This document shows, one piece after another, positions 1-64,000 of a stretch of 64,000 nt of DNA. Each line of letters begins with the position of its first letter. Position 1 is the stretch's first letter. The notes under the pieces were generated by a model, which was not told where the DNA came from, did no database searches, and saw only the letters and a program-made list of their open reading frames with translations. A program made the translations under genes and the position numbers. Source of the DNA: the human T2T-CHM13v2.0 reference genome, Homo sapiens; assembly GCF_009914755.1 (NCBI RefSeq), contig NC_060931.1. One strand, given 5' to 3'.

Positions 1-128
1 TGCGGCAGGAGAATTGCTTGAACCCGGGAGGCAGAGGTTGTGGTGAGCCAATATTGCGCCACTGCACTCCAGCCTGGGCAACAGAGTGAGATCCGTCTCA
101 AAAACAAACAAACAAACAAACCAAAAAC
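1..128 (+). mobile_element. Alu, 3' part cut by the window edge
   Basis: Right-arm motif gcactccagcctgggcaacagagtgaga followed by an (AAAC)n tail. Confidence 0.95.
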
Positions 129-479
129 AGAAATTTATTTTCTCACAGTTATGGAGGCTGGAAGTCCAAGATCAAGGTGTTGACAGGGTTGGCTTCCTCT
201 GAGGCCTCTCTCCTTGGCTTACAGATGGCCACCCACTCACCGTATCCTCACATAGTTGCCCCTCTGGGTACACATGCCACTGGTGTCTCTATGTGTGTCC
301 TTATCTCCTCTTCTTATTAGGACCCCAGTCAGATTGGATTAAGGGCCACCCTAATAACCTCATTTTAATTTAATATTTCTTTTAGGAACTATCTGTAAAT
401 ACATTCACATTCTGAGGTACTGGGGATTAGAGCTTCAACATATGACTTTAGGATGGGAAACACAATTCAGCCCACAACA
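129..479 (-). mobile_element. MaLR LTR, MLT1B-like
   Basis: agaaatttattttctcacagtt...ggaagtccaagatcaaggtg...cacaattcagcccacaaca is the reverse complement of an MLT1 LTR. Confidence 0.85.
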
Positions 480-499
480 TGTGAGTTGGAAGTTCAGCT

Positions 500-1493
500 A
501 CCCCTTGCCCTGTTGACACCTTCCCAGTCAAAGTGAGATATTCGCTCACACCTCTAAGTTCAGGTGCCACTAGAAAGGTGGAAGCAGATGATTGATTCAC
601 ACCATTTTATTACAGCAGGATTGGGGTAGAAATTAGGTTCTCAACTCTCTGCTGGGCCTCCCTGATGCCAGAGGAGGAGAGGGAGACAAGCAAAGTGCCA
701 ACTATCCCTGCCTCTACCGCTTTGTTCTGTCTCATTGATGCCAGGTGGAAGTGAAGACTCAGCAACCCACTGGGCCCTGCCTACATGGAGGTGTGGGGGT
801 AAGTGGAGTACTGACCAGACTTGAGTCACACGACCCAGTTCAGTTGTTGATGCTGGATGGGAGTGGAGTCTCAGCTTCCTATTGGTTACCACTGACACTA
901 GACTGAAGCATAACTGTGATGAGCCCTGCATCCCACCGTCTCTTTGAGTCTCACTGTGGGTGCAAGCTCAGCTCATTGCTGCACCCTGCCAACACAAGGT
1001 GAGGGATAGAAAACCAGATCCCTGCTCAGCCAGGCAAAGCCACCCTGAGTGGGATCACAGTGCTGCTGCCTGCCTCCAGTGAGTGGAGTAAAAAATCAGC
1101 CTCCTGTCCTATTCTACTCAAACTTTGAGAAAGGGAGGGTGCAGTTGTTACACTGGTATTTGCCCTGAGTAGGGCAGGTATCGCCAAAAAGTTCTGGCTA
1201 CGGGGAACGAACAGGCTCATCTTGGGGCTTTTTGTGTATGTTTGTTAGTGGCTCCAAGTTGAAAGCTTCTGCAGGACCCTGTCTGGAATATATGAGAGGC
1301 AATAAGGAAATCCAGGGAACTCAGTGCCATGTCATTCCTTGGGTCCCCAGGTTCCTAAGTAGTTCACCTTCTTCTTTTCAGTGTTAGAGTCTTCCTGTGC
1401 TTGTTTGTTGAGTTATGGCCAGGGTTTTTTTAGTTGTAAGAAAGAGGGTCTGGGAGGAATGAGGCTACTTCCATTTGCCCAGAACCAGAAGTC
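500..1493 (-). mobile_element. Old L1M 5' UTR fragment
   Basis: ccagggtttttttagttgt...gggaggaatgaggctacttccat...ccagaagt resembles an antisense L1MC/MD/ME 5' end. Confidence 0.55.
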
Positions 1494-2084
1494 CTCCTTA
1501 TAAACACTTTAATAGAAGAAATGCAAAGAAGATAGGGATTTTTATGGAATATTCCAACATAAAATCAGCAACTGATCTAAAACCTGAATTATCAAAAGGA
1601 ATATCAATTTCTAAAACCAGGGCAAGCTGACAAAATAAAGCTGAGCTATATAAAGGTATGTGTGCTGTAATACTCAACTTCAAGATGCTTTTGGATGAGC
1701 TCAATTCAACTAACATCAAAACAAAAGGAAATAAATTTTTCTACATTCGGAATATTTGTCACAAAACAAAGACCAACACTATCAGATAGGGCAATTCATG
1801 TTTTGTGTGTTTTAAATTTTTATTTTAAGAATAACTTTTAAATATTTGTAACAGCTTTCAATTTTTTAATTGATTTTATTTGGTGTTAGTGATACTTTTT
1901 TAGTTTTTTCTATCATCAGGTATAGATCATTTTTACATGTTATTAAAATACATAATCTCATCAAATGCAGTTAATATTGTATTTTTATTTTTATAGAAAA
2001 CCTCTGAAACTTTTAGCATAATTCTATCATCAAAAATGACACACCACTATTATTGTGGTCACTTATCAAAATTTGAAAACACAG

Positions 2085-2393
<309 letters not shown>

Positions 2394-2649
2394 TCACAAA
2401 AAAAAATAGGATGAATTCTGTTTTGAGAATTCCCAGGAATTTGTATTTTTTTTAACCTGAATCCTGAAGATATTTGTCAGGGATTTAGAAACACTATAAA
2501 AGGCAAATACTGTCCCAATTACCTTATTAACAAAGACTTTTTCTTTTTCAATGATCAAGACTTAATCAAAATTGTTTTTATCTCTTCAGTTTATATGTCC
2601 AGACTTACTTGGTTATTACAGGCACAGTGATGCAGTGAAATCATGACCT

Positions 2650-2960
2650 ATACCTAAACAGCCTGAAAATATTCAGCCTATAAAAGAAAAGACTTAGGTG
2701 AGAATTTAATAGCTGTCCTCATAAACTTCGAGAGCTCTCCTGAACAAGAGGGATTGCATTTGTTCTGTATGACCCAAGAGGAAAGAATTAGGATAAATGA
2801 GATGAAGTTACAGGAAAGAAAATTTTGACTTACTATATATATCCACTTTCTAGCAACTAGAGAATTCTGAAATGAGAGCAGACTCCCTCAAGCAATAGTG
2901 ATTTCTTGTCAAGGTAAAAGGCTGGACGACCATTTATCGGGGATATTATCAAAAAGACTC
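2650..2960 (+). mobile_element. L3/CR1 LINE 3' fragment
   Basis: ttcagcct...agacttag...tttgttctgtatgacccaagagg...gaagttacagga follows the CR1 ORF2 C-terminal pattern. Confidence 0.65.
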
Positions 2961-4927
2961 AGTGTTTGTGATTTTTTTTTTTTGGTGTGTATCATCTCAT
3001 TTTGTTCTCCAAGTGACACACATAGAAAATGTATTTAAATGGCTATGTATGAATGAAAATAGTAAAGTTCAGAGGGTATATTAGTTAGGATTCTTTGTAA
3101 ATTATAAAGCAATTTGAGCTAGCCTGAGCAAAAACAAAATACAGTATAAGAATAAATGGTATTTCACAGAACCTAAGGCCAGTGTAATGCAGCTGTCTCT
3201 AGGGTCGGACTGAGGCCAAAGCTCTCTCTCTCTCTGTATCTTCACCCTGTTTCTCTCTAACAACTGCTTTGTTCTCTATTTCTGCAGATGTATTTTCTAT
3301 GCTTCCCAACCACATAATGGGTAGGAGATATTTATGCCACAGATCCCCAATTTACATCTCTATCATTCAAGGGACCAGTCCAGAATGATTGGGTGCCTAA
3401 ATTATTCTGGACTTTATGCAGCCAATTAATCACATTATTCTCCCTTCTGAATGCTAAGCCAATTAAGAAATAGCCACAGTAAAACTGGATGGGATAATGT
3501 GGCTTAAACTTGAGGCCAAAATGTACTTTTCTGCAACTTTCCTTTGCCTTTGAATTGAATTCAGCCAGTCCAGGCAGATATCCAGATTGCATCTCAGGAG
3601 ATGGCCTGATCTGGCGGCCTGACCTGACGAGCTTATCAGATGGGAAAGACGTCCAGGAGGTGAGCACATTGCACTTGCACATATGCAAAAGGAGAATAAA
3701 GGATCTGGTCAGACATGTGCAATGACCCTTTACTGAAACCTACTAATTAAGTAAGTCACTCCACCAACTCCCTCAGGGTTGAGTTGCTGAAAAACGGAGA
3801 TAAGGGCAGAAACTTTCCTCATAACATTTTCAAAGATATTTTATACGATGGACTAAGGTAGGAATGTGCAGATGGGAAGAGAATAGCCTTCCCGCAATTA
3901 CCAATTCTTATTTCTGGAGATAGGGAAGTTAACTCACCCACTTTGAACCAGTTATTCATCTACGTCCAATCAATTATGGTTTTAGGAGAGTCTCTCGATG
4001 CATAAACAGCATGGCCAGGGGACAACCATTACAGATAGGACAGGCGATTTTTGGTAAAAGATGGCTAGACAGATACATGAATAAGTACACTCAGAATGCA
4101 TACACTTCTTCGTTTACATTATAAAGTTATTCTTGACTCATAATATCCAGCTACCTCACGTTCAAATGCAAATACACACAAGTACACACACACTCATTCA
4201 CACATGCTCTGCAGTGGAGGACTACCCAAGTAATGAGTGGATAATCCATTACATTAGGAAGTGATGTTGCCTTGAGGTCACTGCTCTTCCTGTGTAAAAT
4301 TTCTGGATGAGGTCCATTTCCTCCCCGAATCCAGTTTTAATTTTGTTCTCATTTTCTTAAAATTTAGAGATTAAATTACAAACGTAACCACTCTCAATAT
4401 ATCTAATATACAACACTTGGGGAAATGGCCATATAGAGAAATAGCGACGGAAAGAAAGCTCCACATAGTGGTCACTGGTCTGTGATTTATTCTGCTGGAC
4501 AGTGGCAGTTTGAAAAGCTTGAAAGAACAGGTGACTTATTTGGGCATAATTTTGACTCACTCCTTTGGCGTGTTTCTTGACCCTATAGTGAACTTTCAGT
4601 TTGTGTTATTTCTTCTTTGGATTGTGTCTGAAAATTTCCTAAGAATTGACTCTTCTGGTATGAGTCAACTATGGGTCCCTTTCACCAGATTTAGTATTTT
4701 TCACTGACATTTTCATTCTTATAAAACATTTCTGGTTGGCTCTCACATCCATTTTGGACTCCATTTGCTAAAATCCAGCACCACAAATCTTGTTAGGTCA
4801 TGCTCCAAATTGAATAGCCAGGACTTGTTCACTCTACTCAGGCGTATGTTCTGTTTTGTTCGTTTTTGAAGTAAGTCTGAAGGTTTCACCATCCATATGG
4901 TCTTTAATACATGAATTAAAAACTATA

Positions 4928-5105
<178 letters not shown>

Positions 5106-5114
5106 CTATAGCCT

Positions 5115-5247
5115 GGCCGGGTGCAGTGGATCATGCCTGTAATCCCAGTACTTTAGGAGGCCAAGGTGGGAGGATCACTTGAGCCCAGGAGTTCAAGACC
5201 ATCTGGGCAACATAGCAAGACCCCATCTCTAAAACAACAACAACAAA
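5115..5247 (+). mobile_element. Alu left monomer (FLAM-like)
   Basis: ggccgggtgcagtgg...ccccatctct plus tail; TSD aaaaactat(a/g)gcct at 5101-5114 and 5248-5261. Confidence 0.9.
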
Positions 5248-5565
5248 AAAAACTATGGCCTGATACGAGGTAGCTAGCATAACAGAACTCCTTCCTTTCT
5301 TATCAGCTATGGAAATATTGTCCCTATTCTCCTATTTTAGCTAGTGAGAAGGACTTTGGAAGGATGGGGGTGGGAGGTAGAAGTATGGTCAGTCTTTCTC
5401 CACTCTTCTGCTTCTTCCAGGATATTCCCATTCCTGTTTCCAGGATCTTGCGTTTTCTTGGTCCAGACATTTATTTATCCTAACTACAAAAAGGAGAGTC
5501 AACTCAGAACTTGACTACTGCAATTCACATTTCCTTGATTTATTTCTTCATCAGTACCTCAGCAA

Positions 5566-5859
5566 TTGATTGATTAATTGATTGAGACAGTCTTGCTGTG
5601 CTCACTGGAGTACAGTGGCATGATCTTTGCTCACTGCAACCTCCACCTCCCAGGTTCAAGCAATTCTCCCTTCCCCAGCCTCTCGAGTAGCTGGAATTAC
5701 AGGTGCCTGCCACCATGCCCAGCTAATTTTTGTATTTTTAAGAGAGACAGGCTTTCGCCATGTTGGCCAGTTTGGTCTTGAACTCCTGACCTCAAGTGAT
5801 CCGCCCGCCTTGGCCTCCCAAAGTGCTGGGATTACAGGCGTGAGCCACTGCACCCGGCC
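5566..5859 (-). mobile_element. Alu (AluS-type)
   Basis: Antisense dimer ending cacccggcc, (ATTG)n tail. Confidence 0.95.
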
Positions 5860-6689
5860 AGCAATCTATTTAGAAGCTCAGATTTTCTCTCTGTGCTTCC
5901 AGTCAAGCAAATCTAAGTTGGTTTTTTTCTTCTGCACCTTATACTGACAGCTACAAAAAATAGATATATAGTAATATTTTCTACCAAGGCCCCCCATGGC
6001 TTGGTGGAGAATGATCTGAGATGTAAGAGACAATGAGCAGGTTTTCCTACTTACTTCAATATTGCAGAAAGACTGTAAGTTTCTATCCTAAGATTGGGGT
6101 GGTAGGTGGGAGTGTGAGGCTCCTCCCAATCTGACACCTGCCTTAACTTCACTCATTTTATATTTTCTGATTAAGAATCTGTTACTCCGAACCCTATCAC
6201 AGGTAGCACTTTGTATATTAAATAAGATTCTCTGTTGCCTTAAGCTGTATGCAACAGAAACTGTATCGAGCCAGCCTAAGCAAGAAAAGAATTTAAGAAT
6301 TCAGAAGGGCACTCAGGCCTAAGAAAGAGATAGAAAAGTTACCAGATCTTTCTTCATCTCTCATATCTTCTTCTCTCTGCATGTTTGCTTTATTTATTTA
6401 TTTTCTCTGAAGTTAGGCTTTCTCTGTTTCTCTTTCCACATACCAGGTAAGATCATGGTCACTCAGCAGCTTCCAACTTCATATGTCTTTTCTTTGAGAA
6501 ACCAAGGGTAGTATGCTAAAACCATTGTTGGTTTTTTTTCAGATATGTCCAGGGAGAAAATCTGGTTGACCAGTTTGTCCTTATAGTGAACCTTCATCAG
6601 TGGTGTGTGTTCAATATCAAAACATCTTTCTAATTATAAAGAATCTTCAGTTAGGTGAGCAGATATTTCATCTCCCCACCTTTTGGTTC

Positions 6690-7080
6690 CTAAAACAAAG
6701 ACATGTGACCCAAGTCCCACCAATATGATGTTTTTGCCTGGAACTTTATCAAGTGATACACACAATTTGGAATTTTTCTATGGCTGTGGCACCAATGGCA
6801 GTGGCTTCTGGTTCTGGTGGCAGTAGTGGCTTCCAGCATCTGATGATACAGTGGTGACTGCTCGGCAAAGACAGCAGTCATGTCCTAACCAGGTTCTTTC
6901 TGCAGCATAATTTTAAATGTCCTGAGTTATGGCCTCCCTTAATTATTGCTCATTTCTTTCCAAGCCCAATCTTCAGTTCTTCTCATTGATTCTGTGAGCG
7001 TTCCTAAACTCTTCTAATAATGTTTTTTTTCCTCAAATATACCAGAATGATTTTATGTTGTTTACAACTAAGAACTTGCC
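6690..7080 (+). mobile_element. Old MaLR LTR fragment (MLT1 I-L group)
   Basis: 3' end resembling aataa...ccagaatgattttatgttgtttacaactaagaac. Confidence 0.45.
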
Positions 7081-8399
7081 TATATTCTAATGAGCTAAAC
7101 CAGTGGGTAGGGGCCTTGTAGAGCAAACCTGATTGTCAGAGGTCTACCCCTGTGAACAGGAAGAACAGTTCCCAGAGAAGACAGAATCAGTGGACATCCC
7201 AATAAGTGTCTTTTTGCATTAATATTGGAAAAGTTGTCCAAGACCATAGAAGAGCTGAATATCAGAACTTTAAGAAGAATCTGCACATCTCACTACTCAA
7301 TATAGGATTTATTCCTTTGTCCCAAGGATTAATTTTAATTCTTGAATTAATAATGGATGGGGATACCTAAGGTTATTATAGAAAGGCCAACATAAGCCCT
7401 TCACAATCTCAATAATTTGCTATTTCACCAAACTGAAAAACCTATTTCAAAAAAGAAAAGGCTGAATTCAATTAAACAACCTGGTTCTTTCAAAATAACT
7501 GGTTACCTAATTAAACCTTACTATTGCCTTAAACTTTGTAAACATATCTTAAACACTACTATGCTAAGATGGGGCAGAGGAATGAATTACTGATAAAATT
7601 CATAGTTAATTGAAAATGATATCAAAAACATTTTAATACTTTTCACCACATAATAAAATAAAAACTGTGTGATTTGAGTTTTTATCTCCTTTTATGGGCC
7701 TGTTTAATTTCTGTAAAGGAGCTTTGAAATTAAGCAAAATAGAAAGGGAAATAGTAATTTGGATAATCAGTCCCAAATAAACAAGAATTGCTAATTGCAT
7801 TTCTTGTACACAACTAGGAGTAAATTCAAAAACTGAAAGTAAATTGGACATGATGCTCAGAGAGTATCCTTGAGCATGAGTAACTAAAATTAACCAGAAT
7901 TTTAAATAAACTGGGGACTCCTAGACTTCTGAAGACATGAATGAGGCTATTAGAACTCTCTTTCTCCTACTCATCCATTAGCAATGTCGGGAACAGTTCA
8001 TAAAAGATTAATGTTTAAATGCTTAAGAATATATATTTGAATACCTTGAAAACACCAAGCAATGCTTTTTAAATTAATTGATAAGTCATTTTATACTTGT
8101 GATGTAGACTTAGACTTTTTTGTAGTAACAAGCCAGAAAACATCTATCCTTCTGAGAGATAATATGTGAAAGAATTGTAGAAGAAATGAGAAAGATGATT
8201 AGTAATCCTGTATTGCTTCTTGAGACAGCAATTCTCTCGTAAGTGGAAACTTAGGCAAGCATCAGTGATGAGAAATAGATACATTTTACTCTTTACTTCA
8301 TGGTTGAGAAGTGCCTGTAATTCACCTTTCAAATAAGAGGCAACATGTATAGCATAATCCCACAGTATTATGAAATTTTGGAGGTGAAAGGGACCTTGA

Positions 8400-8545
8400 T
8401 GTATCGGTAAGCTATTGCTCTATAACAAGCCATTCCCAAAACTCAGTGGTTTAAAACATTTATTATTGTTCAAGCATCTACAGATTAGCTAAGGGTAGGC
8501 TGAGCTCATCTGGGGTGATTCTGCTCCATGTGTTTCTCATTCTCC
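8400..8545 (-). mobile_element. MLT1G/H-like LTR fragment
   Basis: tgtatcggtaagctattgct...cccaaaactcagtggtttaaaacatttatt. Confidence 0.6.
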
Positions 8546-8584
8546 ATAAACCACAAACAAAATAATAATAATAATAATAATAGT

Positions 8585-8825
8585 ATTTTTTTAAGTTCTC
8601 ACTTGTTGAAGGCTTACTATGTGCTAAAAGCACTTTAAAATGTTATCTCCTTTACTTCTCACAAAAACATTATGAGGTAGGTACTACTAATATCCTAATT
8701 TCACAGATGAGGAAACAAAGAAGGAATTTCCCCAAGCTCAAGAAGCTACTGTATGGTGAACCTGGAGCACACAGATGAAGGTCTACCTGACACTAAACTT
8801 TATGTTCTTAATCATTCTGTTATAT
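8585..8825 (-). mobile_element. MIR
   Basis: Core motif tatgaggtaggtactact...tttcacagatgaggaaac. Confidence 0.85.
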
Positions 8826-9504
8826 TCTGTTTCATGAAATTTACTATTCCATTTTCAGAGAGTTCTAACCACTAAGAAGTTATTCTTATATTCAGTGAAA
8901 TGATTTTCTCTATAACTTTTAATCACTGATCTTAATTTGGCCCTTGAGTACATACAGGATAAAGATAATAATCATAAATTAAATGATATAGTAAAAGTGC
9001 CTGACAAACAGAATGTGTTCCACAAAAATTAATCTAAGTCAGCCCCACAATAGGCATAACAGTCGTTAATAAAATGTTCAACCGGGCAGGGCCAGAATTA
9101 TTTGCAGTTTTACCCAGTTGGCACTTATCCTATTATACAGAAAACTATCCAACCTAGGATAAATACAATGTTTAAGTCCAGATATACTGTGTCTATAACA
9201 TTTCCTTTATCTATCAGCCTAGTAATCTTGTCAAAAAGGAAATGAGCCCTAGATTGAATAAGCAACAGACAATTAGAATTTAGAGGGTAGAGAGGAGGTA
9301 AGGGAACATTAAATAATGCTTTTTAAAATTAATCAGCATATATTTTATTAATAAGCAAGCAGGCAAAACCTAGTAAATGTTGACTTTCTTTCTATTTGGA
9401 AAAAATTTAATTTGTTCAAAGGTAAACTTTTGTTTATATTATAGGTTTACCTAAGCTGATGAGAGAACTGAGTACATAATACCTATTGAGGATAATAAAC
9501 TTGT

Positions 9505-9858
9505 TAAAAGATGATTTTCAAAATGACAAAATACAAATATTAAAAGAGCATATGTGAAAATTTTTATTTAACTCATTAATTAATGAAGGACCCTGTAAGA
9601 TATTACAAGCTATTCAAAAAAGAATAGAAACAGTCATATGTAGGCAAGCAGGAATGTTGAAGTAAATGTGCTAATATGTGCAAATTAATAGATCCTATAG
9701 GTACTAAATTGTAATGTTTGGAATCATCTTTTCTACAGAGAGGAAATCAATTATATCTCTATGATAAAATTCATTAGCATGTCTATGGAAAAGAATAATT
9801 TGCATTTTACTGTCAGTCAATTTTTTACAACTTCCTGAGTTGTAAAATAGCTCAGTCA
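9505..9858 (+). mobile_element. Ancient interspersed repeat, Helitron-like (copy 1)
   Basis: Colinear with 57037-58368 (ttaactcattaattaat, gaaatcaatt, atggaaaa); perfect hairpin at 9823-9847. Confidence 0.45.
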
Positions 9859-10852
9859 AGGGCAGTCCAAAGCACAGGTTCCAACAGAATCAGATAACCT
9901 TACCTTGGAGAGTAAGCCAGACAGTGTCAGACGTTCCAGAACACCCAGAATTGTGCCCATTCAAAATTCTTCACTAGTCTTCCTGACAAAGTTTCTAGAA
10001 GAACATCAAGGAGAAAAACTGGGGGAAGTGCTGATTACATGAAAATGTACACTGGTTGAAACGTTTTACAATTTTTTAAAAACATATTATTTGAGACTCT
10101 TTGAGAAAAAAGATAATCCCGGAAAATCATGAAATTATTTTTTTTTAATTTTTTTGTCACATCCTTCAAATAAACTGTTAATCATGATATACAAGGTCAG
10201 ATGGAAATTGAAAAAAGGAAAAATTAACGTTTTTTAATATACCCTCCCATTTGTCTGCCAAAATTGTATTTAAAAGTAGTGTTATATAATTAATGATATT
10301 TTATATTTTCAGATGATTGCTAACAAGCCAAAGAAAAAAATTTCCCTGATCGTATTTGGAATTAAAAAAATCATTGATTGAATGAACTAGTAATATTTTA
10401 TTTAGCATTTCCTTGTATTTAGAGTGGTAAGAATTTCTATGTCAGCTCTGTCCTCTGCATTGACAAATCAGAAGGTCCTGAATCCTCTTTACTCTGTTAT
10501 GAGATCATAAAAAAGAAATTAAAAGTCAATTGCTCTCCACTGAAAATCCTAGAATTGAGAATCAAGGAATAATCTTCTCTTCCAACCAAAGTCCCTGTGT
10601 GACTAAAGATCAGTGTAATTTTAAAATGTGGCAACTTGTATATTAAAATGTCATATAGAATTTTTAAAAATCTTTTATTGAGATTCAAAAATAGACAAAG
10701 AAAATATAATAATGGCTAATAAGCACATAGAAAGATGTTCAACATCACTGGTTATTAGGGAAATGCAAATCAAAATCACAATAAGACACTACTTTACATC
10801 CATCAAAATGGCTATTGTTTCTTAAAAATTGAACACACTAGGCATTAGTGAG

Positions 10853-11244
10853 TGTCTTACTTCGTTTTGTGCTGCTGTAATAAAATACCACAGACTGGAT
10901 AATTTATAAAGAACAGAAATTTATTCTCTCACAGTTCTGGAGGCTGAGCAGTTCATGATCAAGGGACTGGCAAGTTAAGAACTGGTCTCTCTGCTTCCAA
11001 GATAGTGCCTGGAATGCTGAGTTCTCTGGAGAGAAGAAACGTGGTTTCCTCAACTGACAAACAGGCAGGAGAGAGAGAGAACCTACTCCTGCAGGCCTGT
11101 TTTATAGCAGCATTAATCCATTCATAAGGGTGGAGCCTCATGACTTAAACACCTCCCATCACGCCCTATCTCCCAACACTGTTGCCTTGGAGATTAAGTT
11201 TCAACATGAGTTTTGGAGTGGACGAAAACATTTAAACCATAGCA
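10853..11244 (-). mobile_element. MST LTR (MaLR)
   Basis: tgtcttac...aataccacagactggataatttataaagaac...aaaccatagca; degenerate 5-bp TSD. Confidence 0.85.
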
Positions 11245-11460
11245 ATAAGGATGTAGAAAAATTAGAACCATCCCATATTGCTGGTAAGAATGTAAAATGG
11301 TGCAGCCACTATGGAAAATAGTATGGCAGCTCCTCAAAAAGTTAAACATAGAATTACCACATGATCTAGCATTCTATTTCTAGGTATATACCTAAAATAA
11401 TTAAAAGTAGGGGCTCAAACAGATGCTTGTACAGCAATGTTCACAGCAGCATTATTCACT

Positions 11461-11969
11461 TGTAGAATTTAAGACACTCTACCCCAAAATACTTATTTAA
11501 GCTGAAAGAATTTGAGAAAACAGCAGAATCAGGAAGGTCACCCTCACTTTACTCCACCCTTCTTTTCTGAAGCAGGTCATAAAACTTAGGCAGGATTTTC
11601 TGACCTTCCCTTGAAGCAGGTCATAGCACCCTCATGTGAGAGGTGCCCTCTCTAATACCTGGATAAAGCAGCCAAAGACAGAGACACGAATAATCTGAAC
11701 AGGCAGGCCTTGCTAAGTTTCCCCAAATTCATTACTGGTAGATTACACCCACTATGTCCAAGTCTACTTCTCCACGTCTATACATTTATTCATCAAACTT
11801 GGCATAAAAGTACACATGTTTAATCTGCTTCTTTGGGTCTTCATTGCCTTATGCAGGCTCCCATGTCACATAAAACTTATATTGAATAAATTCATATGCT
11901 TTTCTCTTGTTGATCTGCATTTCAGCCATGAACCTGGGATAAGTGAGGAAATACTTCTCTTCCCCTATA
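11461..11969 (+). mobile_element. ERV1 solo LTR, LTR37A-like
   Basis: TG start, taccccaaaata, aataaa near the 3' end; splits the L1 at ttcac. Confidence 0.7.
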
Positions 11970-12490
11970 TCGCAGTAGGCAACAGGTAGAAACAACCCAA
12001 ATGTCCATCAACAAATGAATGGATAAACTAAATGTGGCATATACATATAATGAAATATTATTCAGCCTTAAAAAGGAATGAAATTTTGTTACATGCTACA
12101 ACATGGATGAACCTTGAAAACATTGTGTTAAGTGAAATAAGCCAGACTCAAAGGGACAAATATTGTGTAATTTCACTTATATGAAGTACCTAAAATAGTC
12201 AAATTCATAGAGACAGAAAGTAGAATAGAAGTTTTCAGGGACTGAGAGGAATAGGGATAGGGAGTTATTGATTAATGGTCATAGTGTTTCTGTCTGGGAT
12301 GATGAAAGAGTTTTGGAAATGGAGAGTGGTAATGGTTGCACAACAATGTAAATGTACATAATGCCACTGAACTGTACACTTAAAAAAGGTTAAAATGATA
12401 AATTTTATGTTATGTATATGTTATCGCAATGAGGAAAAAAATCACTAGTTGGAAGTCAAGAATGTTTTAAAGCTTTTTCAGAGCTCCAAG

Positions 12491-14150
12491 TGTTACAGGA
12501 AAGGGATCCCGATCCAGATGCCAAGAGAGGGTTCTTGGATCTCAGGCAAGAAATAATTCAGGGCGAGTCCATAGAGTAAAGTGAAAGCAAGTTTTATTAA
12601 GAAAGTAGAGGAATAAAAGAATGGCTACTCCATAGACAGAGCAGCCCCATGGCTGCTGGTTGCCCATTTTTATGATTATTTCTTGATGGTATGCTAAACA
12701 AAGAGTGGATTATTCATGCCTCCCTTTTTTAGACCATACAGGGTAACTTCCAGATGTTGCCATGGTATTTGTAAATTGTCATGGTGCTGGTGGGAGTATA
12801 GCAGTGAGGACAACCAGAGGTCACTCTCATTGCCATCTTGGTTTTGGTGGGTTTTTGTGGGTTTTGGTGGGCTTCTTTACTGCAACCTGTTTTATCAGCA
12901 AGGTTTTTATGACCTCAATCCTGTGCCATCCTCCTATCTTATCCTGCGACTTAGAATGCCGTAGCCATCTGGGAATGCAGTGATGTTGCGGGAAGTCAGG
13001 GACCCCGAACAGAGGGACCGGCTGAAGCCATGGCAGAAGAACATGGATTGTGAAGATTTCATGGACATTTATTAGTTCCCCAAATTAATACTTTTATAAT
13101 TTCTTTTGCCTGTCTTTACTGCAGTCGCTGAACATAAATTGTGAAGATTTCATGGACACTTATCACTTCCCCAGTCAATACCCTGTGATTTCCTATGCTT
13201 GTCTTTACTTCAATCACTTAATCCTGTCAGCTGAGGCGGATGTATGTAGCCTCAGGACCCTGTGATAATTGCGTTAACTGCACAAATTGTAGAGCATGTG
13301 TGTTTGAACAATATGAAATCTGGGCACCTTGAAAAAAGAACAGGGTAACAGCAATGTTCAGAGAATAAGAGAGATAACCTTAAATTCTCACCACCGGTGA
13401 GCCAGGCGGAACAGAGCCATATTTCTCTTCTTTCAAAAGCAAATGGGAGAAATATCGCTGAATTCTTTTTCTCAGCAAGGAGCATCCCTGAGAAAGAGAA
13501 TGCGCCCCTGAGGGTGGGCCTCTAAAATGGCCCCCTTGGGTGTGGCCATCTTCTGTGGTCGAGCTGTAGGGATGAAATAAGTCCCAGTCTCCCATAGCGC
13601 TCCCAGGCTTATTAGGACGAGGAAATTCCCACCTAATAAATTTTGGTCAGACTGGTTGCTCTCAAACCATGTCTCCTGATAAGATGTTATCAATGACAAT
13701 GGTGCCCGAAACTTCATTAGCAATTTTAATTTCGCCCCAGTCCTGTGGTCCTGTGATCTCGCCCTGCCTCCATTTGCCTTGTGATATTCTATTACCTTGT
13801 GAAGCATGTGATCTCTGTGACCCACACCCTATTCATACACTCCCTCCCCTTTGAAAATCACTAATAAAACTTGCTGGTTTTACAGCTCAGGGGGCATCAT
13901 GGAACCTACCGACATGTGATGTCTCCCCTGGATGCCCAGCTTTAAAATTTCTCTCTTTTGTACTCTGTCCCTTTATTTCTCAAACCGGCCGACACTTAGG
14001 GAAAATAGAAAAGAACCTACGTGAAATATTGGGGGTGAATTTTGCCCAATATCTGGCTGAATTTTCTGCGATACAGCACAGTATGTTTCAGCCTTATTTT
14101 ACCCAGCTCCTATTCAAGATGGAGTTTCTCTGGTTCACATGCCTCTGACA
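12491..14150 (-). mobile_element. MER41A solo LTR (ERV1), interrupted by MER11
   Basis: tgttacaggaaagg...gcctctgaca; perfect 4-bp TSD caag at 12487-12490 and 14151-14154. Confidence 0.9.
12984..14073 (+). mobile_element. MER11 solo LTR (HERV-K11/HML-8)
   Basis: Starts tgttgcgggaagtcagggacccc; ~1090 bp; internal repeat attgtgaagatttcatggaca twice; ends gata. Confidence 0.92.
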
Positions 14151-14384
14151 CAAGCACTCCAAACTGGTTTCCATTTCAATTTTCTCTCATTATTTTATTT
14201 AATTAATAGGCATTTATTAAGAGCTTTTTTTGCTAAACACTGTACTAGGCACAGCAAAAAAATTCAAAATAATAAGATCTTTTTTTCTCTGAAATCCATC
14301 ATTTAGCTCTTCCTAAACTGGGATTTAAGGAAAGCTGTTTCTTTTTTTATGGTTTTGTTTCTTTTTGTTGGGATGGGTTGTTCA

Positions 14385-14600
14385 TAGGTGTGCTGAAAGG
14401 AAAAACATTTTTCCTCTTTGCAAATAAATGAGTGTTTAATTATTAAACAAAGTTAAATGGATTTTTTTAACTGTGAAGACTTCCCATAACCTTTAAAATG
14501 CTAATGTATTTTTTGAATCTACAAGACTGGATTTAGTAAGTGGCATTCCTAAGCTTATTTAATCAAGAATTCTTTGTCTCTCAGAGCCCAATTAATTAAC
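14385..14600. mobile_element. Ancient hAT-Charlie MITE-like fragment
   Basis: aaacaaagttaaa...cctttaaaatgctaatg...cctaagcttatttaa resembles MER103-type elements. Confidence 0.35.
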
Positions 14601-15176
14601 ATCTCCCTTTGTACTGTGGCTGCAGAAGTTGAGCTATGTGGTGGATTCTTTTTATACTGGGCTAAATGTATTATACAATCTGTAATTATGGTATAAATGT
14701 GTATTTTGTTTTATCCCTATGTGTTCTAGAATGTGAGTATGATTTTAAAAGCATTTTTAAATTTAAAAATGTAGATTAAACATTAGAGACAATAAAGTCA
14801 TTATAATTTCTTACCTCAATTTACCATTTTTTTTCTCCTTTAGATAGCATTTATTATTCTGGAAAAAGGGATATTCTTGTTTTGGGGAGAAGGATTTGCT
14901 AATGGAGATTTTGCAGAAAACTGTGATGCTGACTGTGATATGTAACTTGTGAGCATTTTTAATAAGAAGAAACATAGAATGCCAGTCCTTATTCTTTTCT
15001 TGATAAAAGAATTCCTACCGAATTGTATCCAATCAATAGCTTTAAGGACTTGTGATTTTCTCTCTGCCTTTGAATAATTGCAAATTTTTGATGCTAATTC
15101 TTACTCCATAAGTTTAAACGTCCCTATTTTTCCGATTACTAAACTTATACTTTAAGTCACAACCTACAATAATATG

Positions 15177-15867
<691 letters not shown>

Positions 15868-16339
15868 TAATTTTGTGCTTTTCCTTCAAAATTAAACACA
15901 GTAGAACAATTTAAGTAAAGCTAAAGATATAGCAAATTTGAGCCTATTTCATGATTTTAATATTGGTCTCAGTTATATTTTCATTAGTAGTATCATTTTC
16001 ATGTGTCTAAAGTATCACGTAAAATGCATTAGAATATTTAAGTAATTGCACAGGCATTACAAAGGAATAAAAATGATAAAATTGCCAAGATCAACCAGCT
16101 GGTCATCAGGCAGAAGCACCCCGTGATACTGTGAAATACTTGGTTATTGGTGAAGGATGAAAGTCTAGATTCAGCATAGGAAAGAGAATTGTTATGTGTA
16201 TATGTACACTGGATGGAGGTGCTAGTTGTTTGCAAGTCAAGCATTCTAAAGCCTAGGACTGCCTGAACTAGAGCAACAAATAACAAAGTATCAGAGTTCA
16301 AGGATTTATTCTGACAGGATGATTTTGGAAACCTTCCTG

Positions 16340-16775
16340 GACAACACATTGGGCTGGGTTCTGAAGAATAAATAGGATTCCCACAAATTTTTCCAGACTG
16401 AGGAGAGAGGCTAAGATGTGCAAATAGAGGGTCTATCTAGGAGTGTAATTTTGGAGTGCAAAGTATAGAGTGCGTAAGGGATAGTGAAGTAAATTAAACT
16501 AGAAAAAATTATTGAGGCCAGATCATTAGTACTAACAAATTTAGACTTTATTCTCTAAGTAACTGAGAGCTGAGGAAAGTTTTTGAGCAGAGGGCATGGT
16601 TTGTGTTTCAGAACAATTACTCTGGTGGGCCCATAGGGAGCAGATGAGACTGGAATGAGGCAGGGAAGCTAATTAGGATGTTATAATTGTCTAGCAAGAA
16701 AAGATGAAGACTTGATTGACTGTCAAGGAAACAATAAATAGGAGACATTTTGAAAAAATTAACTGAGCTTGGTGA
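16340..16775 (-). mobile_element. L2 fragment
   Basis: gaggccagatc...tttagactttattct...ttttgagcagagg...ttactctgg. Confidence 0.7.
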
Positions 16776-16779
16776 ATAA

Positions 16780-17250
16780 ATCAATTAGAAATCCCTTTGG
16801 ATGCAAGAAACAGAATTTCTTTTGAACAGAGTTGAACATACAGAGCCTTACTTTATTCAAGTAGATGCAGATAGATGCAGATAGATCAAGTAGATGCAGA
16901 TGAATCTACTTTATTCAAGTAGATTCAAGTAGATGCTGCTGGTGTTGGTGCAGAGGCTTGACAATATCAGTGACATCATTTCTCAGCTCTCTTGGTTTTT
17001 CTTTCATGTTGTTGAACAACCGTCTCCTCCACGGCCTACTTTAGGTGAGTGATTGGCTGGAGCTGAGTCACATGGCAGCCTCTAGCTACAGTAGAGGCTA
17101 GGAAGGTGGGGAATAGTAGTGTCTTGATCACCTGAGACTGATCATGGTCTGTAACTATGGGCTGATCACACTGTCCTTTTGAAAAAACATTATTAGCATG
17201 GAGTACATGGGCATTGGATATTAGGTGAACAATTAATAGAGTTTGCTACA
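16780..17250 (-). mobile_element. MLT1I/J-like LTR
   Basis: gattggctggagctgagtcacatggc...gaggctaggaagg...gtttgctaca. Confidence 0.65.
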
Positions 17251-17446
17251 GTAACTAATTGGCTATCGGAGTGCAGTGGGTTGAATAGTGTCCTTCCAAA
17301 ATTCCTGTCCACCCAGAACATTAGAACACTACATTATTTAAAAATGTGTGTTGCAGATACAAATAAAGTAAGGATCATGGTGAGATCATACTGGATTAGG
17401 GTGGAACATAAATCCAAAAAGACTGTCTTATAATTACCAAAGATAA

Positions 17447-17816
<370 letters not shown>

Positions 17817-17969
17817 TAATTAGTAATTAACTATTGCAAAAGGGAAGAGAATCCAGTATAAACTGAACTCAACTTTGATTTGTTTTAAAGAGAGAATGAG
17901 AGAATAGGAAAGGGGAACGGTAGGGACCAGAGTCAGGGAGTGGAAATTTACAAAAAGTGAGAAGACGAG

Positions 17970-18324
17970 TGTCTTAGTCTGTTTTGTGTTGCTATAACAA
18001 AATATCACAGACCAGGTAATTTATAAAGAAAAGAAATTTATTTAGCTCATGGTCCTGGAGGTGAAAAGTCCAAAAGCATGGTGCCAGCATCTGGCAAGGG
18101 CCTTCATGCTGAATGATAACATGGTAGAAAGTATCACATGGTGAAAGAAAGCAGGAGAGTTTGTGTACAACTTCAAGCCGTTTAAATAATCAACATTATT
18201 CCATTAGTGAAGGTGGAGTATCAATGACTAAAATAACCCCCATATGGCCCCAACTCCCAAAACTGTTGTATTGGTATTAAGTTTCCAACACATGCACTTT
18301 GGGGGACACATCTAAACCACAGCA
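17970..18324 (-). mobile_element. MST LTR (MaLR)
   Basis: tgtcttagtctgttttgtgttgctataac...aaaccacagca. Confidence 0.85.
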
Positions 18325-18559
18325 GTGAGTTGGCCCATGTAAAATCATCTGAGTTTGCTAACTGGTACTGGTCAAAGTTAGGCTCCTACCCTCCCAAAGA
18401 GGCAAAAAGACAGGGGCCCTATCTTCAGGTGTTGGCCAGAACAAACAATATGTTTTTTGGGCAGCCTTGAGCTTTCCCAAGCAGGAACTTAAAGAGACTG
18501 GAGTGGTGATACTAAGGATGGGAACTTGAGCTGTCAGAAACTATACTAATGTTTGTTCA

Positions 18560-18890
<331 letters not shown>

Positions 18891-19256
18891 GACAGAGAGA
18901 GAGAAAGAGAGAATGGAGGAATGGAGGAGGGACATTGTCGTAAGAGACAAAGTTAAGAAGGCTATGTGAAAATGAAGGCAGAGATTGGAGTTATGCTGCT
19001 ACAAACCAAGAAATGTCAGAAGTCATCAGAAGCTGGAAGAGACAAGGAAGGATCCTCCTCTAGAAACTTTGGAAGGAGTGTGGCTCTGGTGACACCTTGA
19101 TTTCTAATTTCTGGCCTCCTGAACTGTAAGAGAATAAATTTCTGCTATTTTAAGCCACTCAGCTTATGATAATTTGTTATAGAAGCCCTAAGAATCTACT
19201 ACATGGGGTGAAGGAGAGGGGGAGGTATCTAAACATAATAGCCTGGAAGAGGATAT

Positions 19257-20148
<892 letters not shown>

Positions 20149-20689
20149 ATATTAATACCATGAGTAGAACATGTTGTCTGTGAGACATTTAGGAAATATT
20201 CATATGAGGATGTTAGGCAAGAATTGGGATTATGGATTTAGAATTGAGGAATGAAGTAAGGAATAAAGAAACTGCAGGGAAAAGAAAAATAAACTTCACC
20301 AAGCAATAGTTAATAACATAAGATAAAGTATAAGTTAGTATTTAATTGACCACTTGAACACAATTCTTTCCCTCTTATTTCCAAATTCTATTCCTGTGTA
20401 GCAGGAATAGAAGAAAAAGCCAGCATCATTGAGGGTTAATGAATTTGGCCTATAAGGGCTAATAAATATCTACAAACAAACTTTGGAAAGAGTCATTAAC
20501 AGGACTTTGATTTCCCATTTGCCTTAGTAGCAAATTTAGCAGCACTTTTTAAACTGCCTCATGGATGACTATCTCCATTAGTTTTTTTTTTTAATAAGAA
20601 AACAGTAAACACTATGCATGGTAGTGTTGTATCCTCAGTGCTTCTAATATAATTTCTTCATATTTCTAGTATTACATTTATCTCACTGC

Positions 20690-20830
20690 ATTCTAATTAT
20701 TGTTCTGTCTCCCCTGCTAGACTGGGAGCTTCTTAAAGGTAATGCACCATTTTTATTCATATTTGTATTTCAATTACTTGACACAATATTCAGCACTTAA
20801 GCAATTTATGTAATAACTACTGGATGGATT
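20690..20830 (+). mobile_element. L2 3' end
   Basis: ctgtctcccctgctagactgggagcttcttaaagg. Confidence 0.65.
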
Positions 20831-20844
20831 GTAATAACAATAAT

Positions 20845-21445
20845 AGTTAAGGATGCAGATCTAGAGCTAGTTTAGTTGGGATAAATCCTGGCTTTACTGC
20901 TTATTTGTTTTGTGACCTTGTGAAATTACTAAACCTCTCTGTGCCCCAGTTTTTTCATCACAATGTGAAATAATAATAAGACCTTTGTCTTGGTCAATTT
21001 GGGCTGTTCTAACAAAAATATTATGTACCGACTGGCTTAAACAACAAACATCTGTTTTTCGTAGTTCTGTGGCTGGGAAGTCCAAGATCAAGGTGCCAGC
21101 ATATTCAGTATATAGTGAGGGCTCTTTTTCTGGTTAGCAGACAGCCTCCTTCTTTCTGTATCCTCATATGGCTGAGAGAAAGAAAGGTCATCTCTCTGGT
21201 GTCTCTTCTCATAAGGGCACTAATCCCGTAGTGAAAGCTCCACCCTCATGACCTAATTACCTTCCAGAGGATCCATCTTCAAATATCATCACATTAAAAT
21301 TAGGGTTTTAGCATTTGAATTTTGAGGACATACAAACATTCAGTCCATAGCAAACCTCCTCAAACAATTGTTGTGATAATTAAATAAATTAATCTATTTA
21401 AAGCACTTAGAAGATTGCTAGACATACAGTAAGTGCTCAATACAC
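20845..21445 (+). mobile_element. MIR split by MLT1A
   Basis: tgtgaccttg...aacctctctgtgccccagttttttcatc and aaagcacttagaa...cagtaagtgctcaata. Confidence 0.8.
20986..21352 (-). mobile_element. MLT1A-like LTR
   Basis: ggctgggaagtccaagatcaaggtgccagca...aacattcagtccatagca. Confidence 0.85.
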
Positions 21446-21572
21446 ACATATATGTTATTGAATTATTAAATAGAATAATGCCTCTAGCATTCATTACTGC
21501 TGTTCAATTTTGTCTTCATTGTTATTTTATTTTATGTCTTCCTGTGTAATTCCCTTGTGGCAATTTCATAAT

Positions 21573-21990
21573 TGCTATAGCTTTTTTTGTTTGACCCTCC
21601 ACATCTCATGTTCAAATTTGATCCCCATTGTTGGAGGTAGGGCCTAATGAAAGCTGTTTGGGTCATGGGGGTGGATCCCTCACAAATATCTTGGTACCGT
21701 CCTCTGGTAATGAGTGAGTTTTAACTCTATTAGCTCCCATGAGAGCTGGTTGTTAAAAAGAGCCTGGCACCTCCCCCTGCATTCTCTCTTGCTTCCTCTC
21801 TCACCATATGATCTCTACACATGCCAGCTCCCCTTTGCCTTCCACCATGAGTGGAGGCAGCTTGAAGCCTTCATCAGAAACAGATGCTGGAGCCATGCTT
21901 TCTATACAGCCTGAAGAACCATGAGCCAGTTTATTTATAAATTACCCAGCCTCAGGTATTCCTTTATAGCAACATAAATGAACTAAGACA
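21573..21990 (+). mobile_element. MSTB-like LTR
   Basis: tgctatag...ctaagaca; perfect 5-bp TSD ataat. Confidence 0.9.
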
Positions 21991-22227
21991 ATAATCTACA
22001 AATTCATTTACTTGATTACTGGCAAATTACTCCCATGAGAGTGAGAACGTTTTCTGTGAAGTTCTCTACCCATTCCATGCATAACACAGCATCTACACAC
22101 AGCAGAGATTAGTAACAGTTTGTTAAAGGAGTAAATTGATCCACTTTTACCTTCTGTAAAGACCAATTTAAATCTTTCTTATATTGCTAACACTGAACCT
22201 CCTGGTTCAAAGTTAAAAAAAAGATAA

Positions 22228-22580
<353 letters not shown>

Positions 22581-23807
22581 TATTTCCTATTAATTCTAGG
22601 ACTAACTACCTGAAAATAGGATAATACCTTGCATCACTACATTAATATACTCATTTTTATTGTCCCCTGTTTCTGAGAGTAACAACTTCAAATCTCCTAC
22701 CTTCTTTCCTGACTTTGACTTCCTATACCGTCAGCTCTTCAGGGCAGTCTTGACATTGGAATAATAATAATAACATCATGTTCTTAGACAAAGACTGATC
22801 CACTCTCAGAAATCAGGTTAAAGGTTATTTTATGTGATTCTTTTTTGTTTTAATATGATTTATAAAGAGGGAGAGTCAATGTTGAAGAATCAGCTATTTT
22901 AAAATTGATCCCTCTACTGGAGTACTAAAAAGTATTTGTGAAATGAACACGAATAATCTTTATAACATTAAACATTGCAAAACCCAAATGCAAAATAGTC
23001 CTATTTAACATAAAGTCTTTCATATTGTTCTGTTCTGCCATCCTTCTATACATTTGCCCAGACAGGACAGCAACAAGGAAAGAATATGTAAACACTAATC
23101 ATTTCTAACTTGCCATCTGTGACAGTTCACTGTGCTGAAATTAGAAAGGATGGAATCACTTTTCCATTTCCTTAAGGTCACCAAGGACAGACAAGCTCAG
23201 GACATACTGTATTTGTCAGAAGAAAAAGAGATGACTGGTGAGGTGGCAGTGACAAATCTGTTCTAGGTTCAGCTCATTTTACTGAAGAATGTGTGTCCCC
23301 TTCTGACATTTATCAAAAGAAATTCAATTTTATAAAAAGAAGGATGTCAAATAATAGTACATTGCTAACACTCATTTTGTTGCTGTCAGAAGGGCAGATG
23401 GGGGCAAAAAGGGAAAAGGGTGGATGGAAGAGAAAGTTATTCCAGCAAGAAACAAACAAAGTCATGCTAATAATACACTTATAGGCTTGAATATATTTCT
23501 GATTAAAACACCTATTTTTGAGATCCATCTTAGTGCCTGGCTCACACTTTAGAATACCAGTTTTCACTTCTTCCAGACAGAAGGAACGACACAAAGCAGG
23601 TTGATTTGTGGGTTTTGTGTTTGTTTTTGGTTTTGTATTTTGTTATTGTTTGAGTGCCATTCTGCTGCACCAGGAAGGAAAGAAAGCTAATGAAACCTGG
23701 TAAAACCCCAGGTACAATGACATGCACCCTGTGGGCATGCAATCAATAGTTCTTATGGTGATGATGATGTTTTTCTCTGGCAGAAAAGGGTATTTTGGGT
23801 CAAAAAA

Positions 23808-23941
23808 TAACCCAAAAGTTGTGACAGAGGTAACGGAAAAATAGAAGTCAGATTAAAATCAAAGGAAGAAATTCTAACCCAAAAGTTGTGACAGAGGTAA
23901 CGGAAAAATAGAAGTCAGATTAAAATCAAAGGAAGAAATTC
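23808..23941. repeat. Perfect 67-bp tandem duplication
   Basis: 23808-23874 is identical to 23875-23941. Confidence 0.97.
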
Positions 23942-25029
23942 TATCAGGAGACTAATAATGAAGCTGACAATATACTGTAACAAGTAATAGTGTTTTACCA
24001 TACTGCATAAAAATATTGGATTAAGATACAAATTAAATCTCTTTCTCAGTGAGGGTTTTCTGCAGAACATAAACAATTAAGCTGCTTTCTGGAGAAGACA
24101 GGAAACTTGATTAACAGATCCAAAAAGACAGCATAGGGAAGATGGGTTTAACACTAGGAGGTGAAACACCAACTGTTATCCAAATTGACTTTTCCAGAAA
24201 CGTTGGATAATTTCAATCAAGGACTGAAATATACTCTTTTCTTTTTAAGCGTCAGTGTTCTCTGGACTTAAACAAGTCAAAGGAGGTTCTTATTAAATAA
24301 ATGCTACTGGTGCATATGTTCCAGTCACAGTCTCCTGAGGTGAGTATGGAGACACTACAGAAAATTGAACCATGAAATAGGGTTTTGTGTCTCTATACCA
24401 AAATTTCAAATATCTGGAGGTGTCCTAGCTCATGGTGGCTAAGCAGGCAGCTTGTGGGAGTACAGGAGGCTACAGGAGACGCCAGGAGTAAAACGACCTA
24501 TTCTGAGTCCTGTAGTCTCTGTAAGGTGCCTATTTGATGCAATCTAAGACAGTCTTATTTAGAATAGGGACCCTTAGAAGCTGCTAATATAAGTCAAAGA
24601 AACAAATACTTCTGTGCATTTTTCCCCACAAATAAGGGATTGTCCTAAACCTCTAAGCATTAAACCAGGAATCCAGTAAAAACCAGGCTTATTGTACTCC
24701 AATCCCCAACTCACGTACTGTCTTAGAGATTTTCAGACACAAGGTGCTAAAAGTTATATAGCATATTTTAAAATTTATCTGTTATCAAGTGCCTTTCATT
24801 GAACAAAAAAAAAATCAAATTCAATAGTACATAAACAAGATCTTTCTGCTCCTTCTTGGAAGATTTTTAGGAGAATTAAAGTCATAGAGACAATCATCTA
24901 CATGCCATTAATATTGTCATCTTCACATATTATTACCAGTATTATTACCAGCACAGCTTTCAAGGTTTGAAATTTTGCATTGGGCTGGCCTTAACATTTG
25001 GACAAATCCTTTTTAAATATAGGGAATAA

Positions 25030-25358
<329 letters not shown>

Positions 25359-25385
25359 AATATGCAAAATTTTAACGCTTTAAAT

Positions 25386-27573
25386 TAGAGGTCAGCAAAC
25401 TTTTTTCATTAACAGAGAGTAAAATATGTTCTGCTTTCCATTCCATACACTCTCACACAACTAATCAACTCTGCTGTTGCAGTACAAAAGCAGCCATAGA
25501 CAATACAAAAACAAATAGGGGTGGCTGTGTTCCGATAAAATTTTCTTTACAGGCCTCTGCCTCTGCCTCTGCCTCTGCCTCTGCCTCTCCCTCTCCCCTC
25601 TCCCCTCTCCCCTCTCCCCTCTCCCCTCTCCCTCTCGGTCTCCCTCTCCCTCTCTTTCCACGGTCTCCCTCTGATGCCGAGCCGAAGCTGGACTGTACTG
25701 CTGCCATCTCGGCTCACTGCAGCCTCCCTGCCTGATTCTCCTGCCTCAGCCTGCCGAGTGCCTGCGATTGCGGGCGCGCGCCACCACGCCTGACTGGTTT
25801 TCGTACTTTTTTGGTGGAGACGGGGTTTCGCTGTGTTGGCCGGGCTGGTCTCCAGCTCCTAGCCGTGGGTGGTCCGCCAGCCTTGGCCTCCCAGGGTGCC
25901 GGGATTGCAGACGGAGTCTGGTTCGCTTGGTGCTCGGTGGTGCCCAGGCTGGAGTGCAGTGGCGTGGTCTCGGCTCGCTGCAGCCTCCATCTCCCGGCCG
26001 CCTGCCTTGGCCGCCCAGAGTGCCGAGATTGCAGCCTCTGCCCGGCCTCCACCCCGTCTGGGAGGTGGGGAGCGTCTCTGCCTGGCCGCCCATCGTCTGG
26101 GACGTGGGGAGCCCCTCTGCCTGGCTGCCCAGTCTGGAGGGTGGGGAGCATCTCTGCCCGGCCGCCATCCCGTCTGGGAGGTGGGGAGCGCCTCTTCCCG
26201 GCAGCCATCCCATCTGGGAGGTGGGGAGCGTCTCTGCCCGGCCGCCCATCGTCTGAGATGTGGGGAGCGCCTCTGCCCCGCCGCCCCGTCTGGGATGTGA
26301 GGAGCGCCTCTGCCCGGCTGCGACCCCGTCTGGGAGGTGGGGAGCGTCTCTGCCCAGCCGCCCCGTCTGAGAGGTGAGGGGACCCTCCGCCCGGCAGCCG
26401 CCCCGTCTGAGAGGTGAGGAGTCCCTCTGCCCGGCAGCCACCCCGTCTGGGAAGTGAGGAGTGTCTCCGCCCGGCAGCCGCCCCGTCCAGGAGGGAGGTG
26501 GGGGGGTCAGCCCCCCGCCCAGCCAGCCGCCCCATCCGGGAGGGAGGTGGGGGGGTCAGCCCCACGTCCGGGAGGGAGGTGGGGGGGGTCAGCCCCCCGC
26601 CCGGCCAGCCGCCCCGTCTGGGAGGGAGGTGGGGTCAGCCCCCCGCCCGGCCAGCCGCCCCGTCCGGGAGGTGAGGGGCGCCTCTGCCCAGCCGCCCCTA
26701 CTGGGAAGTGAGGAGCCCCTCTGCCGGGCCAGCCACCCCGTCCGGGAGGGAGGTGGGGGGCTCAGCCCCCCGCCCGGCCAGCCGACCAGTCCGGGAGGGA
26801 AGTGGGGGGATCAGCACCCCGCCCGGCCAGCCGCCCCGTCCGGGAGGGAGGTGGGGGGGTCAGCCCCCCGCCCGGCCAGCCGCCCCGTCCGGGAGGTGAG
26901 GGGCGCCTCTGCCCGGCCACCCCTACTAGGAAGTGAGGAGCCCCTCTGCCCAGCCACCACCTCGTCTGGGAGGTGTACCCAACAGCTCATTGAGAACGGG
27001 CCGGGATGACAATGGCGGTTTTGTGGAATAGAAAGGGGGGAAAGGTGGGGAAAAGATTGAGAAATCGGATGGTTGCCGTGTCTGTGTAGAAAGAAGTAGA
27101 CATGGGAGACTTTTCATTTTGTTCTGTACTAAGATAAATTCTTCTGCCTTGGGATCCTGTTGATCGGTGACCTTACCCCCAACCCTGTGCTCTCTGAAAC
27201 ATGTGCTGTGTCCACTCAGGGTTAAATGGATTAAGGGCGGTGCAAGATGTGCTTTGTTAAACAGATGCTTGAAGGCAGCATGCTCGTTAAGAATCATCAC
27301 CACTCCCTAATCTCAAGTACCCAGGGACACAAACACTGCGGAAGGCCGCAGGGTCCTCTGCCTAGGAAAACCAGAGACCTTTGTTCACTTGTTTATCTGC
27401 CAACCTTCCCTCCACTATTGTCCTATGACCCTGCCAAATCCCCCTCTGCGAGAAACACCCAAGAATGATCAATAAAAAAAATAAAAATTAAAAAAAAAAA
27501 GTTAAAAAAAAAAATTTTTCTTTACAATAACAGCATAAAACTTTGGCTTCAGGTCACAGTTTGTTGACCCCTA
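25386..27573. mobile_element. MER58A (hAT-Charlie MITE) split by the SVA
   Basis: gaggtcagcaaactt...aaagcagccatagacaatac...ggctgtgttccgataaaa, resuming as cagtttgttgacccct. Confidence 0.85.
25552..27510 (+). mobile_element. Full-length SVA (D-F lineage)
   Basis: Hexamer head 25552-~25655, Alu-like domain to ~26030, GC-rich VNTR to ~26975, SINE-R with AATAAA at 27471, A-tail; TSD aaaattttctttaca (25537-25551) vs aaaatttttctttaca (27511-27526). Confidence 0.98.
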
Positions 27574-28036
27574 CTTCATATTATCATGTCCCCCCCACCC
27601 CCATTTCTTTCATTCACCTTCTATCACAGAGTCACAGCTTTGCACTCACAGTGTAGCCAAGTTGTAGCTACAGACCAAACATTGTAAAGAAATACCTCCG
27701 GGGAACTTGAGAATCAGTTAAAACTTGTGCTAAATCATGAGTGAAATATACATTGGGAAACACAGTTAACAACCCATTCCCCAACCTGCTTACTGGGCCA
27801 TCTTTCTAAAAATGCAAATTTGATCCTGCAGCTCCCTAGCTTAAAAGGCTTCACCTGCAACAGAAAGCCCTGGCTTTTTAGTTTTTCACCATAGGCTTAT
27901 TTATGGCTGGTCCTGCTTTCTTCCCCTCCTTATTTCTTCTCATCCCTTCCTTCTCACATTCTATGCTTCAGCTACATAGAAGGACTTATAATTTCCAGAA
28001 TGATACCTGCTCCCTTGCCTTTCAACCCATACACTT

Positions 28037-28364
<328 letters not shown>

Positions 28365-28485
28365 TGAAGCACTCTTCTCCACACATCCTTGGCCTTGCCA
28401 ACTCCTTGAAGGCTGAGCTTAGGTGTCTTAAGGACTTCAACTCCCAGACACTTCTGTATACCTGCGTTATAATATTTTTACTGCT

Positions 28486-28806
<321 letters not shown>

Positions 28807-28838
28807 TTACTGGTGCAGATAAATTTAAAATTCTTCTT

Positions 28839-29162
28839 GGCCATGTGTGGTGGCTCACACCTGTAATCTCAGCACTTTGGGAGGCCGAGGTGGGCGGATT
28901 GCTTGAGCTCAGGAGTTCAAGACTAGCCTGGGCAACATGATTAAACCCTGTCTCTACCAAAAATACAAAAACTTAGCCGGGCATGGTGGCACATGTCTGT
29001 GGTCTCAGCTACCTGAGAGGCTGAAGTAGGAGTATTGCTTGAGCCCTGGGTGGTAGTGGGGAGACTGGAGGTTATAGTGAGCTGAGATTGTACTACTGCA
29101 CTCCTGACTCCAGCCTGGGTGACAGAGTGAGATTTCATCTCAAAAAATATATAAAAAATAAA
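28839..29162 (+). mobile_element. Alu (AluJ-type)
   Basis: Dimer with A-rich tail. Confidence 0.93.
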
Positions 29163-29174
29163 AAATTTAAAATC

Positions 29175-29998
29175 CTTGAAAGCTGAAACTGCATTTTCTT
29201 GTAAGCACATGATATCCCTCTTAGGGTCCTGCTCCCCCATCCCCTGAGCATGGGAATAAAGAAAAAATCTTGACTCCCTTTAGGGGAAAATTCCAGGCAC
29301 CCCACTATCCTTGAGAAATAAATAAATAACCCACTAATCAATAAGGTAATAATAAGCTTAAACAATAGCCACCCAAGTAATCTAGAGTCATAAAATGTTT
29401 GGTTCCCTATAAAAACTAAAGATAACATCTTGACATATTTCCCTGAGTTGTTTTTCAGAAACCTGTACCCCCACAAGATGGAAAATGCTGACCACTGTCA
29501 CACAGACCTCAAATAAGGGAGAGCTAAGGACTGAACTCTAATCGTTGTCCCTTGTTCTAAATGTCTTCATGAGGGGCCTGGAGAGGGTCATCATGCCCAT
29601 AGATCAAACCTTAACATTCCTTTCTTCTGACCCCAAGTTTTTAGACAAAGCATTGCTTCCCTAACCAATTGTAAATCAAATAATCTGTGAACCTCTCTAT
29701 GACTTGTAAGCCCCCACTTCCAGATATTCTGCCTTTTGAGGCAAAACCAATGTGTAACCTCCATGTATTGAATTACATATGATTTTGCCTGTAACTTCTG
29801 CTTTCCTGAAATGTACCCCTTCCTTTAAAGACCCTTGCTTGTAAGCCGTGGGAGAGTTTGGGTCTTAAGTGTTAGCTGCCCAATTCTCCTTGCTTAATGC
29901 CATGCCATAAATGCCTCACTTTCTCTCACTGCAAATCTTGGTGTCAATGTTTGCCTTTGCTGCACCAGGTGGGCTGACCAAAGTTGGGTTGGATAACA
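29175..29998 (+). mobile_element. ERV1 MER4-group LTR
   Basis: aaccaattgtaaatcaa, aaaccaatgtgtaacctccatgtattga, ends ggataaca; may begin left of the preceding Alu. Confidence 0.7.
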
Positions 29999-30224
29999 CA
30001 TGGTATCTGGTACATTGAGAATAATCCCTAATGCTTATTAAATGAAGCCATCAATTATTTAATGTCTTTAATAAGCTTTTGGCCTTTCTACTTCAGAATA
30101 TAACTTTAGTTATTCCCAGCTATGGGCAATTTATTTTCTTTTGCATATTGTCTATAAATGATACCCAAAGAACTAATAGGAAAAAAAATTATTAGTCAGT
30201 TAAACAGGTAATTTAATATCAAAC

Positions 30225-30779
30225 CATAGAGGAGGAAAAATAATTGTCTCTCTACCCTTCAGAGTTCGTAGCTGAGACTCTGAAGGTTAACAGGAGAAAA
30301 ATAAATAAAAGATGAATAACGTGTGTACCTCCAGTATACATGGAAGGCATACTCAGCGAAATCTGAAAGAGTAAAATCTCCAGGCTAAATCTCAAGAGAT
30401 CTCAAAAGGGTTGTTTAAACTTCAGGCTTATACCATCCTTTGTTGAAACAAAAAGAGAAGTTTATTGGGAAAGGCTGATTATGGGAGATAGGAAGAGTAC
30501 AGTATACAAGAACAGTTTGTTATGCAAACTTAAGTCAGTCCCTTCTCCATTGATTAAGAGTATCTTGGATTTAGTCATTCTCTTCCTGGTACTAAGAGAG
30601 AGAGAGACACCCTTACAAATAACGATTTTCTTTATAGACATAAATTTCTCTTACAAAAGGGTACCTTCTACTCTAGTTTTCAGAGCTTCTCCTGTGTCTG
30701 CTGTTTCCCAAAATAATTCAATTCAAAAAATTCTATGTCAAAGAGGCTTATTTGGGGTGGTGTATTCTGGTCTTTTACA
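30225..30779 (-). mobile_element. ERV1 LTR, MER34-like
   Basis: gttaacaggagaaaa...tatgtcaaagaggcttatttggggtgg...ttttaca. Confidence 0.7.
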
Positions 30780-30909
30780 GTCACACTTTGAGATGACGTG
30801 TTCTGAACGCCATCAATATAAAAATCTTCTTAACTTGATTTAAAATTTTTTTCAGGTTGAAATTAGACATATAGCTTTATGTTGTCATTATTGTTTTGTT
30901 TCTTTAGAG

Positions 30910-31670
30910 TGTTAACTTAAAAGGAAGAAGCTGAGGAAAATTAATATATGTAGAGAGTTTCTTTGGGCCAAGCTTGCAGATTGCAACACAGGAGCACAGA
31001 TTGAAGTTGCCCTGAATATAATTCAACAAGCAGTAGTTACAAGTGAAAAAAAGTAGTTAAAGGCAAAAAGGGGAGACACAGAGTGGGCTGATACAAAGTT
31101 GCTTGTCAGGAATTCTCATTGTTTCATGGAAATGACGTGGAGTAGTGATTGGCTATACATTTTTGGCTATAGGGTGTGGGTTATAGTGTCTGGTGTGGCA
31201 TTATTAGCTTAATTTATAGCTACTTGTAGCAATAGCAAGCAGTTTCAAGAGATTAATATATAGCTCAAAGTGGGAAATAGGACATTATTGCAGTCTCATT
31301 TTAATGTCTCTTTGGGCCTGGTAAGTACTGTCTTCTTTTTTTTCTTTTTTTTTTTTTTTCTTTTTTGAGACAGGGTCTCACTCTGTCACCCAGACTGGAG
31401 TGCAATGGCACCATCTCGGCTCACTGCAACCTCTACCTCCCAGCCTCCCAAGTAGCTGGGACTATAGGCATGCACTACCATACCGTGCTAAATTTTTGTA
31501 TTTTTTTGTAGAGATGAGGTTTCCCCATGTTGCTCAGGCTGGCCTTGAACTCCTGAGCTCAAGCGATCTGCCTGCCTCAGCCTCCCAAAGTGCTGGGATT
31601 ACAGGCATGGGCCATCGCACCAGGCCAGGACCTGATAATTAAAAGGCCTCAGATAAAAGTTCTTTTCTCA
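30910..31670 (-). mobile_element. ERV1 LTR, MER65-like, with nested Alu
   Basis: TG...CA termini; perfect TSD agag. Confidence 0.75.
31332..31626 (-). mobile_element. Alu (AluJ-type, internal deletion)
   Basis: Antisense Alu with T-rich tail. Confidence 0.93.
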
Positions 31671-31994
31671 AGAGACAATCTTAGGACCACTTGCTGCATT
31701 ATCTATCAGTATTAATAAAGCCACTTTACATTTACCCTATAAGTGGAAATATTTTCTCAACTAATCACTTAACAGCCAGGTTTTATTTGAGAAGCAATTA
31801 AACATTTATGGGGTCTACAGAAGATATGAACAAATGCTATATAAAGACATCCCTAATAACAGACTATAGGAAAAAAATTGTGCTTTAATGCATTATCCAC
31901 ATACAGCATGTCACTCTGGGTTACTAGATTTTAGCCTTTCATGATCTTTGCATTTTATTGCATATTTATTTTATGACTCTTTGCAAGTTAAAAG

Positions 31995-32445
31995 TGACAA
32001 AGACCCTCCCCTTAGGCTCCTTTGAATCTTCTTTTTGACTAACTCTCACTCTTGGTCTCATCCTTGCCCCACCTAGTCTAGTTTTAGCAAGAATCCTCTT
32101 GAATCAATATGGCAAAAATCCCCTGCCCTTGGCATGTGATCACTATTGATGACTGATTAGGTTCCTCTTACTTCATCCTCTATATCTTTTCACAGTGGGC
32201 TGCCTTCAGCAAGAATCCTAAGTCAGTGTAGCCATAATCCCCATAGTCTTGATGTTTCCTCTTAGTAATTTTCTATCCTCTGATCTCCGCCCTTTACCTT
32301 GGCCATAAATCCCCACTTTTTCTTGTTGTATTAAGAATGGGATTTCATTCTATGCTGAGATCTCTTTTTCCCTATTGCAATAATTCCTGAATAAAATTTG
32401 CTTTTATCACTTTAACTTTCTGTCTGGCTGTGGTTTGCTTTGACA
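31995..32445 (+). mobile_element. MER31-like LTR inside the 5' LTR
   Basis: tgacaaagac...ttttagcaagaatcc...ctttgaca; TSD aaag/atag. Confidence 0.75.
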
Positions 32446-32567
32446 ATAGACATGCATATTCTGTCTTACAGAGTGGAGTTCAATCGACTTCCCATCTCCT
32501 ATGGGGGAAAAAAACCAGTTTTGCCTCTATTTGTAATTCCATTTCTTTACTCCATAGAAATGTGTGA

Positions 32568-32914
<347 letters not shown>

Positions 32915-32943
32915 TTATAATATCTACCCGCCTTCCTTACTGA

Positions 32944-33323
<380 letters not shown>

Positions 33324-33362
33324 TGATCTTACCTTTTCTAGAAAATTATCTTTTAACAATTT

Positions 33363-33380
33363 TGGAAGTTCCACTGAAAT
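33363..33380 (+). promoter_or_regulatory. Degenerate retroviral primer binding site, tRNA-Gln-like
   Basis: tggaagttccactgaaat matches 15/18 of TGGAGGTTCCACCGAGAT (complement of the tRNA-Gln 3' end), 4 nt after the LTR end. Confidence 0.7.
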
Positions 33381-33774
33381 GCCCAGTGGATTTACCTACC
33401 AAAGCCAGGTAACCTTTGCAGGCAGAGAAATGCACTTCATGGGCAGTGTAAGCCCAGGTAGATCTTTTCTTGGCTCACAGAATTGAATCCAAGATGGCAA
33501 GAAAACCTTGCTCACTCTGTTTTTCTCATTCTAATTCTCCTCTATACTAATTTTACATTTTTGGTTTTGGGTTGTTTACTGTCAGTAAGTTAGTCCCCGT
33601 TGCAGGAAGTAATGGTTGGGAATTCACTTTTATGATCTGATTATTTGATGATCTCTGTAAATGAATTAATAGTTAACAGAGATCTCTGCTAGGTGAGAGA
33701 TAGCAGAGAATCTAGTGGGTTAGTCTTTTCTGTTTATCTGTTTTCTATTTTGAACTCTTGCAGAAACCAAATTA

Positions 33775-34171
<397 letters not shown>

Positions 34172-35068
34172 TTAACAAAAAATACCTATGTCTTCTTTGA
34201 TTTACTAGAGAATGAGAATAATATAATGTAGGTGCTTATGCTACTTGGGTATGTTTTTCCTAATCTTAAACAGGTTAATAGATTGAATAAGCTTGCCTTA
34301 CTTCTACTTCATGTTTAAGATGTTTATAAATATAAATTTATATTTACTCATACTGAATCATTATTGTGATAAACTTTATTTCAACAATAATTATGTTTTG
34401 TGTATGTCAGCTTCAGGACAATTTTCAAGGTCTGTAAGTAACTTAAAACCTTGGACCAATGGTAAGTTGAGTTAATTAATGGAGAATCATTAGATAGACA
34501 GACAGTATTTCAAGATAGTAAGATAGAATACTCATTACTACTCATAATTTCAAGTTTATATCCCTTTACTTCTTATTTTCATAAGACTATCTCTTTGGGT
34601 CTGTACTGAATGTGCTGCTCATTTCTGCCACTTTGGGGAGTGTATAAAAATGATATGTGTGGCTAAGGCAAGCTGTATTGTGTGTATTCACAAGTTCTGC
34701 TAGTCTGCTGCAAAATGCTGGTGTGACAGTGAACAATTATCCACTCTCCAGGTCTCTCTGTGAAATAGAAGTGTGTTACTTTGGCTAAAAGTTATAATGG
34801 ATATGTGGCTTTGGCTATATTTAGGAGCCATAGTTTCTGACAAATACAGCTGTGTATTTCCATTTTTTGAGGAAAAGAGTAATTTTGTCCCAAAGGAGTG
34901 GAGTATTTTTGGTCTCCAAACCCCCTTGTGCTCTTCAAGCTTATTGAGAACCACAAAGAAATAGAACTGCCTTTGAGATTTCCCAAAGGACTCCCATAAA
35001 GTCACAAAGATTTGTTCTTTTGCCTTCTAAAAAGGCAGATGTTAAAAATAATTAGGCTCATGTAACAT

Positions 35069-35980
35069 TATTAGGGCTAAAAACAAAAAACTTATACTGT
35101 AAAATATGGTGCCTTGACAAGTCTTTTTTTTTTTTTTTTTTTTTTTTGGAGACAAGGTCCACTCTATCACCCAGGCTGGAGGGCAGTGGCATGATCTCAG
35201 CTCACTGCAGCCTGACCTGCCAGGCTCAAGAGATCCTCCCACTCCAGCCTCCCAAGTAGCTGGGACCATAGGCACATGCCACCATGCCCAGCTAATTTTT
35301 GTATTTTTTTGTAGAGATGGGGTTTTGCCATGTTGCCCAGGCTGATCTTGAACTCTGAGCTCAAGCATCTTCCCAACTTGGCCTCCCAAAGTGCTGGGAT
35401 TATAGGCATGACCCACCATGCCCAGCCTCTTGACATGCTTTGAACTAAAAAACCAGCCTCAGAAACAAAGTCTCTCTGACTTTCTCCCACCCTCACCCTC
35501 TGTCCCCCAATCTCAGTCCTCTGCCTCTCTGAAAGCACAGGGAGAGGCTTTCTCTCAAGTTCATTTATGGGACTGCAGGAAGTTCCTCCAGACAGAATGC
35601 AATTGTCTTAGGTCTTCTCCCTGTAATCTCAGAAAACAAAGAAGGTTAACTTGCTGGAATGATGACTAGATTGGGCACCATACCCAAAGCCCAGACAGAC
35701 TTTCTCCCAGGCTATTGTTTGTTCTTCTCCCCTAAAAATCATTTACTTTTCCTCTAAAATTGCATACATCCCCCACTCCTTCTCCCCTATGAAGAGAGTA
35801 TTTAAACTTCAACCATCTGGCCCTTCTTTGAGTATCACACTTTGTGTGACTCCCGTGCACTTGCACGTTAATAAATTTTTATGCCTTTTCTACTGTTGAT
35901 CTGTCTATTGTCATTTTGTTTTATAGGCTCAAATTCTTGAACTCCCAGGGAGTGGAAGAAAACTTTCTTTCATCCCTACA
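35069..35980 (+). mobile_element. ERV1 solo LTR (MER34/LTR54 group) with nested Alu
   Basis: aaaatatggtgcc...cccctaaaaatcatttact...ttaataaattttt...ccctaca. Confidence 0.65.
35124..35427 (-). mobile_element. Alu (AluJ-type)
   Basis: Antisense dimer, long T tail. Confidence 0.95.
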
Positions 35981-36307
35981 GTGTGTTATTATTAATGAGT
36001 TACATAGAAAGAGTTGTCGAATTAAAAAAGATACTTATGCTTCCCTAGATTAAATTTATATGGGTAAAATCATCACAAACATTTTACAAACTAAAATCCA
36101 TATGTGAAGTTCCTAGAGATTTGTCAATGCCTTCACTGCCTATGACATGGTTCTATTTATCAGAGTTCAGGTGTAGCTCTGCCTGATAATAGACAATAGA
36201 CAATAGTATACAGTAGACAGTCATAATTTCAGTTATTTTTGGCATGCCAGCTTTGTTAAGATATAATTCACACACAACACAATTTAACCATTTAAACTAT
36301 ACAATTC

Positions 36308-36620
36308 AGCCAGGCATGGTGGCTCATGCCTGCAATCCCAGCACTTTGGGAGGCTGAGGCGGGAGGATTGCTTGAGATCAGGAGTTTGACATCAGCCTAG
36401 GCAATATAGGGAGACCTCCTCTCTACAAAAAATTTTTAAAAATCAGCCAGGCATAGTGGTACATGCCTATAGCCCCAGCTACTTGGGAGGCTGATAGGGG
36501 GATTGCCTGAGCCTGGGAGATCAAGGCTGCAAGTGAGCCATGATCATGCTACTGCACTCCAGCCTGGGAGACAAATCAAGGCTTTGTCTCAAAAATACTA
36601 ATAATAATAATAATAATAAT
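36308..36620 (+). mobile_element. Alu (AluJ-type)
   Basis: Dimer, (AAT)n tail. Confidence 0.93.
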
Positions 36621-37217
36621 TAGGTGTATAATTCAATGGTTCTTAGTATATTCAGTTATGCAACCATCACCACAATCAATTTTAGAACATATTCTTCACT
36701 TCAAAAAGAAATCCTGTAACCATTAACAGTCATTCTGCATTTCCCCACTAACCACCAACCCAGAATTGCCTATTTGGGACATTTCGTATAGATGGAATCA
36801 TGCCATATGTGATCTTTTATAGCTGGCTTCTTTCCCTTAGCATAACATTTTAAGGTTCATTTATATTTTACCATGTATCATTACTTCATTCCTTGTTATT
36901 TGCAAATATTATTCCATTGTACAAATATAACTTTTTATTTATCCACTCATCAATTGATAGGCATTTAGATTGTTTTCACTCTTTGGTTATTATGAATGCT
37001 GATGCTATAAAAATTCATTTACAAGTTTTTGTGTAAACATGTTTTCATTTCTCTTGGGTATATACTTAGAAGTAGATTTTCTAGGTCATATGGTAATTCT
37101 ATGTTTAATCATTTTTATGGCAACCCTATGTTTAACTATCAGATTGTTTTCCAAAGTGGCTGCCCCATTTTTCAGTCCACTAGCAGTGTATGAGGGTTTC
37201 AATATCTTTATACCTTA

Positions 37218-37541
<324 letters not shown>

Positions 37542-38532
37542 ACACTTATTATCTGTCTATTTGATTACAGCATCTTAATGGGTATGAAGTGCTATCCTAT
37601 CACCTTGAGATTTACTTGTTTTCTTTTCTCCCTAATGGCTAATGATGTTAAACATCTTTTCATGTGTTTATTGGCCATTTATATATCTTCTTTAGAGAAA
37701 TGTTAATTCGAATACTTTGCCCATTTTGTACTTGGGTTATTTTATTGAGTTGTAAGACTTCTTTATGTATACTAGGTACAAGTTCCTTATAAGATGTATG
37801 AGTTGCAAATATTTTCTCCAGTTCGTGGATTGTCTCTTCACTTTTTTGATGGTGTCCTTTGAAGCATGACTGTGGTGAAGTCCACAATTTTCTAATTTTT
37901 CTTTTGTCAATTGTGTTTTTGGTGTTACATCTAGAAAGGCTTTGCCTAACCCAAGGTCACAAAGATTTATACCCTACATTTCATTCCAAGAGTTTTATTG
38001 TTTTAGCTCTTACATTTAGGACTCTGATCCATTTTTAGTTAATTTTTGTGTATGGTTTGAGGAAGAAGTTCATCTTTATTCTTTTGCATGTGCATATCCA
38101 GTTGTCATATTTGAGAATGATGCTCATTTTACCAAATATGACCATGTTCCTATAAGTAACTAAGGTTGTAAACTTCATGAAACCAATGCTTGCAATGTCC
38201 TGTTGGGTAAGCTCACCTGGTACCTGGCTTATAGGTTTCCCTGCCTTCCAGGTAGGTTTAGAAGGTCACTTTCTGGCAGGTCCAAAAGTCTTAGCATCTT
38301 TGGGGGACCTGGAGAAGAAAGCAATTTGTCTCATTTATAGGAAATGCAAGGAAATCTGATGATGAGTTCTTACCTTGGTTTCTTAGCCTCATGATAGTAA
38401 ATAATGAGAGGTTTTAAAAGCCCATTCCGAGATTGCTTATAAAAACTTCCAGCAAAGCAAATTTAAGGTCTCTATGGTAAAGGAATTTTCTTGCTACACC
38501 TGTATATATAATCAGGCCAGATCTGTCAATGT

Positions 38533-39106
38533 TGAGAGAGGAGGAAGGGAGAAACCAGTTAGGCAGCAGTTAGGGTGGGTCCTCTGTTGAATTCTTTCAA
38601 ACAAAAGAACAGCCTGAAAAATCAAGCTGCAGGCACAAATAAGGGAACTTGCACAGGGGCTTGCCTAAGACATACCCACCGCTGCACAGATAAGAAAGGC
38701 TACACAGGTGACTTGCCCAAACATTCCCGCAATGGAAAATTTCGTCCTCTGACACATGCACAGTGAAGGGAACAAAGCAATATGGAGTAATTCAAGCTAA
38801 AGGCCTGCATGCACACTAGGTGGATGCAATGGGGCTACCAGAAATTTGTGCCTTATGGAAATAAAATGTCCAGCCCTCATCGGTTCCTATAAAAGGCTTT
38901 GTATTCAACTTTGAAAACAGCAATCCTCTTTCAGGCCCCCTCTCTGCAGCGGAGAGCTTTCTTTTTTAGCTTACTAAACTTTTGCTCCAACCTCACCCTT
39001 GGTGTCTGCGCTTCTTAATTTTCTTGGTCATTACACAAAGAACTTCCTGTGATACTTTGGGCAATGAGAAACTGCTACATTGTGGTGCACTGGGGAGACT
39101 GTAACC
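38533..39106 (+). mobile_element. MER61-family solo LTR (ERV1)
   Basis: tgagagagg...gcagttagggtgggtcc...aagaacagcctgaaaaatcaagctgcaggcac; perfect TSD atgt. Confidence 0.75.
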
Positions 39107-39259
39107 ATGTGTATCTTACTTTGTGATCAAGAATAATCTTTCGAGGGTTATTTTTTATTAAAAGAGGAGAGACTATACAAAAAAAAATTGTGTTTCAATG
39201 GAAAACTATGGATTATCTACATACAACACGCCTTGTGTTACCTAATCTAGACTTTCTAA

Positions 39260-39548
39260 TTTTTCTTAGAGACAGGGCTTTGCTCTGTTGCCCAGACTGA
39301 AGTCAAGTGGCATGATCATCACTCACTGCAGCTTGAACTCTTGGGCTCAAGTGATCCTCCCACCTCACCTCACCTAGGACTACAGGGATGTGTCACTATG
39401 CCCAGCTAAGTGTTTGTTTATTTGTTTTGTAGATCTGGGGCCTCTCTGTGTTGCCCAGGCTGGTCGTTAACTCCTGGCCTCAACTCATCCTCCCACCTCA
39501 GCCTCCCAAAGTGCTGGGATTACGGTTGTGAGCCCCTGTGCCCAGCCA
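39260..39548 (-). mobile_element. Alu (AluJ-type) inside the 3' LTR
   Basis: Antisense dimer. Confidence 0.92.
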
Positions 39549-40124
39549 GTCAGATTTTAGCCTTTATAATCTCTGAGCTATTTTACAACTCTTTGTAAAC
39601 GGATAGACTACACATTCTGTCTTGTCTGATAGGGTTTCAATGAACTTATCTCCCCTCTCAGGGAAAAAATACCTTTGCCTCCATTTGTAATTCCATTCCT
39701 TTATTCCATATAAATCTGTACCTTTTGACTTTTCCTTTGATCCAGTGTAATATTTGCCTGCTTCCCTCATCAAATAAGTAAAATCTTTCACACATGTTCA
39801 TTTTTTATCTGTATGAGAGTCATGATTTTACCTTTATTTCAAAAGTTATCTTTTAACAATACATTACAAAGTGGGATAGAGATGAAATCAGATAAGAGAG
39901 AAAAAGACCCATGAAAATGCATAGGTTTAGGATGTACCTCATTTGGACTCTGCAGAGACAATGAAACAAAGTCTCAAAGAAGTTGATTTGCCGAAAGATA
40001 CAACCAGGAAATGGGGGTGAGATAAGGGTGAAGGGTAAACAATAATTAATGGAAAAGAAATTAAAATGACACAAAACATGTGAATAAATGCTCAATCCCA
40101 TAATGCTCTCAAATCCTTTTTTAA

Positions 40125-40590
40125 AAAGACCTATCATTTTTCATTTAAGAGAGTGGTAAAGAAATAGAAGTGTGGTACTATTCAGGGCTGGTAAGTAGGT
40201 AGCAGGAATAGGCGCATTTCTGCTTTGTGAATAAGGGAGCAGGATACACTCTTTAGGAGGCTATTTAATAATATTTAAATACAAGTATCCTTTAAACCAG
40301 CATTTCTACTTTTAGATGTTTAATTGGTGAAATGCTTGCACAAGTATGTGATGATATATGTTCAAGGATGTTCATTTTCAATATTGTTGTAATAGAAAGC
40401 TTGGAAGCACCCTAGATTTCCATCAATAAAGGACTGTTTCAGAACTCTGTATCTAGAATGGTGCATTTTTTGTTTAAAAATATACATATAGTGGTCATCT
40501 TAGAGGGATGGGACTATAAAACTTTGTACTCCACATTTTTTGTTTTACATGTTTGTATTACTTTTGCCATATTTTTTAAAAAGTAAAAAT
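40125..40590 (+). mobile_element. L1ME-type 3' fragment
   Basis: atatgttcaaggatgttcatt...tgtaatag...ccatcaataaaggactg. Confidence 0.6.
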
Positions 40591-41399
40591 ATACCTATAA
40601 GAGAATCCAATCTTTTGAACTTGGTACAGTATCATATAAATGAACTCATTTTTTCAGTGCACCAATGGAAGCTTCTCAGTGGAGGTGGAGAGGGTTGTAG
40701 AACAGCATTCTGAATTGGACCTCCATGAAGTAGGGCATAGTCATTACTCACTAGTCACTAAGAACATTTTCTATGGGATGTGCACAATATCCAGACAAGA
40801 ATTTTAACAAGATCCACACATGCTACTTGAGCCAATGAAACACTTTACTTAATCAATTAACTAATGAAGGTTTTAGGGCAAATAACTACGACTGAAGAAT
40901 TGATGAACTATAGAATGTAGGTGTATGTGTGTGTCTTTTGACTGTAGTTCCCACTGAAGAGTTGCCGAATGATGAATTAATGCTAAATGATCCAGATACA
41001 CATCATATAAATAATTACTTATAAATATTATTCAAATGAAATTTATCTACTTTAAACAGCTATTTGTGCAGTTAATTGATTTTAAACTGCATATACTTCC
41101 AATTTCAAAATAGGCTGATTTGAAGTAGAGTCTTCAGTAGGGGCGTAGCATATTATGATTTTAAAAATTTAAATCTTATGTTACACTAAAATGCTGTAGG
41201 AAATAGATTTGATCGGGCAACCAAACCGATGTCATGGGTCACTATTCGTAAGTACCATGGCAAATAATAATGATTAACATTTACCACAGACTTATTGCAT
41301 AGAAATAATTTCTGTAAGTTATGCCTCCAAGCAACTCAGTGATGTAAGTAATGATTTATCCTGGCTTAACAGAAGTTAACTAAAGATACGGAGGGAGAA

Positions 41400-41578
41400 A
41401 ATGAGGCCAGGGAGTTCTCTGGGGCCTCTTTTATAAGGGTACAATCCCATTCGTGAAAACTCCATTTCCATTACCCAGTCCTATCCCAAAGACCTTGCCT
41501 CCTAACACCATCACATTTCAGGTGAGAATTTTGCATAGGCATTTGGGAAGGGAGGACAAAAATATTCAGTCCATAACA
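41400..41578 (-). mobile_element. MLT1A/B fragment
   Basis: cttttataagggtacaatcccatt...aatattcagtccataaca. Confidence 0.7.
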
Positions 41579-41611
41579 AAATTCCTCATTGAGGTTGTGT
41601 GTATTGACTAG

Positions 41612-41983
<372 letters not shown>

Positions 41984-42487
41984 TGATTTATATTCACAAT
42001 AAAGCTAAAAGAGGAAACACATGTATTGTGGAACAAAAAGCACACAAAGAAGCTGTTTGAATGTCTTTTTAAAATTTTTACTTTTCAATGTTTTTATTGA
42101 TGTGAAATATTTGAACATATTTATAGGATACATGTAATATTTTGTTACATGAATAGAATCTGTAATGATCAAGTCAGGATATTTAGGATATCCATCACCA
42201 TCAGCATTTTACCATTTCCATGTGTTGAGAATGTTTCAAGTCCTTACTTCTAGCTATTTTGAAATGTGTAATACATAATTGTTAAATATAGTCACCTATA
42301 TCACTATAAAATATTAGAACTTATTCTAACTAACTGTATGTACCCATTAACCCATCCTACTTTACTTCCCCCCACGCACACTCACAGATAGTTCCCAGCC
42401 TCTGATAACTGTCATTCTACTCACTACCTCCATGAAATCAACATTTTTATGAGCATATGAGTACATGTGATAATATTTGTCTTTCTG

Positions 42488-42790
42488 GTTTTTGTTTTTG
42501 TTTTGAGACAGGGTCTCACCCCGTAGCCCAGGCTGGAGTTTAGTGGCACTATCACAGCTCACTGCAGCTTCCAACTCCCTGGGCTCAGGTGATCTTCCCC
42601 CCTGTACCTCCTGACTAGCTGGGACTACAGGCACATGCCATCATGCCTGTCTAATTTTTGTATTTTTTTTTGTAGAGATGGGGTTTTGCCATGTTGTCCA
42701 GGCTGGTCTCAAACTCACGGGCTCAAGTGATCAGCCCACCTTGGCCTCCCAAAATGCTGGGATTACAGGCATGAGCCACCACACCTGGCC
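42488..42790 (-). mobile_element. Alu (AluJ-type) in L1
   Basis: TSD atattt(g/a)tctttctg. Confidence 0.95.
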
Positions 42791-45564
42791 ATATTTATCT
42801 TTCTGTGTCAGGCTTATTTAACTTAACATAATGACCTCCAGTTTCATCCATGTTGCTGCAGATGACATTATTTCATTCTTTTCTATGGCTGAATAGCATC
42901 CTACTGTGTAAATATATGACATTTTCTTTATGCATTAATTCATTGGTGGACACTTAAGTTGATTCCCTATCTTTGCTATTGTGAATAGTGCAGCAATAAA
43001 CACAGGGGAGTATGTATCCCTTTGATATGCTGATTTCCTTTCTTTTGGATAAATACCCAGTAATGGGATAGCTGGACTACAAGGTAGTTCTATTTTCAGT
43101 TTTTTGAGTAATCTTCATACCATTTTCCATAATGGCTGTACTACCTTACATTCCCACCAACAGTGTATGAGAGTTTTATTTTCTCTGCATTGTCACCAAC
43201 ATCTGTTATTTTTTGTATTTTTTATAGTCATTTTTACTGGGGTAAGATGATATTGTGGTTTTGATTAGCATTTCCCTGATAATTAGTGATTTTGAGCATT
43301 TTTATTATACCTGTTGGCCATTTGTAGGTCTTCCTTGGAGGAATGTCTATTTAGATCCTTGCCCAACTTTTAAATGGGGTTGTTTGTGTTTTTGCTGTTG
43401 AGTTGTTTCAGTTCCTTGTATATTCTGGATATTAGTCCTTGTCAGATAAATAATTTGCAAATATTTTCTTCCATTGAATAGGTTATCTCTTTGCTCTGTT
43501 GATTGTTTACTTTGCTGTGTGGAGCTTTGTAGTTTAATATAACTTCATTTGTTAAGTTTTGGTTTTGTTGCTTGTATTTTTGGGGTCTTAGCCATAAAAT
43601 CTTTGCTTAGGCAAAAGTCCTAGAGTATTCCCCGCTATGTTTTTTTCTAGTTGTTTTATAGTTTAGGGTCTTACGTTTAAGTCCTCAATCCATCTTCATT
43701 TGATTTTTGAATATGGTGAGAGATAGGGGTTTAATTTCATTCTTCTGCATATAAATATCCAGTTTTCTCAGCACCATTTATTGAAGAGGATGTCCTTTCC
43801 CCCAGTGCATGTTCCTGGCACATTTGTCTAAAATCAGCTGTCTATAAATATGTAAGTTTATTTCTGGGTTCTCTATTTTGTTCCGTTGGTCTGTGTTTTT
43901 CTTTTTATACCAATATCATGCTGATTTGGCTACTATGGCCTGATAATATATTTTAAAGTCAGGTAGTGTGGTGCCTCCAGCTTGGTTATTTTCATTCAGA
44001 ATTGCTTTGGCTATTTAGGCTCTTTTTTGGTTCCATACAAATTTTAGGATTTATTTTTTTCTATTTCTGTAAAGAATGTCATTGGCATTTTGATAGGAAT
44101 TGCTTTAGTAGTATGGTCATTTTACAATATTAATTCTTCCAATCCATGAGCATGGAATATCTTTACGTTTGTTTGTGACCTTTGCAATTTCTTTCACTGG
44201 TGTTTTGTAGTTTTCCTTGTAGAGATCTTTCACCTCCTTGGTTAAATTTATTCCTAGTTTTTTTGTTTTTGTTTTTGTTTTTGTTTTGTCATTGTACATG
44301 GGATTTCTTTATTATTTTTCAGCTAATTCATTATTGACATTATAAGGTATATAGAAATGCTACTGATTTTTGTATGTTGATTTTGTTTTCTGAAACTTTA
44401 CTGAATTTGTTTATTTGCTCTAGGAGTCTTTTGAAGGAATCTATAGGGTTTTCTAGATATAGAATTATGTTGTCAGTGAACAGAGATAATTTGGTTTCCT
44501 CTTTTTCTATTTGGATGCCTTTTATTTCTATCTCTTATTTGATTGCTCTGGCGAAGACTCCCAGTAGTATGTTGCATAGAAATGGTAAAAGTGGGCATCC
44601 TCGCTTGTTTTAGTTCTTAGGGGAAAGGGTTTTAGTTTTTCCCCATCAGTGTGTTAACTGTGGGTTTGTCATACATGGTCTTTATTATGTTGAGGTATGT
44701 TCCTTCTGTGCAGAGTTTGTTGAGTGTTGTTTATCATGAAGGGATGTTGAATTTTATCAAATGCTTTTTCTGCATCTATTAGGTGATCATGTAGTTTTTG
44801 TCTTTTGTTCTGCTGAGGTGATATATCACATTTACTGTTTACATATGTAGAACCATGCTTGCAATCCTGGGGTAAATTCCACTTGATTGTGGTATATTAT
44901 CTTTTTGAGGTGCTGCTAGATTTGGTTTGCTAATATTTTGTTGAGGATTTCTATGTCTACGTTCATTAGTTTATTGACCTGTCATTTTCTTTCTGTGTTG
45001 TGTTTTTGTTTGGCTTTGTTACCAAGGTAATACTGGTTTTACAGAATGAGTTAGGGCAAATTCCCACCTCTTCTCTTTTTTAGAATAGTTTGAGGAGAAT
45101 TGAAATTAGTTCTTCTTTATAAGTTTGGTAGAATTATGCAGTAAAGCCATTATGTTTTCAGCTTTTCTTTGTTGGGAGACTTTTAAATTTGTTTTCAATC
45201 TCATTACACTTTATTGATCTGTTCAGGTTTTCTATTTCTTCCTGATTTGATCTTAGTAGGTTGCATGTTTCCAGGGATTTATCCATTTTCTCTAGGTTTT
45301 GCAGTTTGTTAGTGTGTAGTTGTTCATAATAGTATCTGATGATCTTTTGTATTTCTGTGGTTATCAGTTGTAATGCCTCCTTTTTATTTCTAATTTTATT
45401 TGGGTCTTCTCTCTTTCTTCACTGGTCTAGCTAGTGGTCTGCCAATATTATTTATCTTTTCAAAAAACCCACTTTTTGTTTGCTGATTTTTTTGTATATT
45501 TTTAGTCCCATAGGTTTTAGTATGCTATGTTTCCATTTTCATTTGTTTCAAGAAATTTTTGGCT

Positions 45565-45959
<395 letters not shown>

Positions 45960-46394
45960 TAATTTCATGTATTTGTACAGTTTCCAGAAACCCTCTTGTT
46001 TTTTATTTCTAGTTTTATTTCATTGTGGTCAGAGAAGATACATGATATGATTTCAATGTTTAAACATTTGTTGAGGCTTGTTTTGTATTCTAACATATGG
46101 GCTATCTTTGAAAATATTCCATGTGCTGATGAATGTGTACTCTGTAGCTGTCAGATGAAAAGCTCTGTAAATGTCTGTTAGGTCCATTTGATCTAAAATA
46201 TGCAGTTTAAACCCAATATTCCTTTGTTGATATTCTGTGTAGATAATCTGTCAGTTGCTGACAATGGGGTATTGAAGTCCCCAACCATTATTATATTGGA
46301 GCCTATTCCTCACTTTAGAGCTAATAATATCTGTTTTACATTTCCAGGTGCTCTTGTGTTGGGTGCATATATATTTAGACTTATTACATCCTCT

Positions 46395-46690
<296 letters not shown>

Positions 46691-48025
46691 GATTTTTATA
46701 TCCTCTTAATGAATTGATATCTTTATCATTATATAATTACCTTTTGTCTCTTTTTGCTGTTTTTCACTTAAAGTCTGTTTTATATGCTATAAATATAGCA
46801 CATTCTGCTTATTTTTGGTTTCTGTTTGTGGAATATTTTTTCCATCCCTTTGCTTTTAGTCTATATATGTCTTCACACGTGAAATAAGTTTCTTGTAGAT
46901 AAGACATAGTTAAGTCATGTTCTCTTACCCATTCATCCAGTCTATATCTTTTAGGTGGAAATTTTAATTTGTTTACATTCAAGGTAACTGTTGATATGTG
47001 AGGACTTATTCCTGTCATTCTGTTAATTGTTCTCTGGTTGTTTTGTATATCCTTTGTTATTTTCTTCCTCTCTTATTTTTTATCTTTATGGTTTGGTGAT
47101 TTTATGTAGTTGTAACATTTGAGTCCTTTCTCTTTCTCGTGTGTGTTTTCTCTATTCATTAGTTTTATACTTTCATGTGTTTTCATGATAGTAGATATGG
47201 TCCTTTTGCTTCCAAGCACAGAACTCCTTTATGCATTTCTTGTAGGTCTGGTCTAGTAGAGATGAATTGCCTCAGCTTTTCCTTGTCTGGGAAAGTCTTT
47301 ATCTTTTTCTTCATTTATGAAGGATAATTTAGCTGGGTATAGTATTCTTGAGTAGCCATTTTTTTCACTTAGCACTTTGAATATATCATTCCGCTCTCTT
47401 TTGGCCTGTCATGTTTCTGCTGAGAAGTCAATTTTTAGTCTGGTGAGGATTCTCTTATATGTGACTAGGTACTGTTCTCTTGCTGTTTTAAAATTCTTTC
47501 TTTGTCTTTGACTTTTAACAGTTTGGCTACAATATGACAGGAAAAAGCCTTTTTTTGGATTGTATCTGTTTGGGGATCTTTGAGCTTCCTGTATTTGGAT
47601 GTCTAAATCTCTTGCTAGAACTGGGAAATTTTCAGCTAATATTTTGTTAAATAGGCATTTCTATGGCATTAACTTCTCCTTGCCTTCTGGGACACAAAAC
47701 ATTTGGATATTTTGTCACTTATGATGTCCCATATATCAGATAGCCTTTCCTCATTCTCTTGTATTCTTTTTTTTTTTTGTCTGATTGGATTATTTCAAAA
47801 GACCTCTCTTCAAGTTTTTCAAGTTTCTTCTGCTTGATCTAGTCTATCATTGAAGCTCTTGATTATATTTTTAAATTTTATTTATTGAATTCTTCAGTTC
47901 CAGGATTTGTTTAGTTCTTTTTTATAGTGTCTATCTCTTTGGTGAATTTCCCATTCATATAGTGAATTATTTTTCTGATTTGATTTCTTTGTATTGTTCA
48001 TCTCCATTCTTTTGTATCTCACTGA

Positions 48026-48469
<444 letters not shown>

Positions 48470-48786
48470 CTCCTATTTCCTTTCATTGACATTTGCACAT
48501 CAGGTGTAACAGTCTCTTCTTCTATTTTTGGATTGGCTTTTGCATGGGGAAGACTTTTTCCTGTAGGTGAATCTATGGTGTTGGTTGGGTAGGGCACTTT
48601 TGCTTTGATTCTGGGTGTGTGCAGTAGTGCAGGCTCATAGGAGTTCCTCGGCTATAAACTCAGTCAGTGGTGTTTGTGATTTTCTCAGTAGCTTGGGCTC
48701 TGGTTGTTAATGGAAGCTGTGGTGAGGTTTTTCTGGGGACAGGACAACCCTCAGGCTTCCAGGTGGCACTTGCTGGCCGGTCTTGC

Positions 48787-48787
48787 T

Positions 48788-48847
<60 letters not shown>

Positions 48848-49007
48848 TCCTTCCTTCCTTCTTTTCTTTTTTCTTTCTTTCTTTCCTTCTTTCTTTCTTT
48901 CTCTTTCTTTATCTTTCTTTCTCTTCCTCTTTCTCTCTTTCCTTCCTTCCCTTTCTTCCTTCCTTCCTTTCTTTTTCTTTCTTTCTTATTTCTTTTTTTT
49001 TTTTTTT
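48787..49007. repeat. Compound (TTTC)n/(TTCC)n polypyrimidine microsatellite
   Basis: ~220 nt almost purely C/T, ending in a T run. Confidence 0.95.
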
Positions 49008-50644
49008 GTCTGTGATGGTCTAAGCAGGCCATTCCCTAGGTCCCCAGGTGGCACATGCAGTTGTGTGCTGGTGGTGGTGGTGATGGAAGGCTGGGCAGGC
49101 CCATCTTCAGGACCCCACGAGGAGTTCCCAGATGCCAGTAGTTATGAATGAGGCAGGGAGATGCCCAGGCCTCCAGAGAGCATGCTTGGTTGCTGGTTGC
49201 TGGTTTTCTAGGCCTGTTGTTAGGCCCTTTGCTTGTGTGCATGTGTTCCCAGGGCAACTGTTGGGGTGGTGTGGCCCCAGGCTCCCAGGTGGTGTGTTTG
49301 GGGCACTGAGGGGCCAAGCCTGGTAAGATGGGTCTGTTTTTAGGTGTCCTGTTGGCCCACTTAAGTGTTGGCTTTAGTGGGTGGGGCAGGGCAGGCCCCC
49401 AGGCCTCTGGAAGGTATGATAGGGTGCCAGCAGTGGCAGGTGTTCTGAGGCTATTATTAGGCCCCCTGCTGGTTTGCATCCTCACCTGGGTGACTGATAG
49501 GATGGGCTAACCCCTGGGTCCCCAGGTGGAAGGTTTGGGAACGGGGGGGTGTGGTTCCAGTCTGGGTGGGCCTATCCTTAAGCTCCCCATTGTTGCGTAT
49601 GGCCACAGGCTGTGGTGAGCATTGTGGGTCGATCCCCAATTCTTGGGCAGTGTGCTCAGGCAGGGATAGTAGCAGTGGCAGTGGGCAGTAAAAACCCATC
49701 CTGAAGGCATATGCAAGTGTGCAGTAGCCCTGCTGGGGATGGGGGTGCTATTTGTGGTAGCCATCCCAGGAAGGTGGGGTTCAGACTCTGGACAGTATGT
49801 ACTTTGGCTCCCAGTAACAGCAGTGGCTGAAGCAGCTGGCAAGGATAGCCCGGACTCCAGGCATAAGCAAGTGCATGGCAGCCCTGCTGCTGGGGAGAGC
49901 ATTAGGGTTGCTGTTTGTGACCACAGCTTAAGGTAGATGGATTTCAGACTCTGGGGCGTAAGCACTTTGGCTCCCTCCTCCCTGGTGTGCTGCACCTCTC
50001 TCTCCCCAGTGTATAGGACACTGTACGGGCTAGATTGCTGGGGATCCTGCTGTTCTACTGGTTCCAACTGGCATCTCACCTCTGTAGCCCTTCTGGTGGA
50101 TGTGGGGAAATGTCACTGGGACTCCAGGGAGGTGGAGATGCAGGAGCTGTGGGGCACTGGGACAGGATGTAGCTTGGTGGAAGTTGGGCTCTCAAAATGG
50201 TGTCATGCTGCAGCTGCCTGGGAGTTAGGAGACGGGGTGGTGTGAGACCCACTATGAGCTCCCTCTCTGGAGCAAAACTCTCTCATGGACTCTAGGGAGC
50301 TCCTCATGCCAGTCTCAGGGCCTGCAGGGCTTGAGGAACTCTCCCATGGCTAGTATTACAGGAATCTGTGGTAAGGATGTGGACCACTGGGGATCTTGCA
50401 CTTCCCCTTTCCTTGCACTGAGGAGCCTCTCTGAGCTCCCAGCTGATCCTGGCTGGGCTGTCGGTTTCACCTCTGGCTCCTTCAGTGCCTCAGGTGTTTC
50501 TTGTCACTTTGTTAAATTCTAGCTTTCTCTCTTAGATGTTCTGTTCCAAGTGTGAGTATCTACTCACCATTTTGGTTCTTTGTGGAGGAGCTGAGTGTCT
50601 TGTGCCTCTAGTCAGTCATCTCAAAACGTCACTGCTCAGACTTC

Positions 50645-50784
50645 TTTTTTTTTTTTCTTAAATAGAGACAGGATCTTGCTATGTTGCCCAGGCAAGTTGG
50701 TCTTGAACTCCTGGGTTCAAGCAATCCTCCCACCTCAGCCTCCCGCAGTGCTGGGATAACAGGCATGAGCCACCACACCTGGCC
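50645..50784 (-). mobile_element. Alu left monomer (FLAM-like)
   Basis: tagagacagg...cacacctggcc. Confidence 0.88.
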
Positions 50785-52595
50785 CAAACTTCTCGAGAGT
50801 AGTAGTGTTTGACTTTTGTCTTCTGTGGTGTAATTATTCTCTAATAGCTTGGGATTGAACTCTGACATGATAAACAGTGAGTGTATGCTACTGAGAGACC
50901 AAAAAGATTGGAATAGTTCACAAAGGGATATAGGAGACTCTATTTCCCAGGAGGTCCTGAACAAAGATTTACCCACTTAGAGTAAGTATAGGCAGGGATA
51001 CCCTTGAAGCTAGAACACTAAGAGGTGGCACTTATATGACTCTATTCTTGAGAAAATTTATTTTTTCCCCCTCGTGGTTGGTTATAACATCGAAATAGTT
51101 AAATGAAACTTGCTCTGAGTTGTTATTTGTCTGCCACCCTCCCCTTTAGAGAAACTGATTTCTGAATAATTTCTCTTGTACATGCATTTTAAAGGTGTGT
51201 AATTAACTGGTAACAGGTTGTTAGGTAGCTGATGAGGTGTGAAGTAGCCACTAATTTGTTTTCTTTATTTACAACTTTCCCTGCTCTTGAAGATGACAGC
51301 ATGATGTTTTTCATTCCCTGCTTACTTCACCAGATTGAAAAGTGATTTGTGAAGCCATTTTTAATCCCTCAAATTCCATTAAAAAGGAATCTCCAAGGGA
51401 GTCTTAATCAAGACATAATAGACACTAAAATGTGATCACACAACAGCACTTCTAATATGGCCCTATTTCAACTATAATGTTAAGCGTTTGCCTCCAGTTT
51501 ACTGAACTCAGCCCTAACACTGACCTACAACTTCTGAAATGAAATAACCTCTATGCAGTTGGCAATTACTTTATTGTAAATGTTTGCAGCTAACATACTT
51601 TATTGCTTTAGAATTTAACATATACCCCAAAGGGATAATTCGTTACCAAATTATTATAGTATTATCAGTAAAATAGTTTGCTTTCCCCTTCAAATTGCCT
51701 TTTCCCCTACTTAATAATATATATAATTTAAATCAGTTTAAGAAATTAAAATGGAAACATAATGAAATGAGAATCATTAAAAACACCACACTAGAATACT
51801 GAAAATGAAGCTGAAACAGAAATGGCTAAATGTAAAATTTGTATGTAACCAAAAGGGGTAATTTGAAACCAGGGAGCATATTGAGTTATTGGATGAGTTT
51901 GATGAAAATAAAAACTCTGTCCTTGAAGTTTTAAAAATATTACCAAAAGTAAGCTACAGAATATGTAAAGAATATATCATGGAGAACTCCCCTTCACCCT
52001 TGAATAGACAGTTAACCAACATGCAACAAAGCACAGATGTTAGATACGTGGCAACATTTTCCTTTCTACCTGTCAGAGCCTACATTAATACTTCCATCGA
52101 GAACATTGTGGCCTCCAGGATACTATTTTCAAATGTAGATATGTCTCAGAGCATCAATGCTACAAGTTGCTATGGTGATCACTTTTGTATGATAATAACC
52201 AATGCTCACTGAGTTTTTGATTTATGGCAGGCACTGTTTTAAGTGCTTTATAGTATTAACTCCTTTAATCTTCACAACAATCCTATAAATCTCATTAGGA
52301 CTCTAAGAATCCTATTAGGATTCTTATTTTATAGACAAGGGAACTGAGGCCCAATTTTACAGTTAAAAGTAATTTGGCTAAGGTTACATAGTGTTGGAGA
52401 AATTAAAAACAAAATCTCTTCCCAATCTCTCAGCAAAGAAAGAAGAGAAAGGTAACAGTTTTATTATTGAATAAGCACTAAACCAGAATGTGATGCCCAT
52501 CACAGGCAATATGCTAAGAGATTGCAAAGACAGAAAGAAATCTCAGCCTTTTCCATAGCCAAGCAGATACCAGATACAACCCATTACATACATGT

Positions 52596-52932
<337 letters not shown>

Positions 52933-53334
52933 TAATTATAGTAAGAGGTCTGTCAGCACTATTTGTCACACATAGTTATCCTCATTTTACTTGATATTTT
53001 GTGGTGTTAGCTAATTGGCTTTATCCAGAAGAAAAAACAAGCATCTCATCTCTTTATAATAGGAGGTAGTTTTGCAGCTTGGAGCAAGGTATCTACCAAA
53101 GTTAGGCTCCTACCTTCCCACAGAAGACAGGGGTACTATCTCCTCTGATGTTTACATTTCAAAGAGATGGCTCCTAGGTCTTAAAAGTGACAAAAGGCCT
53201 ATCATTTTCAAATGGAATTTTATACATTTCAAAGAGAGGAGGAAGTCCTTACAATTAGAAGGGTTTTTGTTTTGTTTTGTTTTGATAAATGCTTTAAGAA
53301 GAAGGAGAGGATGAAAAGTCTCTTCCTTTATTTT

Positions 53335-53682
53335 CATTTTTTTCTTTCTTTTCTCTCTCTGTGTGTGTTTGTGTGTGTGTGTGTGTGTTTTGTTTTTTTG
53401 AGACAGGGTCATACTCTGTCACCCAGGCTGAAGTACAGTGGCACAATCATGGCTCACAGCAGCCTCGAACCCCTCAGATTCAAGTGATTCTCCCACCTCA
53501 GGCTCCCGAGTAGCTGGGACTACAGGTGCATGCCTCCACACCCAGCTAATTTTTGTATTTTTCATAGAGACAGGGTCTCACTATGTTGCCCAGGCTGATC
53601 TTGAACTCCTGGCTTCAAGCAATCTGCCTGCCTCAGCCTCCCAAAGTGTTGGGATTACAGGCGTGAGCCCCTGCATCTGGCC
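53335..53682 (-). mobile_element. Alu (AluJ-type) with (TG)n in the tail
   Basis: Antisense dimer. Confidence 0.92.
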
Positions 53683-53757
53683 TTATTTTTAATTTGCATT
53701 TGTCCTTACAACAGATAATAAGTAGTGGAGTTAGGATTTAAGATAGTCTAGCTTTAA

Positions 53758-54048
<291 letters not shown>

Positions 54049-54139
54049 TAAAGCCTTTTTAAGAATCCTATACTATGCCATCTTTGTAAGCTTCCTACTT
54101 GGAAGCCATTGAACAGAGGCAATATACTGAGGAAATTAA

Positions 54140-54460
54140 TATATTCACTCAACACTTACTTAATGAGCACCTACTATGTACCAGGCACTTTGCTAGTTAT
54201 TAAGGATATAATTATGAATAAAACAGACAACAGTTTTGCCCTCATGGAACTTAGGGTCTAGGTGGAGAGACTCATATTAAACAAATAGTTCTTCAAGGTT
54301 ATCAAACAAAATTATGAAAACTGAGAAGAATGAAAAGTATAAAGAGTTTTGAGAGCATATTAAAGAGAGAATGTCAACTAGTCCAGGTGGTCTTGAGGGC
54401 TATTTAAGTTCAAAATAGGAGTTTTGATGAAGAAGAAAGGAAGATAACAAAAGGATAATT
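54140..54460 (-). mobile_element. L2 3' end
   Basis: attcactcaac...tgagcacctactatgtaccaggcact. Confidence 0.85.
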
Positions 54461-54465
54461 TGAGG

Positions 54466-55122
54466 TATAAAGGAAAACAAAAAAAATCTCAGGACCCCTA
54501 AACTTCTTATTGCAAAAGAGGTTAAGCTGCGAGGCTGAGTTAGGCAACACCCTCTTCCAAATGAACAGCTGTTACTAACATGCATCAGCCAGATCCCCAT
54601 GGAAAGATAAAAGGCCTCAAGCATCTATGAAGGGCTGCCCCCACACATCATTCATAAGTTCTTTGCCGGTCTCCTATAAACAAGGACATGCCAATTTAAC
54701 TTAAGGTCTTCCTAAAATTAAAGTCTGTTCAGTTCCACACTGATAGTGTAGTACAAGTTTATCTTCCCAGGTGCAGAACAAAGACAAGACTCATTTCTCC
54801 ACCTAGCCAGTGATGCCTGCATAACTGAATCTTCCTTTACTCCCTTTTTCTCTTCAAACCTTCACCTTATCTTATGTAAAATGTAGATTGACCAGGCACT
54901 AACCAAAGTCCCCCGGGAATGTAACCATTCGCCCGACCTCCTACCTGCCCCTCTTCCTACACTCCTTCCCAACTTTAAGAAAATGTATAAATACGAAAAC
55001 TCTTGAGAGTCTCTTTGGAAAAAACAGCCACAGATGTGTCTGTGGCTTGTGTTTTTCCCAGACGTGCTTAAAGCTGGCTTAATAAACCTTGATGATTGAG
55101 ATTTGTGCCTCATTTTGGTTGT
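54466..55122 (+). mobile_element. MER4-family LTR
   Basis: aaaggaaaa...aatctcaggacccc, tcttcccaggtgcagaacaaagacaagac, aataaacc. Confidence 0.75.
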
Positions 55123-55160
55123 CCCAGCTTTGGGGTATTAGATTGGGAGGAATAGGATTA

Positions 55161-55583
<423 letters not shown>

Positions 55584-55782
55584 TCATGGCTGATGCCCCA
55601 GTTTGGGTGCTCAGAAACAGATGCCCCAAAATATGAGACTCCCCCATCTCAAAAAAACAAAGTTGGGCACTGTTGATTAATATTTTAAATGCTTACTCAT
55701 TATTTTTCTAGTTTATTCCTTTAATATTTTATTTCATTTTTTATTTACACAAGTAGTTCATAGATATACAATTTACACAAGG

Positions 55783-56140
55783 TGCTACAGATTGAATGTT
55801 TGTGCCCCCCTCCATTCATATGTTGAAATCCTAGCCCACAAGGTGATGGCATTAGGAGGTGGGGCATTTGGGAGGTGAATAGGTCATGAGGGTGGAGCCC
55901 TCATGAATAAGATTAGTGTCCCTATAAAAGAGGCCAGGAGAAATCCTTCACCCCTTCCATCATGTGAGGACACAGTGAGAAGACATCCATCTTTGAAACA
56001 GGAAGAATGCATTTCACAGACATTGAATCTACTGATAATGTTGATCTTGGATTACCCAGCCTTCAGAACTGTGAAGAATAAATTTCTGTTATTTATAAGA
56101 CTCAGTGCCCTTATAAAAAGTCCCCACAGGGACAAAGACA
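55783..56140 (+). mobile_element. MLT1A-like LTR
   Basis: tgaatgtttgtgcccc...ttcatatgttgaaatcc...aataaatttctgtt. Confidence 0.85.
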
Positions 56141-56149
56141 ATAGTGTTC

Positions 56150-56277
56150 TTTATTTATTTAGTAGAGACAGGGTCTCACTATGTTGCCTAGGCTGGTCTT
56201 GAACTCCTGGCTTCAAGAGATCCTCCTGCCTTGGCCTCCCAAAATGCTAAGATTACAGGCACGAGCCACACCTTGCC
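56150..56277 (-). mobile_element. Alu left monomer (FLAM-like)
   Basis: agtagagacagggtctcactatgttgcc. Confidence 0.88.
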
Positions 56278-57170
56278 AACAGTGATATATTTTATCTTAC
56301 TTTTTTCCCCACTCTATTCAGGAACTTCTCTGTGATTCCAGATGTTCAAAGTATTTCATCACAGCTTTATTTGTCTTAAATCCAGATGTCTTTCGTTAAA
56401 TGAAAAAATGAGCAACCACCAACAAGCTGAGATTATCTTCTTCCAATGAGCAATGAGTCAGAACTGGGCTGGACTTTCAGTGATCCTTTTAATTTTATTT
56501 TGTTTAAATGCTATTGGGAGTAAACCCATGAATGCACTGTGACCCCAGAAAGGCATGAAGGGCAGGAGAGGAAGAATTAGCTATGAGCAAATGGGGAAGG
56601 CAGGCAGTGAGCTGCTTTGCATTAAAATTCTAAAAGTTGGTTGTGGCAGGGGACAAGTGCCCGGAGAGAAAGAGAATGTAAGGGAAGTGAGCCAAATAAT
56701 AATTTCTCTCAAACCTAGCAAAAATTTGACTGAGATTTATGAGAGTTTAAAGCCCTCCCTCTATGCTTACTCCATGTCTCTTTATATAATTTTTTTTTCT
56801 TTTTGGTTTATGTCCCCCTTCCCCCTTGGATTTAAGCTAAATTTAGACTTTCTTTAGGATTAAAACAAGCTTAATAAAAGTTCTTGGAGCAGGATTTTTG
56901 GAGTGAGAGTTTAAAGGATTAATTCACCTGTCACGTGACTGCTATATAGAGGAGGATCACAGAAATGTAATCACGAGTTTGCATTTATTATTGTCAAACC
57001 AGGAAGACCCCTTGCCTGAACCGTTATATAATACTTTCTAAACTATAATTTTCAAAAAGGGACATTTATGACTCTTGCCAAATATAAAATATAGACATGT
57101 CACACATTTCCTTTTTTTTCCTTTAACTCATTAATTAATCAGAGAACTATTAAGATACTGAAAACAGTTC

Positions 57171-57495
57171 AGACCAGGTGCAATGACTTACGCCTGTAAT
57201 CCCAACACTTTGGGAGGCCGAGGTGGGCAGATCACTTGAGGTCAGGAGTTTGAGACCAGCCTGACCAACATGGTAAAACCCTGTATCCCATCTCTATTAA
57301 AAATACAAAAATTAGCTGAGCAGGGTGGCACTTGCCTGTAGTCCCAGCTACTTAGGAGGCTGAGGCAGGAGAAGCACTTGAGCCTGGGAGGCGGAAGTTG
57401 CAGTGAGCCAAGATCACACCACTGTACTACAACCAGGGCAACAGAGTGAGACTCTGTCTAAAAAAACAAAAAACAAACAAACAAAAAAACCCAAA
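57171..57495 (+). mobile_element. Alu (AluSx-type)
   Basis: Dimer with A-rich tail. Confidence 0.94.
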
Positions 57496-57682
57496 AAATT
57501 CAAATAAAAATTTGAATAACAGGTATGTGTGTATGTAGGATACCAAAAATGCTGAAATGAACTTGTTAATAGGTGCATACTGGTTAATATTTTATAGGTC
57601 TTAAAATGTCATGTTTGGGGATTATCTCTTCTAAAAGTTAGAAATCAATTGCAACTCTACCAGACAAAAATTTTTATTTGCA

Positions 57683-58248
<566 letters not shown>

Positions 58249-58614
58249 CATGTGTATTTGCATTTTTATGGAAAAAATATTTTGTATTACTACAGAAAAG
58301 AAACATTTGGGTTGTCACCAGGTTTTTTCAACTTAACTATTTTCCCTATAGGTTGTGAAACAGTCTAGTCGATCAAAGATTATTTAAGATACAATATTTT
58401 TTGTGTGTAAAGGAAACCAAAAACATTTTACCCCAAAATATACTTCTTTGACATATTTCAAGATGGTTATTCAGAGGCCCTGCAGACAGGAATAGTCTAG
58501 CATAAACTAAACTAAAATCCTAAACCTCCCCAAATGACTGAGTGGGCCACCTCTTGGCCAAGGGGACCCAGAGAAGCCTGAAAAACTGAACTCCTGGTCA
58601 TGATGGGATGAGAG

Positions 58615-59652
<1,038 letters not shown>

Positions 59653-60219
59653 CAAAATGGACTTTAAGTTAATAGTATCTTAACTTAAAATATTCCTTTC
59701 TGTTGACTCCAAATTTTTAGACAAAACTTTACTTCTTTAACCAATTGCAAATTGGAGACTCTCTGAACACACCTATGACCTATAAACCCTCGTGTCAAGA
59801 TAATGCCACCTTTTTGGGCCAAATCAGTGTCTAACCATTTATGGATTGATGACTTTGCCTGTGACTTCTCCTTCCCTAAAATGTATAAACAGAGTTGTAA
59901 CCTCACTTTGAGTGAGGACTGCTCACTCAAAGCTTCTTGGGTTTGTGTTTTTTCCCAGGCCATGGTCATTCCTATTGGCCCAGAATAAACCTCTTTAAAA
60001 TATTTTACAGACTTTGGTTTTTCTGTTAACACCTGAAAAGCTGCCTTTTGTAAAGGAGATTTGCATCTGTGGAGAAAATTGACATTGGTGAAATAGCCAG
60101 GCTTTCTCCGAGGCTCCCCTCCCTTTTCAGGATCTAGGACAGATGAACCAAACCACAGGCTATCAACTATTCTTTCTGAAAGCAGCTCCAAAATTACCTG
60201 AGATATTTCACCTGCATAA

Positions 60220-61787
<1,568 letters not shown>

Positions 61788-61820
61788 TTTCTCTCCTGAA
61801 TCTGTATCTTGTGACAGAGG

Positions 61821-62160
61821 TGTAGGGACCAAGGGACAACTTCCCCTTTGGTCTCTGAAGGTACAGTGAAAAATTAACTGACAAAAACCAGATTAACAGG
61901 AGAAAAGACATACACATTTATAAATATGCATGGAGGGAACAATCATAGCATGATTACCCCATCACACAATGAGGTACGGATGGTTATACAGTTTTTCTTA
62001 GGGGAAGGGAGATGGATAATTTTAGGGGAATAGCAAATAATTTTTAGGGGAATTCAATGAACTTGAAGAACATACAATGGTCTGAGACGAAGTTTGTTGG
62101 GTTTGCAGAGCAGACAATGGCTTGTGACTAAAGTCTATCCAATTGTGTTGACAGGCTTTG
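61821..62160 (-). mobile_element. ERV1 LTR fragment (MER39 group)
   Basis: tgtagggaccaaggg...cagattaacaggagaaaag. Confidence 0.6.
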
Positions 62161-62174
62161 GTGTTTCAGCTAAC

Positions 62175-62263
62175 GTTGCCCAGGCTGGTCTCAAACTCCT
62201 GGCCTCAAATAATCCTCTTTGGCTTCCCAAGGTACTGGAATTATAGGCACCAATGCACCTGGC
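62175..62263 (-). mobile_element. Alu monomer fragment
   Basis: gttgcccaggctggtctcaaactcctggcctc. Confidence 0.8.
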
Positions 62264-64000
62264 CAGTGACCAACTTTAACAGTTAGCATTTGAACTTTGG
62301 TAGTTAGTACTAGAATGTTAAATATCTTAAAGTGATTTTTCTCCAAAATTTGAACTTGATATCATCTCTATAGTTTAAAATCCTTCAAATAGCTTCTCAT
62401 AGTATTTCAGATGAGTAATACAATGTTTTAACTGAGTCAGCCTATTTTTCTAGCTTTATCTTCCAACCATTGCCCTTGTTCACAATTTGAGGAGTGGAAA
62501 GATGGGGAAGGGGAGGGCAAAGATGCGTCAATAGTAGGTTGCATCACTGCACTGTTCCCTCCTCTCCCTCCTCCTCGGATAGCATCTAAAACAGGTAAGT
62601 ATCAGCATATCGACTGGAACTCTCCAAATTCTACCTCTACTCCTTTCAGGAAAGAGACGTTCTCCGCACACATATCAGCTCTGGAGCTTCTTGTTATGTG
62701 GGATGATTTTAGGGGGAAAAGTGAGTCCTACTTTTCCAGGGTTTTTTTTTTTTTTTTTTTCTCTTTAGGGGAAGCTTAGTCCATTGTGTGAGTCTATAGT
62801 TATTGGGTAAACTCAAATATCCAGATTTATGTCAAATTTCCATATATATTAAATGGAAAAAGTGCCTCAAAATGTTACCATACTCAAGCTGTCCTAATTC
62901 CTAACATTGAAATAAATCTTATTTTTAAAAGGTAATCCTGTTTTAAGTAAAATGGATTTCACTTTGGACACACCTTAGTGTAAATTCATTGATTCATTAA
63001 CAAGCCCCAGTTACATTCCTAAGACCACACGGCTTTGTTTCTGCTTCCACCTAGTTCCCACACACAAGGCAATCATCACAACTCTTATTGTACCCACTAA
63101 TTTTCAATGGAAGCCAGGAGTGGAAGCCAAAGACACTTCTCTCCACCGCTCCCACGGAGACATACCATATGGGCGTGTGTGTGACATGGGTGATTCAAAA
63201 AACTGCTGTGCCCCCAATCTGATATGCTTTGCCAGAAAATGGGTCCCATTTTTATAAATTTCTATTTATGTGAATAAAACCTGAGAGAGGGGCACATGGA
63301 ATTGGGGAATCTGTGGGTTGGGGTTGGTGAGAAGATGGGGAAAGGGCTTTAACACAGGGTGTTGCTCAAATACATTAAGCCTGGACAGGACATCGAAGTA
63401 AGGGGGATTGATGAACGCTGGCACCTGGGAAAGGAGAGGCACTTAGAGAGGGTGGTGCCTGCAGAGAGAAGGCTTTTGCAGAACATCCAACATTAACTCA
63501 GTCCACTTCACACTTTAAATAAGAGCCAGTGTTATTCACTCCCAGGGGTGTTCTTAGTCTGAAGAGAGCAGTTCTGTGAACATAGATGAGGGAGAAAAAG
63601 AAAAAAACCCTGTATCTTCCTACATTGGAAAAGGGAGGTCCACAAGCTTTACCAAAGGGACCAGTGGCTCAAAAGATAGTTTAAGAATCCCTGAGTCTTA
63701 GCGATTTTCTCATTATTATGTACTTACAATACTATTTTTTTCTTATCAACAATCTCTCTAGAGACTTTTTCAATTTATTCTTTTAATAACACTTTATATT
63801 TTTGTGGCTCTCTGTATATGTCTTTTGATATACTTCTTACAAAGTCTGTTCTGGTTTATAGGGACTTTGAAAGAATGGGCTACCTGGAGAAAAATATCCG
63901 CAGACTAAGGTACAGCTAAGGACAAGAGCCCTAATTTCAGTTTAGAACATTGTGATGGACTTGTTGAGAGCATTTATGGTGCATTCAAAATCTGCAAAAA

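What the first reader, a model, noticed from the sequence alone, without database searches (positions are those of the whole stretch)
25722..26413. SVA with clustered sense-strand A-to-G hypermutation: candidate ADAR editing fossilised in DNA
Seen: the Alu-like domain reads ctgcaGcc (25722), tgcGggc (25772), taGccgtgGgtgGtcc (25862/68/72), ttcGcttGgtgctcGGtgg (25925/29/36/37), gtgGtctc (25967), gcaGcc (25983), cccGgcc (25996) and ccaGag (26018). Several of these are A in the antisense Alus of this same window (ctgcaacc, gtgatcc, gatctc, cccaaag), so A is ancestral there; the rest rely on the SVA consensus as I recall it. The first VNTR units read gggaggtggggagc, while later units keep gggaagtgaggag (26449, 26703). 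That gives roughly 15 changes in the Alu-like domain and 15 in the 5' VNTR, then almost none. Established: ADAR A-to-I editing of dsRNA is read as G by reverse transcriptase; APOBEC3 editing and CpG decay give G-to-A or C-to-T instead. Inference: the structured 5' part of the SVA RNA (this copy or its source element) was hyper-edited and then retrotransposed, creating new CpGs and G-runs. Caveats: the context is mixed (GAA keeps its first A as ADAR predicts, but TGAG/TGAT sites are changed despite a 5' G), and the VNTR changes could reflect unit homogenisation.
Basis: partly seen in the sequence, partly recalled or inferred. Interest (0 to 1): 0.85.

Follow-up and report, generated by a model that had tools for sequence, protein, structure and literature searches.

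The report
SVA copy bearing fossil RNA-editing scars
A young SVA retrotransposon on human chromosome 7 has about a third of the adenines in its first 700 bases turned into guanines on one strand only, as expected if its RNA was heavily edited by an ADAR-type enzyme before being copied back into DNA, and at least seven other SVA copies in the same genome show the same kind of scar.

Summary
Window 25552-27514 is a full-length SVA on the + strand with target-site duplications.

Against its three closest full-length relatives, the tract 25722-26413 has 34 of 97 adenines changed to G and 0 of 136 thymines changed to C. The other 207 adenines of the element show no A>G (Fisher p 2e-15 and 1e-19).

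The closest relatives share an unusual "GTT" tail and carry none of these changes, so this was one burst on this copy's own branch.

The 5' neighbour of changed adenines follows the ADAR order: A 12/13, T 2/4, C 8/30, G 11/48.

Probes from this copy found seven more SVA copies with 13-17 A>G in the Alu-like domain. They sit on separate branches of a SINE-R tree, so they are independent events. In two of them the changes reach the SINE-R.

Folding tests do not support an intrinsic SVA hairpin as the substrate. A duplex with antisense SVA RNA is my inference.

Eight literature searches found no report of this.

The parts
25537..25551 (.). 5' target-site duplication (aaaattttctttaca)
   Evidence: Read directly. 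It repeats at 27511-27526 with one extra t.
25552..27514 (+). Full-length SVA retrotransposon
   Evidence: The domain order is read. It is 93-95% identical over the Alu-like domain to 29 other genomic copies, and the SINE-R is up to 99.8% identical.
25552..25654 (+). 5' hexamer-type repeat (GG, then CCTCTG and CCCTCT units)
   Evidence: TRF array 25554-25654. The CCTCTG variant units are shared with relatives L006 and L020. The region holds no A, so it is uninformative for editing.
25655..26033 (+). Alu-like domain (two antisense Alu-derived pieces with a non-Alu insert at about 25914-25946)
   Evidence: About 76% identical to the window's antisense Alu over 25735-25913 and 25947-25997. It has 53 ancestral A and 87 T, with 16 A>G and 0 T>C.
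25722..26413 (+). Hyper-mutated tract: 32-34 sense-strand A>G
   Evidence: 34/97 A>G and 0/136 T>C against the 2-of-3 state of the closest relatives. Against L076 alone there are 36 A>G, all inside these bounds, of which 4 look private to L076. The 5' neighbour split is A 12/13, T 2/4, C 8/30, G 11/48.
26034..26959 (+). VNTR; only the first ten or so units (to 26413) are changed
   Evidence: TRF arrays. Unit-by-unit alignment to relatives. 0/58 A>G in 26414-26959.
26960..27470 (+). SINE-R domain, unchanged
   Evidence: 0/139 A>G. No private change against L076 and L080. 100% identical over 26835-27514 to a truncated copy on contig 4.
27471..27514 (+). Poly(A) signal and A-rich tail with internal T, TT and GTT
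   Evidence: The exact tail occurs in only 2 places in the genome. The A(9-11) GTT A(n) form is shared with L076, L069 and L077.
27511..27526 (.). 3' target-site duplication (aaaatttttctttaca)
   Evidence: Read directly.

Best explanation
The RNA that gave rise to this SVA insertion was hyper-edited by an ADAR-type adenosine deaminase. The edited segment was about 690 nt: most of the Alu-like domain plus the first ten or so VNTR units. The LINE-1 reverse transcriptase read each inosine as G, so the edits became fixed in DNA at insertion.

Shown here:
- a one-strand, one-class (A>G) burst confined to a tract inside the element
- its absence from the closest relatives
- an ADAR-like 5'-neighbour order
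- recurrence of the same kind of burst, at overlapping sites, in at least seven other SVA copies on separate branches

Inferred:
- the enzyme
- the timing, in the RNA before reverse transcription. The sense-strand polarity argues for this.
- the double-stranded substrate. I think it was a duplex between sense SVA RNA and antisense SVA sequence, from an inverted neighbouring SVA in a read-through transcript or from an antisense SVA inside another transcript. An intrinsic SVA hairpin or a sense Alu partner seems less likely.
For: (a) Spectrum and clustering. The tract has 34/97 A>G and 0/136 T>C, and the remaining 207 A of the element show 0 A>G (p 2e-15 and 1e-19).

(b) Direction. A is the state in 23-29 of 29 copies and in all three closest relatives (for L076 and L069).

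(c) One burst. 14 genomic copies share the marker at 27402. L076, L069 and L077 also share the A(9-11)GTT tail, and L076 is 99.8% identical in the SINE-R. Those relatives (L018, L006, L017) have 0 A>G in the Alu-like domain. This copy has no private SINE-R change.

(d) Neighbour preference. In this copy the 5' neighbour split is A 12/13, T 2/4, C 8/30, G 11/48; A/T against C/G gives p 1.3e-5. In the seven other hypermutated copies, with probe sites excluded, it is A 27/38, T 12/23, C 37/132, G 16/122 (p 2.8e-10, and C against G p 0.005). This is the published ADAR order U~A > C > G, which I recall from Polson and Bass 1994 and Lehmann and Bass 2000; I did not read those papers here.

(e) Recurrence. 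Alu-like A>G / T>C counts are L002 17/0, L003 15/0, L034 15/1, L032 13/1, L064 13/3, L068 17/1 and L086 16/1. Pooled over the eight copies this is 122/382 A>G against 7/618 T>C.

(f) Independence. On a SINE-R tree of 33 rows, the 6 hypermutated copies that could be placed need 6 changes of state, and starred branches force at least 5. Their nearest neighbours are unedited.

(g) Extent differs by event. SINE-R A>G / T>C is 15/0 in L068 and 7/1 in L003, but 0, 1/3 and 1/1 in L001, L002 and L034. This fits partners of different length and argues against an Alu partner.

(h) Intensity. 92% conversion at 5'-A sites is far above any polymerase error rate I know of (inference).
Against: - No 3'-G preference is seen: pooled 35/132 for 3' G against 31/86 for 3' C, and p 0.2 in this copy.
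- 5'-G sites are still changed at 23%.
- Edited adenines are not enriched in predicted paired positions of unedited relatives: 0.55 against 0.47, p 0.24, and 0.51 against 0.47, p 0.46. Spearman rho is -0.31 to -0.34 for the Alu-like domain alone and about 0 for 1-kb and full-length folds.
- No complementary partner and no source locus were identified. The relatives L076, L069 and L077 show no inverted SVA in the 1-1.5 kb of flank that I hold.
- A patch, 25938-25966, is never changed in any of 8 copies, which nearest-neighbour rules alone do not explain.
- Nine non-A>G changes also lie in the tract, against 1 in the SINE-R (p 0.05).
- The seven other copies were found with probes taken from this copy's G variants, so overlap and hot-spot statistics are biased upward.
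- No ape or pangenome data and no RNA data were available.
Confidence: 0.8

Rival explanations
1. DNA-level, strand-biased misincorporation. One route is an error-prone polymerase of the pol-eta type, which mispairs dG opposite template T at WA motifs, making the second (sense) strand during target-primed reverse transcription or repair. Another is LINE-1 reverse transcriptase errors under a nucleotide-pool imbalance.
For: A 5' A/T preference (14/17 against 19/78) is also what a WA-motif polymerase would give. Nine other substitutions lie in the same tract. No dsRNA partner was found.
Against: 19 of the 33 changed sites counted have a 5' C or G, with C above G as for ADAR (pooled 37/132 against 16/122, p 0.005). 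12 of 13 AA sites are converted, far above known polymerase error rates (recalled, not tested). The tract ends inside the element, with 0/197 A>G in the 3' 1.1 kb, although both strands of the whole insert are synthesised in the same event.
Confidence: 0.07
2. This copy was not itself edited. Its 5' third was acquired from another, already G-rich SVA, either by gene conversion or by template switching between two SVA RNAs during reverse transcription. The VNTR changes are unit homogenisation towards the native TGGGGAGC unit.
For: L002 shares 10 of the 16 Alu-like sites and 6 of the 16 VNTR sites, and L003 shares 10 of 16 Alu-like sites. The overlap exceeds a uniform expectation (10 against 5.1 and 4.5). 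A native unit with GTGGGGAGC exists at about 26260. Non-A>G changes are also concentrated in the tract.
Against: No genomic copy carries this set of changes. The best non-self match over the Alu-like domain is 95%, and the probes found no copy with the full pattern. L002 and L003 share none of this copy's non-A>G changes except 25884 and 25893 in L003. The 5' hexamer variant is that of this copy's own relatives. Much of the overlap is explained by the 5'-neighbour class (expected 7.1 and 6.1). Even if true, the donor would still need an A>G burst.
Confidence: 0.07
3. These are ordinary subfamily-diagnostic or ancestral G's that accumulated stepwise along the SVA phylogeny.
For: 25972 G is the Alu-type state and is present in 7 of 29 copies, and 25722 G is present in 6 of 29. 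A small older lineage (L035, L038, L039, L042) shares G at 25936/25937 and a few other sites.
Against: The closest relatives have none of the changes. 27 of 29 sampled copies have 0-3 A>G. There are 0 T>C among 136 T. Only 12 places in the genome hold the GG variant at 25936/25937.
Confidence: 0.03
4. An assembly or sequencing artefact in this haploid assembly.
For: None was found. Repeats can be mis-assembled.
Against: The element has clean target-site duplications and unique flanks. The changes are of one class on one strand and follow a neighbour rule. Similar tracts occur in seven other loci with different patterns.
Confidence: 0.01

Closest known systems
ADAR-type A-to-G hypermutation of retroviral genomes (avian retroviruses, and LCMV among RNA viruses)
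   Same: Both show dense A>G changes on the genomic-sense strand, read through by a reverse transcriptase or replicase and fixed in the copy. One such title (Zahn et al. 2007, LCMV) appears in the reference list of PMC5224506. The avian retrovirus cases are recalled from memory.
   Different: Here the template is a non-autonomous human composite retrotransposon mobilised by LINE-1, and the product is a germline, inherited insertion. No viral replication is involved.
APOBEC3 'DNA editing' fossils in endogenous retroelements (Carmi et al. 2011; Knisbacher and Levanon 2016, PMC4866542; Zaranek et al. 2010, PMC2873906)
   Same: The logic is the same: a host deaminase hypermutates a retroelement intermediate, the copy still integrates, and the cluster is found by comparing it with relatives and checking direction and strand bias. 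I read passages of these papers.
   Different: Those are G>A clusters from C deamination of minus-strand cDNA in GG/GA context. This tract has 2 G>A and 34 A>G. The step affected is the RNA, not the cDNA.
ADAR hyper-editing of inverted Alu repeats in human transcripts (Porath et al. 2014, PMC4365171; reviews PMC4982230, PMC4859970)
   Same: Both show clustered A-to-I in long duplexes made by oppositely oriented repeats, with 5' G depleted. For PMC4365171 I saw only the search listing. For the two reviews I read passages.
   Different: That editing is seen in RNA only and is not inherited. The Alu-like domain here is only about 76% like an Alu. The hot spots 25925-25937 lie in the non-Alu insert, and the tract runs into the VNTR. 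An Alu partner is therefore unlikely.
ADAR1/ADAR2 restriction of LINE-1 retrotransposition (Orecchini et al. 2016, PMC5224506; ADAR2 paper PMC8677026)
   Same: ADAR proteins associate with the LINE-1 ribonucleoprotein that also mobilises SVA. I read passages of PMC5224506 and saw only the search listing for PMC8677026.
   Different: That study found no editing in more than 2.5 kb of L1 RNA and concluded that restriction is editing-independent. Here editing is the visible outcome, and the element still inserted.

Membership tests
SVA composite retrotransposon | Domain order: CCCTCT-type hexamer repeat, Alu-like domain, GC-rich VNTR, SINE-R, poly(A) signal and tail | tested here: met
   Searches give the anatomy. 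Searches give 93-95% (Alu-like) and up to 99.8% (SINE-R) identity to other genomic copies. The domain names are from my own knowledge. No Dfam or RepeatMasker library was available, so the subfamily (A-F) is not assigned.
SVA composite retrotransposon | LINE-1-type insertion hallmarks: target-site duplication and an A-tail | tested here: met
   A 15-16 nt duplication at 25537-25551 and 27511-27526, and a tail at 27471-27514.
ADAR (A-to-I) hyper-edited RNA footprint | Excess of A>G over T>C on one strand, clustered | tested here: met
   34/97 against 0/136 in the tract, and 0/207 elsewhere.
ADAR (A-to-I) hyper-edited RNA footprint | A is the unedited (ancestral) state | tested here: met
   The exception is 25972, where G is also common (7 of 29).
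ADAR (A-to-I) hyper-edited RNA footprint | 5' neighbour preference U~A > C > G | tested here: met
   This copy: A 12/13, T 2/4, C 8/30, G 11/48. Seven other copies: A 27/38, T 12/23, C 37/132, G 16/122.
ADAR (A-to-I) hyper-edited RNA footprint | 3' neighbour G favoured | tested here: not met
   This copy: 21/51 for 3' G against 12/44 for the rest, p 0.2. Pooled others: 3' G 35/132, no higher than 3' C 31/86.
ADAR (A-to-I) hyper-edited RNA footprint | A long double-stranded RNA substrate covering the edited tract | tested here: inconclusive
   Predicted intramolecular folds do not place the edited A's in stems. An Alu partner would give only about a 76% match and would miss the hot spots. An antisense-SVA partner is inferred from tracts that reach the VNTR and the SINE-R, but none was identified.
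ADAR (A-to-I) hyper-edited RNA footprint | Dependence on ADAR1 or ADAR2 activity | not testable with these tools
   This needs RNA data or ADAR-null cells.
APOBEC3-edited retroelement | G>A clusters on the sense strand in GG/GA context | tested here: not met
   There are 2 G>A in the tract against 34 A>G.
Pol-eta / somatic-hypermutation-like A:T mutagenesis | A>G largely restricted to WA motifs, at low per-site frequency | tested here: not met
   19 of 33 changed sites are not WA, and 12 of 13 AA sites are converted.

The most novel reading that the evidence does not exclude
ADAR hyper-editing of SVA RNA is a recurrent, heritable route of SVA diversification in the human germline. At least eight independent events are visible in one haploid genome, and they hit the same preferred adenines. 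The substrate is a sense-antisense SVA duplex of variable length. Edited copies stay mobile: the window copy, or a lost twin of it, fathered the 5'-truncated copy on contig 4 at 68.34 Mb, which is 100% identical over 680 bp and has the same tail. Editing would then be a source of new SVA variants with more G-runs and CpGs, not only a dead end.
Probability: 0.35. Interest if true: 0.8.

Novelty: new variant of a known kind. Interest (0 to 1): 0.68.

Why it matters
Host deaminase scars in retroelements are well documented for APOBEC3 (G>A). For ADAR, and for elements mobilised by LINE-1, a 2016 review still said that such a role "has not yet been determined" for Alu (PMC4982230). A cell-culture study found no editing of L1 RNA (PMC5224506).

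A clean, datable example of ADAR-type editing fixed in the germline, with unedited siblings for comparison, does three things:
- It shows that RNA editing can write itself into the genome in blocks of 30 or more substitutions at once.
- It gives a set of preferred sites that can be looked for in SVA RNA.
- It gives a directional marker (unedited parent to edited offspring) for tracing SVA source elements.

The burst also changed the element's sequence. In the tract, G3+ runs rose from 9 to 21, G4+ runs from 2 to 9, GC from about 66% to 70.7%, and CpG from 46-51 to 54. This might alter repressor binding, methylation or G-quadruplex potential; none of that was tested.

Tried and rejected
(1) Intrinsic fold as substrate. 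I ran RNAfold partition functions on unedited relatives (L006, L013, L004), for the Alu-like domain alone, for the 5' 1 kb and for the full length. Edited A's are not more paired. For the Alu-like domain alone the correlation is negative.

(2) Sense Alu as partner. The match is only about 76%, and the hot spots 25925-25937 fall outside the Alu-homologous blocks.

(3) Finding the source element. A marker at 27402 gave 14 copies. The exact tail gave only this copy and the truncated contig-4 copy. Two copies with G at 26013 but A at 26018 (L059, L066) share none of the other checked markers, apart from T at 25884 in L066. No unedited element with all of this copy's private non-A>G changes was found.

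(4) The inverted SVA pair on contig 4 (86.510-86.517 Mb) as a source. Its plus copy groups with two other copies and has 4 private SINE-R changes' worth of branch length, so it is probably not this copy's parent. Its minus copy is close to the mildly edited L033, but the dating is inconclusive.

(5) An edited founder for the lineage L035, L038, L039 and L042. These have 4-7 A>G against 2-4 T>C relative to a reference from another subfamily, so there is no significant excess.

One paper id was not held. No Dfam consensus, ape genome or pangenome was available, so I could not name the subfamily, check the orthologous site or assess polymorphism.

(7) Genome-wide census. The count of eight hypermutated copies is therefore a lower bound, obtained with biased probes.
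Full report
**What is there**

Window 25552-27514 (+ strand) is a full-length SVA. Its parts are:
- two G's followed by CCTCTG/CCCTCT repeats, to 25654
- an Alu-like domain, 25655-26033
- a VNTR, 26034 to about 26959
- a SINE-R, to about 27470
- AATAAA at 27471 and an A-rich tail to 27514
- 15-16 nt target-site duplications on both sides (25537-25551 and 27511-27526)

No other SVA-like sequence lies in the window at E <= 1e-10. No gene is annotated there (hub note).

**Checking the observation**

I searched the window's own genome with the Alu-like domain (25660-26050). The search gave 5684 first-look candidates, of which 40 were scored, and 30 loci. The best non-self copies are only 93-95% identical.

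Against the column majority of the 29 other copies, this copy differs at 22 columns of 25660-26050: 16 A>G, 0 T>C, 3 C>T, 1 G>A and 2 transversions. Twenty-seven of the 29 other copies have 0-3 A>G.

The first VNTR units align unit by unit with relatives. They add 16 well-supported A>G between 26064 and 26413.

The SINE-R has no A>G. Only two positions (26962, 27402) differ from at least half of the covering copies. Both turned out to be lineage markers shared with relatives.

**Closest relatives and the size of the burst**

The variant at 27402 is shared by 14 genomic copies. I fetched these elements. In the SINE-R they are 98.4-99.8% identical to this copy, with L076 differing at 1 of 549 positions.

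Four of them also carry the same odd tail...AATT A(9-11) GTT A(n): L076, L069, L077 and the truncated L070. The Alu-like domains of L076, L069 and L077 are the loci L018, L006 and L017, and each has 0 A>G.

I took the state shared by at least two of these three as the reference:

| Region | A>G | T>C | Other changes |
|---|---|---|---|
| 25655-25721 | 0/10 | - | none |
| Tract 25722-26413 | 34/97 | 0/136 | 9 |
| Rest of VNTR | 0/58 | - | not relevant here |
| SINE-R | 0/139 | - | 1 |

Fisher p is 2e-15 for A>G against T>C and 1e-19 for the tract against the rest.

In the three-way comparison this copy has no private SINE-R change. The changes therefore form one burst on the terminal branch of this copy, or of an unsampled immediate donor. 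They are not a stepwise series.

**Signature**

In the tract, the share of adenines changed depends on the 5' neighbour: A 12/13, T 2/4, C 8/30, G 11/48. A/T against C/G gives p 1.3e-5.

In the VNTR, AAG is changed 6/6, GAA 0/6 and GAG 7/21.

There is no significant 3'-G preference (21/51 against 12/44, p 0.2). The 5' order matches what I recall for ADAR1 and ADAR2. The missing 3'-G preference does not.

**Other copies of the same kind**

I ran three exact or near-exact probes taken from this copy's G variants:
- 12 places.
- 12 places.
- 8 places.

Together with the similarity search, these led to seven more SVA copies with a strong one-sided excess in the Alu-like domain:

| Copy | A>G / T>C |
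|---|---|
| L002 | 17/0 |
| L003 | 15/0 |
| L034 | 15/1 (5' truncated) |
| L032 | 13/1 (5' truncated) |
| L064 | 13/3 |
| L068 | 17/1 |
| L086 | 16/1 |

L033 is a milder case, with about 11 A>G against its close relative L071b.

Pooled over the eight copies, 122 of 382 adenine cells are G and 7 of 618 thymine cells are C. Leaving out this copy and the probe sites, the 5' neighbour order is again A 27/38, T 12/23, C 37/132, G 16/122 (p 2.8e-10 for A/T against C/G and 0.005 for C against G).

The site patterns are mosaic, not nested.

On an IQ-TREE of 33 SINE-R rows, the six hypermutated copies that could be placed need six changes of state, and well-supported branches force at least five. Each sits next to unedited copies. 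These are therefore independent events.

Overlap of this copy's sites with the others is 6-10 of 16. This is above a uniform expectation of 3.9-5.1 and is mostly explained by the 5'-neighbour class, which gives 5.1-7.1. Because of how the copies were found, the residual excess is not reliable.

Some adenines are never changed in any of the 6-8 copies covering them. These include three in 25938-25966 and three in 26026-26033.

**Where the double strand came from**

Folding unedited relatives gives no support for an intrinsic SVA structure. Edited adenines are not more often paired (0.55 against 0.47, p 0.24; 0.51 against 0.47, p 0.46). Across sites, edit frequency correlates negatively with predicted pairing for the Alu-like domain alone (rho -0.31 to -0.34) and not at all for the 1-kb and full-length folds.

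A sense Alu would match the Alu-like domain at only about 76%. It has no counterpart for 25914-25946, where the hot spots 25925-25937 lie.

The tract runs 380 nt into the VNTR in this copy. In other events it reaches the SINE-R: L068 has 15 A>G and 0 T>C there, and L003 has 7 and 1. L002 and L034 show no A>G excess there, at 1/3 and 1/1.

A partner that can cover any part of an SVA, over different lengths, is most simply antisense SVA sequence. This is inference; I did not find the partner.

Inverted SVA pairs do exist. On contig 4 at 86.510-86.517 Mb, two full-length SVAs lie tail to tail, 1.2 kb apart. One belongs to this copy's 27402 group. The other is the closest relative of the mildly edited L033. 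I could not show that either was a donor.

**Why RNA, and why ADAR**

The changes are on the strand that is the SVA transcript. Deamination of the cDNA would give T>C on this strand, and there are none.

APOBEC-type G>A is nearly absent (2).

A WA-motif polymerase could mimic the A/T preference. It would not give the C > G order, the 19 of 33 non-WA sites, or 92% conversion at AA sites. It also would not stop inside the insert.

Biased gene conversion would raise A>G and T>C alike.

**Relatives of this copy**

A 5'-truncated SVA on contig 4 at 68.34 Mb (L070) has its own target-site duplication. It is 100% identical to window 26835-27514, including the tail up to GTT. Only these two places in the genome have that tail.

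L070 lacks the edited part, so it cannot show whether it is an offspring of this copy or a sibling. Its full identity suggests that both are recent.

**Consequences for the element**

In the tract, G3+ runs rise from 9 to 21 and G4+ runs from 2 to 9. GC rises from about 66% to 70.7%, and CpG from 46-51 to 54.

At 25928/25929, CA became TG. This is what an edit-created CpG followed by CpG decay would leave (inference).

**Literature**

Eight full-text searches found no paper that describes A>G-hypermutated SVA copies or ADAR-edited LINE-1-mobilised insertions in the germline. I read passages from these papers:
- PMC4859970
- PMC4982230
- PMC4866542
- PMC9706992
- PMC2873906
- PMC5974252
- PMC5224506

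PMC4982230 states that a role of ADAR editing in Alu subfamily evolution "has not yet been determined". PMC5224506 reports no editing in more than 2.5 kb of L1 RNA.

The library lacks most subscription journals. One SVA review that I looked for by id was not held. I did not open any supplements. Prior description therefore cannot be excluded.

**Verdict**

The mechanism I commit to is ADAR-type hyper-editing of the SVA RNA in a duplex with antisense SVA sequence, followed by LINE-1-mediated insertion. My confidence is about 0.8 for RNA editing and about 0.5 for the nature of the partner.

Noticed in passing
L071 (G000 contig 4: 86,509,000-86,518,999); plus copy about 1618-4179, minus copy about 5391-8172 in locus coordinates: Two full-length SVAs lie tail to tail in inverted orientation, 1.2 kb apart. 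The plus copy belongs to the window copy's 27402 marker group. The minus copy is the closest relative (100/100 support) of the mildly A>G-changed copy L033. A read-through transcript here would fold into a long SVA hairpin.
   Followed up: partly
L070 (G000 contig 4: about 68,337,186-68,337,870): A 5'-truncated SVA of 680 bp with its own target-site duplication (GAAAACAGGGCCTAA). It is 100% identical to window 26835-27514, including the unusual tail. It is either an offspring or a sibling of the window copy.
   Followed up: partly
window 25866, 25893, 25928, 26013, 26048, 26150, 26319: Non-A>G changes private to this copy are concentrated in the edited tract: 9 in 692 bp against 1 in 519 bp of SINE-R (p 0.05). 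Several are CpG transitions. 25928 sits at a CpG that the neighbouring A>G would have created. It is unclear whether these arose in the donor, at reverse transcription of inosine-rich RNA, or after insertion.
   Followed up: partly
window 25938-25966 and 26026-26033: The adenines in these patches are unchanged in all eight hypermutated SVA copies, although their neighbours (CAG, GAG, GAT) are changed elsewhere. This cold patch is not explained by nearest-neighbour rules.
   Followed up: no
L035, L038, L039, L042 (contigs 6, 9, 9, 20): A small, older-looking SVA lineage shares an 11-bp deletion in the Alu-like domain. It also shares G at the equivalents of 25879, 25911, 25936 and 25937. It might descend from a lightly edited founder, but there is no significant A>G excess.
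   Followed up: partly
window 25068-25353: An Alu lies 200 bp upstream of the SVA, in the same (antisense, T-rich start) orientation as the Alu-like domain. It cannot pair with the Alu-like domain in a transcript of either strand.
   Followed up: yes
L018/L076 and L005 (contig 11 at 86,046,650 and contig 1 at 221,720,845): These two relatives carry a second copy of the first 42 nt of the Alu-like domain about 115 bp upstream of the normal one. This is a short internal 5' duplication.
   Followed up: no
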